Source: Paraphysomonas bandaiensis (Eukaryota > Protista > Chrysophyceae). Taken from it: a stretch of 64,000 bases of DNA. This document shows positions 1 through 64,000 of this stretch, piece after piece. The stretch is taken from contig CBFFRP010000150.1 of the NCBI GenBank assembly GCA_965644295.1, positions 434,001-498,000 on the forward strand, in the 5' to 3' direction. How positions within the stretch are numbered: the first letter of the stretch is position 1; each line of letters starts with the position of its first letter. Below the pieces are notes generated by a model. It saw only the letters and a program-made list of their open reading frames with translations, did no database searches and had not been told where the DNA came from. Both the position numbers and the translations under genes were made by a program.

Positions 1-148
1 AATAGAAACTAATGAATATGTGCATACAAAGATAATATACACAGAATTCTCAGTAACACAGAACATTATGGTTGCTTTCCAATAGCAAATATTAACACTA
101 ATTAGAGAAGAGGCATATATATTAGTAAATTGCCGTCGTCGATGTATA

Positions 149-886
149 CTACCCACCCACGTCATAGGCATGCAGTTCATTTAGATACTCTCGACCATCT
201 CCTCCTCGAAAGACAACAATAATATTTAAGAAATCAATGTACTCCGCTGTATGCATATTACACTTTGGGGCAATGTCAGAGTGTGGTGTCGGGAGCCATG
301 AAAGTGTATCCACATTGAATCGATGCACATCATTTCCAGCACTTGGGCCACTTTGCAACCACCCTCCAATGATATATATCTCTCTGTAGCATTCACATAT
401 AATGACAAGCAAAATAAAAACTGAACGACATAATACATTATAACATGTACATATTTTATGATATAATAAATTATAGCGTGTAGATATATACCAGTTTACC
501 ACTGACATGACCCCACAATATATTGAAGTGAATAGTATCGTCTTTATTTCCACTAGCTAGACATATTCATCCATATACAACTTCACATATCATATTGTAT
601 CCCATTTCTATACATAATAACACATACAAGTGGTGTACCTGCGCACTAATGTAGCCGTATGACCATTGCGGCGTTCAGGTGGTCTGCCGGACACAGCTAT
701 GCCTCTATTCCACTTATTACACGATATCTGAAATGTTTGCACCACATTATAATTAGTGAGACCATTATATCCCCCAAATATATAGAGGGTATCGTCTACT
801 AGAGTAGCAGTGTGGTTCTTTAGATGAGGGGGGTGATTAGATGAGAGGTTAACTCGATCCCATTTAAGTATTTTATTATTTAACAT
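149..886 (-). CDS. Kelch-repeat protein, 5' part (gene runs off the left edge of the window)
   Basis: Kelch motifs HTATLVDDTLYIFGG, RRNGHTATLV, IYIIGGW and HTAEY..VFRGGDG in two ORFs (608-886, 149-553) separated by an intron. Confidence 0.85.
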
Positions 887-1382
887 GATGACGGGTGATA
901 TGAGGGGTTACACTGTGTATGGAGAGGTATGGAGCTCATGGGAGATGGATATGTGTGTGTGGATTATGAATGATACTGTTGGTTGTTTCTGTATGGGACA
1001 TACAGCAGCAGAATATACTGTACCTCTACAGGCTTTATGATACGGCACAGAGAGTAGGATTCCTGCAGTACTCATATATACACATACACAAGATGTACCT
1101 ACCTACATTCACATATGTACGTATACATACATACTATACTGCTGTGCTGTACATCGATTGTACATACATTCCTACATCCCACACTAGAAACTGAAATTAA
1201 TTGTGAGTTTGACCATTGAAGATTCTATAGTGAAAAAAAAGATGAAACGTTTCATTTTGATAGTTATCTGCTTTTAATTAACGTCTGAGAGTATTATACT
1301 CGTCAGTGCATCAATTGCTTCCTGTAGAGCATATTACAAGCTTATTTTACACGTATCGTTTTTGTTATTATCTGTGGGTACT

Positions 1383-1982
1383 ATGTCACAGCGAGGTCGC
1401 GGACTTTTGGAAGTTAATCCATCTCCAAACCCTTTTTTCCAGACTACATCCTCCGATATTGGGTCCAAAATAGATCAACGAGCGGCTGTTCAGTGGACAA
1501 GACCAGATCTTCCCGAGGAGTATGATGATAATCAAGAGCAATCTCCCCAAAAAAGTACTAAAGATTACGGAGAAGATTTCTCATTTCTCTATGCACGATC
1601 GTCTGATGTCATTGGTGGTAAGTTGGACAAGAAAGTTAGTAAAATGGCCGCTTGTATGGATACCGCACCTTGCAAGCATCGGAAAACGTGCCGTATTTCA
1701 GCAGCTAGTGCGAGGGAGGAAAGTAAAGTTATAAAACAGGATGTTGAGAAGGTTCTGCAGTCGTACAAACACAATCCCAAAGATGAAAATCCTCTGTATA
1801 CAACATCAACAAATGAGTACGGGAAAAAGACCCCAAGTATAGCCACATATGTGTCCGAGAGAGCAAGCCGCCCTCAGGGATTTTCGAAGAGCTTTAACGG
1901 AATTAAACCGAAGAATAGCAGTTTGAACACTTCTCTGACTAAGTCAACTGTTCATCCGAAACTGGATCCACAATTCATGTAA
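1383..1982 (+). CDS. PIERCE1/2-like (DUF4490) axonemal microtubule inner protein
   Basis: C-terminal NPLYTTSTNEYG...PQGFSKSF...KNSSLNTSLTKSTVH resembles the PIERCE/C9orf116 signature; single exon from ATG 1383. Confidence 0.7.
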   Translation: MSQRGRGLLEVNPSPNPFFQTTSSDIGSKIDQRAAVQWTRPDLPEEYDDNQEQSPQKSTKDYGEDFSFLYARSSDVIGGKLDKKVSKMAACMDTAPCKHRKTCRISAASAREESKVIKQDVEKVLQSYKHNPKDENPLYTTSTNEYGKKTPSIATYVSERASRPQGFSKSFNGIKPKNSSLNTSLTKSTVHPKLDPQFM

Positions 1983-2513
1983 TGTTGTTTTGTAAGTTTC
2001 TAAGCATGAGGTTAGCGACGTAGGTATGTAGATAATATAGTGCGAGTTTTCCAATATTTGTATGGAGTCGTGTTTGCGATGTTGGCTTGCTGATATGAAA
2101 ACTCCTCGTCCCATGAATAATATTTATACATAATTCTTTTCACTCCATTAAGAACTTGGCCATTTGTACGACTGACCCAATGTTATATACCAAACCCGTC
2201 ATTGCGTAATATAGTGCGAAGGAATGTGCAACGAGTGCATTACAATGAGAGATATAAACCTAAGTTAATTTAATTTAATCTTTGTCAAGTAATTGTAGAG
2301 TAGCTGAATCTTAGGTCCAACTGTTGGAGCATTGACGCAACAACATAGCTGTCAACCAAACAAGGGATAGAGTTCTATCAAGACTCTAAATATGAATCAG
2401 AACAGAGAATGTGATGAGGAATGAAGTAGCAGTCTATACGTCTGCAGTCTGCACCGCATTAGACTAATATGAACGCAACCTTATTAAAATCTTTCAAACA
2501 AGCTTTGCTCAAA

Positions 2514-2611
2514 AGTACACACAAATTTCATCACATCGTATTTCGACATCGACGAACTGATCAACAGTACACACAAATTTCATCATATCGTATTTCGACA
2601 TTGACGAACTG
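2514..2611. repeat. 52-bp tandem duplication
   Basis: agtacacacaaatttcatcaYatcgtatttcgacatYgacgaactg occurs twice in tandem. Confidence 0.9.
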
Positions 2612-2781
2612 CTAATATAATCATGCACCAGTAAAATTACCACTAACCGCGACTTTATAATAATAAACATCACATGCACCAAGTCGGGTGCAGCTTCCTT
2701 AGCTGATAATACTATAAGAAGCGATAATGTATCTTTGTGACTGTAAATATAATGTTTCTCTATTGTCTTCAATCATATCAT

Positions 2782-4220
2782 TCACAAAATCAAGCACGCG
2801 GGTCCGATATCTCCCACACTTTTTTGGCGTTTGTACGAATGCTTTACCCTGCGTCAAAGATATTCGTCATGCACAAATCCTGCTGGTATAAATATTGCTT
2901 GCAGGGAACATACCTGTTCCATTCATAGAACTCCCACTCCTTTCCTGCATTCCGGGTTACAGATGATCGACCAAGGTGGGATATTTCAAATTGCGCTAGT
3001 TGAAGTTTAAATCCGTCGTTGGGATGGATATATGGCCTGAATATCTCGTCATCAGTACACCACACACAATAAAACTATAGCATTGAAACGGATACAGGAT
3101 ATGCACACGCCACACTGTGAGTAAGCAATATGTGAAATCCTACTTACCGACAGGTCCGTATATGGTTATATGCATGTTTAAGAAATATGTCGTACGTGGA
3201 CATCAAGTGAAGAAGAACTATGGCCACGGACCGAGACACTCCTACGGAAAAATCACAACGGGTTATATTCAAAGATATTAGACACATACCAGACACACAG
3301 TGAACCAGTACACGACCATTAAGCTGCTCCACGCGACGAATAAACGCAACCGACTCCTCATAGAAGTCCATAATGTTAGTGTCAGGCGAATCTATTGTTC
3401 AAAGAACAAATATGTGAGAAGACTACACGTAAATGAATACCGAACAAACCGACCTAGCATATTTACTTTATGATAGATGAATGACCCAGGGAAGTTGTTG
3501 TTGAGTTGGACAGCAACATTAAGAACGTGGGTTATTCCAATGCGACGGAGTATTCCTGCATCGGCTGCATCTCGTTTCGACCCGATAACGATGTGTTTAG
3601 TAATTATACTCTAAATAGAGAGAGGAAACAAATTAAATTACACTGTGCAAGGGAGAATAGAAAAAACGTTCTTGTTATGCATACAAGTTGTAATATTGCA
3701 TTTCAATGCACACATACCGGTCCATCAAGATCAACTAACATCTTTCCACGAGGCTTGTGGTGCCTCAGTGTCTCCGCGTCCGGTCCTTGTAATATCACAA
3801 TACATTAGAAATAGAATATAGGCAGAACAAGTACTTCAGAAGAAATAGCCATCACATTAGCAAATACATTTATAGATATAATGACACTGTAGGGGTGAGT
3901 CGTATCTTACCAGGGTGAGATCTTATAGCCCCGGCGGCGTCTCGAACAATTTTTTTCTCCAAGTCTTCATACTTCGTAGATAACATAAACACAGGGCCAC
4001 AAGTTTCAGGTGTATCCATCATATATCCAACATCTGTGAACAAACTCGAATCATCACGGTGTCTGACTTGAATTCGAGCCACTTGGCGTTTGCTTGTGGT
4101 AATCACATCACCGGTGCTCTTCCTCCGCCGACCACTATCCTTATCACGACCGTTCCTCTGGTTGTTGATTGGACTATTTTTTGAAGAGGAACTAACGAGA
4201 CCATCTGCACCCCGTCTCAT
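2782..4220 (-). CDS. Dual-specificity protein phosphatase, multi-exon, ending in a CaaX box (CLIL)
   Basis: GITHVLNVA, VLVHCVSG/VSRS (HCxxGxSRS) and IHPNDGFKLQL across GT-AG introns; last exon reads ...GPACLIL*. Confidence 0.9.
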
Positions 4221-4926
4221 GCTTCTCAAACCAAACAACAATAGCTACACCCCTGTATTGATATTGTTGTTTATTATGTATTCATGAATATATAATCAAA
4301 CTGTTTATCAGTTAATTCCAATGGCTTACACCATAATACCTCTTTGGTTTGCCTTATAATATACCACAGAGTGGACTAGAGGCATATGGAATGAACTATT
4401 AGTTGGTGTTATTACGTTATGCTTATATATGCCACCTGCTGCTGTATACGCTGTCCATAGTGCACTACGTCGTACCCCTCTGGATGATGGGGAATTGAGT
4501 AGCTCGCGGAAATACCTCACACATAATATAAAACACAGGATTTTAGGACAACTTTCTTCTTGAAATCTGAAAATCCTTTGTTTTTGAGTTTTGTTGGAGT
4601 TTCAATACCAGCAGTATGTACAGCAGAGTATGCAGTGGATCAGTGTATGTATTCTCTATGTACTTATACAGCAGCAGGAGTGAGACCGTAGTTTGAATTT
4701 TGTTTTAAGGTGTATGTATGTATGTATGTATAGCATAAGGAATAGTCGAACACTCCACACTAACACAATATTCATCAAGACATCACTATAGTATAGATTC
4801 CGAGTGTAGTTCTAACAGGATTCTTGACCAGTTAATTCCTTCTAGCAGTTAAATCAATGGAGAGCAAGTAGGTGTTATTATAGATGAGGTGCGCTGTGTA
4901 ATCATAGACACAGAGGTGAGAATAAC

Positions 4927-5837
4927 ATGGCGGCTTTTTTTGTTTCCTGTACGGGTCAAATAGAAAAAGCAGAGGTTCGACTGATCGTTAATTGTGTGTA
5001 TTGCTATTATACTTATATGATATATATTCAGCTTGGAGACTTAGATGACTTATATTGTCGATATGCCTTCCACTTTGGACCCGATTGGACAATAGTTGCG
5101 GTACAAATGAGTGAGAGTCGCATTTTATATGGGGTAAACTTTGTATGTAGGGTATAGACACTGGTGTCTCGCAGATAGCTAAGAACAGTGGATGTGGGTA
5201 TGACTCTTCAGTGGTCTGGAACTTTCCTATAGATGCTAAATTTAAGTCCACAAATCCGTTTGGGTGGCCTCGCGTTGCTGTCAGTGTGAGTGTTAAATCA
5301 TGTGTATTACCTGATGTATATTATGAGTGGCAAGTTTTTGTGGTATATAATGGTCTGCCACTGTGTGTATAGGTAGCAGGTGTGGACTTCCTCGGTCGTG
5401 ATGTAATTCGGGGCTACGGCTCTGCCTTAATTCCCGTCACCCCCGGCTCACATATCGTGGATATAACCGTGTATACTCCTCAGTCATCCTCTCTTATTAC
5501 ACAGTGGGCGTCGTGGTTTTCGGGAAACCCTCCAGAGGTACTCTATGAATGCTAGTCTTCTTCTCATATTGATTATATTGTGTAGTTCTTTGATTCAAAG
5601 TTTGTGTGTCAAAGTGATGGCCGAGAGGTAACACGCGTTCGAACCACAGGAGTTGTGCGACTAAAGTTAAATGTGTCAACGAAAGGTTAGTATGGTGTAC
5701 CCACAATATTTATTTCATACCTTCAGGATATCATTGGCTATATAGTCTTTTGTAACAGAACTTTTGTGTCAGGTATGGAGGCAGTAGGCTACTCCACTAA
5801 ACCATCCAGTCGAAAATCAGCAGCGATTTCATCATAG
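4927..5837 (+). CDS. B9D1: B9 domain-containing protein 1 (MKS transition-zone module), 6 exons
   Basis: Spliced translation LYCRYAFHFGPDW / GVSQIA..VWNFPIDAKFKSTNPFGWPR / GRDVIRGYG / GNPPEFFDSKFV..GREVTRV. Confidence 0.9.
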
Positions 5838-6242
5838 AGTAACTCTGAAAATGAACTAACAAAGACGCTGGTGAGAATTTTCTTACCACGACTGTTGATT
5901 ATATGGGACTAGGTTTGTATGCATACGTAATTACCTCATCATGAATGTGGAACTGATAGTGATACAGTGGTGTATATGTCTGATTTTGAAGTAATTAGCA
6001 TGTTTTAAATTAAAAATATTCTATCCTAGGTATATGTGACTCATTTTATATTTAAATTCAAGGCTCAGTCTCGTAGGCCAGTACTTAGCATGATAGCTCA
6101 ACAAGAAATTATGCATGGTGAAAGAATGAGCTTAGTTACAAGGGTAGTACGCTTATTTAACATATATTTCAGCTACGAATCATATAGTAACCTCAGCGAG
6201 GCCACATATGCACTAACAACTATAAACTTTAACTGTAGTACA

Positions 6243-6503
6243 CTATTATACTTAAATGCAACAATAATGACCTTTTATTCTTCGCGTCATCAGTATATCA
6301 GTATCGCACTCCCACATTCCTCAATCAGATGTTGCCTCTCTTGTACTATCACACTTCCTTTCGACTCACTGTTGCTGGATACAGCGGAAAACCCTTATAT
6401 CCCACTGGTGTTCAACTACACACTCTCTTCCACGTGTTTTCTGCTACTGGCTATTATACTTAAATGCAACAATAATGACCTTTTATTCTTCGCGTCATCA
6501 GTA
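6243..6503. repeat. ~53-bp direct repeat (6243-6295 and 6451-6503)
   Basis: ctattatacttaaatgcaacaataatgaccttttattcttcgcgtcatcagtat present twice. Confidence 0.9.
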
Positions 6504-6882
6504 TCAGATCACCATACTCATAAGGGTATATTGCTGCTTCCCCTGGTTGCTGTGAGGCACACAAGGTAGTCCCAGATGAAAATTGCACAAAATGTATGTC
6601 TAGTCTTAAGCGTTCCAGTGTGGTAGTAATTGACTTATATCACTGCTATCACTTGTCATGCTGTACGTTGTACAGCGTCCCTACATACACATCTATCATA
6701 TAGCGAGAATGGTCGAACCTTGGTGCTTGCGGCGACGCACAAGCAGTTCTCGTAGCGTTACAAGAGTTTACACTAGTAGTTAGTAAATGGTAGATGCTTA
6801 TCTAGCTTGACTAGTTTGGCCATCTAGCTACTAAGCTGGTGCAGATTTTTAATGCCTATTGGTAAATATAAGACTTTCAATA
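6504..6882 (+). mobile_element. 5'-truncated LINE 3' fragment
   Basis: Similar to the reverse complement of 11935-12320; contains the invariant accttggtgcttgcggcgacgcaca and ends ataagactttcaata. Confidence 0.75.
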
Positions 6883-7569
6883 ATAGTATCGGCAGTATTC
6901 TCGTCTGAAGATGCAAATGGTCGTTTTTCCAAGTAACTTGAAAGATCTGATTATGTATCTAGAATTCTGTCAGCAACTGGGTTGACCTAGTTTTATTCCT
7001 TAGACGACTGACTAAATATGAATCCATGAGTAATAACCATTATTGAATATACATAACTATATTGCCTTAAGTATCTCGTAGTAAGCATTAACTGGCTGAT
7101 GTTGGATGCTTGTTTACATGATAACCTCCTAGCAAGTGTTAATAAGTATGATATGGAGTAAGTATCATAGTACTTCAGCTATGATTAATCAAACGAACTA
7201 CTAATCCTTTCAAAATACGCTTTGGTTTCGAAACCAACCGTTTCCAATAATATATTGTTTTGTGTGTGAGGTTGCTACATGCTGTTGTCATATTTGTGTA
7301 TTGTAATTGATATAAACATATGATTGACACTGATAACCCACACAGACAGCAAGATTTCATGACGTTTTCAAAGAGAATTTGAGGACATGCATGAAGATTA
7401 TTGTGTGAAGAGAACGAAGGGTCTACATACATACCTGAGCGGATAAGTCTTGCCTATGCTAATAATATTATATATTATTCTCGGCTCTCTAACTTCATCA
7501 GCTGAGCTATACTGCATTGGTTTCACTTTAACTGCTGTATAACCTCATTGTTCTGTAATTCGTAGTTAT

Positions 7570-7867
7570 CGAGCTTGTGTAACAATTAATTGGTTTTCAA
7601 TTTATTGGCAATAATTGCCAAAATTTAACTAATTGGTATCAAAATTGGTAATGGCACCTAGACACCTTGAAATAAATGTTGATGTTTCTGCATGAAAAGC
7701 GGCATCTTTGGGATGAGATAATTATATAGTTCAAAAAGTTATTCTAAAATCTAGCGATAGAATTGAAGGCAATTGTTGCCAATTAATTGCATTGCCAATA
7801 ATTGAATGCTTGATTAATAATTGCAATTATTATTGTTGTACATCCAATTAATTGTTACGCAAACCTG
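7570..7867. mobile_element. hAT-type MITE (degenerate)
   Basis: Imperfect TIR (ttgtgtaacaattaattgg / ccaattaattgttacgcaaacctg) with subterminal caatt/aattg repeats; related ends at 29843 and 30391. Confidence 0.65.
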
Positions 7868-8168
7868 GTACAATAATTTATGACTAAGTGTATAACTAAT
7901 ATTAACTAGGTTGAATTCTGTATTAATTTGACTAGGCATTTAAACTAAAATTAGCGTGACTAGGTAATATGCATGGCCGGGTTGAATAATATTTCCCAAC
8001 AAATAAAAAGCCATAATGTAGCATTCATGCATTATTCAATTATACGCAGTATTCATGAAGAAGCGTATAAGATAATACATTGGAGTAATCGCAACCTATC
8101 AGACTCAGTACCATTATATATTATTATATTCATTATGAATCGACATACACAACAATTCAAAAACAAAT

Positions 8169-9801
8169 TCATAGTCTATACAATATAGAGTAAGATACAA
8201 AGAACATGATTACAATGCACGAGAAGATATACCCCGATGATATTGATATAGTAGACAAAATAGAGTGACTTTTAGATTTCCTAGCTAGGCCAAAGGTCCT
8301 TACTTTAATTCTATAGTTAGTACGATCTGTGTTGGACTTATTTTTACGAATTTTATCTACACCGTACAAAGGCGTCGTATTAAAAGCCCAGATATAAATA
8401 GCATCCGATCTTAGAAAAGTGTTCATATCATGCTTCATACCTCAAAACAATATTATCAGTATTTTCCATTAGGGTTGCTTATAAAAGTAATTATTGGATA
8501 TCACTCACCTTTCACAATCTTAAATACAGGAATGTACGCATACTCCTGCCAGTACCATTTCAAGTAGCCCATGTATACTAGACCTCTTTGAAGTCTATTC
8601 GTGCCTTGGGCGTTGCTGGAACAATCAACAAGCAGATGGTTGTGAAATGAATCAGGATAAGTGTCACAGCATGTGGAGGGTTCATCGAATGGATTAGCAG
8701 AACACCGTATTGATGAATCAGTCCCATACTGGCAATGTGCACTGTTTTCGAATTCTGTGATTTGGCAGTTGCAGGAATCATGACTACCCAGGACAAAACG
8801 CACATCTCTCTCTCGAAAGGATGCCGTGTGTAGTTCTCGTAACGTATCATTTTTTGCTAGAGTAGCTAGATAGCTGTACCCGTGTAATTCCTCCATAATA
8901 AGTCCATATTTCCATGTGTTATACCTCGGACATAATGACGCCTGATTAGAGCTGTAGGTAATGAATTCTGTGCATGACAGATTTACACCTGTATCTCTTA
9001 GGGGAATACAAGAGGAGTTGGGACGATCACTCGAAAAATACAAATACGATGATGGATCGGATATGATATACCTAATTTTTACGTTATATTTTTTATTAAC
9101 TGTGCCAAAAAGAGAATGTGTGGTAGCCCATGCGTATCTGTGTATCATTTGCCCACCAGCTGAAAATCCCAAGTACACTACGCGTGATAAGAGAGGAAAC
9201 TGGTCGCTGCTAACTATAACTGAATATACACTATCAAGCATATCAAACGAAGATACGCCACTAAATAAGGTTTTATGACCGTCATTGATGACAGCATCAC
9301 CACCAGATATCCAGGATGTATTGCCTAACCAATACAGACTGTACATATTTGACAATGTAGTGTCTTGAGCGGTGTCCTCTACCTCTCCATTTCTCCACAT
9401 ATTTCCACTGATACTTTGATGGAAGAACCACGGAACAATCGCTAAAACACTTTCTTCGAGTCCACGATCTTGTAAAGCTGAAAGTAATGTACAGAAACAG
9501 AAATCTGCAGCTTCATTAAAGCCATGTATTGCAACTATAACAACAGTTATATTGGAACCATTTCTGTTGTATTCTTTATTAGCGTATACGGGAATAAAAT
9601 ACTCTGCTAGCGTATATATCTGAGCGCGTTAGGAGAGTATCCCGTATCATACTTACTGTTATGTGTAGATTCCGATTGTGTTATGTTCATTGGCCACATT
9701 CTTCTATAAGAACTTAAATCCCCACATGTTTCAGTGGAATTAGAGGATACTAACAACAAGATAAACTCTAATATATGAGTGATAGTAATCCCTCTGTACA
9801 T
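8169..9801 (-). CDS. Secreted/membrane-anchored alpha/beta hydrolase (3 exons)
   Basis: Signal-like N-terminus, VAIHG, nucleophile motif GFSAGGQ, DPSSYLY, WKYGL, AQGTNRLQRG, GMKHD, hydrophobic C-terminus; introns 9607-9656 and ~8441-8508 restore frame. Confidence 0.8.
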
Positions 9802-10299
9802 ATGAACTGCTCTGTTACTGTGTGCTTGTATGTGTATAGTGTAGTGATATCGTTTATCATACTCTAGTTACCACAGTCATGGACTAAACACTCAGGTTGA
9901 CCTGATTTCATTTCAATCAAATTGACCTGATATCGAGTGAAGCATGTCTTTATATAAGAATAATGATGCATATCAATCATATACTATCCTATCGAGAGGG
10001 ATTCTATAAGAACTACAGTACATGTGTATACAGCAGTAGGTGTGATATCTAGATATTAGATAAGGGGATATCAGGATATTACATTACATAACCTCTAAAA
10101 AATGAGATTTCTAGATTTCAGGAAAGTAGGATCTTCTAAAAATCTTCTGTTTTGAGGTGTGTAGAAAATGATGCATAGGATACCGAGCAAATGCATCTTG
10201 ATACTAACGCTGGAATGATACCACAGACAGCATCACACCCATATATATGAATGAATTCACATGGCGGCATTTCATTCATAACATATCTCCACTATATAC

Positions 10300-10749
10300 A
10301 TGAAAACACTACCAAGTACCGTTAAAGCCTATAAACGAACATCTACTTTCACCAAAAAAACAGTCCCGAAGGGTTTATTACATCGCCATAACACAAAGGT
10401 GGGAACATGGGGATTAATAGTAGTAGTCAACGGTTCACTGAACTATACTATATTTAATGATGGGAAAACGAGACCTGACATTCGTATTCTCACCCCTGGT
10501 AATCCTGGAGTTATTGAACCACAAGTATACCATAAAGTTGAGTTGCGAACTGATGATACTCAATTTTATGTCGAATTTTACGCCAATGAAGAAAAAGCCG
10601 TGAAGATTCCCGGTTTCATGAAATCATCTACGGTCACTGATGTATCGACGTCTCCAAAATCAAAATTTAAGCCTAGCACAATGTTTCTGTTTAGAAGTAT
10701 CACGTACGCAGCGATTGGTGGTTTTGTAGCGTGGTGGGTATTGCGTTAG
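10300..10749 (+). CDS. DUF1971 / YeaR-TehB N-terminal cupin-like protein with a C-terminal transmembrane tail
   Basis: YKRT..FT..TVP.GLL.RHNTK.GTWG...G.L.Y...VIEPQ..H.VE...FYVEFY pattern; intronless; hydrophobic tail ITYAAIGGFVAWWVLR. Confidence 0.8.
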   Translation: MKTLPSTVKAYKRTSTFTKKTVPKGLLHRHNTKVGTWGLIVVVNGSLNYTIFNDGKTRPDIRILTPGNPGVIEPQVYHKVELRTDDTQFYVEFYANEEKAVKIPGFMKSSTVTDVSTSPKSKFKPSTMFLFRSITYAAIGGFVAWWVLR

Positions 10750-11234
10750 CACATCTTCACTAGTGTGCACACAGCCCCACCCCGTTTAGTATCGCATGGA
10801 TTCTATTTGTTAAGGGTATATTTTGCTAAGTAACTTATAGTTAATAACATTATGACCCCCTCCCAGCTCCTCCATTGTTTATTTATTGGCCACGTTTATT
10901 CGCCCATGCCTAGTGTATAACAACCGCTAGTTCATTCTCCACACGCGGGACCACATTCTAATACTAAAAATTACTTGTAAATACCTCTATGTACATGAAG
11001 TACGATTATGTAGATTACAGTTATAATATTACTACTAAATATTAAGTACTTGGTACTTTTTACTATGATCTATTCAATCGACTCTTTATTAGTATAATTC
11101 GATTCGCATATATTTATTGTTAATCTTTATATGAAAATAGACATCAAACGAATTTTTCTGATATTTCATTGGTCTACAATTAGTTTTTACTTGTTTCTCT
11201 AATCAGGGCTATATATTGTATTGATAGTAAACAA

Positions 11235-11368
11235 CGGGGCTACTAAGGAACTAGGGAACAATATATTGCAATACTATTGTTAGATAGCGCTTCATCAATC
11301 ATATTGATGGAGTTTTTAAACCGACCCAACAATACTATTTCAATATAATATATTTCTCCCTAGCCCTG
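11235..11368. mobile_element. hAT-type MITE, degenerate copy of 15808-15962 in opposite orientation
   Basis: ctagggaacaatata...tttctccctagccctg; flanks gtaaacaa/gcaaacag (6/8 TSD match). Confidence 0.7.
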
Positions 11369-11410
11369 GCAAACAGTTGTGTAAGCATAGTGGAGACTGA
11401 AGACTTAGCA

Positions 11411-11499
11411 CCCTCAAAACAAAGTCTGACTGGCACCTTTTCGTGGTGTTCTGGGGGGATAAGTACCGGAGATATTTCCCCGGGAAACTAACGTGAGCC
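11411..11499 (+). ncRNA. Putative HDV-like ribozyme (copy 1)
   Basis: P3-L3 ACC-UUUUCGU-GGU, P1' GUUCUGG(GGG) complementary to the element 5' end CCCUCAAAAC, P4 hairpin ccgg...ccgg, J4/2 CUAA; P2 partly degenerate. Confidence 0.5.
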
Positions 11500-11934
11500 G
11501 CAAACATAGTCAGCAGATATTATTTTGCCCACTCATAGCCGAATGCTTGTGTGGTACAAGGTACATAGGACACCAATAAGTGTCACTTGTGTACACACCT
11601 TTGGTCATTGACTAGTAAACAGGCATCCGGATATGGGCCCACCTCAAGGGCATCCGGGACAGGGCCCACCTGAAGGGTAACCGGGGTATTGGGCTGCCTG
11701 CTGAAGTCAAGCATCCGGGATGTTCACTTTACGGACTCAAAAAGCCTTAAGTTAGAGGCGGTTGCACCTTGGTGCTTGCGGCGACGCACATGCAGCTTTC
11801 GTAGCGTTAAATCGTAGGATAAAAAAAGTGTGTACTGGTTAGTTACAAGTAGAGGTCTAACTAGTTTGTCTAGCGTTCATCTAGCTACTAAATTGGTGCA
11901 GGTTTCTAATGCCTATTGCTAATAATATATATAT

Positions 11935-12390
11935 ATTGAATGTCTGATTATTTAGCAATAGGCGTTGAAAGCCTGCACCAATTAGTGGCTAGAAGAATGC
12001 TAGTCATACTAGTTAGACTACTACCCGTAACTAATCAATACAAACTCTTTTATCCTACTATTTAACGCTACAGAAGCTGCTTGTGCGTCGCCGCAAGCAC
12101 CAAGGTGCAACCACTTCCGTTCTTAGTGTGTGTTATGAGGCTCGCCATGATCGTGTGTCCTGGGACTCACCGGCGCGTGTGATCTGGAGGTCTCCTCTTG
12201 GGATGAGACTCCACTCGCTATATGATAGATAGCCTTATGTACCTCACGGGGACTGACTTATTAGCCTTATGGCAGTTAGAGGAAACAGTAATATGCCCTT
12301 CTGAGATTGGCGATCTGGTGGCCTTCCTTTAGGCATTGTTCCAAGTGGCTAGGAGGTATGTGGATGAAGGTCTTGCAAAAGGTTATGGCC
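11935..12390 (-). mobile_element. 5'-truncated LINE 3' fragment nested, inverted, in the tail of the 11411 element
   Basis: Reverse complement matches 31245-31550 (gccatgatcgtgtgtcc..ggactcac..cgcgtgt) and the shared tail. Confidence 0.8.
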
Positions 12391-13728
12391 TACTAATAAG
12401 ACTTTCAATATGAAGAATTAGCATCGTTCCAGGATAAATTCTAGATTCCAAACACTTTCTCAAGTAGCTAAACAAGCAATGCTATTTCCTATACCTCAAT
12501 CACTACTAATTGTAGCTAGTAGCTAGTAACTACATACACCGAAACTAATTATAGAATTGGGGTGGTGAAGAAGGCAATAAAACTGTTCGCTATATATCAA
12601 ACACATGGTCATCTACAAAAAAAAGTGTCTGGTCACAGTTGTTAAAACGTAAGACAATATTTTGCTTATATTCATCAACAAATTCTGAGCAGAAAAAATG
12701 AACCCAAGTTGATAGAAACCCATTCGAATGGGCCAAAAGTTGAGCTCACTGATATAGGACAACATAGTGGTTGCGTAACCAAAAAGTGCACCTCGTATGC
12801 CCAGTCCCTTGTTCTCAAGTGAAGGAATTAACATGAGGACAACAAAGGAATAATAAGTTTAAGACGAAGTGCTCTGTTAGTATATCAAATCACACATAAC
12901 CCCAGTAGATCATCCTGACATCATAACTGGGCATACGACGAGAGAAGAAGCACAATTTCCATATCCCATAGCACGTTGTGTATTACCAGCATATTACCCA
13001 CTTTCATCTAGAACTACTACACCCAAGACATTTACAAGGGAAAACTGGGGAAATTCCATCTTGAGCGGAATTTAGCCGTGATGTATACTACTTTATTTTC
13101 TTCTATGCTCAACATAGTAGCGCCCCATAGAGAGTAACACAGCGCACGAGACGTAAGCAATACTGTGAGTTGATTATTCATCTGGATGATAGGTATTCAT
13201 TGTCTATTAACCGTCAATCAACACGACGAACAGTGGATACAGATACATGCTCGTGTATTGCGGAAGATATTGAGATATTTCTACGTCACAGACGTGATGA
13301 ATGGGTGAGTGATATTATCTACGAATTTGATGATGAAACATGAATCTATCAGTGACCTTTGATTCTTGTTTGCCAGTGGAAATTATCATGAGCTGTTATT
13401 GCTATGACTTCGGATACAGCAGTATGTACCAGAGTGTAGCACAGTATCGCGATTCCTCAAAAAATCTTGAAGAAGCAAGAATGTGGAATACGCTTGAAAA
13501 TACGTATATGGTATATGCATACTATAAACAACTGTCGGACACAGTACTGTAATCAGTAATATACGGAGTGACTTTTTAGTAATTAAGTACGTACGTGATA
13601 TAAAAAAATATTTTCATATGAATTTTACAGTAACCATGTATGACAAGCGTGCCGTGATTACAACACAATAACTTTATAACTATGCATACATTCATAAGAT
13701 TGAGATTCAATGTACATGTAAAATAAGA

Positions 13729-14775
13729 ATGAAAGTGGGGTCCGTAGAATTTGACCCGGTGGTTGGTATTGTTGATAGGAATGAGCTTACGAGGACTAAT
13801 ACACTCAATGTGATCAGACAAGACCTCGAAATATTATCTACACAGGCATTACATTATCATGAGTTTGTCTCGTTATCTGAACTAGTGGATAGCAAACAAC
13901 ATTTCGTGTTTATTACATGCTCACTTATTGATTCAGATTTTGATCAGATAAATGATATGATTGGTAGGCATAGTATAACGTGCCCTATCATAATGCTTCA
14001 CCCTAACTGGACCACTGATTTGCTCAAGAAGGGTGTGAATACGTTCCCATCGAATACGTATTTTACTTCAGTGTCACTGAGAAGTGGATTTGTTAGGGAT
14101 ATTCTTGAGCGTGAACACAAGCGGTTGGGAATCTCGTCACCAACTTCTGATTTCCCCTTTCGCGTGACTACTGACGAGTCTGAAAGTCAGCCCTATATAA
14201 GGATACGTAAACGTCTTTTCTCACAGTTTTCGTTATCGAATCCTTCTTCAGGTAATAATTCCGAAGGAGACTCTTCTTCAGGTGAAACGTCATCTTCTTC
14301 CACTATAAGCTCAACGTCGTCATCTTCCCACCAAGAAACGGTACAGAAGCCGAGAAACACGGCTAATTCTATAAGAATGGTGGTTGGACGAACCGGTGCC
14401 GAGAGAGAACTCCGTGTGCTATACTTGAGTGATTCAGTAGAAGCAGAGAAATATTTCAAAAGTGTATACTTCCCGGGTACACTCCTGTCGTCACTCCTGC
14501 CTGAGTGTGCCGACAAAATTGCCGAGTTTCTTGCATCCAGTCGAGGTGTACGAGACTCAACAATTACTATCCCATCCTCAGCAGGAAGCCCAATAGAGTA
14601 TCATGTCTCGGTGTATCCACTCAGTGTAAGTTTGAAGAAGTATATTGGGTCACCAGCATATGTGGCCATGGGTAACAGAATTATCAAGGATTCTGAAGGT
14701 CGCGCCGTTATGCCCAAAGGAGTAATTTTCCTTCAACCAGGCCAGAATCGTCCTGATTCTGCACGTTCTTACTAA
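13729..14775 (+). CDS. Hypothetical protein with a possible N-terminal pseudo-receiver domain and Ser-rich linker
   Basis: 348-aa intronless ORF; VGIVDRNELTR...VFITCSL...CPIIML resembles a receiver domain lacking the acceptor Asp. Confidence 0.6.
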   Translation: MKVGSVEFDPVVGIVDRNELTRTNTLNVIRQDLEILSTQALHYHEFVSLSELVDSKQHFVFITCSLIDSDFDQINDMIGRHSITCPIIMLHPNWTTDLLKKGVNTFPSNTYFTSVSLRSGFVRDILEREHKRLGISSPTSDFPFRVTTDESESQPYIRIRKRLFSQFSLSNPSSGNNSEGDSSSGETSSSSTISSTSSSSHQETVQKPRNTANSIRMVVGRTGAERELRVLYLSDSVEAEKYFKSVYFPGTLLSSLLPECADKIAEFLASSRGVRDSTITIPSSAGSPIEYHVSVYPLSVSLKKYIGSPAYVAMGNRIIKDSEGRAVMPKGVIFLQPGQNRPDSARSY

Positions 14776-15122
14776 AGAAGTTTTTTAACATGCAATTGAA
14801 CGTAGTTGTTATGCCTCACGAATATTTGATGATCGCTGATTGAATGACATTCATTCTTCTGTAAATATTTTTGTAACTGAGATAAGTTCATATTAACATC
14901 TGTTAGTCATATGTTCACCCGCCAACCCTATTCTATAATGACAACTAAGAATGGAACTAATTCTCGAGTAAATGCCTTCAGTTGGTATACTACACGCATA
15001 ATACCCCCCCAGAGATTGAACGGTTCTCTCAACTTTTACGACACGCTGTTTCGTTACTATTTAAATCAATGATACTCTTCACCGCTGCGTTGCCTATGTG
15101 AAACTTGGAACAACATCTCTAT

Positions 15123-15758
15123 AGGTTCAGAACTCAGGTACCTACAGGTCTTTCGTCTTATACCTATAGGCAGCGAGAAGCACTACCTATAGACAGTACC
15201 TAAGCCTGCGATACCTATAGGTGGGGCTTGAGGTACCTATAGGTAGGTACCTAACTGTTGAGTTTTGCTGTTTGTGAGCAATTAAAAGCTGTAGTTTCCA
15301 AGATATTAGAATTATATCCGTTACTCAAAGAATACAGTAGTAGCTAGCTGTAGTATGAGAACCAATAATATGATAGCCATTGTAGTGATAAAACTGAAAT
15401 ATACTGACTGTACAAGATAGTGACGATGTAAGATCGTACTAGAAATGGTTGGTGTAGTAGAGATAGAAAGAGTTGGTGAACGTCAATGAATGAAGTATGG
15501 TATCTCTTATAATTATATAATATTCCATATAAGTGTTAACGAAGGTCTTATTACTAAAAATGTCTATTTCTAACACTAACTCTTATCACCTATAGGCAGG
15601 GTAGCTAGGTATACCTATAGGTGGTGACAGCTAGGCACCTACCTATAGGTAGGGTCATTAGGCATGACTATAGGTGGGACCTATTAGGTAGGTACCTATT
15701 AGGTACTTGCGGTGGATCTATAGGTAGGTAGAGCGACCTATTGGTACCGAATTCGTCC
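15123..15758. mobile_element. Non-autonomous DNA element with clustered palindromic subterminal repeats
   Basis: Many (a)cctatagg(t) copies at 15138-15253 and 15587-15748; imperfect terminal IR gaactcaggtacc / ggtaccgaattc; AT-rich core. Confidence 0.6.
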
Positions 15759-15807
15759 CACCGATGATCAGCAATTGAGAACAAGTGTACAGACATATAG
15801 TATAATA

Positions 15808-15962
15808 CAGGGATAGGGAACAATATATTGTATTGCAATACATTGTACAATATATTGCAATATATTGTAATTGTATTGTAGAACCGGTTTAAAAAACCCG
15901 TCAATACTATTGATGGAACGCTATCTAACAATACTATTGCAATGTATTGTTCCCTATCCCTG
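15808..15962. mobile_element. hAT-superfamily MITE
   Basis: TIR cagggatagggaacaata / tattgttccctatccctg; perfect 8-bp TSD gtataata. Confidence 0.9.
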
Positions 15963-16462
15963 GTATAATATATATAGTATAGTATAATACTTATCGCGTT
16001 GAAAGAAATTATGGTGATTTAATAATTAAAATTAGTATTATTTACATAAGTGGTCACGAAAATGCTTCTATTAAATGATTTCATGCTTGAAGTTGGAAGA
16101 GGAAGAAGATTGAAAGTGATACTTTTACACGGACCCAGGCTCAGGATAATGTGAAAAGTGAATCATGCATTACGTATTACCACGGTTGAATGTTGACCTA
16201 TTGTCGTGCAGAAGCTATGATTAAATTTTTTTAGGTAATCTCCGCTCCTTACTTAGGTTGTCACTCAGTCCTATAAATTATAAATTTATCATCATACTAT
16301 TCATAAACCTGTATACCAACTTAATTTGAGCTGTTTGAATTTTTAGGATGAGATAAAACTCTTTAAAACGATATATACCGGTTTAGGTATCACTGCTGAT
16401 GTTAAGCCGAATACCAACTAAATACAAGTAGCAAATCATTCCTTTCATATATCTATATTTAT

Positions 16463-17560
16463 CAGGGCTGCGTATCAAGAAATAGCGAAAGAAGGGTTAT
16501 GGGTGGGGAAACCTCTAGCAGCATGCCTCTAGGGAAAGTTTTGGTTGCTCAGCGATGTGGTGGTGCGATGGAGAAATACTTGGAGCGTAAGGTATCACCT
16601 AATAGAACTAGGGAAGGAAGGTGAACATCAGCTCGATCTCCGCGACGTTGTACATTGTTTCACGAACTCATAATAATAAGCCACCCGATTGTCGAGCGTC
16701 GTCTGGGCGACAATTCTGCTATTATTCGTAACGCTGCATTCGAAAATGCAGTCGTGAAGATTCAAAGTGGCAACAAAGTCTGAATTACCTGACTTTACCA
16801 ATGCTCAAAATTTATTTTTTTCTCTTTCAGCAAGATAAGAACGCCAATGTTGATCTGGATCACACAACTGTTGCAATGACTTTTAGAATTTCCACAACTA
16901 AGGATACACTCTCCTTGTCACTCTCAGCAAGGGATACAAAAAATGCTTGGTTTTCTTTGGCACGTGAGATAAACAACTGGAGATGTGAACGTTGTAACCC
17001 CTATGCGTATATATGAACGCAATATTCGTTGGAGCAACTGAAACACAACATCTTAGAGTACATCTTTTTCAACGTATGATATTGAATCTTGGGAGATCAA
17101 TTGGATCAAATGTGCCTCGTTGCTTAATGATATCGATAAAAGGCTGCAAGTAATGAGTGTCTTCTTCGGCAGCTGTCGCTGGATCGAAATCGACTCACTC
17201 TGAGTATTCAACGTTCCCATGTCAGGAAGAAGTGTGCATTGCTCGGACCCCCCTGCCGTGAGAACATGCAAACATTCTGTGCTATTTGTGCATCAATATC
17301 CTTCAAAAGAGAGAGAGTTTAGTCCTATACTGCTCAGGGGTCCCTAAATTATCGACCGACTTCTGAGTAAGTGTAGTGATTAAATCTTCCGACTGTTCCG
17401 TCCGAAAGGTCTTCCTTTTTCTTCTTATTGAAGCTTGAAACAAGGTTGCAACCTGTTGCTTGCTTGTCACTTCTACAAAGAAAATCAACGGATCGAAAAC
17501 CAGAAAATCTGGCCATGATACAGCAAGCAAAGAGTGGAACCATCAACTGTACCACGTCCA
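16463..17560 (-). pseudogene. Possible decayed DNA transposon (hAT-like) with fragmented coding remnants
   Basis: Begins cagggctgcgtatcaa, identical to the end at 29843; GC-richer broken frames with Cys/His-rich segment near 17220-17300; second end not found. Confidence 0.3.
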
Positions 17561-17756
17561 GCACCCGCTATGTTATATACACTCTGTATATTACGTATAC
17601 CTGATAGCATGTAGTTGGGCGGATGGTGTGAATACCACACACTACCACGTAGCTATATACGTTTGTCCGTCTATAGATGCCAACAGATGCATGCTATAGC
17701 TGAGAAGACATCAATACTTGGGCGTGGAATAGAGACAACACACAGAAATAAGAGCA

Positions 17757-18999
17757 ATGGAATGTCAGTTAGTGAATTCTAGTGTTTTATGAGATAATAT
17801 TATTCGTGCAACAGTTACAGGCTTACAGGATTACACTATTGGACTTATTGGATGCGGTAAAATCGGGAATGCAGTTGCTCGTGGATATGCTGGAGCTGAT
17901 CCTTCAGATCGACCTAGAAAGGTTTCAAGTGCCACTGTAATGATGATGATTTAATAAAAAATGAAATATCAGATTATTATTTCTCCGAGAAATGCAGCGA
18001 GAGCTAAGGCTTTAAAGGAGGACTACAGTGACGTTGTTGAAGTGGCAGAATCTAATCAGGATGTTGTCGAACGTGCAGATGTTATTTTTGTGGGTCTTGT
18101 TCCTGAAGTAGCACGTGAAGTTCTACCACAAATGCCATTCACTGAGCGCCACTTACTTGTTTCGATGATGGCTGCTGTTAACTACGAAGAGTTCACTGCT
18201 CTCTGTAAGCGTGAAAACGGCGAGAATTGCGTCAAGATCGTCCCCCTTCCATCTGCAGCCCGTCGTTCGGGTCCAATCTTGTTCTATCCTCCTCACCCCC
18301 TTCTAGAAAAGATTGTGGGGGCGGTGGGGACACCTGTGCCATGCACCCAAGAAGCTGCAATGAAACCACTCATCAGCGTAGCTGGGCATATCAGTCCATT
18401 CTATGAGCTCATGCGAGTTACCCAAAAATGGATTGAAGATAAGGGTATGTAGATTACATACGTTATGTTCACATGCATTCCTTTCTTTCTCTTTATGGGT
18501 CTGGCAGTAGAACATTTATTACGAACTCTTTCTAATGGTAGTGACCAGGTCTTCCAGCCCACACTGCCCGCCTCTATGTATCTTCTTTCTATTCAAGTCT
18601 TGCAATTGCAGCATTCACCTCACCTGATGACTTCGGAGGTGGGCAATCTATATATATCCATTTGTTAATATCAATTTTATATGAGAATGTTGTGTTTTCA
18701 CCTAAGTCTGTATTTTACGAAAAACATAGTAATTAAGTTTATATTAATCTATGTAGACATGGTCGAAGAAGCCGCAACTCCTGGAGGCCTCAACGAACAG
18801 GTGAGAACTATTTGCCATTGCATAGAACTACGCTAATATTACTCTTGTATCGCCTGCTAAAGTCAACCCAATTTTTGAGGGGAACGCCACACTTTCAACT
18901 TCACGAGGAGGTATGCATGAGTCTGCAATACTTTAGTGTATCCTAATTTTTTCATTTGTTTAGTCCCTGCAGACAGTGTTGGACAGGTTAAACAAATGA
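17757..18999 (+). CDS. Pyrroline-5-carboxylate reductase-like protein (multi-exon; exact start uncertain)
   Basis: IGLIGCGKIG Rossmann motif, SPRNAARA, SNQDVVERADVIF, ATPGGLNEQ across GT-AG introns. Confidence 0.85.
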
Positions 19000-20577
19000 A
19001 CTTGGTATAAGCAAACTGCTGTTTAGACGAGTCAACTTGTCATCCTTTGACGAGTATAGTAGTAGACATGCGTTTCGGTTATTGCAATTTGCCTTAAAAA
19101 TTTACCTTATGAAATATTTATTGTCAGACTCTTTCCTGCCTAGAGAATGAACAGTTGTATTATTTCGCTCGCTCCGCCTATTTTCATTGTTTAGTACAAT
19201 TATTTCTAAACTCGAGTCGTTGAAACCAGAGCTAGGAAGCACTATATTGTATTTTGTATTTAAATAGTATTGATAAGTCGAACCCACCAATATAGTTATT
19301 GTTTTGCTGCTCACAATGCGTTATAATAGATATTAACTACTATATATCTAATACACTGGGTATTATGTGATAGAAGGATAATAGAGTAAATAAATTTTCG
19401 TTTACTAGACACTAGACATTACAACTTTATCTTTGCCATCAAGAAGGTAATTTAGCTATATACTCCAAGCTATCTTGATGACCTGTCACTGTATGGTTGT
19501 TGTTTGTTGTGTACCAGAATACGGTTAAATGAGTGTTCTATTTAACCAACAAAAGGTCAAAAATACGTTTTCTGAGACGAAATGGGGATACTGCTTTCTA
19601 CTTATACGTATGCTATCTGTAGGACATCAGTGCTGTAAAATTTTAACTTGTTATGCTGCATGAAATGTTTTCATGACAACATGATATGAAAATGAAGAAT
19701 GAAATTACTTGAAAATTTATGAACTGTGTTATCATTGTCAATTCTGCAATCAATATCACATAATATGCTACAGGGATTATTGTAAGTATATTTCATATCA
19801 AATAGAATAAAAGTTTTGTTCCCCAAATGTCAGTTGTAAAACGGTGTGACGGCTTTAGAATCACAACTCGATTAGGAAATATCAGCGACCTGTTAGTTCC
19901 TGGGGATGTCTCTGATGCCATCAATATCAGACCATTCCACGGCAGCTATTTTCGTATTCCCCACAGTAGGCCACATAAAGGGAAAACCACCTATAGAGTC
20001 ATTCATAAGAAGCTTATAGTGGTGGATATGTTATGATAGTTACCTGCGAAAGCTCCCAGCATACACACAGCCAAACCCCCCGCAAGAGGTTTCCAACTCT
20101 TCTTCATATGATTAGCCAGCACCATTATCGTTATCTAAGTTAAGCACTTCCTGATATCTTATTGAATCCTGCGATATGTTTCTTCTTCTATGATACTGTG
20201 AGTGCCTGGTCTGTCCATATCTATATCAACACTCTGTACAGAACTGTACATACATACACATATCCAGAACACTTCACTTTATTCTTTTTGCTGACGTCTT
20301 GAAGTTCACACTCAACAGCAGCAGATACAAAGCCTTCTGGAAATACTGCAGTGTGGATTACTCAAATACGGGAATGTATTCGATGGTATTTTATGTATTC
20401 TCGAGAACTGAAAAACGTTTATGTTGGTTGTATGTATGCACCGTATTCCATATGTATTCATTGTTGTCGGGTTTGTCAGTGGCAGAAATTGCATATAGTG
20501 TATACATACATACACGCTACAATGCTGATTAAATCAACATCATTGAAGCACTGAGTTGCATTCATTAATTTATAATA

Positions 20578-21435
20578 ATGCCTAGAGATAAATATGACAG
20601 TGATCGTTTGCAGTCATCAAGTAGACTCAAGCGAGACCGCAGTTCTAGTAGAGAAAGACGATATGAGAGATCTCCAAAGCGTAATGGCCGGAGCAGAAGT
20701 AGAGAAAGGCATCGCGAGAGATCTCCAAAGCGTAACGACCGAAGCAAGAGTAAAGAGAGACCAGCGCAGGATATGAACACTGGAGGAATACATGCTGCTT
20801 TGAGCGGTGCAGAGAAAAAGGGTGGAAAGAGGCGAAATGATGAACCATCTTCAGGAAGAAATGTGTGGGGCAATGTTGGTGCGGAAGAGGAATACGAAGC
20901 AGAGAAAAGAAAGGCAAGAGGAGAGGATGTACCTGAAGAGGAAAAACAGAAAGCAAATTTTGGATTGACTGGAGCACTTGCAAAAGATGAGAACACTGGA
21001 AATATGTACAACGGTGTCTTATTAAAATGGACAGAACCCTTGGATGCTGCCGGTCCCCCAAAGGGATGGAGGTTTTATGTGTTCAAGGACGATAAAGTTG
21101 TTGAGACATTGTATCTGCACCGACAGTCCGCATTTCTCTTTGGAAGAGATAACAGAGTTGCCGACCATGTTCTAGGACATCCTTCCTGCTCTGGACAGCA
21201 TGCTGTCATACAATTTCGAGCGGTAAGGAAACGCAATGCTGATGAAATTGCCGCTGGAAATAAGGAGAAGAGGGTGTCGAAGCCTTATATTATGGATTTA
21301 GGTTCCACCAATAAAACTTATTTGAATGGCGAGGCCATAGAGGATTCACGTTACTACGAACTGCTCGAGAAAGACGTTGTAAAATTCGGGAATAGTACAA
21401 GAGAATATGTTCTAATATGTGATAAAAATAGCTAA
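20578..21435 (+). CDS. SNIP1: Smad nuclear-interacting protein 1 / Pml1 / DAWDLE FHA-domain splicing factor
   Basis: RS-rich N-terminus, KANFGLTGALAKD, LKWTEP, WRFYVFK, FGRD..HPSCSGQHAVIQFR, PYIMDLGSTNKT, KFGNSTREY. Confidence 0.93.
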   Translation: MPRDKYDSDRLQSSSRLKRDRSSSRERRYERSPKRNGRSRSRERHRERSPKRNDRSKSKERPAQDMNTGGIHAALSGAEKKGGKRRNDEPSSGRNVWGNVGAEEEYEAEKRKARGEDVPEEEKQKANFGLTGALAKDENTGNMYNGVLLKWTEPLDAAGPPKGWRFYVFKDDKVVETLYLHRQSAFLFGRDNRVADHVLGHPSCSGQHAVIQFRAVRKRNADEIAAGNKEKRVSKPYIMDLGSTNKTYLNGEAIEDSRYYELLEKDVVKFGNSTREYVLICDKNS

Positions 21436-21999
21436 ATGAAGTGTAGCGAATTTTTGTTTCTTTTGTATATTGCGGAGGTAATAAGTGTGGAAATAACAAT
21501 TGAATACATGTCTCACGACCTCGAATCACTAAATTGCAAATACTCTGTCCTATGGCCCATTATTTAGCTAGTATGCTAGTATAGACGTGATCATAGCATT
21601 AAATTTTATCACAGATTGTTGTAACCGCGTCGGATATAAGTGACGTTTGCTTAGTGTAATTCTGTGCCGAATTTATCGCTATACTACCAATCACCACACT
21701 GCAGTAATTTTGAGGAGCAATAAAACCTGTATTTAAATGCGGCAAGAAAGAAGAACCTTTTTACGATTTTTCACACGCGGAAATACATATTATTCCAAGA
21801 AATTTTAATCAAATTATGTGATTATCTAATTCATGCTTTTTGTGGAGATCAAAGTTTGGAAACAAAAATATAAAATGTCGATGGAATAATACTTTATTTA
21901 TATTCAAGTTAAAATATGGTACGCAACTATCATATAATTATATCATATGTAACTGTACAACATAAGAAAAACAATGCCCAAATATTCGTAACTGCCAAA

Positions 22000-23056
22000 T
22001 CACTGAAGTAAGTAGTAACTGCCAATTTGGATACTTTCTGTTGGACTGGTGTCGTTACTTTTAGAATTCGCTTTCTGTTTTTTCTTTATATTCTTCATTT
22101 TCTTTCGATGGGCCATACTGTGTAGCTCAAAGTGAATGCTTCCCCTCCGGAGTGTAGACCGTCGTCGGATCCGTTCTTTCACTTCCTTTATTTGCGCTCT
22201 CTTTGGTCGAAAGAGGTCCACAACTTCTTTATTCGAAGCAACCCTAAGTTTAAAGTAAACCAGCAAAATGCGATATCAAGACAACGTACGATTGGGCAGA
22301 CTTGACTATACGCTCCCAAAATTCTTCATCTCCGATATAGGCTTTCAGTTTCGTCTACTCGACAAATATAGTAAATATATAAGTTAGCCACATTGCTTCG
22401 ATAAAACGAGTACCTGAAATGTCAATGGCTCATACAGAAATCTCGGATATTTCTTAACTGACTCCTTGAACTCTGTGCGCGATATTTTCTTATTTCCATC
22501 TTTATCAAGGCTCTTGAGCATGGACTTAACAGTATGCTTCTTGTTTCTTTTTCCAAATATTCCGTCAATTAACTCCTGGATATTTGCTTCTTCAAGCTCA
22601 TCTGAATTACCAGCATACAGATCAAATGTGAAGTCAGCAATGCTCTCAGTGCCTCTCGAGCAAAACCTCCAAACAGCTAATGTGAACTACAAAACTAGAA
22701 ATCAGTCAATGAGAGATCAAGCACACCGATTCCGTACCTCTCTAAAATCAAAATATCCATCTACTGCAGTGTCTAAATCCTCAAATAACTCCACTGATAG
22801 GGGTGTTTCGTCTGGGCATAGAATTAATAAATCAGATGCTACAATAAATAACATGATAATACGTACCGATACCAATAGCACGTAAAAAATCGCCTATACA
22901 TATCATTCCTTTATCGTTTTTATCTATTGCTCTAAAAGCTTCATAGAAAGTGGCCACTTCTTTATCAGATAGTGCGATCTTCTTGAAGTCTGCTAGGTTA
23001 CGCTCGCTGTGTGCTTTATCATCAGTGTGAACGCGTTTCGCACCACAACAACCCAT
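22000..23056 (-). CDS. EF-hand calcium-binding protein with N-terminal MGCCG acylation motif (multi-exon)
   Basis: MGCCG start; loops DKNDKGMI, DTAVDGYFDF, DKDGNKKI; exons joined by GT-AG introns. Confidence 0.75.
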
Positions 23057-23342
23057 CTTATCCAATAGGCTCAAGTCAACACATTATAACATTCATCGCA
23101 ATTCATAATAAACGACACTCCGCAGGTACATCACGTACAACGAGTATATATTATGAACCGACTAAGTTAAGTTATCATCGCAGGCATGTTAAAGATATGG
23201 AGACCTCCATTCAATAAAATCCCCATTTTTGTATTTTCTAACAGTAAAACGTCTGAAAACCACCGGAATAACCACCCGCATAAGACAAAATGAACAGGAG
23301 TATATACATCTGTGTCTATAGAAAAACGCTTAAACATGTCCT

Positions 23343-23356
23343 AAAAACGACAAAAA
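23343..23356 (-). terminator. Pol III oligo-T terminators of the 5S gene
   Basis: Two T5 runs on the minus strand directly after the 5S 3' end. Confidence 0.75.
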
Positions 23357-23474
23357 CGGACAGTACCCGGACTTCGCACGTGGTCACCCACCGTACTACT
23401 AACCGGGCCAGATGCAACTTAACTTCCGCGAGCGGAACGAGAGCGGGTGCGGTTTGCATTGTATGACCGTCCAT
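23356..23474 (-). rRNA. 5S rRNA gene (single dispersed copy)
   Basis: AUGGACGGUCAUAC...GAAGUUAAG...UUAGUAGUACGGUGGGUGACCACGUGCGAAGUCC...CUGUCCGU; ends base-pair; ~119 nt. Confidence 0.95.
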
Positions 23475-23786
23475 GCTGATAGTGTGAATTCTGTTGTATA
23501 TAAAGCAAATACATGTCCAGATAGTATCCATGATGCATATGCATGTGATCATGTAGAAACCTTTCTTCGCATGATATCTGGATGAAGAATAAGGAGCATT
23601 CTATGCCTCATCCTCTATAAATATCCTCTATTTATAGCTACTTTGTGAAAGAAGGTCAAACGACCATGTGAAGTGACAAAATTGTTAATGCTGCGGTTGA
23701 TTCCGGGGGGTATTCATACGATATACGCATATTCAAATGGAGAATGTCACAGTTGTGCGTTGCCACACGGCCGCATTGCATTATAG

Positions 23787-24542
23787 CAGGGCCTGGTAAC
23801 CGTTAATAGTAATGGCATTAATGGTCATTAATGGGCTATTAATGGTAATGTCATCATAATTGCCGGGAACTAGACTACCGTTAATGGCATGTACTGGTAC
23901 TTGATATATGCTACAGTATATAGAACTAAGTGAAATTTAAACAATGTTAAACAATGTTCATGCAACTCTACAGCTACTTTGTGGCAACTTTGCTCTATAT
24001 AGCGGCAAACTTATTGCTAAAAGAGTTGGAAAATAGTTTCCTGAGCAACAACATAACAACGCACTCTGAAAAAGTTTTGAAAATATCATATTTTACCTAG
24101 AAAACATGTATAAATGAGTATTTTACTGAACGAGAAAACTTCCATTCCTTTATACTTTATATCCAAGCACAATCGAATGTTGTTGTTGAGAGGCTCTGTA
24201 GTCGTGCAAAGTTTATTAAGACACCTGAATCCTTATCATCTAGAATCGTCCCTATTCCTACGAGCCAATTACATGTTGTGGGATGCATATGCCCTCCATT
24301 AAGTCCTGCAAGAATAGTATCCTGATGTACTAGTGGAGAGCGAGAAGTAGTTACGATTCTTAGTCTGTTAGTTAACTAAGGAGCACCACACTATCCATTA
24401 TGAGCGGTATTATCTACTTAGGTATTAATGGCAATTAATGGGCCAATATAAATTTCGGGACATTTTTCATTAACGCTATTTTAATAACCAGGCTGGACGG
24501 CTGGACTACCATTACTGGGCCCTTAATGGTTCCCAGGTCATA
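23787..24542. mobile_element. Degenerate non-autonomous hAT-like element
   Basis: cagggcctggtaaccgttaa at left vs ttaatggttcccaggtc at right; subterminal taatgg repeats at both ends; no clear TSD. Confidence 0.55.
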
Positions 24543-24566
24543 CTTCATGCTTTATAGGGTAAGATG

Positions 24567-24653
24567 CCCTCAACAAAGTCGGGCTCGCAACTCTTCGTGG
24601 TGTTCTGGGGGGATAAGTACAGGAGATATTTCTCCGGGAAACTAATGTGAGCC
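24567..24653 (+). ncRNA. Putative HDV-like ribozyme (copy 2, best P2)
   Basis: P2 GGCUCGCA/UGUGAGCC, L3 UCUUCGU, P1' GUUCUGG + GG, P4 ggaga-uauu-ucucc, J4/2 CUAA with candidate catalytic C at 24642. Confidence 0.55.
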
Positions 24654-25130
24654 ACTCATGATAGCCGAATGCTTGTGTGGTACAAGGTACATAGGACACC
24701 AATAAGTGTCACATGTGTAGATATCTTTGGGCCTTGACTAATAAAAAAGGCATCCGGATATGGGCCCACCTCAAGAGCATCCGGGACAGGGCCCACCTGA
24801 AGGGTAACCGGGGTATTGGGCTGCCTGCTGAAGTCAAGCATCCGGGATGTTCACTTTACGGACTCAAAAAGCCTTAAGTTAGAGGCGGTTGCACCTTGGT
24901 GCTTGCGGCGACGCACAAGCAGCTTTCGCAGCGTAAAATAGTAGGAGAATAAAGTTTGTACTAGTTAGTTACAGGTAGACGTCTATCTAGCTTGACTAGT
25001 TATTTCTAGCTACTCAACTGGTGCTTGTTGAGTTCTGCAATATGATGTGATATATGCTAACAATTGGTGAATGTCCAATGCTAACAGTGCTGATTCATAA
25101 TGCCTATTGCTAATAATAAGACTTTCAATA
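24567..25130 (+). mobile_element. Non-autonomous retroposon (ribozyme-headed SINE/SIDE-like), copy 2
   Basis: TSD atagggtaagatg (24554-24566) / atagggtaaggtg (25135-25147); same 5' start ccctcaacaaagtc and 3' end ataagactttcaata as copy 1. Confidence 0.85.
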
Positions 25131-25379
25131 GGGAATAGGGTAAGGTGGCTTGGATAGGGGGTACCAACATTGAATTTCCTCAATATTAAAGCTTTCTGAT
25201 TTTTTTGTATATATATCGGCTCTATCTCTTACTAAAACTACAACGGAAAAGTACACTATACCTTGTGAATTCGTATATCATACAAAATGAAAAAAGAAAA
25301 TAAACAGAGGCTATATATGACATATCATGTCAACCTAACATAGCTCTCTACACAAACATCCTACCAGTCGTGTACTCTT

Positions 25380-26813
25380 CTAGGAAGATGTAATTACATT
25401 CCACGCCCACATTTCAAATGCTTTAGCAGCAGCCAGAGCTATACTTTCATCTGATCCTTTGTGATATTTATCCACAGATCGCTTGCCCACACAAAACCCC
25501 ATCACCACAGGCTCCCCAACGCCATCTGTCATGTCTAACCATTCTACCCAATCCAGAATCATTGGGAACTCGGATCCCACATACTCACCGAGCTCATTCA
25601 TATCGCCTGCATAGCATGAAGTATCGTACCACCGGCATAGTCCCGTGACAGGCTTGGGCCACCATCTCGTCGTGTAGCGTAATATAACCTTCTCACAACA
25701 TCCCATTCGAATACGATCCAGAGACTTCATATGCATTTCTGGTAGATTTGGGGAAAATAGTATTGTTCTATTCTGAATGACAGAAATCGGTACAGTGCAT
25801 ATGCATTTATCTGCACAGATTATTTCGCCGGTTGCAGTAGTGGCAACCACCCTATTTCCAGACCAGTCGATGTGGGTTACCGGAGTACTAAGACGAACAT
25901 TTAATCCCTCCGCCTCGCTATCTAATAGTGCTACATAACCTTGCTTGATGTAATGATCTTCATTACCAACACCGAGCTCCTCCAATCCCCATACTGCAGA
26001 GGTGTCATCCAGGTCGTACCCAAGGTCAGAGTTGATGTCGCCAGCCACTGCTAAATGAGCCAAAAACTGTTCATCCCTGGGAAAACGAGATATGCTCTGC
26101 TGTAATACACCCATCAGTGGAAGGTCCACTTCCTTCCCGCCATCTGAGGAGCCACTAAAATCGTTAACAGTCACCCAGACGTGGTCGTACACACGCTCCA
26201 CAATACCACGCATGCCAGAAAGTGACCGACCATTGCTAGCAGAACATAATGCATCATGAAAACATGTAGGAACAACATCCAATTCCATTCTATTCACTGC
26301 GTGCTCCGCCATGAAGTTCGTAGGAAACTGTTGGAGCCAAGTTGCCCCCAAATCAACCTTTACTGACTTAACCGAGGAGTCTCTGCCAATATCCACAGTG
26401 TGAACACGCCCCCCAATTCGATCTCTCGCTTCCAAAACTATCACATTCTCGTTTCCGGCCAATTCTCTGAGTCGCGATGCGGCATATATTCCAGCGGCCC
26501 CGGCTCCTATCACGACGTAACTCAACGCTCCATCCGACGCTGACTCATACATCATATTGGCAGCTCTCAAGCCGCTGTACGCCGCCCCGTGCACCATAGA
26601 TGGCATATGGTCTGTACAAGCTTCGCCGGCTAGTATGAGAGCATCGGAAATGGGAGAGCCTAGCACTACACGATCACTAGGGCTGCCATTCACCCTAAGC
26701 TGAGACCATGCGCCCTGAGAGTAAGGGTTCTCGCTCCAATGGGAGACTTTCCATTCCACTGGTGTGTGCTCTTTATCATGAAAGAATTCAGTCCGTGAGG
26801 AATAAGAATGCAT
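25380..26813 (-). CDS. Flavin-containing amine oxidase, circularly permuted, intronless (477 aa from ATG 26813)
   Basis: WSENPYSQGAWS / LILAGEA / VHGAAYSGLRAA precede VVIGAGAAG..VLEARDRIGGRV..DLGATW. Confidence 0.9.
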   Translation of the reverse strand: MHSYSSRTEFFHDKEHTPVEWKVSHWSENPYSQGAWSQLRVNGSPSDRVVLGSPISDALILAGEACTDHMPSMVHGAAYSGLRAANMMYESASDGALSYVVIGAGAAGIYAASRLRELAGNENVIVLEARDRIGGRVHTVDIGRDSSVKSVKVDLGATWLQQFPTNFMAEHAVNRMELDVVPTCFHDALCSASNGRSLSGMRGIVERVYDHVWVTVNDFSGSSDGGKEVDLPLMGVLQQSISRFPRDEQFLAHLAVAGDINSDLGYDLDDTSAVWGLEELGVGNEDHYIKQGYVALLDSEAEGLNVRLSTPVTHIDWSGNRVVATTATGEIICADKCICTVPISVIQNRTILFSPNLPEMHMKSLDRIRMGCCEKVILRYTTRWWPKPVTGLCRWYDTSCYAGDMNELGEYVGSEFPMILDWVEWLDMTDGVGEPVVMGFCVGKRSVDKYHKGSDESIALAAAKAFEMWAWNVITSS

Positions 26814-26838
26814 TACAAGAATGTGAAGATGGATACAC

Positions 26839-26843
26839 GTATG

Positions 26844-26874
<31 letters not shown>

Positions 26875-26927
26875 GTATGTATGTATGTATGTATGTATGT
26901 ATGTATGTATGTATGTATGTATGTATG

Positions 26928-26958
<31 letters not shown>

Positions 26959-27329
26959 GTATGTATGTATGTATGTATGTATGTATGTATGTATGTATGT
27001 ATGTATGTATGTATGTATGTATGTATGTATGTATGTATGTATGTATGTATGTATGTATGTATGTATGTAGGTATGTATGTATGTATGTATGTATGTATGT
27101 ATGTATGTATGTATGTATGTATGTATGTATGTATGTATGTATGTATGTATGTATGTATGTATGTATGTATGTATGTATGTATGTATGTATGTATGTATGT
27201 ATGTATGTATGTATGTATGTATGTATGTATGTATGTATGTAGGTATGTAGGTATGTATGTATGTATGTATGTATGTATGTATGTATGTATGTATGTATGT
27301 ATGTATGTATGTATGTATGTATGTATGTA
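26839..27329. repeat. (TATG)n microsatellite, left arm (~490 bp)
   Basis: Direct reading; rare TAAG/TAGG variant units. Confidence 0.98.
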
Positions 27330-28913
27330 CAGTGCACTCTCGATATGATCAAGGGTCTGTACCATAGGCAAACTATTTCTCATAACGAGAGTGTTGACCA
27401 TTAGAAACCCCAGTTTTATTTTATAGAAACCATTTTTTTTGTAAAAAACCCGGTTTTGTAGAAAAAACCCAGATATTTTTTGTAAAACTCAGTTTTTGGA
27501 TATTAAAACCATGGCTTTATGCTCAAAACTCCTACCTCTATGTTTAAATATTTAAAATAGCCTTGTTATTACATCATAGGCATGCGTTGTCTGATCTTAG
27601 CTACAATAGGACAGCTGTATAACCTAGAATTACTACATAACTGCTATAGTGTAGAATTAGATCTCTGCACCGAGAAAAATTGTTGTATCGTTCGTTGTGA
27701 CGAAGATTTTGCGCGCTTCTCTAAGTAACTTCTAGTCACTTCTGAAGCGGTCTTAACAAACGTGTAGTGCCAGGTAGCAGAATTTTCACTACTACTTTCC
27801 ATAGTAAAGTCATATACAACTCGCATGGCATCATTGAATTGATTCAAAGTTACCGTAGATGAAGACGCGCGGTCTATATTTGTATCACTTTGACAATCAT
27901 CATCCACCAGCGGTATTTGCGGAGAAATAGAAAAAGATTCCAAGCGCTCCATGGCTTCCTCAATTTCAGTTTCGACTACCAATTGATCACTTTCAACATC
28001 ACACCATCACAACAGCATCTTCCAATTGTTTCATCACTGCAATACCGTTCACCTTTCCATACATCATCCAGTATATTCATACAGTCCAAGATATGTGGTT
28101 TCAAACCGTACATAATTCCTTTGCAAACAGATTAACATGAATAAAACTGTTTCGACTCTTCAACACATTGTTTAACCAACCGCTCGATGCTTTAAATAAA
28201 CTGCGCGTTTCTTCATCTTCTTTATAGATTATCTATAAAACACAATGTTTAGAATATGTATTATTTTCTTCTGGATCTTGTAGACCTTTGCATAATCCTT
28301 AGCCTTCTGCTGCAGGTACAACCAGCTCAAGCCGCATTTATCCGTCTTGTAGTTTTCTTGGCGAAATTTAATGTAGTCAACAATTTTTTTCTCAACCTCA
28401 GGAAATGAACCCTTCCGTTGCTTCTTGCGGCCTGTGCAAGTTTCTATCTTCAGTGTTCCATCATTGCAGGCTTTAATCCATTTACTTAATGCTGAAGGGC
28501 TAAATATGTTTCCCTTGTACGCAACGAATTGCTTGAGGGTTTTGAAATGACCCTCTTTATATTCTTTCACAAAATTATATTTCTGCACATCCGAGAAACT
28601 ACTCAACGATTTCTTGCGCTTGGTACCGATGCTGCATTCATCTGACATCGCTGCGTACAGCAGACGAACAAATGCAGTAATGTATGTATATGTAATGAAT
28701 GTGTTCATGATTATTGCATACAGCAGTATTGTACTCTCTGCACATATCCAACACTTTCACAAAACCCTAACCCAAAAGAGGGGTTTTTTATTAAAAACTA
28801 AGGATTTATATAAAATGGGGGTTTTCATGCTAAAAACCCCGTACCAATGCCTATTCCGTTTCCCATAACGAGAGTGTTGACCATACATCGATGATCATAT
28901 CGAGAGTGCACTG
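27330..28913 (-). mobile_element. pogo/Tigger (Tc1-mariner) DNA transposon, internally deleted
   Basis: Perfect 22-bp TIR cagtgcactctcgatatgatca, TA TSD; CENP-B-type HTH (RKGSFPEVEKKIVDYI..LQQKAK, intron, FKASSGWL) then a jump to C-terminal PHILDCMNILDDVW; DDE core absent. Confidence 0.92.
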
Positions 28914-29025
28914 TATGTATGTATGTATGTATGTATGTATGTATGTATGTATGTATGTATGTATGTATGTATGTATGTATGTATGTATGTATGTATGTAT
29001 GTATGTATGTATGTATGTATGTATG
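28914..29025. repeat. (TATG)n microsatellite, right arm
   Basis: Direct reading. Confidence 0.98.
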
Positions 29026-29117
29026 CATATTAATGTATTTTTCAATTAGCATTATATTGTCGTGTACTGGGTGGTTAGTTGTTTACGTTCGATCGACCAA
29101 CATATTTGCGATAAAGA

Positions 29118-29653
29118 ATGTCTGACGACGGCGACTACGAGGATAACCACGACAGGCGAAGCCGCAACAAGGGGAGGAGGAAAGGCAGAGGCCATGCGCA
29201 CATGGATGACGAGGATAGGTACAAGGGCCGTGGCGGTGTATTTGAAACAATTGAACAGGAATCTACTGATGGACCAGCACAATGTACGTATTTTCTTTAT
29301 GCATCTGATGTACTTATGTTATCCGCTTATAGCAATTGAGGGATGGATTGTGTTTGTGTCGAATGTTCATGAGGAAGCCCAAGAAGATGATATACTGGAT
29401 AAGTTCTCTGAATATGGTGATGTGAAGAATATTCATGTCAATCTTGATAGACGAACTGGTTTTGTTAAGGTTATCTCTTTCATTGTAAATTTAATATTAT
29501 CTTCACTCCATGAATCTGTAGGGGTATGCGTTGGTGGAATTCGAGTCGCGAGACGACGCTGCGGAAGCAATAGACAAGATGAATGGTCAGGAATTACTGG
29601 GGCAAACAGTTACTGTTGATTGGGCGTTTGTAGCACGGCCAAATAAGCGTTAG
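29118..29653 (+). CDS. RBM8A: RNA-binding protein 8A (Y14), exon junction complex; 3 exons
   Basis: GPAQ / [45 protein letters not shown] / GYALVEF..TVDWAF. Confidence 0.95.
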
Positions 29654-29842
29654 AGAGGTAGAACGATTTGTCATTGCCCTGGTATTCTTTCTCTGTGCCT
29701 GCGGTATCGCTAGTACAACTCGTCTACAAATGATTGATAATAACGCTATGTTGCATTAGTTATTTCGTCCATCTACTTCATTATTACGGTTTAGCTGCGA
29801 CGAGAGGTCACTAGAATCTCGTAGATTTTGATATATAGCAAC

Positions 29843-30500
29843 CAGGGCTGCGTATCAATTAATTGTCAATTATTTGACGCAGGTTGTAGTCAATTATAAT
29901 TGCAATTATTACTTGCTGTCTCAATTTCAACTATTGCAATTAACTGCAATTAATTGCAATTATTTAGTAGTAAAATACACTAGCTGCGAATATAGCTACC
30001 TCAACTGTCATTTCATTCCAGAGGCAACGATTCATGCGTAAAAACATAATTCTTAGCACTAAATGCTAAGGAGTCAAGCTCTTGAGCAGGCCCGTCATAA
30101 CAATCGTAGCTCAACTGAACAACCTTATTGGTTGTGCTATGCAAGTGTTTCATTCGTAACGAGTTTGCTGGTTAAGTCTTGCTCGCTTCCGCTGCCTGCT
30201 ACCATCAAACAAACGTTGCGCTGCGTCGTCATTCGGAGCTAGACTCGCACCGTCATAATCTTCTTCTTCCTCATCGAACAAATATATTTTAGTTTGATCC
30301 TTTGCCGTCCGAGTTACGGCTTCGTTGCCGAGTTACGGCTATTAGCAACTTACACACCAAATGATTGGAAGCATAGCAGACTAGAAAAGGCAGGGATGCA
30401 TAACAATTAAATTGCAAAAGTTTTTGAGCACTTTTATTGCCATTATTAGTTAAAATTTGCTTAATTATAATTGCATTTTAATTGCCAATTATTGTCTACT
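29843..30500. mobile_element. hAT-like transposon end fragments (two same-orientation ends at 29843 and 30391)
   Basis: cagggctgcgtatcaattaattg and cagggatgcataacaattaaattg, each followed by caatt-rich subterminal repeats as at 7570-7867. Confidence 0.55.
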
Positions 30501-30539
30501 TAAACTAGCTACTCATTACAAAAAAAAACATGTATAGCA

Positions 30540-31558
30540 TCTTTAACTCTTCAACAACTGAACTCAACAACTGCACTTGCATTCCACAGAAGTCTATTAA
30601 AGGGCAAGAACATAAGGGCCTCCAATCGATGAGGTGCCATGGATTTTCGCAGATTATTCATGTTTTTGCGAAAACCTTTCTACGCAATTAGTGTGCTTCA
30701 AGCAGAGGTTAGTTGGTTTGGTCTTGCGGTCGTGTGTAAAGATAGCTCACACCTACGCCAGAGAGTGCTCAATGCAGCATTGACATGGGACAAATCTTTC
30801 AGTATAGGGAGAAACCGGGCAAAAATCAAACAACGTCTTGACCTGCCCAAAGCTGCATAAACTGACTGTGGCTTTCGACTAGACTCACTCAAACACATGT
30901 GTCTAGACTGCACAAATGAAACCATCACCCAAATACGGGAGACTGCCTTTCACAGCCACAAAAACGCGCTTCAAGAGGTACTGAGAGGTCAGGGTCAACC
31001 CCACTGAACCATCAATGCGCTACAGCGGCTTTCCAGCAGGGCCTGTAGCCCCTCTTTCCCACTCACTCATACCCACTCACTCTTTCCCACGAACCCACCA
31101 CTCATACCCACAGGAACATATCACCGTCCCGCACGTAACCCTCAGGTCCTCGACAACGACGCCGTCTCCGGCAACTCTACCTATGCCTGAGGCCCAAACG
31201 GTGCACTGAGACAACGCCACATTCAACCTCTCCACCCACCTCTCAACATACACATCTAGCACTTGGAACACTCAGGACCTTAATACAGAACCCTGTACCT
31301 CAGAGTCCGGTGGAACTTCACCCCAAGGGGAGACCCCCTGGTAACACGCGCCAGTGAGTCCTGGGACACACGATCATGGCAAACCTCACAATCAACATTA
31401 AGAAGAACGGAAGTGGTCGCACCTTGGTGCTTGCGGCGACGCACAAGGAGCTTCTGTAGCATTAAATAGTAGGATAATAGAGTTTGTGCTGATTAGTTAT
31501 GGGTAGAGGTTTAAATAGTCTATCTAGCATTCAACTAGCCACTACATTTGTGCAGATT
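30540..31558 (+). mobile_element. Decayed non-LTR retrotransposon (LINE) 3' portion: ORF C-terminus with CCHC zinc knuckle plus 3' UTR
   Basis: Reading through the stop at 30858-30860 gives ...WDKSFSIGRNRAK...KAA*TDCGFRLDSLKHMCLDC (Cx2Cx8Hx4C with the first C lost); downstream is the shared tail motif at 31421. Confidence 0.65.
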
Positions 31559-32857
31559 GGTGTCTTGTTCAGTTTTTTCCTCTTCTTCATCAGTTCTGTC
31601 CAACACAAAACGTTCAAGCTGCGCCTTCTCAGGTCGATTGATAGTGTCCTCCAATCCGTTTAGGACATTCACAACAGCATTTTTGAAGGTCTCCGCATTT
31701 TTATTTCATAATTATGTCCGCATCCGCACCCAGGTGGTGGATAGTAATAGGGAATTTCTGAATTAAGGTATTGAATAAAAAGCACACTGTTCGGCCTGTT
31801 CGGCGACAAAATTGCACTTTGCTGAGGGTAATATTCCACATCACTTTATATAATAGGTTAAAACAACTAGTTAAAACAAGGCAATATCTAATATATATTT
31901 ATATCTGTTGTACCACTCTCGAAATGATGGAGTTCAAACACCTCGAGTTTTAAAAATTTGAGATCGGTTATGTACCTTCAATCAAAATATCTGTTAATTT
32001 GATGTACCCCAGCCACAGAGGGTCCTAAGGGAACAGCATCTGTACCAAATACCAAACCACATGCAGCATGCAGTATAGAATATCTGATTATTACATGAGA
32101 ACGGTAGGGTACAGATACTAGTATTATAACTATATGCTGACTAAACTGGGCTTGCTATGATGTACTACTAGTGGCGGGCAAGAGCATGCAGTATCATATG
32201 TAGCAAATGAACTCTCCAGTAAAATAATTGAAGTATTGTTGCGAAGTCCTGGTTTTCAGGTAGATCAATTGCACTCACATTTTTCTGATCTTCTACATCA
32301 AACGAAGAATGGAATACAATTTGCAGTGTTTAAAATGATCTGTTTTTGAAAGTTGGCTCGTCATTATGCTTTCCGCAAAATATATATAATATAGTCACGT
32401 TCAATGACTGCCAATGTCAGAATAGGTAAATGTCTTGTTTTTCCCAGTGCTAATATGAGCGTTCTGTTGAGCCCAATTCAGGTAGAAACGCACATTATTT
32501 GTTACATCACAGTCAAGGAAATTTCCTTGTGTGCAGCTCACAGTCATGATGCCTACGTGTGCTGGCAAGATGTAGAGGTAAGAAAATATGCACATCTGAT
32601 TGTAGTTGCTAACACAAATTAAAGCATTCATATGATTTTATGTGACCAAATAATTAATTATGAAGCGAAATGAAGTAGCTTCTACGGCCAATCATTAGCA
32701 TGGTTCACAAACCAATATAACATCAAAGGGAATTGTGATATCACGGAGAAGGGAATACTGTGCAAATAATGTGCCCATTCGGCCTCGACACTGTATGTAA
32801 TAAGATAAATGCTCTTCCGGTTGCTGCTCCCCCCTTACTATCAAAATGCTAGATTAT

Positions 32858-34364
32858 TTAGATGAAACTATCCTCGTAGTTATCGTAGTCTTCCGCCTCG
32901 TCATCGTCGTCGTCATCCATCATCGCATTGTCCATCTCTGCAGCGATTTCCATCTCCGTAAAGTCCACCCTCCAGCGCAATAGGCCACCAATTCCACCAA
33001 AACCTTTACAAAACTGTGAGCCCTCCTGAGATCTATCAGTCACGAACTCGAGGTTGGCACCGAATTTTTTGTACTCATTGGCAAGCCACTCTACAAGGGA
33101 GAGTTTATCGATAATCTCTAGTTCAACTCCCGTGACCGGGTCATGGAAATGTACGTCATTTTGTTCCTGTTCAGGGGTTAGGTGTAAAACCTTTTCTTCC
33201 TGGGTACTCGTGTTACGGACTGTCAATCGATTCACCGACAAGTTCTCCCAAACTATCAAGGTTTCAACTGCACTCATCTCTAGCGCCTGCAGGGTGTCAG
33301 AAACCATGAAGCAGTACTTCCCTGTGTCCTGATTAATTTCATCAAAGTACTTCTGAAGAAGTTTCTTCTCCTGTACCAACTTGACATTGGCAAGGGACTC
33401 GGCTGACAACTCGATCGCCTGATTAAACCCTGGGTCCATGCCGTACGAAACATCCACTGTCTTTATCACTGCTCGTGCTAACCGAGGATCAAAGTGATCC
33501 GAATTTAGCAGATCAGTCTTGAAATCAGCCGATCCCGCCATTACCAACCCCGTAACATTGACCTTGTTGTCTGAGAGGAAAAGCTGTACCGCTAATTCAG
33601 CACATTTACGTACGTAATTGTGCCTTTTCTCCATACGCAAACGAGCGAAACGCAACGCTGACTGACCACCACGTCCGTGTTTTTTTGGAAGCTCTACTGT
33701 GAATTTGTGAAGTACATCACGGGTGTTTCCCTGAAGGGTTCCAAACAAACAGCCGTTACCGTCCATAACGATGAAGCCGAACTTATCGTCATCTTCAAGA
33801 AGCTCGTTAAGTGCCTATTCATGTGTCACAACAGTTTTTAAATTCCCAACAAACTATATTACCTCAGTATGAAATTTGTTGTCACATAAGTATAAAGATG
33901 TATTAATAGGTCTGAATGGCTCAAAATCGATGTTTACTCTCTTTTCCTTGCCATCATCTGTCAGAATCGTTCCACAGTATAAAACGAGACCATTAGGAGG
34001 AACCCGATTATACAGTTTAAGCTTTTGCTGAGTAGATGTAATCGCACCAAGCACAGACAACCTATTCACACGAGACTTAATATTGGATGCGGTTCCGTAC
34101 TCGTTGGCAAGCATTGTACTAATCCGCGATATCTAACACAGTGAACACGTTACTATATGAAAATATGTCTAATGAATCATACCTGATCTCGTGGGGGGAT
34201 GATGAGTGATATCATACTCGTGCCGTTCCTAATTTATATTAGCTCAGCATAATAATGACCACGTTCACTTACCCTCTAGCAGCTTGCAAGCTCTTAATGA
34301 GCTTCTTGACTTTCCACATCTCCACCTGTCTGTCCTGGTCATCATCTCCATCCTTAGCTGACAT
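32858..34364 (-). CDS. ERF1: Eukaryotic peptide chain release factor 1 (4 exons)
   Basis: [42 protein letters not shown]. Confidence 0.98.
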
Positions 34365-35033
34365 ATTATACTCGTATTTGTTTTATAATACAATGAATAT
34401 GAATGAATAAGTTGATCTATACGCTATTTCTATATATAAACCCCTCTAATCGTCAAGGTGAAGGCAGTGCAGTGGAATATACACTCCACTCCACAGGTGG
34501 GCAGCATTCCCCTGCTGTTCTATACGGATTGGCAGGTACTTACATCAATGGCTCAAAATCAATCGTGGGATTAGTAATACCGTATTACATGCGTATTCCA
34601 GTATACTGTATATGACCCCCTACAGTGTATGTTCACAAGGAAGAATGGATGCATTTTATTGGCTGATTATGTTCTGTTTGTAGTCCACCATCTGCATTGA
34701 TACATACATATACGTACCAGAGTACAGCCAGTCTATGTATAGTATAGAGCAGTATAGTATGTGTTGTACCTATACGGTATACTGCTGTACTGTACTGCTG
34801 TACTGTATGTATGACAGGAAGGGTTCCATTATGATGTGGCAGAGAGTTCACTCCATTCCAATCTGGGACTCTGCATGGCACAGCGAATCACTGGAACCGA
34901 TAAGAACATTAATTCTGGTATTCCTGTGACTATCAGTCTCTTATTAACTGTATATAAATGAGACAGACTCATAGCATTACTTGTTATTAATTGATTACGG
35001 TATATATATATCTACGCTGGATATATCTGCGCC

Positions 35034-38000
35034 ATGGATCTTATTCGCGTCAATAGCAATATGGATACTACCTCATCTGATCTAGGATCATACGATACAT
35101 TTGAGTGCACGGGATCAGGCTCGAATCGATCGTGTTCCTTCACGACAGAAAGCTTAAATGATTACATGGAGGTATATACATCTCATCATGCTTTTAGTTA
35201 TGTATATTGTAACAGTCTTGTCTAATCAGGGTGTTGCTTTCTATGGAATTTTGAATATAATAGCTCTAGTTGTTCTTGTACTATTTGTATTTGGTTATTT
35301 TGTTTACTTTGTGGTGATACTGGTCTTGAAAAGGAAGGCGGGACGGGATGAGAAACACCGACACGATAGTTCCCCACTGCTTAAAACATCCCAGACTACC
35401 AAATCTCGTCTACGCACCATTCGCACAGGAATGCTGATTTTCTCCTTGTGCAGTATTTTTACGCTTTTTATGCTCAACACATTTCTGGGAAACTATGGTC
35501 TGTCTGAAGGCAGTTATACTGTGGTGGAAGCTGGAGATGGAGCTCAGCACGTAATTGAAGGTATGGAAGCCTCTACCACCGGATTCACTCAACGGACTGG
35601 CTACTCTGTTATTTCTCCGTTTCTTGCTACATCAAACTACACCATTAACGAAGCAACAGATTTGCCCAGATCTCTTGGGAGCTTCAAGCGCATCAACGAG
35701 ACTTTACCGGATTTACCAGATGCGACTGCATTCCTATCACATGTCATCCACATCCTGCATCGTGCGGACAACATAACCCAGTACACAGTGAGTGTGATGT
35801 CGAAGACTCACACCTTTTTGTGGCTGGAGAAACGTGTGTATTCTTTACACTCTGATCTACAGTCTGATATAAATGATCACTTAGACCCCTTACTGCAGCG
35901 CATGTATTCAACTCTCGACTCTATAAACAACACTTATACAGAGTTTCGACAACAGGTGGTGGCGTTAGTGGGTGATGGTCACACTGGAGGTTCAATTCGG
36001 AAAGCTCATACTGCATTGGCGGACGTTCAGCGAGCACCTGAGGGTTCACTTCCCAGTGTCAGAACTTTCAAGGATGCAGCATCCGGTTCATACGGGACAG
36101 TGTCACGCATGCAGGCGGGTAAAATGGATGGCGAGCCAGAGGAGGTGGAGTTGTTAACGGGTCGATTAACAGCAATCCATCGCAATATTAGTAGATTGCC
36201 AGATATGGCTGCCCTCGCCGAAAGTGTGTTGGAGATAAATGCGACAGTAGCGGATATACGAAGCCGGGACGGTCTATTGAATCGTTTGCGAGAAACGGTG
36301 CGCAATTTCCAGCAACAGATAGCCAATATTCCGCCGATATCAGTAGTATCTGATCGCGTAGACGACATCCTCGATATTATTCATGTTATACTAGAACAGG
36401 CCGACGACGTAGTTACTATATTAAAGGATTACTTACAACTCTTTAACGGAGTTCCCGACGACATCGAGAAGCTGGCTGGATTTCTGGACGAATTGGGTAC
36501 TGCAAAGCGCTTGCTCCCCCACATAGGAGTTATCGTCTCACAATTGGATGGAATAAATCATACTATTATGGAGTTGCCTGGTGGTCTTGCACACGTTTCG
36601 AACAACTTCGTTAAATTCAATAAGAGCGCCACGACACTGCTGGATGACAGGTATGGCACGGTTGCGAAACTTAACGAACTCAATTCCACCTGTGCGCGGT
36701 ACTTGAGTGTGGGAAATGCCTCCATAGCTCCTATGACTGATGCTCTACAGGATCTAAATGATACCATTCATGACTATGACCTACGGGAAATTGTTTCGCA
36801 GTTAAATGATACTGTGAATAGTCTCAGATCTATTAGATTCAATCAGACTCTGCAATTCATTGATGCCGTAGATGACAAACTGTCCGCTATGGACTTGTCA
36901 GAAGACACAATAGACTGGTTATATTATTGTCACGACAAGATCCAGCTGGTGTCGAGATATTTGGGCCGTACTGTGGACCCCACTGAAGGTGGCAAGTCGG
37001 GGAACTCAGCCGGGGATTATATACTTCTCTCGCAGGGGTACTGTGACAACGACGACAGTGTGTATTGCAAGGACGACAATGATTGTACCGGGGACGGAGT
37101 CTGTACACGGAAAGGCAAGTATCGGTGTGCTAAGGAAGGGAAAAAGTCCTGTACCTCGGACACACAATGCCAAAGATATTGCTTGGCAGACTCTGTAGTT
37201 TCCACAAATATTTTGGGAGGTCTTCAGGCATTTACCACATCGAAATCAAGTATCGATATGGGACCAGTTTTGGAACCCCTTGAAACAGTCATGGAGATAG
37301 GAGACATGGACTTCCAAACACAGGAAGACAGGTTTCATCGAGCTCACGACTATGTGTACAGCATTAATACTACAAGTTTAAAACAAGCTTTGCATCGCAT
37401 CAAGGATTTAATGGATAAAATAAATATCACTGAACAAGTTCAATATATTGAGGATGCAAGGGAAGAAATATCGGAGGCTGATATTCCGTCCTATATCGAT
37501 GTGCTGGAAAAGTACCGTTCTCGGACGGGAGAAATGAAAGACAGAGTAGCTGATATTCTAGCTGATGCAATTAAAAAATTTGAGGCACTCAATTTTTTCC
37601 TTTTTTCAAACTCACAGCTATCTCAAAGGATTAGAAGCTTGTCCCGCTCTTCGTTAGCGACCAAGCTGAAGGCCTCGGGGCCTTATGACATGATAGTCTA
37701 TATGGCACAACAAATGGATTACATGTCACTGTACTTTCACAACTCGGAGGCAGACTTCGCTGTTCCACTCAGTAATTATTCCGATATGATACCTGGACAG
37801 GTACATCTCTTGGACAAGGCCGGTTCGTATGAAGGATCAGGCTACTACGAAAATAATAAACACGGATCATTATTCTACCTGATGAAACTTTTCAAACCCG
37901 CTACATTGGTTGACGTTGATAACCCACTTGCGCGGGGTGTATTTGTGGATTCCCATGGCGATACTTATGCCAACAACACCTATTGTCTCTCCTCGAGCTG

Positions 38001-39612
38001 CATTGAGCACACTGTGAACGTGTTAAACTCTGAGCCCTTGAGTAATTGGAACACCGAGCTTCCAGTGTATGTGTCTGCTGCAGATGGGCCTGTGCTTAGT
38101 GACACCAGTAGAGAAACACTACTATTGCTGCTGTGGATACCCGTGCTATGTTTGCTTCCGATAGGAGGTACGTTGGCAGTTGTGGGATATGCCCCTAAAG
38201 TTAGCAGGCTAGCAAAGCTCCGGTTGTCGCGTTGCTTTACTGGTTGCGTGTCTTGTCATATACCTGTTATTCTTATTCTGACAGCTATTGTATTCCCCCT
38301 GGTAGTTATGGTAAACGATACGTGTTCGACCTGGTCTGGAGTTGGTGACACGTATATCACGACTTACGGCGACGATTTTTGTAGCAATCAGTTTTCAGGT
38401 GTTGGAACTTTGAGAGATTGTAGGTTCAATGTCTCTGTACCACAAGTAGCCGGAGGAGGTGATATCTCTGTTTCATTGGATATTTTGGCAATGTATCGAG
38501 GAATATTTTCGCACGACTGCGATTCGAATCCAGATGCCGTTGCAAATGTTGTGCGGTCCCTTGCAGTTCAGGTTCAAGACATTCCTACAAATGCAGCTAA
38601 CGAGTTTATATCGACCACCCTAAGTGATTATACACTTCGGCCAGGCTCGATGACTGTAATAAACTCGACAACTGAAAATACGGGTGCTGCACTGAAATCT
38701 TTTTTAATGGCATCCAGTGCAAATAGCTTGAATTGTGAAGCTCTATCCAGTGTTATAAGCGATGTTGAGTATGTGACTTGCGACTCTATTGTGGAGCCTA
38801 TTCTGTGGATAGTTGGTACATGGTATCTCTGCGCGTGGGTATTAGTATGTTGCGCTCTCCCTGCTGGGTGTGGATATTCCTGGGAGTATAGTACAAAGCA
38901 GAAGTGGGCTGCCAGGAAGACTTCGAGAGCGGCGGACTCGGATTCGAGTCACTCTGATATGGATGATACGCGTAGTAGTGGCTCTCAAGTCGGAAGTGAT
39001 TCGTCTTCTGTTTCAAATGAGCGGACTCGATCTGATGCTGGTGTACTATCGAGAATTAGTAAAAATTATCGATCGCTCTCAGAAGTAATACTTGGTTGTG
39101 AGTATGCTGTGATGAGAGGTCACAATGAAGAGGCCTGTTCTGATAACAAGGAGGTAGAGATGGCACAATACGATACGGATGAAGAAGGGACCATGTTAGG
39201 AAGTGGAACAGATATATCAAGTAACACTGATGGAGATAATGATAATGGGTTGTTGTCTCGATTGAGCACCAAATTGCATGGAGTCGTTGGGTTATTGAGT
39301 GGGGATGTTTCGGCTATGCTTGGCCGCTCCATGTCACATGACAATGAGAGTCGGGGCTCAGAAGTTAATGCAGATGAAACAACACAAAGTAACAATGGTT
39401 TTGACAATTCTGATGAGTGTGTCTCCGTGGATAACGGGAGACTGTCTCGTTTGAGCAGTAGGCTAAAGGGGGTTGCGAATATGTTTAGAGGAGATTATAC
39501 TGATTTTAACGATGATGATGATGATAATGTCGTTACACACCAGGAATGGGTTGATCCCGTATCAGACAGAGGACAACAGAGGGATCATCATACGCTTGAT
39601 AGTAAAGTCTAG
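35034..39612 (+). CDS. Large multi-pass membrane protein with prominin/tweety-like topology
   Basis: Exon 35034-35171 spliced to 35230; two TM segments, ~900-aa helical N-glycosylated loop with Cys-rich insert, further TMs with NDTC motif, acidic repetitive tail. Confidence 0.65.
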
Positions 39613-40112
39613 TCGTTTTCATATAGAAAAATGATTATTGGCTGGCAGCAGCTAATATTTTGTGGTCAGTATACAATGTATAACCAATTTCGTGTATCAT
39701 TCAGAATTAGTAGCAATGTACCGTGCTACTCTCAAATAATTTGATATTTTTGTGTTGAATCATTGCGCATGACTTGATTATACCTGATTGCACGAGAGAA
39801 AGCTTATATTTACATGCAGACTTTCTCAGTGCTCGGTATATATGTATATATCCGTAATCAATCATTACTTTTGTTCTCTTCCCATAAAGATAAGAACATT
39901 GAACATATCTAGTTTGGTTGCAGATGTTATTATCGTTCCTATTATGTACAGCTCCCGAGCTAGGTAGTTACTATAAACCATCATGGAAGAACAACAGTTG
40001 TTTTGATATATTACGTTTTTGCACTACTTAGTGAAAGAAGCATTGGTGTATGTGTGTGTGTCGTACCGTAACGTCAATGGAATTGTAACCATAGTAATGT
40101 TGACTACGTATA

Positions 40113-40412
40113 CCTCAACAAAGTCAACTCGCACTTTTTCGTGGTGTTCTGGGTTCTGGGGGATAAGTACCGGAGATATTTCTGCATATATAATGAGCAG
40201 ATGAGCAGATAATTTCTGCCTAATAGCCGAATAATTGTGTGGTACAAGGTACATGGGACACTAATATAAGTGTCACTTGTGTAGACTGATGACTGACGAA
40301 TAAACATGCACCTGTGATCTGTGACAGGGCCCACCTCAAGGACATCCGGGGTATTGGGCTGTCTGCTGAAGTTAAGCATCCGGGCTGTTCACCTTCTTAA
40401 GGACTCAAAAAT
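40113..40412 (+). mobile_element. 3'-truncated, diverged copy 3 of the ribozyme-headed retroposon
   Basis: Starts cctcaacaaagtc; aligns to 24568-24870 with one internal repeat unit missing; CUAA lost. Confidence 0.8.
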
Positions 40413-40895
40413 CTTGAAATCAGCAGATGTCAGGTATATCAACTAATCATAAGACATGCACTACTACTACGACTACATCATATCATTTTAATGTGACACA
40501 AGTAATATGACCTTGTACTAAAATGTTTTAATTTTCCTTCGTTACTACGTGTTATAAAAATCTTTTTTTTATTGAAACGACTATAGAGGAAAGTCAGGAA
40601 GTTCATTGTACATGCTCAAGCGTGTTGAAAACTAAGCGCTCTTCCATTTTCTAGTAGGGGTAACAAGTGTGTTTTGTGCTCTAACCATTCAAAAACCAAA
40701 ATTGCAGGAATGAGCGAACATGCATATTGCCGTGAAATGAGCTTGCTACATCACTATTATAGCCTAGGAGGTATAGCGGTTGTCGGAGGAAGTGTGCGTC
40801 CTTTAAGTCTCAAAATTAATTAGTATAGTTAAGGCTACGTACGATCGTACAATCAACATTACGAACCTGAAATCAATACAATCATACACAGTACT

Positions 40896-43800
40896 TTACG
40901 CTCCATCTCTAAACGATACAGGGTCTGGAAAATGCATATTATCGTCAATACCTTTTCTGCGTTGTTCACTGATCATTTCAGAGCCAGCTTGGACCCATTG
41001 ACTCTCCGGATGAACACGAGAAGCCCCGACAGGGACATAGCCTTTCACTTTAGGTTTAAATGATGAAGGTAAAACAGACACTTCAGAGACCATATCTTTA
41101 CAATCATCTACTACAGGCTGTTTAGTGGTACCTAACGGTGTATAAGTACCCGCTGTTGATGTTTTAATAATTCTCTTAGGTTTAGATATCGATGCCGATA
41201 TATCTTCGCCAAGTGCCATCTTTCCATTCCTCCTCAGTAGAGGAAGTTCTAACTTCTTTACTACCTGCTGGACAGTCTCAGGATTTCCATATACTAATAT
41301 TCTATCATCTCCGTTGACAATGGTGTCCACTGGTGGATTGGTAAACACATATGGCAGAATAGCTTCGTTCCGAGGTAAAGGGGTTCTGTAAAGAGCAAGG
41401 GGGAGTAGCTGATAAACAACAAGTATTAGCATGAATTCAACAACTCGTGCGTTGATAAACTTACACATCTGGAGTTCAGTGCCCGAAATAGATCACCGTA
41501 TTTTCTCCCAAAAAAAGTGTTAGGGACGGTAACATGGAGTAACATCTGCATATCTTGACCGCATACAAGTTTTTCACACAGTTGGGGTGTAATAGTTCCA
41601 AAAAAACTCTGAAAAAACTCATTAGGCAGTACATTCCATTGCTAAGTTCATACCTGGCATAGCATAGAATCAAAAGACGAAGGTACAATTGCTCTGCCAG
41701 CAGCAAATATTGGCAAGACATGATGAGAATCATCGACGTCCCAATAGTTGCCATTCTGAGTCTACACCAAAATCATAATGAGCTTAACATCTGAGGTGAG
41801 GATAAACCTATACCTTCTTTTGTTCTTTCTTTGTGCTAACAACAGGGGTATGACTACGGACCATAGATGTCTTCGACTTTTGTCCGCTGCTATTTTGTTG
41901 AGGCCCTACAGACAGACGCCGCATTGCTGCACTTTGCCTCCGCCTACTAAACTTTCCCGCGGTTAGTTGGATACATTCTTTGTGTTGGTCCAATACTGCT
42001 TCAGTCTTCATGTGACCAAGAAGAACATCAACGTCGATACTATTTCTGAACTTGTAGTTTCCTTTCAAACACGATGCAAGTCCGGTTCCTGTATCGCCCC
42101 AAAGCGGCCCACGACTTGTAACGTCGCGTTCAAGTTTACTCCGCCGTACAATTGCAGAGTTTAGAACCCCCATATTGTTCGGGCATGATAGTTCGACAGT
42201 AAAAAAGACGTCCCGAGGCACAAATCTCTCGACCTTAAGGTACTTAAATATGGCATCCGAGTCCACATTGGAGGTTTCATCCACATTTATTCGCTCCCTC
42301 GAGGCAAGAAGAACAAGGGCATAAGCTGCCCGCACATTCATCAACGTTAGCTCTTGATTCGACGACACATTACTGTCCAAGAAATACACATCATCGTATC
42401 GGCTCTGAATTTGGCGCCACTTCCTCGGCTCACCAGGATTAACGATTAAGATTGGGTGGTACGCATCGTCAACTACCAGCGGTTTTCTCAACTCACTCAC
42501 AAGTAAAAGTATGTGATCCATACAACCAAAAAATATTATATGGCCTTTGAGATCAGCCGCATCGTAAATTTCTTCAGATGGCGCTCCAAATCTGGGCACG
42601 GATTTCTGAACAGAGTCATTTGAAAACTGAGGCAAAGCGGCATCAAGCGATCCTCTGCGGCTTTGGTTTGCCAGGACGGGCGCAGTCCGCATAACTGCTG
42701 CCACTCTGCGGGCGATTCCGCTTCCAGAAGGGCCAGATTGAGCAGCGGTGCTTTGAATGATTTCTCCTGCGCCAGATTCGCTTCTTCCGAACTTTCTGCT
42801 TGTAGATTTCTTCACGCTCTCACCCCGTTTGTTGTCCTCATCATGAATACTGCTCGTACGTGTAGAAAGAACTCTTCGAAGTTTCCGCTTTTCTTCCTTA
42901 TCTGCTTTAAATTTCGATACCAGCGATGCAATACTCGGGTTCTGAGAACTTAAATCTACGGAGGAGATAACTTCTCCAGAAGGTTGCTCTACCGGTGTCG
43001 ACAAATCTTTTGTTGGGGACGGACTCATGGCGGACTCTGTTTTTAACGCCGCCATTCTCGCCAACATGGCCACATCTTTTACAGACCTCTTACCCTTCCG
43101 CTTGGACATAGAATTTAATCGTGTCTGTTGCAGTGCCGCCACAATACTCGCCGGTTTTGTCGTTGCTGCAATACTTGGGGAGTTCAATGCACCAATCGTA
43201 CTCTGCTGAACTGCTTTTCGCGCAACCATCGCAAATTTTCCTTTGGCTCCATCAACCCCCGTGGTTTGAGCATTAACTGTGCGGACAAGTGCAGCAGCTT
43301 GCTTGAGGGACTTCAGCTTGTTCTTTTTGCTAATCATATTCTTCATGCTCTTCATATTCGTCATTTTCCCTGAGGAAGACTTCATTTGCAGTAGAGCTTT
43401 TTTTGATACACTAGGAATGTCCCGCATATCCCGCAGCTGAGGAGAATTGTTATCATCAAGCAAGTCAAGTGTCTCATCGTTAACACTAACGAAGCAGTCA
43501 GCTGCGTCATCGAGGTCTCGATCTAGTTGTAGCTTGACTGGTGGACTCTGAGATTCCAGTGACAATTCTGATTTCACTGTCGTAGGCTGTGATTGATCGT
43601 CATCAATAGAAAACTTCCTCATGAAATCGCCTCTTATAGAATCTACTTTGATCGTTGAGCTCGGCTTATCAACACTGACCACATTTTTGCAGCTAAAACC
43701 AACAGGATCAATAGGATGCTCAATGTAACCTAGGAAATCATCGTCATTCTCTTCAGACGAGTCAGTATCGAAACCAAATACGCCATTGTCCGCCACCTGG

Positions 43801-45935
43801 TTAAACACAGTGTCGCGCTTGCGTACAATCGCAAAATCACTATCAATTAAGTTTTGGGCCTTCTCCAGGTGCACAATATCTTTCATGTGGCTACTACTGG
43901 TAGATGCAGTGTGGACAACTGGAGCAGAACCTATCGAATCAATATTTCTGTGTCTCCTGACAGCAAACTGCTGCTCGGCGGAGATCATATTCTGCAACAT
44001 GCGGTCTACAAGTACAGAGTCTGTCATTGAATAGCCGATAGCACTGGCGACAGCATTGTTAGGGGCAAGCAGCACCCCGACGTTGAACTTTTCAAAGAAT
44101 GCCGACACTGACTTGAACTTCTTTCGCTCATACTGCCTCGGGTTGTAGTAAAATCCTTGGTCCTCTGAAGAGTATACTCCCACAAAAGTGCACTCGAACT
44201 CAATATATATGGCTTCTACCAAAAGGGACCAAGAAAATCCCAGCATTTGGAAGAAGTTGTGATCGATAGGTACGTAATAAAGCTCCATTCCTACCCCATA
44301 CGTATACTCGGATAGCCAATTGTCCCCAACTTTCTGGGCTGCGTACTTTCCACAGGTGGAGGAAAAACTGTGAAAGAGATTCTCGACGAGTGTCGCCAGG
44401 CCTGGGCATATTGCGTTTCTACACTGCAATGTGGTTTTATATTCGTCTAAACAAAGCACAAGATCCGCGTCACTGTCTTTCAGTAGATCTCGGTCCTGCG
44501 AACGCAACACTTGAACAAGACACTCCAGCCTGGCGTTGAAGTTATTTACAGAAAGGGTCCGCAGTACAGTAGCGGCATCATCCAGTAGAGCGTCTTCCTC
44601 ATCCACCTCCACATTACTCAGAAAGAGCATTCCCGAGGCGATGTCTGCACGGGCCTTCTGCAAATCTTCCATATTCAGTGCAGAACCTATAATATACGAA
44701 ACGCGGCTATCGAATAACGGCGAATGGATAAGGTCTTTCACTTCATCCACCGGCTCGGCGGGGCTCAGTATCACCAGGTGAAACTCCGGCGTGTTAGTCG
44801 CATATCGGTCTGGGTGAAAGAACTCCCGGAATACACGTGAGAGTTTAGATTTGTCATTCACGTGTCCACATAAAATGAGGTGGTTTTCATGTGGGCGGGC
44901 TTCATACGTGGTTCGAAAAGGAGAGTTCATTGAGAGAAGGGTTTGAAGCTTGTTAATCTGCATTGGAATAACTATAAGAGCGGCAATGATTAGCATCAAC
45001 GTCGCTATTCTAGAGGCATTATTTGTGGGATTAAAGTCGCCATATCCCACCACAGATATCGTCACAACTACGAAGTACAGACACTCAAAGAAGGCCAATG
45101 AGCGGCAGCGAATCTTCGATGGCTTATACTGCGTATCCTGCACATCGTGCAGGGCATAACAGTTGTTTTCACGGCAATCACATGTCGGATCATCGAATGA
45201 AGAGAAGTTCGAATCACAAGATGGCTCATACCCAGTTTTCTCATTTATGTACTGACAGTCGTAACTTAACTCATTTACATCGTTCTCTGTCAGATTAATG
45301 ACTCCAGCGGCAAGAAAAGTCAAGCTCAACAATGCAAGTATCAGAGTTATGATTTGTCGCTTTACACCACTAAACCCACCCAATAGACGAAACGTTCGCA
45401 ATATTCTAATAAGGCGCAATATTCTCGCAAACCGGAGCCATGATATGTTCGGAGCCTGTTGAATATATGTTAAATATACAGGGATTATTGTTACGATATC
45501 AATCCAAGCCATGGGAGACTTGAAGAAAGCAATCGTACTGCTCGCAATAAACCAACTGACTATGAAGTCCATAAGAAAGAACTGAGTAATAATGTTCTCA
45601 ATAATTGAATAGATTTGTAGCCAGAGGTATGAATCACGATAACTTTCTGCCACATAAATTGCGCATGCAAGTAGTGAAAGGACAACTTGTAATATATCCC
45701 AATACGTTCCGCCAAGAGAATTATACTTCAGCGATATTAAGTATTTTTTAAATGTACTGATATCATATGACCTGTGCTCAGCACAGAATATTCCCCAACA
45801 ACCCGCTTCTTTATTTAAATCATCGATTGCATGTGCTGACTGTGATTTTACTGAGAGGTAAGCCTCTGATTTCCCCATGTTAGATAGACGAGACTGGTTC
45901 ATACCAGTGTCCGGCACCTGTCTCTTAATAGACAT
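40896..45935 (-). CDS. Calcium-activated BK/Slo-type potassium channel alpha subunit
   Basis: S4 LRFARILRLIRILR, pore TISVVGYGD, RCK1 HLILCG..EFFHP, PGLATLVENL, RCK2 HIIFFG, C-terminal PYVFTNP..DRILV exons. Confidence 0.92.
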
Positions 45936-46746
45936 GTATGTAAACTATAGAGGGTCGCTATTACTATATAACAATAAGATAAGATGACAGGTGATCATAC
46001 AAGGCCCCTTATATACCCCGTAATGAGGTGATGTGTACTATACGACTGTATGAATACGATTAACAGGGAGATATTATCATCTATAGGATTTAATGGGTTC
46101 AAAGGAATGCCAGTGAATGTTTCCAATAAGTAACAGTATCAATTCATATAACAATACATTTGAATCTATCATCCACATGATAATATAACCGGCCCGACAA
46201 TATGTACATGTCTATATATATATATATATATGTATCACTGTCAATACCTCTTACGGTGTTGGCTATATGTTATGAAGCCCACTTCAACACCCTCCCTCAT
46301 GATTCCTCTGGTGAACTTCACCTTCCTCCCTCAAGTGCGTCATAATGTCATAACCATGTCGCTCATACTCAGCGTCTGTGTCAGTTGTAGCATTGTTCAC
46401 TGGATATACGGAGTATACGGTGACGTATTCTATTATCTATCAGTGACAAACGGAATTGTTAATTGTTGTTTTGTATACGGAGGTATACATAGAGTACAGT
46501 ACGGTAGTAGAGCTACAAATATTTGATGAGCAGGTACAGCAGTATAGCAGTGCCGCATATGTACTGCTGTGGTGTGTACATATAGACCCGCATGCATCCA
46601 TACACTACAACATAACCACCCGATCTCAATATATCTGCCTCTGTGTTGCAATTACATGAATAGAATGTCACACTTTAGACAGTAAACTTTGACTTCAGTT
46701 GATATCTATTCTATTCTGTGTTAGTGACAGTTGATTATAGAGAATC

Positions 46747-48806
46747 ATGTCGAAGATCGATACAAGAGGTAATCTTATAGCCACAGTCGTACAGGGACAT
46801 ACGTTTACAATAGATAAACGTTATCAACCTGGAAAAATACTTGGGAGAGGATCATTTGGTGTTGTATGTACGGCGTTCGATACAGTTCGTCAAGAGACTA
46901 TCGCAATAAAGCGGATTCGACCTTATGCCAATGATGAGTGGGATGCAAGGCATACATTGCGTGAAATTCGACTAATGAAGCTTCTTGGTCGACATCCTAA
47001 TGTAGTTTGCGACATATATGTATTGTTTTATAGTAACACATGTATGAAGGTGATAGCGCTATATGATTTGAGCATATATGACGAGAAGGCGGAGCTGTAT
47101 ATGAATATGGAGGTATTATTTTAGTTTCTCCGTCTGTGTTAACCTCTCTGTTTTAGCTTATGGACTGTGATCTACACAGAATTATACAGAGTAAGCAGCC
47201 GCTTAATGATATGCACTACAAGTGTTTCGCGAAACAGATGCTGGAGGGGATTCGTGCGATGCATGAGATCGGCGTATTTCGTGAGTGTGTACTGTTAAGT
47301 AATAATCAACCTCACGCACTATGTATTTAGATCGTGATCTTAAGCCAGGAAATCTTCTTGTCAGCAAAGGTAGGGTATTTTCATATATGTACTTTTACTT
47401 TTGTTATTTGTTGCAACCTGGTAATTTTCTCTATTGTAGACTGTCAATTGCGCATTACGGACTTTGGTCTCGCACGATTCATGGACGAAGACACACTTTC
47501 TGGAAATAACCGTCAGAATCCACTTACTGAGTATGTGGTGACTAGATGGTATAGATGTCCGGAACTTCTCTTGAGCCCGACCCAGCCCTACAGTGCTGCT
47601 ATAGATATTTGGTCAATCGGGTACGCCATCATATCACACCTATGTATCCGCTGCTCTGCTAATTATGTCTCTGCTATTTTCAGATGTATCCTTGGAGAGC
47701 TAATCAAACGCAAGCCATTATTTCCAGGCAAGAGTCATGCCAATCAGGTGCAACTCATTCTCGAAGTGCGAGGTTACCACGGGCCTGAAGATCTAGGGTT
47801 TGAGCTTAGTTCCGAGGCAACCTCTTTCCTCGATCGCCGATGCCGATTTAATGGGAAGCCTCTCGCCAGCTTCATTCCGCAGGCCTCTCCTGAGGCTTTG
47901 GAACTTCTCGAGGTGCTGATGGATCTCAACCCTAAACGCAGACCATCTGCCGCTGAAGCCCTGACTTTCTCCTATATTGAAGACGCACAAATACTCTGCG
48001 ATTACAGTGAAAATACGATGCCCAGGCGTGTGGACGAAAGATTCTTTGACTTTGAACGCGAAGACTATAGTCTGGAACAATTACAAGCTATGGTGCGTGA
48101 AGAAGTAAATCGCCCTTGCGACGATTCCATATTTGTTGAACCTTCTCCTACAAGACGCACAACATCCTTGTCCCGCCAGGCATCCGGAAGCCAACAGCCG
48201 TCTCATGGTAGAACGGAATCTGATGTATATGCCACTGAGGAAGATGAAGATCGCGTTGAGTATTCCCGCCAAAATACTCTAGAACGAAGTGAATCTCTTA
48301 TGAGTGAATGTGGACCTGGTGCAAACCCCAAAACTCTCTCCCGTAGCAGGAGCGCACCCCCAACTCCTTCCCCGCAGAAGGTCGATATCATCGCGAAGCA
48401 GGATAAGAAACACAAGCGACGGTTCTTCTTGCAGGGGCTTCAACGGTTGAAACAAGATCAAGAAGTGGTGGAGAGTAGCAGTTCACGGAGTGAGAAGGAC
48501 AGTGGCCAGAGCACCAATCGAATCGAGAGGTACGGTACCGGTTCCGAAGATCTCACATCCAGGAGAGATCGTGCGCAGCCTCCGGGTGTCGTACGGGGTG
48601 GAAGCACTATGCAGCAGTCGCTATCTAATAAGGCATCTAAGTATGCTCAGCCGCAGGAGATGGGAGATCAATCCCATCTGTATTCTCAATTTCATCACTT
48701 GGGTTTTTCATCTGAAGGGAGAAATGCTGCTCCGGTTGCGGACTCGAGAGTTACTCGACTACCCGCTCTTCACCAGCGTGGACCGAAGCAACCAGGATTT
48801 CGATGA
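46747..48806 (+). CDS. Mitogen-activated protein kinase (TEY) with long C-terminal tail; multi-exon
   Basis: GRGSFGVV, AIKRI, TLREIRLMK, HRDLKPGN, DFGLAR, TEYVVTRWYRCPE. Confidence 0.95.
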
Positions 48807-49366
48807 TGCATATGCACCAAAGTGTTGTATTGTTTTTTTTCTGGGGTGTGTTTTCCTTGGAGTATTTTCGGACCGATATTAGGCGACGTATTTGTATGTC
48901 AATCGAGTATTTTGCATATATATCAAATCGTGTAATAAGATTCTGATACTGTTTCGAGTAAACTGCCCTTATATTGGGGAGCTTTTTTCAACTATTCTAT
49001 GATGTATTGATTTATATGTTGATGACAACTAATTCAGTAATTTGAGCATTACATATTGTTTATGGAACTACAATCTGCAATAGCTCTTATAGGGATGTAT
49101 AATGCAGATTTAAGCTTTTAGTAATATAGTAAGAAGTATTGAACTACAACCAATTCCTACGTGCGTACTTGAAGCTTGGTAGAGCCTATCACTAGTAGCT
49201 ATTCTGTATTCTATGTAGCAAGTAAATACAGAATATACGTGACTACACTATAGGAGTAGCTATTACAAGTATACAAAGAAACTGAAAATGTAGTCGCTGT
49301 TAAAGATACGATTTGTAGAACAGAATGTTGATGTTGGTGATTGACGTGGTTCCTAAATCACAGTGC

Positions 49367-49486
49367 TACAACATCATAATTTCACTATATATCTCTTAAC
49401 GTAATCAGTTAATATTACACTATTAGTGTACAACATCATAATTTCACTATATATCTCTTAACGTAATCAGTTAATATTACACTATT
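49367..49486. repeat. ~60-bp near-perfect tandem duplication
   Basis: tacaacatcataatttcactatatatctcttaacgtaatcagttaatattacactatta twice. Confidence 0.92.
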
Positions 49487-50033
49487 ACAAGCGTAATTCA
49501 ATAAGAAGAATGTTGTGATTGTGATTATTAGAGTGTAAACGTGATGTACACAGTAGTGTAAAAAAGGTGAATAATAATGCAGAACATAACTATCACACAC
49601 AACGGAATAGTTAGAAGTATAACGATCATTATGATGACAATCATGTATCTTCAACAGATAATCTCTCGCTAATTCAGTTCATGATATAATTCAGTTCAAC
49701 ATTATAACACACACATACAATCTTGTATTAAGATGAATCCTAATACGCCCCCTCAATGAAATAATCAGTAAACCGTAGATAATAGAGAGAATATGAAACT
49801 TATATATATACACTGAGAGTAAAAACCAGTGTAGCAGTAACAAGTCAATAATAAGCGAACTGCAGCGATGCCATATTGTGAGACCATCCTTCTTGCCCAG
49901 CATCATATATTGAACAAAAAAATGGTAAAAACTCCGTGTATCTCAAACTAGCCACCTAGGTCGCTTGCGACTTGGTAATTGTGATTTGGGTGTCTCTGAG
50001 ATTGTTGATCGCTTCCTGTTGTTGCTGGATGGG

Positions 50034-51210
50034 ATGTCGAACTCAGCTCCCCCCATCAATGTAGTTTGCAATGTGAAGAAGATAGTTGGTCCTAGTGGTT
50101 TAGTAAGAAGATCCGCTGACATTGACTTGTCTATGGTTGAGTCACTGACAAGGTGTGTAATATTGTTAATTTTTTTCCCCTCATTTTTCTTGCAGTTTTA
50201 AGTCCAAAATTGTCTCATTTCATGAAGATGAAAAGGCTGTCACATCTCTGAGGTGTGTTGAATTTGCAAATGCACCTCAGTGCCACGACACCCTGCGAGG
50301 AAAGTGCAAATTGTTTATTACCCGCAATGAAGGGATGGTTCAAGGTGACAGTGAATGTTACCGACTGCATTTCCACAGCTCTGAGGAGGTTCCCGAAAAT
50401 ATTTCGAAGCATACTTTCCGCAACAAATCGGGCTGGAAATACACCTGTTTCGCGTCGTCTTGCAAATGTGTGCGATGGGAGGGCCGCCTAGAGACTGTGG
50501 AGGTTGACGACGTGGTGCGCAGAGACTCGTCAGGTGCCTTTGTCAGCATTCGACTGACAGATGTGTGCGCTGTTCACTACGAAGAAAACGACTTCTCAGA
50601 GCTTCACAGCATGCTGTCGAATATGAAGGACCCTGTGAAAGAAGAGCATGAGATTGCTCTGTGTCCCTGTTCGTGCCCCTGTCCATGCTCTCTGTGGAGT
50701 TGCTTTTCGGCGTTATTGACCTGCTGTGGTTTGTGTTCCCTATGCAAGTGCGAGTGCAAACTCTCTGATATGAAAGACGTGATAATAGAGACGTGGGAAT
50801 TCTCGACCAAAAAACTAAAGAAGCTCCGAAATCTTTATGGCGGGGAGAAGTTCTCTAAAGAACGTGTGGAGTCAAAGTTGCATAATCCTATTCGCGCGGT
50901 GGAAGAGACTGTCCGTGTGACCGCCACTGAGACGGCTAAGTGGCAGCGCAAACACTGCATTCACATTACTTATTTGGACGCCCTAGTAGACACGAATAAG
51001 AAGCACCGAGGCATCATTGTGCTGGACCCGGAGGAAGACAGTCAGGCGTGTATCGACTTTGTGTGTGCGATGAACGACATTCTGGACCAGCAGTTGGCCG
51101 ACATGTCCACTGAGACGATGGCAATGATCCGCAACATGCCGCTGGAGCCCCCGCATAAACCTTCCATCATCTCTAACTTTACCTTTCACGGTCTTAGCAA
51201 CATCTTCTAA
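50034..51210 (+). CDS. Hypothetical protein with a cysteine string (2 exons; start uncertain)
   Basis: Intron ~50153-50195 joins ORF 49965 to ORF 50311 in frame; CPCSCPCPCSLWSCFSALLTCCGLCSLCKCEC. Confidence 0.7.
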
Positions 51211-51489
51211 TACCGCAACGCACTCATAGTACTGTGCTGAGCAAAATATATGTTAAAAGGGAGTCGTCGTTGATTGTGAATCTGGTTAGTCTCATGCTTA
51301 TAGTACTTATTTACACTAAACCATAGTCTGTAGCCATAGTCTCTATCCAATGATATAAAATTGAATTAATACAACACTGAGTAAAGCAATCACGGCACCC
51401 CTCTATTCTATAGTTTCCTTAGATAGAGTATCAGCATCTGTATAATTCGCTAGCTAACGTGTTACAGAAACTATAATAATGAATACTAT

Positions 51490-52190
51490 TTGTATCTATC
51501 GAACGGATATAACAATACGCATGGAATGTATTTTGCAAAACACAGCCGCACGCAACCGAGCTAAACTTTCCTCTTTCACCTAGATGCCCACCACCATGCC
51601 GATGAGGCCATCATATCCATATACATAACATCTTACCATAGTCGGAGCACACAGGCACAGATTTGGTGGTTCACTTCGTAGGTGATCTATGATAAGCATT
51701 GGATTAGCCGGTATATTTCTTGCCATCCTTGGTATAACAAATAACAATGAACTATGAGTTCTTTACACTGTTGATTCCGCAGTCCATTCCACTGTCCTCG
51801 CATATTGACAACTTCACGAACTTCACGAGTGAGTGCTTGGAAGAGATGTGGATTAACAGCCCCGATATAATTTACTCTCTTCATTGCAAGCCCCTCTGTT
51901 GCAGCTTCATCAAGATAATACGAGTCGAAAAGAATAACACTGTTATTCATTCGTGTGGAATTAAAGGAGTGGATAATTTTGCTCCAGTGTTCCACAACAG
52001 CGCTGACAGGTATAGATTCCCCTAGATCAGCTATCGCATCATGCAACCACATGTCCAGCATGTATGAGTGTTTGTTGGACAGTTTTACACATAATTCATA
52101 CACCTGTAAGCACATTCGTATATATATATATATTTGGAGTGAGAACCCGGGCGGGGAAGCGCTGAACTAAGCGATGTGTACATAGGTAGA
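51490..52190 (-). pseudogene. Decayed piggyBac-like transposase fragment
   Basis: PARV...YELCVKL, ILFDSYY, NYIGAV and C-terminal CVLQNTFHAY pattern, with frameshifts and a (TA)n interruption. Confidence 0.6.
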
Positions 52191-52384
52191 GGTGCGCAGT
52201 TGCAGCACACACTAAATGGCTAAACGCGGTCAGTATGGGGCAGTAAATCATATGATATAGATAAAATGATGGCAGCTTTATGAACGATACAGTTTAAAGA
52301 GTACATCTTTGATGTACTCGCGCATAAGAAGACAACTGTTATTAAAATCTCAGTTGGAAACACAGAAAAACTAGTATAATATAG

Positions 52385-54322
52385 TCAACTATGGATTGCT
52401 AATAGCTTCAGATAGAATGACACTACTTCGTCATAATCAGCAATATATTCAAGTTTTTTTTGCAGCATTGTATCAGAAAACACCTCCCGGATCTTTCTAG
52501 TAACACTTTCAGGAGCAAACCCCAACAAGTTCGCCAATATTTTCAAAATGCACTGAACTGTGATAGTGCTAAAACCAAACTGACTTCTGTCAGCTGACGA
52601 ACTATCTCCAATATCTGACTCTCTATTTAACACATGAAGCAACTGCAAAAAAAAGTCACTCTACAAAATATAATAAATCGCGACACAGACCTTATCAATC
52701 GCATTAAACTTCACGAAAAATGACTTAACTTCACCAAATATTACAGCACCCGATAATACTTGTGTCGCCTTCACAGTAACAGCGGCCGTATAACTTCCTA
52801 CAGCCCACTTCCACACCGAGCGCAGTACACGGTAATCATTGGCGCACAGAGTATCTATCAATGCCGGACCGACCTCTCGTTCAGTAGACGGTAATCTCTT
52901 GCGGTCCGAACTCTCATGCACTTGAGCACAGTGCACAAGGAAGTCTAGAGCTAGTCTGGTGCGTGGGAGTGGCCACTCAGAAGTCAGAAAATAGTCTACA
53001 GATTCCTTCTCTAGCCATATACCGAACTTCTCCCACCCCCCAATTGCAACCATTACCAGTAATATTTCAGCAGCAGGGCCACATACATCTTCGTCACGTC
53101 TAGGGTGCGCATGAGACAGAGTCAGTAACAGTCTCCATCGCTCGCTCAAAATACTCTCTAGATCCGCCCCAATGTCGCTAACATCGCGCTGCACTGATTC
53201 CAACAGCTCAATCACCAGACGCTTCGCGCATTGTAGCGATAACTGCACTGTACGAAGGTGAGTATCTGAGCTACGCAGTGATCCGTCCGCCACAAGATAG
53301 GGCATTGGTGCTTCAGCTGTCACGTCTCGTCTAGATGGCTGATGCCGTGGAGGGCGCAATGAGGCCTTCAGGGATTGAAATACAGCACGCAAAAGAGTCA
53401 GCCCATCGGAAGGGCCATCCCCGCGCACCCCTGCCACCACTTTCTCCAGAGCGAACTCTCTGCAACCTGGGTCAGAAGAATGAAGCAACTCCAGTACTCG
53501 CTCAAGAGACATGCCCCCACCTTCTCCTGAGAGAGGAGAAACAGGCTTTTCTTGCACAGGAGCATTTTCTTCTTTACGGGGAGAAGAGTCCCTTATTTCT
53601 CGACGTCGCTCATGGGCTAAACGTCCGGAAGTTCCTAGTGTCTCGCACAGTGCAGTGAGTTCAGCCTCCACCTCCGCGAAACGTTTCACAGCACTTGTAG
53701 CGTCAGAAACCAGACTGACTGTATCAATAGTGCAATCAGGCTGACTGCGTGCCTCCACAAGCTGTTTTAGAGCTGACACCGCGACTGATCCGCTTCCAGT
53801 TGTACGGAGAATACGAAGAATTCCATCAGTCGCTATCTTCAGTAAAAATGCATTCTCACACTTCTCAAGTATTAACCCAAAACACGTTAGTGCCAGTGAC
53901 TGTACTTCAGTCGATGTGGATCCACTCATATTCTCAAGTAACACTAATGCCTCTTTACAGGGAGGGCATTTCGCTCTCATACTCCTCATATAAGACAACA
54001 CCTGACGAGCAGAGGACTCCTGCCACTTAAAGTATCTAGTGATGACTATCTGTAAGTCTACTGGAGCCTCTCGACCATTATCATCATCACATACAACCAC
54101 TTCAACGAAATCAATCATATCAATATCTTTTAATTGAATGGATCCACTTAAAATACGCCCTTGACTGTCTCGTACCAACTGAATGAACCTGTTTGTCAAA
54201 GAGAAATAGGCTTGTTCATACTCTACTAATGCTCTTTCACCTAGCTCTGATATAGTTGTTTCAATAGGGCATGATATTAATAATGTCTCTGAGCATACTT
54301 TGACCTCCACTATACGAGACAT
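52385..54322 (-). CDS. Hypothetical ARM/HEAT-like helical protein with possible N-terminal ubiquitin-like domain (2 exons)
   Basis: 562-aa ORF plus downstream exon 52385-52648; Leu-rich helical pattern. Confidence 0.65.
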
Positions 54323-55159
54323 GAGATCCACGGGTTGACTATACCACACTATACGATACTCCCTTCATAGTTATGGTATACAGTGACGGTAGGGATAGTA
54401 CCACTCTCCTATAGGCTGTATGAGGTGATAGATGCTGTGGAGGGGTCTACTTCACACACAGATGAAGTTAAAGTCTTCATACAATTGCATGAAGTCATGC
54501 CGAGAGGCAGGTATACAATACAATGTATATATAGGGCAAGTAGTATACACTCTTGTACGTAGTACTGTACGTTGCATATACATAACTGTTGTTTGAGAAC
54601 CGCTGTATTCAAGGGAATACAGTGTAGTATGTGTCCAGGTTGAGATATATACACACACCATCTGGCCATGGTTGGGTCAAAGTTTGACACCCCCATTTGG
54701 ATATCAGTGTACACTCTGACTCACACACAGCATTGATCCAACTGTCATTTATATTTCAAAGCTGTACTACATCAGGGAACATAGACATGCCTCAATAGAA
54801 CTTCGTCCACAGGTCAACCCAAGCAAAGCATTACCTACAAATTAATAATAGAACAGTAACAGGCTATTGTTAAACTAAATCACATGGAACTTAATGCATA
54901 GCAAAAAGTAGATGATAGCTTGCCATGTCCCCAATCATCCTACATATGGTGCCTACGAAGCATGAAATACGTTCGGAAATTGAGACCTACATTTCTTTCT
55001 GTGTTAGAGTTAGGACACATTCTGTATGATTGCATTACACTATAGTATCATCTATCTACAGTTTAAATAGTTTATTCAGTATCTAGTATATTACACTACA
55101 TTGAGGTTAATTCTTTCTTGAATATTTATATTTTGTATATATTAACATCATATAGTTAT

Positions 55160-55279
55160 ATTTAACCACGGGCAATAAGGAGGCTATATCGTCCCGCGCT
55201 CAAAATTTTGAAACGAGGGCGAAAAGCCCGAGTTTTAAAATTTTGACAAGGGACGATACTCCTTATCCCTAGGTTAAAT
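55160..55279. repeat. 120-bp foldback hairpin element (MITE-like)
   Basis: Arms atttaacc/ggttaaat, ataaggag/ctccttat, tatcgtccc/gggacgata, tcaaaattttgaaac/gttttaaaattttga; apex gggc-gaaaa-gccc. Confidence 0.8.
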
Positions 55280-56282
55280 TGTAGCTTATCCTCATGACGT
55301 TGAAAAGTTAATATTACATTGTATAGCTATTTGTAGCATGCTTGCTGTATAAAGAAATAGATGTTCCCTGATTAACATTAAGAACACAAATGAGAACTCA
55401 TATAGTTTCAAATCAATGATATGTATACTGTAAGTGTGGTGATGAGTGTGAACAGTTGAAGGTGAAAGAGAGGCTTCTTATTGCCTTAATTAGCATCATC
55501 ATCACATTTATATACAGCAGGCTTTACCTTTTCAAGTGCATCTGATCGAATGATGCGAGTATGATATGAGGCACACAATATCATGAGAAGCACGATATGG
55601 CTCAAACCCTGAAAGAACTGGGTGCCACTGCTCCTAACCACCTATATAGCATCAGATATGGTCTCCTGTAATGTTCTTGAAGTTGTTTCGAAGTCCTGGA
55701 TATGAAGACAGATCACTTGCACTGACAGCAGTCGAAGGATGGAATATAACTTGAAGTGTCTAATCGTTTAACTCATGATTGTGGTTTCTCTATAATTGTG
55801 TGTACTATAATGAAATCACATATATACGACTGTCATTATCATACTTAGGATAGAAGTGAGCTTCTGTTGAACCCAATATTGAAGTTGAATGTCTATATTT
55901 GCCCGGTGCTGATATGAGCGCCCTGTTGAGACAAAATCAGGTCAAAAAAAAGCTTTTTTTGAGACAAAATGGGGATAAAACTATAACTATAGATAGCGAC
56001 ATATTACGTCTATTCAACTGTTCTTTACAGCGGAAAGTATTAACGAAAAGGAACCATATGTGTCTTTGAAACTAAGAAATCGTTTGGAATTAAGAAAGAA
56101 ATTTCAGCTTTGTTGCGTACAAATGACAGTAAGATAAAATTGTTTCGCATGGCTAGAGGATTGGCGTAGGAAATATTTTCTCGATTATTCAATAACTGAC
56201 AGGCTGATATTAAACCAATATTTAACATCATAGCAGCAGCGAAACATGAACATAGACTAAACATTAGCTTTTCTATAAAGTA

Positions 56283-59131
56283 CTACTTATTATAGACCCG
56301 TTGTGAAACATCCGATGGAGTCCCATTACCACTGAGAGGTGTCGCTGATGAAGGTGGAGGAGAAGTTGCCGAGGAAGTAGATGATAAGGATGATAAAATT
56401 TCCTCAGGCGGAGTGGAGAATCGACTCAGGCTGTCATCGGTCTCTACTATTCCCATTAGGTAGGTGTGGCACATTGAAGTCACACCTTCCCAAAACCTCC
56501 TACACGATAAACCGTTAAACTTAACAGTTGTAGCACGATTTTACTGTAACTGGACTTGCCTGTACTCCATCATCCTGTCTCGAAATCGAGCCATCAGATT
56601 AGGGTTCCGAGCAAATGTAACGAAATGTTCGGCGTGTTGACCCTTTTTCGTAAGTGCATCCAGTACAACCTCAGTGTTCGCCCAAAATACCCCTAATTGT
56701 TCGAGAATCAAGTCAACCTATCAACAAAAGGATTAACCACATTACAGTTTAAGCATATAGTGCAGTACCTTTCTTAGCATTTCTAGTGCATTGTCCATCT
56801 GTGTCTGATCTTTTTTGTCCGACGACTGTTGACTCTGACCATAGCGTGTTACCCTACCATCGCCCCTGTCATTGTTGTCGGGATCAAGGTCCATGGCGCC
56901 ATCATCATTATCAGCAGAAGTGATGGCGGGATGCTTGGGTGGAACTTTGTGTGCACCCTCCGCACCAATGACCATTTCATCCACGTCCGAACTATGCCCG
57001 CTTGATTCACTTCTGCCGCCTTCACTACGTGATTGAGCAGTCCCACGTCCGTGGGGAGAAGAGTGCGGAGAATTGGGATAACTTTTGAGCAGCCCACGCT
57101 CTCGCCAAGAGTCCTGACCAAACAGGTTCAGAAATAGTTCTAAAATGGCATTTCCAGATATGGCATCATCGCCTGCCTGTTCCTGCAAGTTGTAGATTGC
57201 GTCTCGGAGGGCCTGTACGTCAATTGTCGTCGGTCCAGAAGACCCACCACTACCAAGAGTTGAAAGCGAAAGAGAGTTAAGTTTCTGTCGGTTTTGATGA
57301 TCACGGTTTGACATGTCCAGTATGTGCTGTAACTGAGAAATGGAACTCTGATTGGCGGATTGGGTTTTACTTACGAGGACCAATAACTCACTCACCCATT
57401 CCCGTACCATATCAAAAAACACCACTGCCAACTGTGGTTCGCCTTCTTCTACAGCAAGCTCAAGGTCTGGGAACATGTTGAGAACAGCAAAGGCTGTTTG
57501 TTCTATCTTGCGCAACATTTTCGTACTGTCAGATATTTGTTGGCGACACATAACAGCAGCTGCGCGGACATGAGATGACAACTCCTGGTTATGCGCATAA
57601 TGTTTTGAGGCATTTTCAAAGCAACCGGCAATATTCTTCTGTAGATGCAATAGGGGTGCCAAGGGGAGGTGACCTTCCGCCCCGCTATACTGCCCAGGGT
57701 GGACCGTACCAAGACCATTACCAGGTCCTACTGTAAGTCCCATATCCCTACCGGCATCCCAGAGTGGTAGAGGGGGGGCGGCAGAGTCGTGGCCAGACGG
57801 ATTGAGAGGATGCTTGGGCAGAGAAACACCGGATGGGAGACGATAGTTGGACTTGTCTTGTGGGGTAGGCATACGCCCATCTTGAGTATACCTATCGCAC
57901 AGAATCATGTCCATCACATTACCACTAGGTGACCCATGAGGAGACACATGAGATGAATTCATGGTACGTTGAGATGCGTTTTGAACACGAAATGAATCAA
58001 GCCACTCATGTCGCAGGGCATCCGAGGCTCCCAGACGAACGTCCGTCTCGTAGCACATGAGTCCCTGTATCAGGCTCTTAGCTTCAGCGGATTTGTCGCT
58101 CCAAAGGGCAGGTGGTAACCGCAGTACCATTCGGCCTGGTCTTCCAACATTGTGGTCGAATTCAGGAAATCGCGCCACCAACATAACGTAGAGTACGGCA
58201 CCAAGACTCCAGCAGTCAGCTGGCGATCCATAAGTCCCACCTATGCCCTTTGCTGTGAACTCCACCTCCGGGGCAAGATAACACGGCGTGCCTACATGAC
58301 ATACATCAACACATAAATGCTATATACAGGAACACAAACCTACGAATGTCTTAGCCGCTGACCCGAGTCCTGCATGCTTCGAGAGACCGAAATCTAGCAG
58401 TTTGGCGATAGGAAGTCCAGTATGCGGGTCTGGCTGGTTGAGTATCAGAATGTTTTCCGGCTTGATATCCCTACTCACGTTCATTATCATGTATTATATC
58501 AAAGTAAATGCGTCACTAACCTGTGAATAATATCCATAGAATGCAGGTGCTGCAGTGCGCTTGCAATCTGGGCAAATATTGGCTTTGCATCATCTTCTGT
58601 GAAGAACTTCCTCTCCAGAATAACATCAAAAAGCTCCCTACCGGGCGCATACTCCATGACAACCATTAGCTGATCAGGAGTTTCGTAAACTTCAACAAAC
58701 TGTATGATATTAGGGTGGCGTAATCTTCTCATAATATCCACTTCTCGTCGCAATCGCATCGGATTGAATTTCTCACGCAGCCGCAGAGGTCGGAGATCAA
58801 TAACCTTGACGGCATAGACTTCACCAGATGTTCTATGTCTGCATTTGTATACAACAGAGAATCCACCTCGACCAATTTCACTTAATCGTTCATATGATGA
58901 ATCAAAATCGTCACGTGACGTTGATAAAACAGGCTCTAATCCAGGAGATGCCATGGGAGCTGCTTCACTAACAGGGACAGGAGATACGTTATACCCATCA
59001 AAATATGGAGGGGAATTTGTTGGTGATGATATCATTCCTTTATTAACGTCTTTATCTTCTGCTATCGCTAATCGTTTGACAGATCTCTGTAAGGTTGTTA
59101 CACTTTTGCTATTCTCTCTTTTGAGGGACAT
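56283..59131 (-). CDS. CaMK-group Ser/Thr kinase with C-terminal helical domain; multi-exon
   Basis: GRGGFSVV, YAVKVI, IIHRDIKPEN, DFGLSK, GTPCYLAPE, DCWSLG; helical C-terminus ..VDLILEQLGVFWANTE. Confidence 0.9.
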
Positions 59132-59739
59132 ACATGGGGTGCTAATGATAAGAATATGTATATAATCTAACAACTTGTTATGCTATCAAGTGTTTATTTT
59201 TAATTAGGTATAAATTAATGAGAGGTAGTGGTAGATAATACCCTCTTAAGTATACCCTCCTATGGACTATGGTATGGTAGTATAGAGCTCTCATAACCCA
59301 CTGCACAGAGATGATAGTTGAACACTTGGCATGATGCTATTTTATTATATGAAAAACACAGCAACTTTCATCTTCACCGCACTTCGTTTTTCAGCACCAC
59401 TACTGATGGAGGGTGTGTACGAGTGGTGTAGTGGGAGGGACAATTTCAACGTTCGTATCTATATTTGTACCACACATACTGCTGTATACCGGAAGAAATG
59501 CAGAAGAATACCGTGGAATACTGTACCAATAATACACAAAGTATCTTGTGTAGAAATACATCAGTATACTCTGTAGTTCCCTGTACTTTAACTGTGGCTT
59601 AGGTAGAGTATTGTTAAGGTTAGCCATCACATAACCATACCACAACAAGTCATATATTCTCTACGTGGCACTGTGCTATATCTGTGCCGTTAGACACCAC
59701 TAGTTGCATGGTGAATTAGATCTAAGGCTATATATATAT

Positions 59740-62700
59740 ATGATATTAGCTAAGCCACCCCCTCCGAAAGAATCATCCAAGGAGGAGTGGTGGGCTGGGA
59801 AGTTTCTTGGTCTACCAGAACCTGAACCTGGAGAATGGTATCTCACTGATATGAGGATCTGGTTATTGTTAACTATGATTGCAGGTACCCTGGTAAGCGA
59901 CTGGGCATTAAACGGAAGTCTGCTGCGTCGATAGAAGATAAGGCTCCAGTTGAGCCATTGGTTTGGAAGAATGTTTCTCAACTTACTGCTGATTTGTCTC
60001 ATACTCAACATATTGAGGGGGTAGTAGCTGTATTAGAGGTATCTTCCATCGTCTATTACTCATGATGTGTTCACACATTACATAGATTTGCTGTACCATA
60101 GTGGATGATGATATGACGCTCGCTGTTGCCACGCTTAATGCTGTAATTAGACTGGGGACAGGGAGACTAGATAGGTATGCATAATATTATCTTTTAGCTA
60201 CAGACTTAGTGAGTTGTATGTAGAGCTCTTAAGTTCGGAGATGGTGGATCTTGCGAGTATGTGGTTAAGCTCCTACATTGGTATATGTACTCCAGGATAG
60301 ACGTTTTGGCAGGGGAAATTTCCGAGCACGATCGCGCAAGTTGTAACGACTTAGTAGAAAGTTGTCTTGCGTCAGCTCTCGGAGCCGTGGAGGTACTCGC
60401 TGCGGGTTGCAAGGTGATCTGAGTAAATGTTATGCTCCATGGCACTTACGCTTCAGTACAGCCCAACAGAGAGCGGCTTGGCAAGGCGGGAGCTTGTTCA
60501 TATGTTGTGGAAGCGTTTCGAATGTACGATATATTGTTACTTTTAGGCATATGGTGTACCATTACTTATTGATGTCATCAGGTATGGTAGACCTGGGAAG
60601 AGCCCTTATCTAGCAGAACTCTGCTTCAACTGCATGTGGCAGCTCTCCTTTGGCAATTCCTTCAATCGGGCACGTCTGCGGGAAGCAGGGGCAGAAAATG
60701 AGTTGTGGGCTATGTCACGTAGTACCAGCGCTCTTCCGGCACAGAGGAACCGAGCACAGGCAGTTTTGGGGTGGCTGAAATCGCAGGTATGGTTTCCTGT
60801 AACTCGTTCTTATGCTCAACTCAGCACTCTTCATTATAGCTGGCAGACGATTTAACTTCGTCAAGAGAGGTGTGTATGAAGTTGTCTGCTATTTGAACTT
60901 AGTTTATTAATGGTTTTGTAGCCAAGAGAAGTCGCAGGAGGACTACTACTGTCGATATCTGAAATAACAAAGTGAGTATGGATTTGTGACAGTACTCTAA
61001 GCTAATATTCTCTTCAGTGCCAGTGCTAAGGGAAGTCCTACGGAAGCTGTTAAACTTGCCTCCGAAGGTAAAAATATATAATGGTGGTGATAGTTGTAGT
61101 TAATATTTCTTTAGGTTTCTTTGCTGTGGTTCGTCTTTGCTCTTGTAGCGATAGCCTGTCTGTCGTTGAGGAGTTTGTGGATGGTATTGGTGCTGCTGAG
61201 GTGCTAGTAAAGGTATATTTGAGTTGAAGATGTTGGCTATAGTACAATTCACGAAGTACTACAGGTGACGAGAAGAGTGCTACGACACCATAGAAAGATA
61301 TTTCGCGATGACATTGAGAAGCTCTGCCGATTTATCTCTAGCTCTTGTGAAGCAATGTGCTGCTTGTTAAGCGGTCCATACCGTCTATTAAAGAAAGGAG
61401 CGGATGGTGATGATGTTGAACAGATACCCAAGGGTGATGAAGCCAGTTTTGAAGGTTCAGAGTCGATATACTCTGGTGAAGCAGTGTCGAAAGCCGATAG
61501 TGATCGGGATGACGATGTGGAAAGTGACGGAGTTGATCCGGGGGGTCCTGCATTTCACCCTCACAAGGAACTGACACTCACGAAAAATGCAGCCCAACAA
61601 ATGATCTCTACAGGAGCATGTAGAATGCTTGTGAAAGTTCGTAGGGCATATACCACATCGATATATTGTAATATATTTTGCGTAGGAATTGGAGCTATAT
61701 GTAGACCCAGAATCTTCCCATTACGAGAAGCCGTCCAAACATACACATATAATGCTTCAGTCGTCTTGTAAGTGACGGCCGTTTGTATTTATGGTTACTA
61801 CCACTAATGTTTGTGTAGCCGTATTAGACTTGGATCCCATTTCGCTGCTGACTTCAGGCACAGGAGTTATCACCAAGTGTGTTCTTTTCACCAATCCAGT
61901 GCGTTTTTGATTATTTCGTAGGGGTATGATTGCGGGATTCCATGGAATGAAAAGTGGAATCAATAAAATTAACTCCTCAATTCAATCATCTGTGATGAAA
62001 GTGGCGATGTTTCCTGATACACCCGAAGGAAATTGCTTGAGTTCTATATGCCAAGCTATCAGGTAATTTTATGAGCTGTTTGTCATTCTTATATGACGCT
62101 GCCTACCTCAGGATATTGGCCGAAGTTTCTATAGAAGCTAGACTAAAGTTTGTGGAAGAAGAGTTGAATGATACTTGTCGTCTTTTGAGTCGTGGGGTAT
62201 ATGAGACTGGCGTAAAAGATTTGCAGATGTGGTTTCTGTAAGTATATTTGATGTAATAGCAATATTACTACTAAATCTTTGTTGCGCAGGGAATTCTTGA
62301 ACTATGATCTGTCCCAGGACTATGGAGATGGCGAAGATGGAATTGTGGCACTGAAGCTAGCATTAAGAGTAATATATAGCTTCGGCGGAAATCCTTCTAA
62401 ACCGTACAGCCCAATGGATGATAGAATGAAACTTGTATTCTCAGAGTCCCTAAATTGCATAGCCCGCTATGTATCAGAACAAGGGGCGGATGGAGAAAGC
62501 CTGTTTGCTGAAAGAAATGGATATCACACTATATTTCTGCCGATAAATAAAACTCTATTAGCGGATTACAAGATCGTAGATGCATGGGTTAATGCCGTTA
62601 CAAGTATTGCACTGGCAAGAGTGGAGGCCAAGAACGTGAGTGGTTGTGTCATCAATAAAACTTTGTTCTGACAGTGTGATACAGACACTCGGCAGATATG

Positions 62701-63226
62701 GGGCATGTGAGATCTGTTTAGACTCGTTGCGGTTACATGCATTGCGCCCACATGTTGTTCAGCGTTGTTTGTGGGCTATTTGTGTCCTAGCTGGTGAGTA
62801 TTTCTATGTTCTTTCATGTCACTCTAATTTATAATCTACTCGATAGCCAATCATGCAGAAAATATGGATCGTGTTCTAAAGTGGAGTTCGGACTCTTGGA
62901 ATGCTGATACTGCGAAATCACTATTATTAACAGTTCAGAAGAGTAAAGGGCAAACTAATGAAGCGAGGGATCATGCCAGTTTAATATTAAGTTGGATGGA
63001 ACTGCGGTCGATGATGCCTTCTAAGGCATCTCGAAAGCCTGACGAAAAATCGTCAGAATCTATCTTTTCTTTCGCTAGCCTCGACCGCATGATTTCTGGT
63101 TCCAGTACGGCTAGTGATAGAGGGCCTCTACATAGTGAATGCGAAGCATCAGTACAAAGTATTCCAGCATTTTCTACTCCACCTCCTCATAATTCTAATG
63201 ATGCATTAAGAACAGAAGGTGGGTAA
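59740..63226 (+). CDS. Armadillo-repeat-like protein (many short exons; may be one or two genes)
   Basis: ARM-like units NRERLGKAGACS, NRARLREAGAE, QQMISTGACR, TLGRYGACE separated by ~50-bp GT-AG introns. Confidence 0.65.
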
Positions 63227-64000
63227 TAACGGTTTAATTTGTTTTATTGTGATCCTAACCATTTATGCTTCAGATATATTTTTTTCTTTTGTACTGCGTG
63301 GTCTTGAGCGGTACTGCTCAGGCAGAGATGTTGGTGCAACTGAAGTGTAGCAGAGTATAATTAGATTGGTAGTTCATATTGTTGTCGTTATAGCTTATGA
63401 TGATTATTCTTTATCATTTCACTAAATAAATTGAATGGCTGCTGGTTATGAGCCAAAAAACTTTGTGTCTATACCTTCAACTATGACTAGTGTTTTGAAT
63501 TGAATGCACTGTTCACAAGCGCATTGAGTTTTCTTAGAGTTGTCACTCTTATCTTATCCTGGATCCATAATTTCAATAATGTCATTTAATGACTTCAATA
63601 ATAGTAAAGGGAACTTATTGTGATATGCATCCTATAAAAATATGGGATATTTTCTCCATTCCGAGGACCTGCTAGTATTGATTATTTTTGATAAAGCTAA
63701 ACATTGTCAGCTTATTATAACCCCGGCGCATTATCAGTTATTTTTCTGTGGCTCAATAAGCAAGCTCTTAAAAGCAGATAGACCTTCTCAACACTTACTT
63801 GCCTTATACATGAGAAACCCCAAACAGGTGTCATGACCATGTCTTGCCTGAGTAATACATACATGGGTCATAGGTCGCTATGGAATGTCCCGCTATCCTA
63901 TCTTCTGTGATTTAAGAACAATCCCTATCTAGCTATCTAGGACGAAACGTCTTTATATTGTGCTCTGAACTTCCCATATATACCTTGTTAGAATGATGTT

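Follow-up and report, generated by a model that had tools for sequence, protein, structure and literature searches.

The 64,000-nt stretch of Paraphysomonas bandaiensis DNA analysed here (the window), read together with the rest of the genome, very probably records a stringent-type partnership between a LINE and non-autonomous retroposons in a marine ochrophyte (stramenopile) alga. The tail that joins them is the 3′ UTR of a real APE-type non-LTR retrotransposon, and is borne by at least three non-autonomous families (A, B, and C). The short families probably use the enzymes of the LINE for their spread. From the anatomy of the elements, in which both partners are young and have similar target-site duplications (TSDs), we infer trans-mobilisation, along with recognition of the tail and the origin of the fixed 5′ end of the family-A RNA.

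A structured 3′ tail and its LINE

The most conserved part of the tail is an invariant 22-mer (CTTGGTGCTTGCGGCGACGCAC), found at five sites in the window (6719, 11768, 12083 on the reverse strand, 24895, and 31423) where chance would provide none, and 1,988 times across the genome vs. 0 in a reversed control. In the copy at 11768–11789 (forward strand), this core corresponds to a pair of small hairpins side by side, whose loops read CUUG and GCGA. Around it, ~190 nt are common to both family-A copies in the window and to three other window pieces. The earlier note had recognised this sharing but set its length at ~170 bp, while the common region begins ~13 nt upstream of the boundary it had drawn. 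The tails of the LINE and family A are ~87–90% identical, the core is unchanged even across lineages diverged to 70–77%, and the tail helices retain pairing via compensated changes. The last ~190 nt of the LINE 3′ UTR represent a conserved structure composed of a double mini-hairpin (CUUG and GNRA loops), a long hairpin, and a terminal motif, ending in ...AAGAC(A/T)TTCA(C/A)TA and then a short (TA)n or (CTA)n. Many family-A copies display a different linker and a tail variant with a GTGA loop and a shorter second hairpin, for which no RT-linked LINE partner was seen among the coordinates listed.

The LINE was located by comparing the genome coordinates of RT matches with those of the tail motif. 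At four loci (contigs C11, C15, C25, and C28), exactly 2,382 bp separate the RT match from the tail motif that follows it, and the giant ORF stops ~66 bp upstream of the motif in the four LINE copies read. One full-length copy (C433:106088–114788, reverse strand; 8,701 bp), flanked by an 11-bp TSD (CCTTGTGGCTT), encodes a single intact ORF of 2,813 aa, with successively a ~880-aa N-terminal extension, a SET domain, an AP-endonuclease, an RT, RNase H-like motifs, and a CCHC knuckle. Pfam annotation of this ORF yielded SET, Exo_endo_phos, and RVT_1, with the RT (PF00078, 55 bits) at residues 1751–2044 and the AP-endonuclease (PF03372, 38.6 bits) upstream of it at residues 1057–1294. The RNase H motifs and the knuckle (CX2CX8HXCX2C) were read by motif in the translation, and neither the N-terminal 1,100 aa nor the C-terminal 772 aa matched any Pfam entry. 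The coding region is framed by a 16-nt 5′ UTR (5′ end GCTCGCTGAAGCCAAGATG...) and a 243-nt 3′ UTR without poly(A). LINE copies are 98–99.9% identical, and 13 of them keep the 5′ end, 5,265–5,266 nt upstream of the RT match, alongside others that are 5′-truncated at differing points; the TSDs seen measure 11 bp and 21 bp. Eight old LINE 3′ fragments are 5′-truncated copies, and the 10 kb preceding them held no RT ORF.

These results agree with the autonomous/non-autonomous system joined by a shared 3′ tail that the earlier note had put forward, and tracing the tail genome-wide did lead to a full-length LINE in the form of the 8,701-bp APE-RT copy. The two observations named there as contrary to such a system, namely a tail unlinked to any RT ORF or an assignment to LTR or tyrosine-recombinase elements, were not made, because the tail sits at a fixed distance behind the APE-RT ORF and no LTRs are present; the TSDs of the LINE and the short elements are also similar. 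In the mechanism we propose, the LINE RT would recognise the structured tail on family-A, -B, and -C RNAs, and would copy these tail-bearing RNAs in trans through target-primed reverse transcription (TPRT) at endonuclease nicks. Such copying would result in TSDs of 9–15 bp (up to 21 bp) and in elements devoid of poly(A).

Non-autonomous families in the window and across the genome

Family A is the main short family, with ~1,200 copies of ~510 bp in at least two subfamilies, representing ~1% of the genome. Its head motif occurs 1,218 times, often at a fixed spacing upstream of the tail motif, and young copies are 96–98% identical to their own consensus. Both ends are sharp, and all 21 aligned copies share a common start base (CCCTCAACAAAGTC...) and end in ...AAGACTTTCAATA followed by 0–5 TA-rich bases. 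TSDs with at least nine matching bases flank 15 of 23 full-length copies, vs. 8 of 2,000 mismatched-locus controls (0.4%).

Both full copies in the window are located on the forward strand and, as the earlier note reported, are bordered by 13-bp TSDs, with 12 of 13 bases matching in each case. Copy 1 (11411–12410) is split by a reversed family-B element: its 5′ part, comprising the head, body, and most of the tail, maps by blast to 11411–11926 (consensus positions 1–492, 89% identity), a complete 460-bp family-B element occupies 11935–12394 on the reverse strand within the tail, and the last 16 nt of copy 1 (AATAAGACTTTCAATA) have been displaced by this insertion to 12395–12410. The corresponding TSDs are TGAAGACTTAGCA (11398–11410) and TGAAGAATTAGCA (12411–12423). 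Copy 2 (24567–25130 on the blast map; 564 bp, 81% identical to the young consensus) lies between ATAGGGTAAGATG (24554–24566) and ATAGGGTAAGGTG (25135–25147), with four extra bases, GGGA, between the element end and the right TSD. Copy 2 contains a 62-bp internal insertion (25025–25086), and the typical size of the short element, previously given as ~500–560 bp, is ~510 bp. The accompanying description of these elements as lacking a poly(A) tail and a tRNA or 5S head was confirmed, with no tRNA detected by ARAGORN and no small-RNA or ribozyme match in Rfam.

Family B is shorter (460 bp) and rarer, with ~130 copies and a genome-wide count of 133 for its head motif. The window element at 11935–12394 has at least 39 counterparts elsewhere in the genome that match it at 99% identity and all begin at the same 5′ base. 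The 3′ 280 nt of family B are 91% identical to the last 280 nt of the LINE, i.e. the ORF end and 3′ UTR, and its 180-nt 5′ head is unrelated to the LINE. Copies of family B match one another at 99%, but their LINE-derived part matches the sampled young LINE at only 91%, and the actual partner of family B may therefore be another LINE subfamily.

The remaining window pieces, all on the forward strand, are older. Positions 6505–6882 correspond to the 3′ part of a tail-bearing family C, whose head is related to that of family B and whose tail (6710–6882) is 70–76% identical to the LINE and family-A tails. The decayed, 5′-truncated 3′ end of an older LINE lineage lies at 30744–31554 (74–77% identical to the young LINE), with a CCHC knuckle remnant and a tail without its last ~35 nt. 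The LINE-type knuckle that the earlier note read in this longest tail-bearing piece is real, albeit as a remnant (30639–31010) whose first Cys codon is now a stop. An old family-A variant at 40113–40470 includes the head and body, then a linker (CAGCAGATGTCAGGTATATCAAC, with 854 genomic occurrences) and only ~27 nt ending in (CTA)n, with a possible TSD, GACTAC[G/A]T. Of the six related pieces initially counted, five carry the shared tail and the sixth is this variant with a different, short tail. Beyond the genome, the repeat is abundant in assembled contigs from the ‘organism A’ runs, and pieces of it are present in assembled contigs of marine poly(A) metatranscriptomes; these contigs indicate presence, rather than RNA ends or transcription.

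Candidate origins of the family-A head

Family A displays the short, non-coding, dispersed, and TSD-flanked character of SINEs but not a head derived from a Pol III gene. As judged from sequence similarity, it is a chimeric SINE-like element, in which the head and body are not LINE-derived, and not an internal-deletion derivative.

We tentatively consider it possible that the first ~87 nt of family A (24567–24653 on the forward strand in copy 2; same region in copy 1, 11411–11500) form a self-cleaving HDV-like ribozyme, in line with the ribozyme-headed label of the earlier note, a model compatible with the LINE partnership. Such a ribozyme would release the element RNA from read-through (Pol II) transcripts by cleaving precisely at base 1, in the manner of R2 and L1Tc/NARTc. 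Consistent with this model, the start base is identical in all full-length family-A copies, and a nested double-pseudoknot topology can be drawn from this base, with consensus helices P1 (1–6/40–45), P2 (15–22/81–87), P3 (23–25/33–35), and P4 (53–60/64–71), and a candidate C76 in J4/2 (C76-U-A-A before the P2 3′ strand). The centroid fold recovers P1, P3, and P4. However, a canonical HDV descriptor in which P3 abuts P1 (linker ≤1 nt) was rejected, having no solution on the family-A head; a 2–4 nt linker is needed, and the consensus lacks a clean 2-bp P1.1, with at best one pair. L1TcRz is active with a single-pair P1.1 though only ‘partially compatible’ with the HDV consensus (PMC3185411). A liberal descriptor, composed after the sequence was seen, matched 15 of 5,000 shuffles and 389 of 42,604 genomic 95-mers (0.3–0.9%), and did not match the 5′ ends of family B or the LINE.

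P4 includes G.U-to-G-C changes and one C-G-to-U-A change, yet across the helices of 30 distinct heads, which differ too little for a decision, 91.3% of cells pair vs. 91.1% in shuffles, with one compensated pair. The head folds with the same energy as its shuffles (z about 0), and between subfamilies its conservation does not exceed that of the body. Rfam returned only a 5S gene and hairpin artefacts of inverted tails, whether applied to the whole window at gathering threshold or, with E values of up to 10, to one window copy and one consensus-like copy of family A. The absence of any HDV, CPEB3, or drz match among these is weak evidence regarding an HDV-like fold, because the models do not encode pseudoknots. 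The 16 matches from a metagenome scan for diverged family-A heads were all due to chance. The candidate is accordingly best described as non-canonical and unproven. A fuller scenario, in which this head is a working non-canonical HDV-like ribozyme, the promoterless chimera is cut from host read-through transcripts and copied by the SET-domain LINE, and the module was re-fitted with different LINE tails as lineages turned over, is rather doubtful.

It is unlikely that family A is instead a conventional Pol III SINE, the head of which would hold a diverged small-RNA gene or an internal promoter not recognised as such, and the fixed 5′ end of which would mark the Pol III start. In its size, lack of coding capacity, constant 5′ end, and LINE-derived tail, family A looks like a typical SINE, but ARAGORN identified no tRNA, and Rfam no 5S, 7SL, or snRNA-like match at E up to 10. 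In addition, family A includes TTTT at nt 26–29 and TTTTT ~35 nt before its 3′ end. Such T4 and T5 runs within the element speak against Pol III, since the Pol III-transcribed 5S gene of the window ends at a T5 run, and by the same token favour the ribozyme model.

Still less probable is a SIDE-type origin, a label the earlier note had offered, in which family A would have arisen by internal deletion and would have taken its head from the 5′ end of a LINE. While the 3′ end of family A is indeed LINE-derived, blast aligns neither its head nor its body to any part of the 8.7-kb LINE, the LINE 5′ end with its short UTR is unrelated to the family-A head, and in contigs listing both, head motifs never occur at the expected 5′ end of RT-bearing copies. 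The family-B head likewise bears no similarity to the LINE. We thus set the SIDE label aside, with the note that other LINE lineages exist outside of this 5′-end comparison, including the older 74–77% lineage and that of the GTGA-loop tail. Finally, nothing was found in favour of LTRs, of the split ends of LTR or tyrosine-recombinase (DIRS) retroelements, or of DNA transposons. There is next to no chance that the repeats are any of these, given a single tail located at the 3′ end of the APE-RT ORF, 5′-truncated copies, TSDs of 9 to 21 bp, and neither terminal inverted repeats nor, in a self-comparison of the full-length locus, terminal direct repeats.

Comparison with known systems and significance

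The closest parallels to the LINE partnership are the stringent LINE/SINE pairs with a shared 3′ tail, reportedly described by Ohshima, Okada, Kajikawa, and colleagues, and said to include eel UnaL2/UnaSINE1, CR1/tortoise SINE, and RTE/Bov-tA. As in these pairs, a short non-coding element carries the structured 3′ UTR of its partner LINE without poly(A), the tail includes a conserved stem-loop, the LINE and short-element TSDs are of the same kind, and short repeats are found at the terminus ((TA)n/(CTA)n here, (TGTAA)n in UnaL2). Unlike in these pairs, the heads are not derived from tRNA, 5S, or 7SL, at least three unrelated or partly related heads are found on one tail, and the partner LINE, hosted by an ochrophyte alga, encodes a SET domain within one giant ORF. 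This LINE/SINE-type system represents an already known, textbook kind of parasitism.

Two other systems offer further points of comparison. Drosophila R2 SIDEs are internal deletions that keep the LINE’s own 5′ ribozyme, and their precise 5′ end was attributed to this HDV-like ribozyme (PMC3414825). Family A resembles them in being non-autonomous, without a Pol III head, and in borrowing a LINE 3′ end for TPRT, but its head has no relation to the 5′ end of the LINE, where no such fold is seen, and its insertions are dispersed rather than rDNA-specific. In the trypanosomatid L1Tc/NARTc, ingi/RIME, and SIDER elements, a 77-nt 5′ module beginning with CCC... is an HDV-like ribozyme though it only partly fits the consensus (PMC3185411, PMC4035085). 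There too, the short element is a SINE-like partner of an APE-RT-RNase H LINE; however, the trypanosomatid LINE and short partner have the 5′ module in common and a poly(A) end, whereas the elements described here have the 3′ tail in common instead of the 5′ module, and lack poly(A).

For the LINE itself, the nearest solved structure to the RT region is that of human LINE-1 ORF2p (E 2.6e-8), with the same APE-then-RT order. The LINE described here differs by its one 2,813-aa ORF, its ~880-aa N-terminal extension, a SET domain before the APE, and RNase H-like motifs after the RT, and would need a structured RNA tail, unlike human LINE-1 with its poly(A). The same giant SET+APE+RT architecture was found in three metagenomic relatives (P0001–P0003; 36% identity, 2,805–3,392 aa), two of which (L059 and L061) have a separate upstream ORF of ~350 aa. 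The 3′ UTRs of these relatives show conservation within the group and terminate, without poly(A), in a similar ...TAATAATAAAAGA... motif, but the rest of the tail is unalignable with that of the LINE studied here.

The LINE/family system looks currently active, because the LINE ORF is intact, LINE copies are 98–99.9% and family-B copies 99% identical, and family A amounts to ~1% of the genome. In the literature on diatoms and other stramenopiles, we found no description of LINE/SINE-type parasitism of this kind, for which the present system provides a worked example in an ochrophyte alga, with uses in genome annotation, as a source of insertion-polymorphism markers, and in the study of how an RT recognises a structured tail. 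The SET (lysine-methyltransferase-like) domain is unusual for a LINE, and is conserved in the 36%-identical relatives. If the family-A head does self-cleave, HDV-like ribozymes would have a wider range among retroposons than is known at present. To our knowledge, no ribozyme-headed element has previously been described that did not arise by deletion from its own LINE, and none in a stramenopile, so that family A would then be the first on both counts.

Family A copies and their genomic setting

The two short-element copies that the earlier note had placed in the window were confirmed at positions 11411-12410 and 24567-25130, each with a 13-bp target site duplication (TSD) matching at 12 of 13 bases. 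The standard element of this SINE-like family (family A) is 509 bp long. Copy 2 carries an internal insertion of 62 bp. The 1,026 bp previously assigned to copy 1 do include a family-A element, but a 460-bp element from a different family (family B; window 11935-12394) sits in reverse orientation in its tail, splitting it and inflating the length.

When 40 of 2,923 first-look candidates from the 62.6-Mb assembly (669 contigs) were scored, ~40 near-full-length family-A copies were obtained. All 21 copies aligned with their flanks begin at the identical base (CCCTCAACAAAGTCGGAC...), and all end with ...AAGACTTTCAATA, followed by 0-5 extra TA-rich bases and the downstream TSD. An automatic search that required at least 9 matching bases detected TSDs (9-15 bp) in 15 of 23 copies, compared to only 8 of 2,000 controls in which flanks of different loci were paired. 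With 1,218 genome matches to its head motif, family A makes up ~1% of the genome; this motif is typically found ~270 nt upstream of a tail motif. The repeat sequence family is also present in marine metatranscriptome assemblies.

The surrounding window (contig C150:434001-498000) is eukaryotic (~40% G+C), with genes for 5S rRNA, eRF1, a BK-type channel, and kinases; the closest named relatives of the eRF1 are from Ochromonadaceae sp. CCMP2298 (81%) and Ectocarpus (79%). Together with the metatranscriptome matches, this places the host among the marine ochrophyte stramenopiles. Host genes near the repeats include eRF1 domains 2-3 (32858-33766, minus strand), a Slo/BK-type potassium channel (41808-45935, minus strand), and a Y14/RBM8A-like RRM exon (about 29300-29620, plus strand). 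The 5S rRNA gene (23355-23474, minus strand; 100.7 bits with Rfam) lies ~1.1 kb from family-A copy 2, with TTTTT-G-TCG-TTTTT terminator runs after it. Separately, two 96-nt inverted-repeat arms (11252-11347 and 15861-15956, 84% complementary, 4.5 kb apart) flank copy 1 and a 348-aa ORF without Pfam match (13729-14775), and may be the terminal inverted repeats of a DNA transposon. At 26697-27400, within a 673-aa mechanical ORF (25380-27401), lies a long microsatellite of (GTAT)n type whose periods are 4, 8, and 12; similar arrays were found at other loci, e.g., L046:6870-7690.

A probable autonomous LINE partner and its structured tail

The invariant 22-mer of the tail had 1,988 genome matches at ≤2 mismatches, and its reversed control none. 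Several reverse transcriptase (RT) types were recovered when the genome was searched with Pfam RVT_1. For the type with an 882-bp match, the tail motif follows on the same strand exactly 2,382 bp downstream on four contigs (C11, C15, C25, and C28), and in each of four such loci examined a giant open frame stops ~66 bp upstream of this motif. A LINE of the kind postulated in the earlier note was recovered, its RT ORF lying at a fixed distance from the tail. Copies of this LINE are 98-99.9% identical to one another, and its 5' 25-mer occurs 13 times in the genome, 5,265-5,266 nt upstream of RT matches where both are listed.

One full-length copy (C433:106088-114788, minus strand; 8,701 bp) has an 11-bp TSD, CCTTGTGGCTT, on both sides, a 5' UTR of 16 nt, and an intact ORF of 2,813 aa that includes SET (887-991), AP endonuclease (1057-1294), and RT (1751-2044) domains. 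The ~880 aa preceding the SET domain had no Pfam match. RNase H-type motifs (FTDGS, YELIG, HTDCQ, VRSHPE, and ADAVA) and a CX2CX8HXCX2C knuckle are readable downstream of the RT, both resting on motifs in the translation and without a Pfam score. In the LINE (L054:435-8873, minus strand), the SET domain is lysine-methyltransferase-like and lies just upstream of the AP endonuclease. Metagenomic relatives at 36% identity likewise combine SET, AP endonuclease, and RT, two of them (L059 and L061) with a separate ~350-aa upstream ORF; their UTR differs, yet ends in a similar TAATAATAAAAGA motif. The window itself contains, at 30744-31554, a decayed 3' piece that is 74-77% identical to the young LINE and derives from an older lineage of it; its knuckle now has a stop in place of the first Cys codon.

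The alignment of family A with the LINE extends from ...AGAACGGAAGTGG through the 3' end (~190 nt, 87-90% identity), i.e., over most of the 243-nt LINE 3' UTR and without coding sequence. The LINE and the short elements demonstrably share a common anatomy, and their tail is linked to the RT. The tail core, invariant in all lineages sampled even at 70-77% overall identity, consists of two adjoining mini-hairpins (GCAC-CUUG-GUGC and UGCG-GCGA-CGCA) within a longer stem. A second, long hairpin follows on the 3' side, in which several pairs are kept via two-sided changes, e.g., A-U to G-C in 3-4 sequences. The extreme 3' end reads ...AAGAC(A/T)TTCA(C/A)TA, then short (TA)n or (CTA)n, with no poly(A).

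Tail variants and nested families

A second family-A arrangement includes a linker starting with CAGCAGATGTCAGG... (854 genome matches), 266 nt downstream of the head motif. In seven copies examined, this linker precedes a tail variant in which GTGA replaces the GCGA tetraloop and the second hairpin is shorter, ~40 nt missing at its apex (e.g., L026:3136-3297, L011:336-503, L007:1251-1415, L017:2545-2704, and L057:1748-1903); no RT-linked partner was identified for this variant among the coordinates listed. A sixth piece in the window (40113-40470) has the same linker followed by only ~27 nt ending in (CTA)n; one head/body module has thus been joined to different tails.

The family-B insert in copy 1 has at least 39 further copies at 99% identity, all with a common start base, and its head motif occurs 133 times in the genome. 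Its last 280 nt correspond to those of the LINE at 91%, while its 180-nt head is not LINE-derived. An older family-C piece (window 6505-6882) has parts of the family-B head. At its 5' break (6505), other C copies have ~113 nt of B-like head sequence; the break adjoins the second copy of a perfect 54-nt direct repeat (6243-6296 and 6451-6504, 208-nt spacing).

Tail-bearing elements are often nested within each other: B in A in the window, and A in A, A in B, and LINE in A at other loci. On C15, a 3.9-kb 5'-truncated LINE copy (L051:5483-9924), 99.9% identical to one on C440, interrupts a family-A element lying in reverse orientation, at the 5' edge of that element's tail, with a 21-bp TSD including one mismatch.

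Head of family A and putative mobilization

The first bases of family A might form an HDV-like self-cleaving ribozyme, a candidate fold that we consider rather unlikely. With base 1 as the start (consensus positions), one can draw an HDV-like topology that has P1 at 1-6/40-45, a bulged P2 at 15-22/81-87, P3 at 23-25/33-35 with a 7-nt L3, P4 at 53-60/64-71, and a J4/2 with C76-U-A-A. A liberal descriptor of this fold matched 0.3% of shuffled sequences and 0.9% of 95-mers from the genome (fixed start), and neither the family-B nor the LINE 5' end; it was, however, designed after the family-A sequence was seen. The drawn fold also requires a 2-4 nt linker absent from canonical ribozymes, and its P1.1 is one pair at best. 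Folding energy of the head is not better than that of shuffles, pair counts over 30 distinct heads are just those expected from shuffling, and head conservation between subfamilies does not exceed that of the body. We retain the candidate at this low likelihood because L1TcRz, active despite an imperfect HDV-like fold, illustrates that such folds can work (PMC3185411).

Transcription by Pol III, as for a typical SINE, is argued against by the T4 and T5 runs within family A, one of them 35 nt upstream of its 3' end, while the 5S gene in the window terminates at a T5 run; similarity to tRNA, 5S, 7SL, or snRNA was also absent. Finally, family A is not a SIDE, one of the options in the earlier note, since its head and body have no match to the LINE, whose 5' end is unrelated.

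We infer that the LINE RT recognizes the tail and mobilizes the short elements in trans. Most likely, it would bind the structured tail, then copy any tail-bearing RNA by target-primed reverse transcription from nicks made by the endonuclease. Both the short terminal repeats and the few, variable bases ahead of the TSD fit slippage at initiation, as in other stringent LINEs. Tail sharing between LINE and SINE is classical; new in this system are the host lineage, the lack of a Pol III-type head on the tail-bearing short elements, the presence of several non-autonomous families on one tail, and a partner LINE that is unusual in carrying SET.

Follow-up and report, generated by a model that had tools for sequence, protein, structure and literature searches.

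The repeat that begins at position 24567 of the window (the whole 64,000-nucleotide stretch of DNA under analysis) is an abundant, LINE-dependent short retroposon, and its 5′-terminal head of about 87 nt is a good candidate for bench work on an HDV-like self-cleaving ribozyme. The chances that the head of active master copies is a ribozyme of the L1Tc/Pr77 type, with or without a promoter role, are judged to be about even; its predicted fold departs from the canonical one, and the head is to be regarded as a candidate and not as a demonstrated ribozyme. An initial annotation, made from the sequence alone, had described an HDV/R2-like fold at the fixed 5′ end of a non-autonomous retroposon. The observation is partly confirmed by the present analysis, and its interpretation is partly supported.

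The repeat is a non-coding retroposon of approximately 510 bp, present in hundreds to about 2,000 copies in the 62.5-Mb genome (669 contigs). A genome search with the 24567 copy yielded thousands of first-look candidates, and nearly all of the scored copies start at the same base. Exact matches to the 17-nt head core TTCGTGGTGTTCTGGGG number 602 genome-wide, against none for the reversed control, and the first 92 nt are identical in more than 30 copies. Ends, length, and duplications were read from 30 copies that had been fetched with their flanks. The 5′ end is fixed at CCCTCAAC or CCCTCAACAAAGTCGG, and 29 of the 30 copies begin within one base of the same point; the random spread of 5′ ends that, according to the initial annotation, would have refuted its proposal is not what is found. 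The 3′ end reads GCCTATTGCTAAATAAAAGACTTTCAATAT, is without poly(A), and is preceded by AATAAA about 15 nt upstream. In 19 of the 30 copies, the first base is adjoined by an exact direct repeat of 8–15 nt, the second unit of which follows the 3′ tail; in 17 of them there is no offset. Since these duplications abut the fixed first base, they point to a retroposon with an RNA that would start exactly at C1. Target-site duplications, many dispersed copies, the lack of coding potential, and a 3′ end in common with a LINE together mark the repeat as a LINE-dependent non-autonomous retroposon, and this part of the initial annotation is borne out.

Three plus-strand copies are found in the window upon reading, as had been reported; they start at 11411, 24567, and 40113 and have the beginning (C/A)CCTCAA(AA)CAAAGTC in common. 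The whole copy at 24567–25134 (plus strand) consists of the head, a non-coding body, and a LINE-type 3′ tail ending in GCCTATTGCTAATAATAAGACTTTCAATA; in comparison with the main family, it carries an insertion of about 75 nt near 25025–25100. It is flanked by the target-site duplications ATAGGGTAAGATG at 24554–24566 and ATAGGGTAAGGTG at 25135–25147, the former read directly and matching the latter at 12 of 13 bases. The second copy, at 11411–11930 (plus strand), belongs to the same old subfamily and has the 5′ end CCCTCAAAACAAAG; its tail adjoins an inverted LINE/SINE tail at about 11975–12112. In the third copy, at 40113–40420 (plus strand), there are internal deletions and a 3′ truncation, the motif GTTCTGG is duplicated, and the 3′ strands of P4 and P2 are absent, at variance with the initial annotation. 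The window copies are only about 80% identical to the main young family and, therefore, represent an older subfamily. The head of the 24567 copy and that of the main family share about 90% identity; in the former, decay is evident as an additional G in the G-run, a mismatch in P3, and an A·G mismatch in P4. This copy is an old, decayed one and is itself probably inactive.

The last approximately 190 nt of the retroposon share about 90% identity with the 3′ end of a giant LINE, whose large ORF encompasses 2,823 residues in one truncated copy and 3,175 residues in an ENA contig and contains SET, Exo_endo_phos, and RVT_1 domains. The first approximately 320 nt of the retroposon have no match in the examined part of this LINE. 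Upstream of the copy found first, the LINE continues for at least 2.5 kb, the sequence having been followed to a point short of its 5′ end. Two LINE families with about 70% mutual identity are present, family A with copies at C132:274000, C42:103477, and C152:221420 and family B with copies at C78:15289 and C363:321457. Among the matches listed, none places the exact head core upstream of the LINE copies in the contigs C42 and C78, and in the ENA contig of the LINE (L067), which starts inside the element, only the tail is similar to the SINE. LINE relatives with 33–35% amino acid identity (L069–L071), the ends of which are uncertain, contain neither a head-like motif nor a plus-strand descriptor match in their 5′ parts. 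Metagenome scans for the LINE ORF1 and for the head core gave no match.

In the main-family consensus, nt 1–87 can be arranged in the helix order of the HDV family (P1-J1/2-P2-P3-L3-P3′-P1′-P1.1-P4-J4/2-P2′), which corresponds to a nested double pseudoknot. P1 would be formed by C1–A6 with U40–G45, giving six continuous base pairs, one of them G·U, that run from C1-G45 at the very first nucleotide to A6-U40; six to seven continuous pairs with the first pair at nt 1 are what the family calls for. J1/2 would comprise nt 7–14, and P2 would consist of G15, G16, and C18–C22 paired with G81–C87 (7 bp, with A17 bulged). P3 (A23–C25 with G33–U35) would close the loop L3, UUUUCGU, and would be followed by the unpaired bases GUUC at nt 36–39. 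For P1.1, which in HDV-like ribozymes comprises one or two pairs of L3 with the bases directly after P1′, the sole pair available is U28-A46, invariant in 27 distinct copies. P4 is predicted to pair C53–G60 with C64–G71, and J4/2 reads GAAACUAAC, with C76 as the candidate catalytic base. L3 contains the conserved U and G (reverse wobble), and J4/2 contains a candidate catalytic C followed by purines; both UUUUCGU and CUAA(C) are nearly invariant in the family, and the consensus L3 is without the usual C.

The main departure from the canonical fold concerns the junction between P3 and P1. According to the rule for HDV-like ribozymes (PMC3774820), P1′ lies immediately downstream of P3′, whereas here GUUC (nt 36–39) intervenes. 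The initial annotation had taken GUUCUGG, followed by GG, as P1′. This register, which abuts P3′, gives a P1 interrupted in its middle by a U·U and a C·C mismatch, and such P1 mismatches kill the activity of other HDV-like ribozymes (PMC3774820). It is, therefore, replaced by the continuous 6-bp pairing CCCUCA/UGGGGG, which leaves no GG for P1.1 and keeps GUUC unpaired between P3 and P1. Two caveats, in turn, are removed, since a pyrimidine at +1 and a P1.1 of a single pair both have precedent in L1Tc/SIDER ribozymes (PMC4035085, PMC3185411).

The decayed counterpart of this candidate HDV-like (Pr77-type) module in the 24567 copy occupies 24567–24653, with all parts given for the plus strand. 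The P1 5′ strand CCCTCA (24567–24572) would pair with TGGGGG at 24606–24611, and the proposed cleavage site would lie 5′ of 24567; the 3′ strand, read directly, includes one additional G in this subfamily and thus ends at 24612. The P2 strands GGCTCGCA (24582–24589) and TGTGAGCC (24646–24653) can form 8 bp, which are found in the RNAfold minimum-energy structure of the copy. The P3-L3-P3′ element (24590–24601), which contains the CGTG motif, reads ACT-CTTCGT-GGT as compared with ACC-TTTTCGT-GGT in the consensus, and its P3 has either an A·G mismatch or, alternatively, a shifted L3 starting with C. The four bases GTTC (24602–24605) separate P3′ from the paired P1′. The P4 hairpin CAGGAGA-TATT-TCTCCGG is located at 24620–24637, with the core GGAGA-TATT-TCTCC at 24622–24635, and J4/2 CTAA occupies 24642–24645; its first base, at 24642, is the candidate catalytic C, and the motif can be aligned with GGAAGCTAAG in ribozymes of the Pr77 type. 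The positions that had originally been assigned to the P2 strands, the P4 hairpin, and this cytosine are hence correct.

In the consensus, the duplex energies are −7.7 kcal/mol for P1 and −7.2 kcal/mol for P2, equally stable as helices of active trypanosomatid ribozymes (P1 of TvSIDER1, −7.3; P2 of L1Tc, −9.7), and the 6-bp P1 helix is predicted by RNAfold for the main family. The nested subset P1+P3+P4 amounts to −19.3 kcal/mol and the subset P2+P3+P4 to −21.6 kcal/mol, to which P1 would add about −6 to −8; against a nested optimum (MFE) of −25.1 kcal/mol, the pseudoknot would, therefore, be competitive, yet not dominant. The P4 hairpin alone contributes −12 kcal/mol, and a stem at the 5′ end is also stable. 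Shuffled sequences, however, reach nested fold energies that are just as good (z-scores 0, −1.5, 0, and 0.5), so that plain folding lends no support.

The probability of meeting such a fold by chance was assessed with a relaxed descriptor that is anchored to the first nucleotide and asks for a P1 of at least 6 bp, a P3 of 3 bp, one P1.1 pair, a P4 hairpin, an L3 that starts with U and holds a G, five P2 pairs beside P3, CNRA at most 2 nt from P2′, and no more than 4 nt separating P3′ from P1′. The family consensus passes, as do 8 of 100,000 dinucleotide shuffles, a frequency that applies to a descriptor composed after the sequence had been seen. The HDV-family order from the first nucleotide, as put forward by the initial annotation, is supported for the consensus. 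The 24567 and 11411 copies fail even the relaxed descriptor; altogether, 16 of 37 copies pass. With a strict descriptor (J3/1 of at most 1 nt), the consensus fails because of the four bases between P3 and the paired P1, and it passes only if a J3/1 of 4 nt is allowed. As for positive controls, one of three proven Pr77-type ribozymes is recovered by the relaxed descriptor and the other two are missed; without the anchor, about 20 unrelated matches arise in the 64-kb window. The weight of the argument rests more on the coincidence of the fold with an independently set first base than on the fold itself.

Comparison with Rfam, a check by covariance model that had been recommended from the outset, came out negative. 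A search of the window at gathering thresholds returned a 5S rRNA gene and no ribozyme match, and at E ≤ 10, only chance matches, none of them to an HDV-like (HDV, CPEB3, drz families) or other ribozyme, were obtained for 24450–24800 and for the head of a young copy (queries of 140–350 nt). Covariation was the other check that had been suggested. In 35 copies (27 distinct), 93.3% of the cells are paired as compared with 93.0 ± 0.2% upon shuffling, and the observed percentage is attained in 38 of 500 shuffles. Little variation is found in P1, P2, or P3, and because the copies are either near-identical or dead, covariation within the family is uninformative. P4, on the other hand, is the sole helix that varies between subfamilies and yet remains paired. 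The 55-69 pair occurs as GU, GC, or AU, the tip pair G60-C64 has been gained by the main family relative to the older subfamilies, and one double change is present. Identical P4 variants recur in a marine metatranscriptome and in sequencing runs that bear three other organism labels; in these data, hardly any variation is listed for nt 1–59, apart from the loss of a single base at nt 26 in one of the runs. In HDV-like ribozymes, P4 is variable and dispensable (PMC3774820). HDV-like ribozymes show just this combination of an invariable core and a P4 that changes but stays paired, and any conserved head with a hairpin would show it too; among the subfamilies the whole head is conserved, J1/2 to the same degree as the rest.

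The closest known relatives in design are the trypanosomatid Pr77-type ribozymes. The first 77 nt of L1Tc (Pr77) combine an HDV-like ribozyme with a Pol II promoter and also head the non-coding elements NARTc, RIME, and SIDER (PMC3185411, PMC3383444, PMC4035085, PMC4748587). The active L1Tc/SIDER ribozymes cut 5′ of C1 (PMC4035085), and P1.1 of L1TcRz is a single A-U pair (PMC3185411). The R77 oligonucleotide of L1Tc (PMC1874656) and LmSIDER2A and TvSIDER1 (supplement of PMC4035085) served as comparators. Like Pr77, the module described here is a head of about 77–96 nt that begins at nt 1 with CCCT, the design being found on coding as well as non-coding retroposons; it has P3-L3-P3′ of the form ACC-UxxxCGU-GGU, a P1.1 that would be one pair of A and U, AGUAC after P1′, and GGAAnCUAA at J4/2, cleavage is proposed to occur 5′ of a C, and CGTG may serve as a downstream promoter element. 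The common blocks (CCCT at nt 1, CACCT..CGTGGTG, AGTAC after P1′, and GGAAnCTAA before P2′) are collinear. Of 2,000 shuffles, between 3 and 16, according to the gap costs chosen, attain the summed score of the local alignments, and 4 of 2,000 attain the score for LmSIDER2A alone. A global alignment to L1Tc gives z ≈ 2, and an nhmmer search with a three-sequence Pr77 profile gave no match. If homology is assumed, the sequence of P2 differs among the SINE head and the three Pr77-type members while pairing is retained in all four, and the same is true of P1. The overall sequence similarity is modest, and since CGUGG and CUAA are generic to HDV-like ribozymes, the likeness may reflect function and not descent.

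Several traits set the head apart from Pr77. Its P1 has 6 bp and begins 4 bases from P3′, whereas the 7-nt P1′ of Pr77 follows P3′ directly; P1.1 is flipped (A-U in L1TcRz, U28-A46 here), and the distance of CGTG from the start is 5 nt greater (+30 to +33 as compared with +25 to +28). Pr77 is carried by trypanosomatids; the present host is a marine, apparently non-photosynthetic eukaryote and probably not a kinetoplastid. Searches turned up neither a paraflagellar-rod gene nor a light-harvesting gene, negatives of little weight given that their controls gave no match either, and the sole hint at the affinity of the host was a stramenopile-like BK channel. The head was not found in the examined parts of the partner LINE, which stop short of its true 5′ end.

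Among other self-cleaving RNAs, both HDV (RF00094) and CPEB3 (RF00622) share the nested double-pseudoknot topology overall. The L3 of CPEB3, UUCACGU, with a one-pair P1.1, resembles the 7-nt UUUUCGU of the present head. Unlike these two ribozymes, the head lacks a G1·U wobble where cleavage would occur and possesses an insertion in J3/1, and neither Rfam model matches it at E ≤ 10. An abundant non-autonomous retroelement carrying a small self-cleaving RNA is also exemplified by the hammerhead-bearing Sm-alpha SINEs of schistosomes and by retrozymes; these ribozymes, however, belong to another class and process multimers or circular RNAs and do not define a LINE-type 5′ end. A further comparison is with the ribozymes of R2, R4, Dong, RTE, and Baggins and of the R2-derived SIDEs (PMC3774820), which likewise are 5′-terminal in non-LTR elements and have a variable P4, an L3 that ends in CGU followed by GG, and a J4/2 with the catalytic C and an A. 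They free the element RNA from a co-transcript, and the same role is proposed here. In contrast to the present head, their P1.1 normally consists of C-G pairs and their P1′ abuts P3′, as in Pr77, so that the interval is about 3 bases longer here (PMC3774820). R2, furthermore, is site-specific in rDNA and its ribozyme often cuts upstream in 28S sequence, and the R2 SIDEs are internal deletions of the LINE that retain both LINE ends.

The fixed 5′ end calls for an explanation in terms of transcription, processing, or both. An ordinary Pol III SINE, with a head from a small RNA gene that has diverged past recognition, would be in keeping with the SINE-like size, the copy number, and the LINE-derived tail, and a 5S rRNA gene is indeed located 1.1 kb away (23355–23474, minus strand; Rfam), though it is unrelated in sequence to the repeat. 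ARAGORN, however, detected no tRNA in the window, the head matches none of the Rfam models of tRNA, 5S, and 7SL even at E ≤ 10, its best B-box match has 4 mismatches and its best A-box match 2–3 mismatches with wrong spacing, and a T4 run at nt 26–29 would terminate Pol III. Given the missing matches, the lack of a B box, and the internal T4, a Pol III origin is highly improbable, as the initial annotation had also maintained. AATAAA, the occurrence of the element in marine poly(A) RNA-Seq assemblies, and the lack of Pol III signals would instead fit Pol II transcripts. Some contigs from RNA, or possibly RNA, libraries cross the 5′ junction uncleaved into varied flanks, among them contigs of a poly(A) RNA-Seq library; these are assembled contigs, from which RNA ends cannot be read, and they may represent read-through of old copies, or DNA, and neither support nor refute cleavage. 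The head could be an internal Pol II core promoter only, with the initiator at nt 1 and CGTG as downstream element, in which case the HDV-like drawing would be incidental and the RNA would stay uncleaved. In the 77-nt head of L1Tc, CGTG at +25 to +28 is essential for Pol II promoter activity, insect LINE promoters are alike with CGTG at about +28 to +32 (PMC4748587, PMC1874656), and the present head has this motif at +30 to +33. Such a promoter would account for the fixed 5′ end equally well and would suit both AATAAA and the presence in poly(A) libraries. It would also agree with the non-canonical HDV geometry, with the blank Rfam result, and with the conservation of J1/2, a segment unneeded by a ribozyme, across subfamilies and in the runs of other organisms. 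It would leave unexplained, on the other hand, why helices in HDV order together with CUAA extend from nt 1 (8 of 100,000 shuffles) and why changes in P4 preserve pairing; the one well-studied precedent, moreover, has promoter and ribozyme together. A promoter without cleavage is judged the less likely reading; since both functions coexist in L1Tc, a promoter does not exclude a ribozyme.

A structured 5′ RNA module of another role, such as binding of the LINE ORF1 or ORF2 protein, 5′ protection, or aid in second-strand synthesis, with the 5′ end set by other means, would be compatible with the stable local helices (P4 and the 5′-end stem) and with the conservation of the head among subfamilies, the more so as catalysis by the head is itself inferred. 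No known retroposon, however, uses a 5′ module of this kind without promoter or ribozyme function, nothing similar is seen in the examined 5′ parts of the partner LINE, and the likeness to the Pr77-type catalytic core would have no explanation; this reading is regarded as improbable. The HDV-like ribozyme reading is preferred, at the even chance given above. The element, its copy number, its exact ends and duplications, the LINE tail, the pairing potential of the head, and its likeness in sequence to proven ribozymes are observations; folding in the RNA, cleavage, and any promoter activity belong to the model.

If the head of master copies does act as an HDV-like ribozyme, the life cycle of the element might be envisaged as follows. 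Pol II would transcribe the element, either by read-through, as part of a longer RNA, or from an internal promoter provided by the head. The head of about 87 nt would fold into the HDV-like double pseudoknot, with C76 of CUAA as the general acid, and would cut 5′ of C1, by which every RNA and every new copy would start at the same base and would retain the head. The partner LINE would copy the retroposon by way of the shared, poly(A)-less 3′ tail. In view of the CGTG at +30 to +33, this DNA may serve in addition as a Pol II promoter within the element, as is the case in L1Tc. The full proposal, namely, that a Pr77-type dual module of ribozyme and Pol II promoter, otherwise known only from trypanosomatid L1Tc/ingi elements, heads a SINE-like chimera in an unrelated marine heterotrophic eukaryote, is offered tentatively and must be considered rather doubtful. 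Were it true, a ribozyme head, an unrelated body, and a LINE tail would have been joined in an element where the dual module replaces the Pol III promoter of all classical SINEs; either a very old origin or horizontal spread would be implied, and the HDV fold would have to tolerate a 4-nt insertion between P3 and P1.

Ribozyme-headed non-autonomous retroposons as such are already known from NARTc, RIME, SIDER, and the R2 SIDEs; novel aspects would be the host lineage and the atypical P3-P1 junction. Should the head not cleave, it would instead be a candidate for an internal Pol II promoter, a kind of element with no known example in this lineage. Should it cleave, the natural HDV-like variant with its unusual P3-P1 junction would bear on the design of ribozyme searches, and the strategy of L1Tc, NARTc, and SIDER would reach beyond the trypanosomatids. 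The element would then be a successful short retroposon that dispenses with a Pol III promoter, rides on any transcript, and frees itself at its first base.

The retroposon, an element of about 510 bp without coding capacity, shares its last ~190 nt with the LINE on which it depends. This partner LINE lies on the minus strand of contig C433 of the same genome (L051:335-8803) and is further represented by an ENA contig (L067); three relatives (L069-L071) were also identified. With a size of at least 11 kb, it is unusually large. ORF1 comprises about 350-480 residues, while ORF2, with 2,800-3,400 residues, contains a SET domain of the histone-methyltransferase type, followed by the APE endonuclease and the reverse transcriptase. 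The same SET, APE and RT architecture is found in the LINE relatives from ENA, JGI and Logan contigs, at 33-35% identity. To our knowledge, no SET-domain LINE has been described.

The tail of the window copy at 11411 meets a LINE/SINE 3' tail in inverted orientation (window 11900-12112), so that the two lie tail to tail; this arrangement suggests insertions, nested or adjacent, at one site. In the 40113 copy, the region of the proposed P1 3' strand is present twice in tandem, as GTTCTGG-GTTCTGGGGG (window 40137-40165). A solitary and complete 5S rRNA gene (window 23355-23474, minus strand; 100.7 bits), unrelated to the retroposon, precedes the 24567 copy by 1.1 kb. The window also includes two very long, uninterrupted ORFs. 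One, on the plus strand (35158-39612), encodes a 1,484-residue protein without a match in Pfam; the other, on the minus strand (41808-45935), encodes a BK-type potassium channel of 1,375 residues, and the Atlas cluster closest to this channel is mainly oomycete. The genome seems to be intron-poor. Searches for paraflagellar-rod and light-harvesting genes found neither, and the controls of both searches also gave no match.

The non-coding body of the retroposon carries an internal direct repeat, GCATCCGG..GGGCCCACCT(C/G)AAGG, which occurs two to three times; it lies at main-family nt ~205-330, corresponding to window 24745-24850 of the old 24567 copy. When the stretch around a young main-family copy (L010:1351-2150) was compared with the assembled contigs of the sequencing runs X4, X8, X19 and X5, this retroposon, including its head, was found both in runs that carry the labels of three other organisms and in marine poly(A) metatranscriptomes; among the runs there are also internally deleted forms, the joints of which skip 33-271 nt. 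Main-family elements contain AATAAA at nt 492-497 (e.g., L010:1992-1997), about 15 nt before a 3' end that is devoid of poly(A). The retroposon RNA may be polyadenylated, while the LINE reverse transcriptase may begin within the tail.

What the first reader, a model, noticed from the sequence alone, without database searches (positions are those of the whole stretch)
25380..26813. Circularly permuted, intronless flavin amine oxidase
Seen: the block that normally ends MAO/PAO/LSD1-type oxidases (W..xPY..GAWS, L.LAGEA, VHGA..SG.RAA) is at the N-terminus, joined by a short linker to the GxGxxG/LEARDRIGGR Rossmann motif, and the protein stops (AAAKAFEMWAWNVITSS) just where that block would normally start. 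Known: canonical N- and C-termini are adjacent in the FAD domain, so permutation is structurally feasible. Inference: a natural permutant. The lack of introns suggests horizontal acquisition; I recall similar architectures in actinobacterial proteins but cannot verify this. The aromatic-cage positions look altered (GAWS; PSMVHGA), hinting at a different substrate.
Basis: partly seen in the sequence, partly recalled or inferred. Interest (0 to 1): 0.75.

Follow-up and report, generated by a model that had tools for sequence, protein, structure and literature searches.

The report
Naturally circularly permuted flavin amine oxidase
A marine protist carries an intact, single-exon gene for an FAD amine oxidase whose usual last 80 residues come first; the same rearranged order is shared by about a thousand mostly bacterial proteins, so this is a real and apparently undescribed permuted enzyme subfamily, not an assembly or splicing artefact.

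Summary
Window 25380-26813 (minus strand) is one uninterrupted 477-codon gene. Residues 8-87 match the C-terminal FAD block of LSD2, LSD1 and polyamine oxidases. Residues 99-165 are the N-terminal GxGxxG Rossmann unit. The chain ends after the helix that normally precedes the C-terminal block.

It is not a local accident. 105 of the 148 relatives and locus ORFs I classified have the same order over their full length. They include about 9% of sampled Pseudomonadaceae species, some Actinomycetota, and a small clade from marine eukaryotic contigs at 44-52% identity. AlphaFold gives one compact fold (pLDDT 93.9, pTM 0.93). Sequential structure alignments to LSD2, PAO and Fms1 stop where their C-terminal block starts.

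The catalytic Lys (K375) and the FAD motifs are kept, so it most likely works as an ordinary H2O2-forming amine oxidase. The substrate is unknown.

Ancient bacterium-to-protist transfer is plausible. Intron absence is no evidence for it, because the host's canonical oxidases are also single open frames. Base composition is host-like.

I found no paper, solved structure or NCBIfam model that describes the permutation. Expression is untested. The scan noted this same stretch once before in an overlapping window, and not on other DNA.

The parts
25380..26813 (-). Complete single-exon CDS, 477 codons plus TAG stop: circularly permuted FAD amine oxidase
   Evidence: collinear over 95-97% of its length with homologues P0001, P0002 and the Pseudomonas proteins
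26553..26792 (-). Residues 8-87: the block that is C-terminal in canonical enzymes (W..DP..GAWS strand, LAGEA FAD motif, VHGA..SG.RAA helix). Includes W36 (26706-26708) and M73 at the two 'cage' positions
   Evidence: phmmer to LSD2 692-772, LSD1, SMOX, PAOX and Fms1 C-termini; AF2 strands 20-23, 37-40, 59-61 and helix 74-91
26520..26552 (-). Residues 88-98: short linker that joins the ancestral C-terminus to the ancestral N-terminus
   Evidence: Between helix 74-91 and strand 99-102 in the model. Linker length between the two HMM blocks is 5-6 aa in most family members and 158-159 aa in the P0003 group
26319..26519 (-). Residues 99-165: Rossmann beta-alpha-beta with GAGAAG (103-108) and LEARDRIGGR (127-136)
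   Evidence: Pfam NAD_binding_8 2e-12 at 101-164; invariant columns G103, G105, G108, E128, R132, G134, G135, R136
25383..26318 (-). Residues 166-477: substrate-binding domain and remaining FAD-domain segments, ending in helix 455-476, which is the new C-terminus
   Evidence: VIA-align: model 90-475 = LSD2 376-744 (Z 23.4), 97-471 = maize PAO 5-378, 97-475 = Fms1 9-411
25689..25691 (-). Codon of K375, invariant in the family, aligned with the Lys of the LSD2 'EKIAL' motif (the flavin-N5 water-bridging Lys of this enzyme class)
   Evidence: Invariant column K375 in A1 and A2; alignment to LSD2; the role of the Lys is from established knowledge (maize PAO K300, LSD1 K661, MAO-B K296)

Best explanation
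The gene encodes a functional-looking member of a naturally circularly permuted subfamily of flavin (FAD) amine oxidases. The chain begins with the segment that in MAO, PAO and LSD enzymes closes the FAD domain at the C-terminus. It runs through a short linker into the Rossmann GxGxxG unit and then through the substrate domain. It ends in the surface loop after the helix that normally precedes the C-terminal block. The three-dimensional fold is therefore the ordinary two-domain amine-oxidase fold with new chain ends. Inferred chemistry: hydride transfer from an amine C-N carbon to FAD, reoxidation by O2 to H2O2, with K375 holding the N5 water. The substrate is unknown; a small polyamine-like or other nitrogenous metabolite is the best guess. 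The permutation arose in bacteria, probably once, by duplication-fusion and trimming. The protist lineage most likely obtained the already permuted gene from a bacterium long ago.
For: Shown:
- Swapped block order.
- 105 of the 148 relatives and locus ORFs I classified have the same order in one chain; the ~95 permuted clusters among the top 120 hits stand for about a thousand sequences.
- 18 of 201 sampled Pseudomonadaceae species genomes carry a full-length permuted gene in one open frame.
- The AF2 model has pLDDT 93.9 and pTM 0.93 with no disordered part.
- The best structural neighbours are LSD2, LSD1, maize PAO and Fms1 (Z 21-23), aligned only over model residues 90-475 and ending where their C block begins.
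- All 24 invariant columns are kept, and 69 of 81 columns that are at least 85% conserved; most changes are conservative.
- In the tree of un-permuted rows the window lies in a core permuted clade (SH-aLRT 100) together with the Pseudomonas proteins. It groups with P0001, P0002 and P0004 (95), then P0003 (95), then P0007 (99).
- P0003 sits on a eukaryotic contig next to an intron-containing PTPA gene.
- The window itself is eukaryotic: BK channel, eRF1, kinases, a 62.5-Mb genome.
- A single origin of the permutation is not rejected (AU p = 0.227).
Against: - There is no transcript or protein evidence. The exact protein is absent from the 15-billion-protein collection.
- A 491-bp microsatellite ends 25 nt upstream of the ATG, so expression is unproven.
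- One near-invariant Asp is Cys here (C184).
- The best tree splits permuted proteins into a core clade and 11 Tat-exported ones mixed with canonical proteins, so more than one origin, or a reversion, is not excluded.
- Most core-clade sequences are unnamed metagenome proteins, so the donor lineage and even the direction of transfer are inferred, not shown.
- Bacterial gene neighbourhoods differ between lineages, so they give no substrate.
Confidence: 0.85

Rival explanations
1. Artefact of assembly or annotation: a collapsed tandem duplication, or the last exon of one copy run into the first exon of the next, with the true mRNA spliced to a normal C-terminal exon.
For: Sequence after the final Asn codon (AAT|GTAATT) resembles a splice donor. 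Eukaryotic amine oxidase genes are often multi-copy.
Against: There is no second C block or DNA repeat of the 5' block anywhere in the window, and only one copy in the 62.5-Mb genome. Bacterial and eukaryotic homologues start and stop at the same places in single ORFs.
Confidence: 0.02
2. An intact-looking but unexpressed or decaying relic of an old transfer, with no present function in the protist.
For: There is no matching protein in public collections. D184C and a few other non-consensus residues occur.
Against: The gene has 477 codons without a stop or frameshift and all invariant residues are kept. Its conservation score (0.85) is within the range of other family members (0.79-0.95 and above). 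Related eukaryotic copies at 44-52% identity are also intact, which implies long-term purifying selection in the clade.
Confidence: 0.1
3. Bacterial contamination of the assembly.
For: The nearest named relatives are Pseudomonas, and the gene has no introns.
Against: The gene lies inside a contig of at least 498 kb, between eukaryotic repeats and eukaryotic genes. GC is 0.48 and GC3 0.46, like neighbouring host ORFs and unlike Pseudomonas loci at GC 0.61-0.67. Identity to bacterial proteins is only 35-41%.
Confidence: 0.01
4. The permuted gene arose in eukaryotes and moved to bacteria, or the eukaryotic and bacterial permutants arose independently.
For: The core clade is a polytomy, and most of its members have no taxonomic name.
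Against: The eukaryote-type sequences form one small, well-supported clade of five clusters. The permuted family has at least four other subclades, and a further Tat-exported permuted group and its nearest canonical relatives are bacterial where named. Window and Pseudomonas proteins share the same break point and core clade (SH-aLRT 100).
Confidence: 0.06

Closest known systems
LSD2/KDM1B and LSD1/KDM1A amine-oxidase domains (PDB 4fwe, 2z5u and others)
   Same: They are the best sequence and structure matches (phmmer 8e-33; VIA-align Z 22-23 over about 350 residues). They share the FAD motifs, the same Lys, an aromatic residue at the first cage position and a non-aromatic one at the second.
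   Different: The chain order is permuted. There is no SWIRM domain, Tower insert or zinc fingers, and the protein has only 477 aa. Identity is 20-25%. A histone substrate is not expected.
Polyamine oxidases: maize PAO (1b37), yeast Fms1 (1z6l), human SMOX (7oxl), PAOX (5lae)
   Same: Size and two-domain fold are the same (Z about 21). ESM-Atlas look-alikes are spermine/acetylpolyamine oxidase clusters.
   Different: The chain order is permuted, identity is 17-22%, and the substrate is untested.
Bacterial proteins annotated 'flavin monoamine oxidase family protein' / 'FAD-dependent oxidoreductase', 407-416 aa, of Pseudomonas citronellolis, nitroreducens, delhiensis, putida, veronii and others (e.g. 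WP_085622599.1)
   Same: They have the same permuted order, the same break point and the same core clade, at 35-41% identity over 95% of the length.
   Different: They are shorter (5-6 aa linker, no 30-aa insert near residue 400). They sit in bacterial catabolic-type neighbourhoods (LysR plus an AbrB-family membrane protein, NCS1 permease, GNAT plus EamA). None that I could find has been studied.

Membership tests
Flavin-containing amine oxidoreductase (Pfam PF01593, GR2-type FAD fold) | Profile match above the curated cut-off | tested here: met
   158.2 bits against a cut-off of 19.8
Flavin-containing amine oxidoreductase (Pfam PF01593, GR2-type FAD fold) | GxGxxG dinucleotide-binding beta-alpha-beta followed by an acidic residue and the RxGGR motif | tested here: met
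   GAGAAG 103-108 and LEARDRIGGR 127-136, invariant columns
Flavin-containing amine oxidoreductase (Pfam PF01593, GR2-type FAD fold) | Second FAD-binding block (GEA ... HGA..SG) and the conserved active-site Lys | tested here: met
   AGEA 62-65, HGA 75-77 and K375 are all present and aligned to LSD2, but the block is at the N-terminus
Flavin-containing amine oxidoreductase (Pfam PF01593, GR2-type FAD fold) | Canonical linear order: Rossmann first, FAD block last | tested here: not met
   The order is swapped. It is a member by homology and fold but a topological variant.
Flavin-containing amine oxidoreductase (Pfam PF01593, GR2-type FAD fold) | FAD binding and amine-dependent H2O2 production | not testable with these tools
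   Needs purified protein
Permuted amine-oxidase subfamily (unnamed; defined here) | C-type FAD block, short linker and Rossmann unit in one ORF; chain ends after the helix that precedes the block in canonical enzymes | tested here: met
   HMM block positions: N block 15-87, Rossmann 99-164, tail 281-472, the same order as in the other 104 permuted sequences
Permuted amine-oxidase subfamily (unnamed; defined here) | Falls inside the permuted clade in a tree that includes canonical relatives | tested here: met
   Core clade SH-aLRT 100. Monophyly of all permuted rows is not rejected but not shown (AU p = 0.227).
LSD1/LSD2 histone demethylases | SWIRM domain and, for LSD1, the Tower insert, next to the oxidase domain | tested here: not met
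   Pfam finds only Amino_oxidase and Rossmann-type families in the 477 aa
Polyamine oxidase (PAO/SMOX/Fms1) | Oxidation of spermine, spermidine or their acetyl derivatives | not testable with these tools
   There is only fold and feature similarity. A GNAT acetyltransferase lies next to the gene in two Pseudomonadaceae genomes; this is a hint only.

The most novel reading that the evidence does not exclude
Flavin amine oxidases include a large, so far undescribed, circularly permuted lineage. It arose once in bacteria from Tat-exported canonical enzymes, later lost the signal peptide, spread in Pseudomonas and other bacteria, and was captured by marine heterotrophic stramenopiles. Its re-wired chain goes with a substrate specificity not yet known for this enzyme class.
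Probability: 0.35. Interest if true: 0.65.

Novelty: new variant of a known kind. Interest (0 to 1): 0.55.

Why it matters
Natural circular permutants of large two-domain flavoenzymes are rare, and they are useful. They show which chain connections the GR2 FAD fold can do without, and they give ready-made templates for engineering MAO/LSD/PAO-type enzymes, for example new termini for fusions or sensors. They also mark a clean evolutionary event that can be traced across bacteria and into protists. The linker that joins the old termini tolerates from 5 to about 160 residues in nature. The family is common enough, at about 9% of sampled Pseudomonadaceae species, that a model enzyme can be expressed at once. 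For genome annotation, the finding warns that 'two Amino_oxidase hits in swapped order' is a real architecture and not a gene-model error.

Tried and rejected
I could not fetch the contigs of P0001, P0002, P0004 or P0007, so I could not check their eukaryotic origin or why P0004 lacks the N block.
It returned only two permuted loci (L007, L008). Five others that looked permuted from the merged tblastn ranges (L012, L013, L019, L023, L030) proved canonical once their ORFs were classified.
- Viral contigs gave no relative. The metagenome scan gave only the P0003 contig.
- NCBIfam has no model for the family.
- Three literature searches for a permuted flavin amine oxidase found nothing relevant; one search failed on syntax.
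- The ESM Atlas gave only generic polyamine/amine oxidase clusters.
- An apparent 'fossil' Rossmann fragment upstream of the N block in L008 was my own printing error. The protein really starts with a Tat signal.
- Bacterial neighbourhood analysis gave no common partner beyond regulators and transporters.
- I did not run the large representative search or a search to name the host organism, because the verdict does not depend on them.
- The window is not human. No spliced model was needed.

Full report
**What is there.** The window is eukaryotic. It holds a 1375-aa BK-type potassium channel in one ORF, an eRF1 fragment, protein kinases, an FHA protein, microsatellites and transposon remains, in a 62.5-Mb, 669-contig genome. 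Earlier notes of this scan call the organism a colourless marine chrysophyte (Paraphysomonas); I did not test that. On the minus strand a frame is open from 27401 to 25380. Everything upstream of 26813 is the translation of an (ACAT)n array at 26839-27329. The gene proper runs from the ATG at 26813 to the TAG at 25380-25382, which gives 477 codons without interruption.

**Check of the observation.**
- Pfam Amino_oxidase matches in two stretches (158 bits). Residues 107-436 lie on profile positions 2-331 of 443.
- phmmer against PDB chains places residues 8-87 on LSD2 692-772, the end of that chain. It places 98-158 on 338-391 (Rossmann unit) and 286-391 on 525-631.
- The first 95 residues alone hit 37 distinct PDB sequences, always at their C-terminal ends.
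- So the block that normally closes these enzymes is at the front, joined by an 11-residue linker (88-98) to the GxGxxG strand. The chain stops after the helix that normally precedes the block.

**Artefact or architecture?**
- A tblastn and blastn scan of the whole window finds no second copy of the block. The genome has one copy of the gene.
- The word search returned homologues that align over 95-97% of the query in a single local alignment.
- I built HMMs of the three blocks and classified 148 sequences. 105 have the permuted order and 37 the canonical one.
- Permuted proteins start and stop where the window protein does.
- They include many Pseudomonas proteins of 407-416 aa annotated only as 'flavin monoamine oxidase family protein'. 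In a sample of 201 Pseudomonadaceae species genomes, 18 carry a full-length permuted gene in one open frame.
- The roughly 95 permuted clusters among the top 120 hits stand for about a thousand member sequences.
- The architecture is therefore a family trait.

**Structure.**
- AlphaFold2 with an alignment of 70 permuted sequences gives mean pLDDT 93.9 and pTM 0.93. No segment falls below 50.
- Foldseek and VIA-align rank LSD2, LSD1, maize polyamine oxidase and yeast Fms1 first (Z 21-23). These sequential aligners cover only model residues 90-475, matched to LSD2 376-744, PAO 5-378 and Fms1 9-411. The match ends where each target's C-terminal block begins.
- Together with the sequence match of residues 8-87 to that block, this is what a circular permutation predicts.
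The 3D position of the N block is therefore inferred from the high pTM and from homology.

**Integrity and chemistry.**
- All 24 invariant columns of the family alignment are kept. They include G103, G105, G108, E128, R132, G134-R136 and K375.
- K375 aligns with the Lys of the LSD2 'EKIAL' motif. From established knowledge this is the Lys that holds the water at flavin N5 (maize PAO K300, LSD1 K661).
- Of 81 columns conserved at 85% or more in the other 69 sequences, the window protein agrees at 69. Most differences are conservative. The notable exception is C184 in place of a near-invariant Asp.
- The first 'aromatic cage' position is Trp36, which is Tyr in the Pseudomonas proteins. The second is Met73, which is conserved family-wide and corresponds to Thr in LSD enzymes. 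This is an LSD/PAO-like pattern, not a peculiarity of this gene.
- I infer an ordinary FAD-dependent amine oxidation with O2 as acceptor. The substrate is unknown.
- Bacterial neighbourhoods vary. Eight Pseudomonas loci have a divergent LysR regulator and an AbrB-family (PF05145) membrane protein directly upstream. One locus has LysR plus an NCS1 permease. Two have a GNAT acetyltransferase plus an EamA exporter. One has two SDRs. The Actinomycetota MAG has a purine-nucleoside permease. This suggests catabolism of an imported small nitrogen compound and nothing more specific.

**Evolution.** I moved the N block of each permuted sequence to the end, so that all rows were collinear, and built a tree of 74 rows.
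- A core permuted clade (SH-aLRT 100) contains the window protein and the Pseudomonas proteins.
- Within it the window groups with P0001, P0002 and P0004 (95), then P0003 (95), then P0007 (99).
- P0003 lies on a marine metagenome contig next to a PTPA gene split by an intron, so that contig is eukaryotic. P0004 comes from contigs of 389 and 678 kb.
- Eleven further permuted proteins, among them Euzebya rosea and an Actinomycetota MAG, carry Tat-type signal peptides. They mix with Tat-bearing canonical proteins in a poorly resolved region.
- An AU test does not reject a single clade of all permuted rows (p = 0.227). One origin is therefore possible but not shown.
- The eukaryotic sequences are one small clade inside a family that is bacterial wherever it is named. 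That favours a bacterium-to-protist transfer.
- The gene's GC (0.48) and GC3 (0.46) match neighbouring host ORFs, and it is only 35-41% identical to bacterial proteins. Any transfer is therefore old.
- Intron absence is not evidence. The host's three canonical-order amine oxidases are also single open frames of 524-573 aa.

**What is known.** Three full-text searches found no paper on a permuted flavin amine oxidase. No PDB chain shows the order by sequence. NCBIfam has no model for the family. The proteins are in databases under generic names, so the window gene is a new member of an existing but apparently undescribed variant.

**Limits.**
- Expression is untested. The microsatellite that ends 25 nt upstream of the ATG and the flanking mobile elements leave the promoter unclear.
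- The exact protein is not in the public collection.
- Most core-clade sequences have no taxon name.

**Verdict.** This is a genuine, probably functional, circularly permuted FAD amine oxidase that belongs to a widespread, mostly bacterial permuted subfamily. It probably entered a protist lineage by ancient horizontal transfer. It is moderately interesting, as an undescribed topological variant of a very well studied enzyme class that is directly testable at the bench.

Noticed in passing
window 26839-27329: An (ACAT)n array of about 123 units ends 25 nt upstream of the oxidase start codon. A second (TGTA)n array at 28912-29025 and a pogo-like HTH ORF (28229-28708, minus strand) lie beyond it. 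The promoter of the oxidase must lie in or across the repeat.
   Followed up: partly
L039:387-2396 (P0003, contig MDTB01101876.1): The same permuted oxidase carries an acidic insert of about 158 aa, with a C2H2-zinc-finger-like stretch, exactly in the linker that joins the ancestral termini. The neighbouring gene (L039 2915-4035, minus strand) is a PTPA split by an intron, which marks the contig as eukaryotic.
   Followed up: partly
P0079, P0083, P0086, P0090, P0093-P0096, P0099, P0106; L008:7781-9163: A second group of permuted oxidases starts with Tat-type RRxFL signal peptides, often with a lipobox Cys, placed before the C-type block. The closest canonical relatives also have Tat signals, which suggests the permutation happened in an exported enzyme.
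   Followed up: partly
L007:6830-7924 and seven other Pseudomonas loci (L048-L054): An AbrB-family (PF05145) membrane protein of unknown function lies close upstream of the permuted oxidase, on the same strand, in seven of the eight loci, with a divergent LysR regulator further upstream. In L050 it lies about 6 kb further upstream. This may be an uptake-plus-oxidation unit.
   Followed up: partly
L057:7511-7984 and L058 (same coordinates in my orientation): A GNAT acetyltransferase lies directly upstream and an EamA transporter directly downstream of a divergent permuted oxidase in two Pseudomonadaceae genomes. The arrangement recalls acetylpolyamine metabolism.
   Followed up: no
window 26262-26264 (codon of C184): The window protein has Cys where about 90% of the family has Asp (TDF motif). 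The closest relatives P0001 and P0002 keep the Asp.
   Followed up: no
P0004 / P0126 (ENA contigs of 389 and 678 kb): These close relatives, as called, lack the N-terminal C-type block (432 aa, Rossmann unit at residue 21). This is either a truncated gene model or a real loss.
   Followed up: no
G000 C389:8128-8574, C358:58353-58634, C410:253295-253519 (L002, L005, L006): The host has at least three canonical-order flavin amine oxidases, each in a single open frame of 524-573 aa. Long intron-free genes are normal in this genome.
   Followed up: yes
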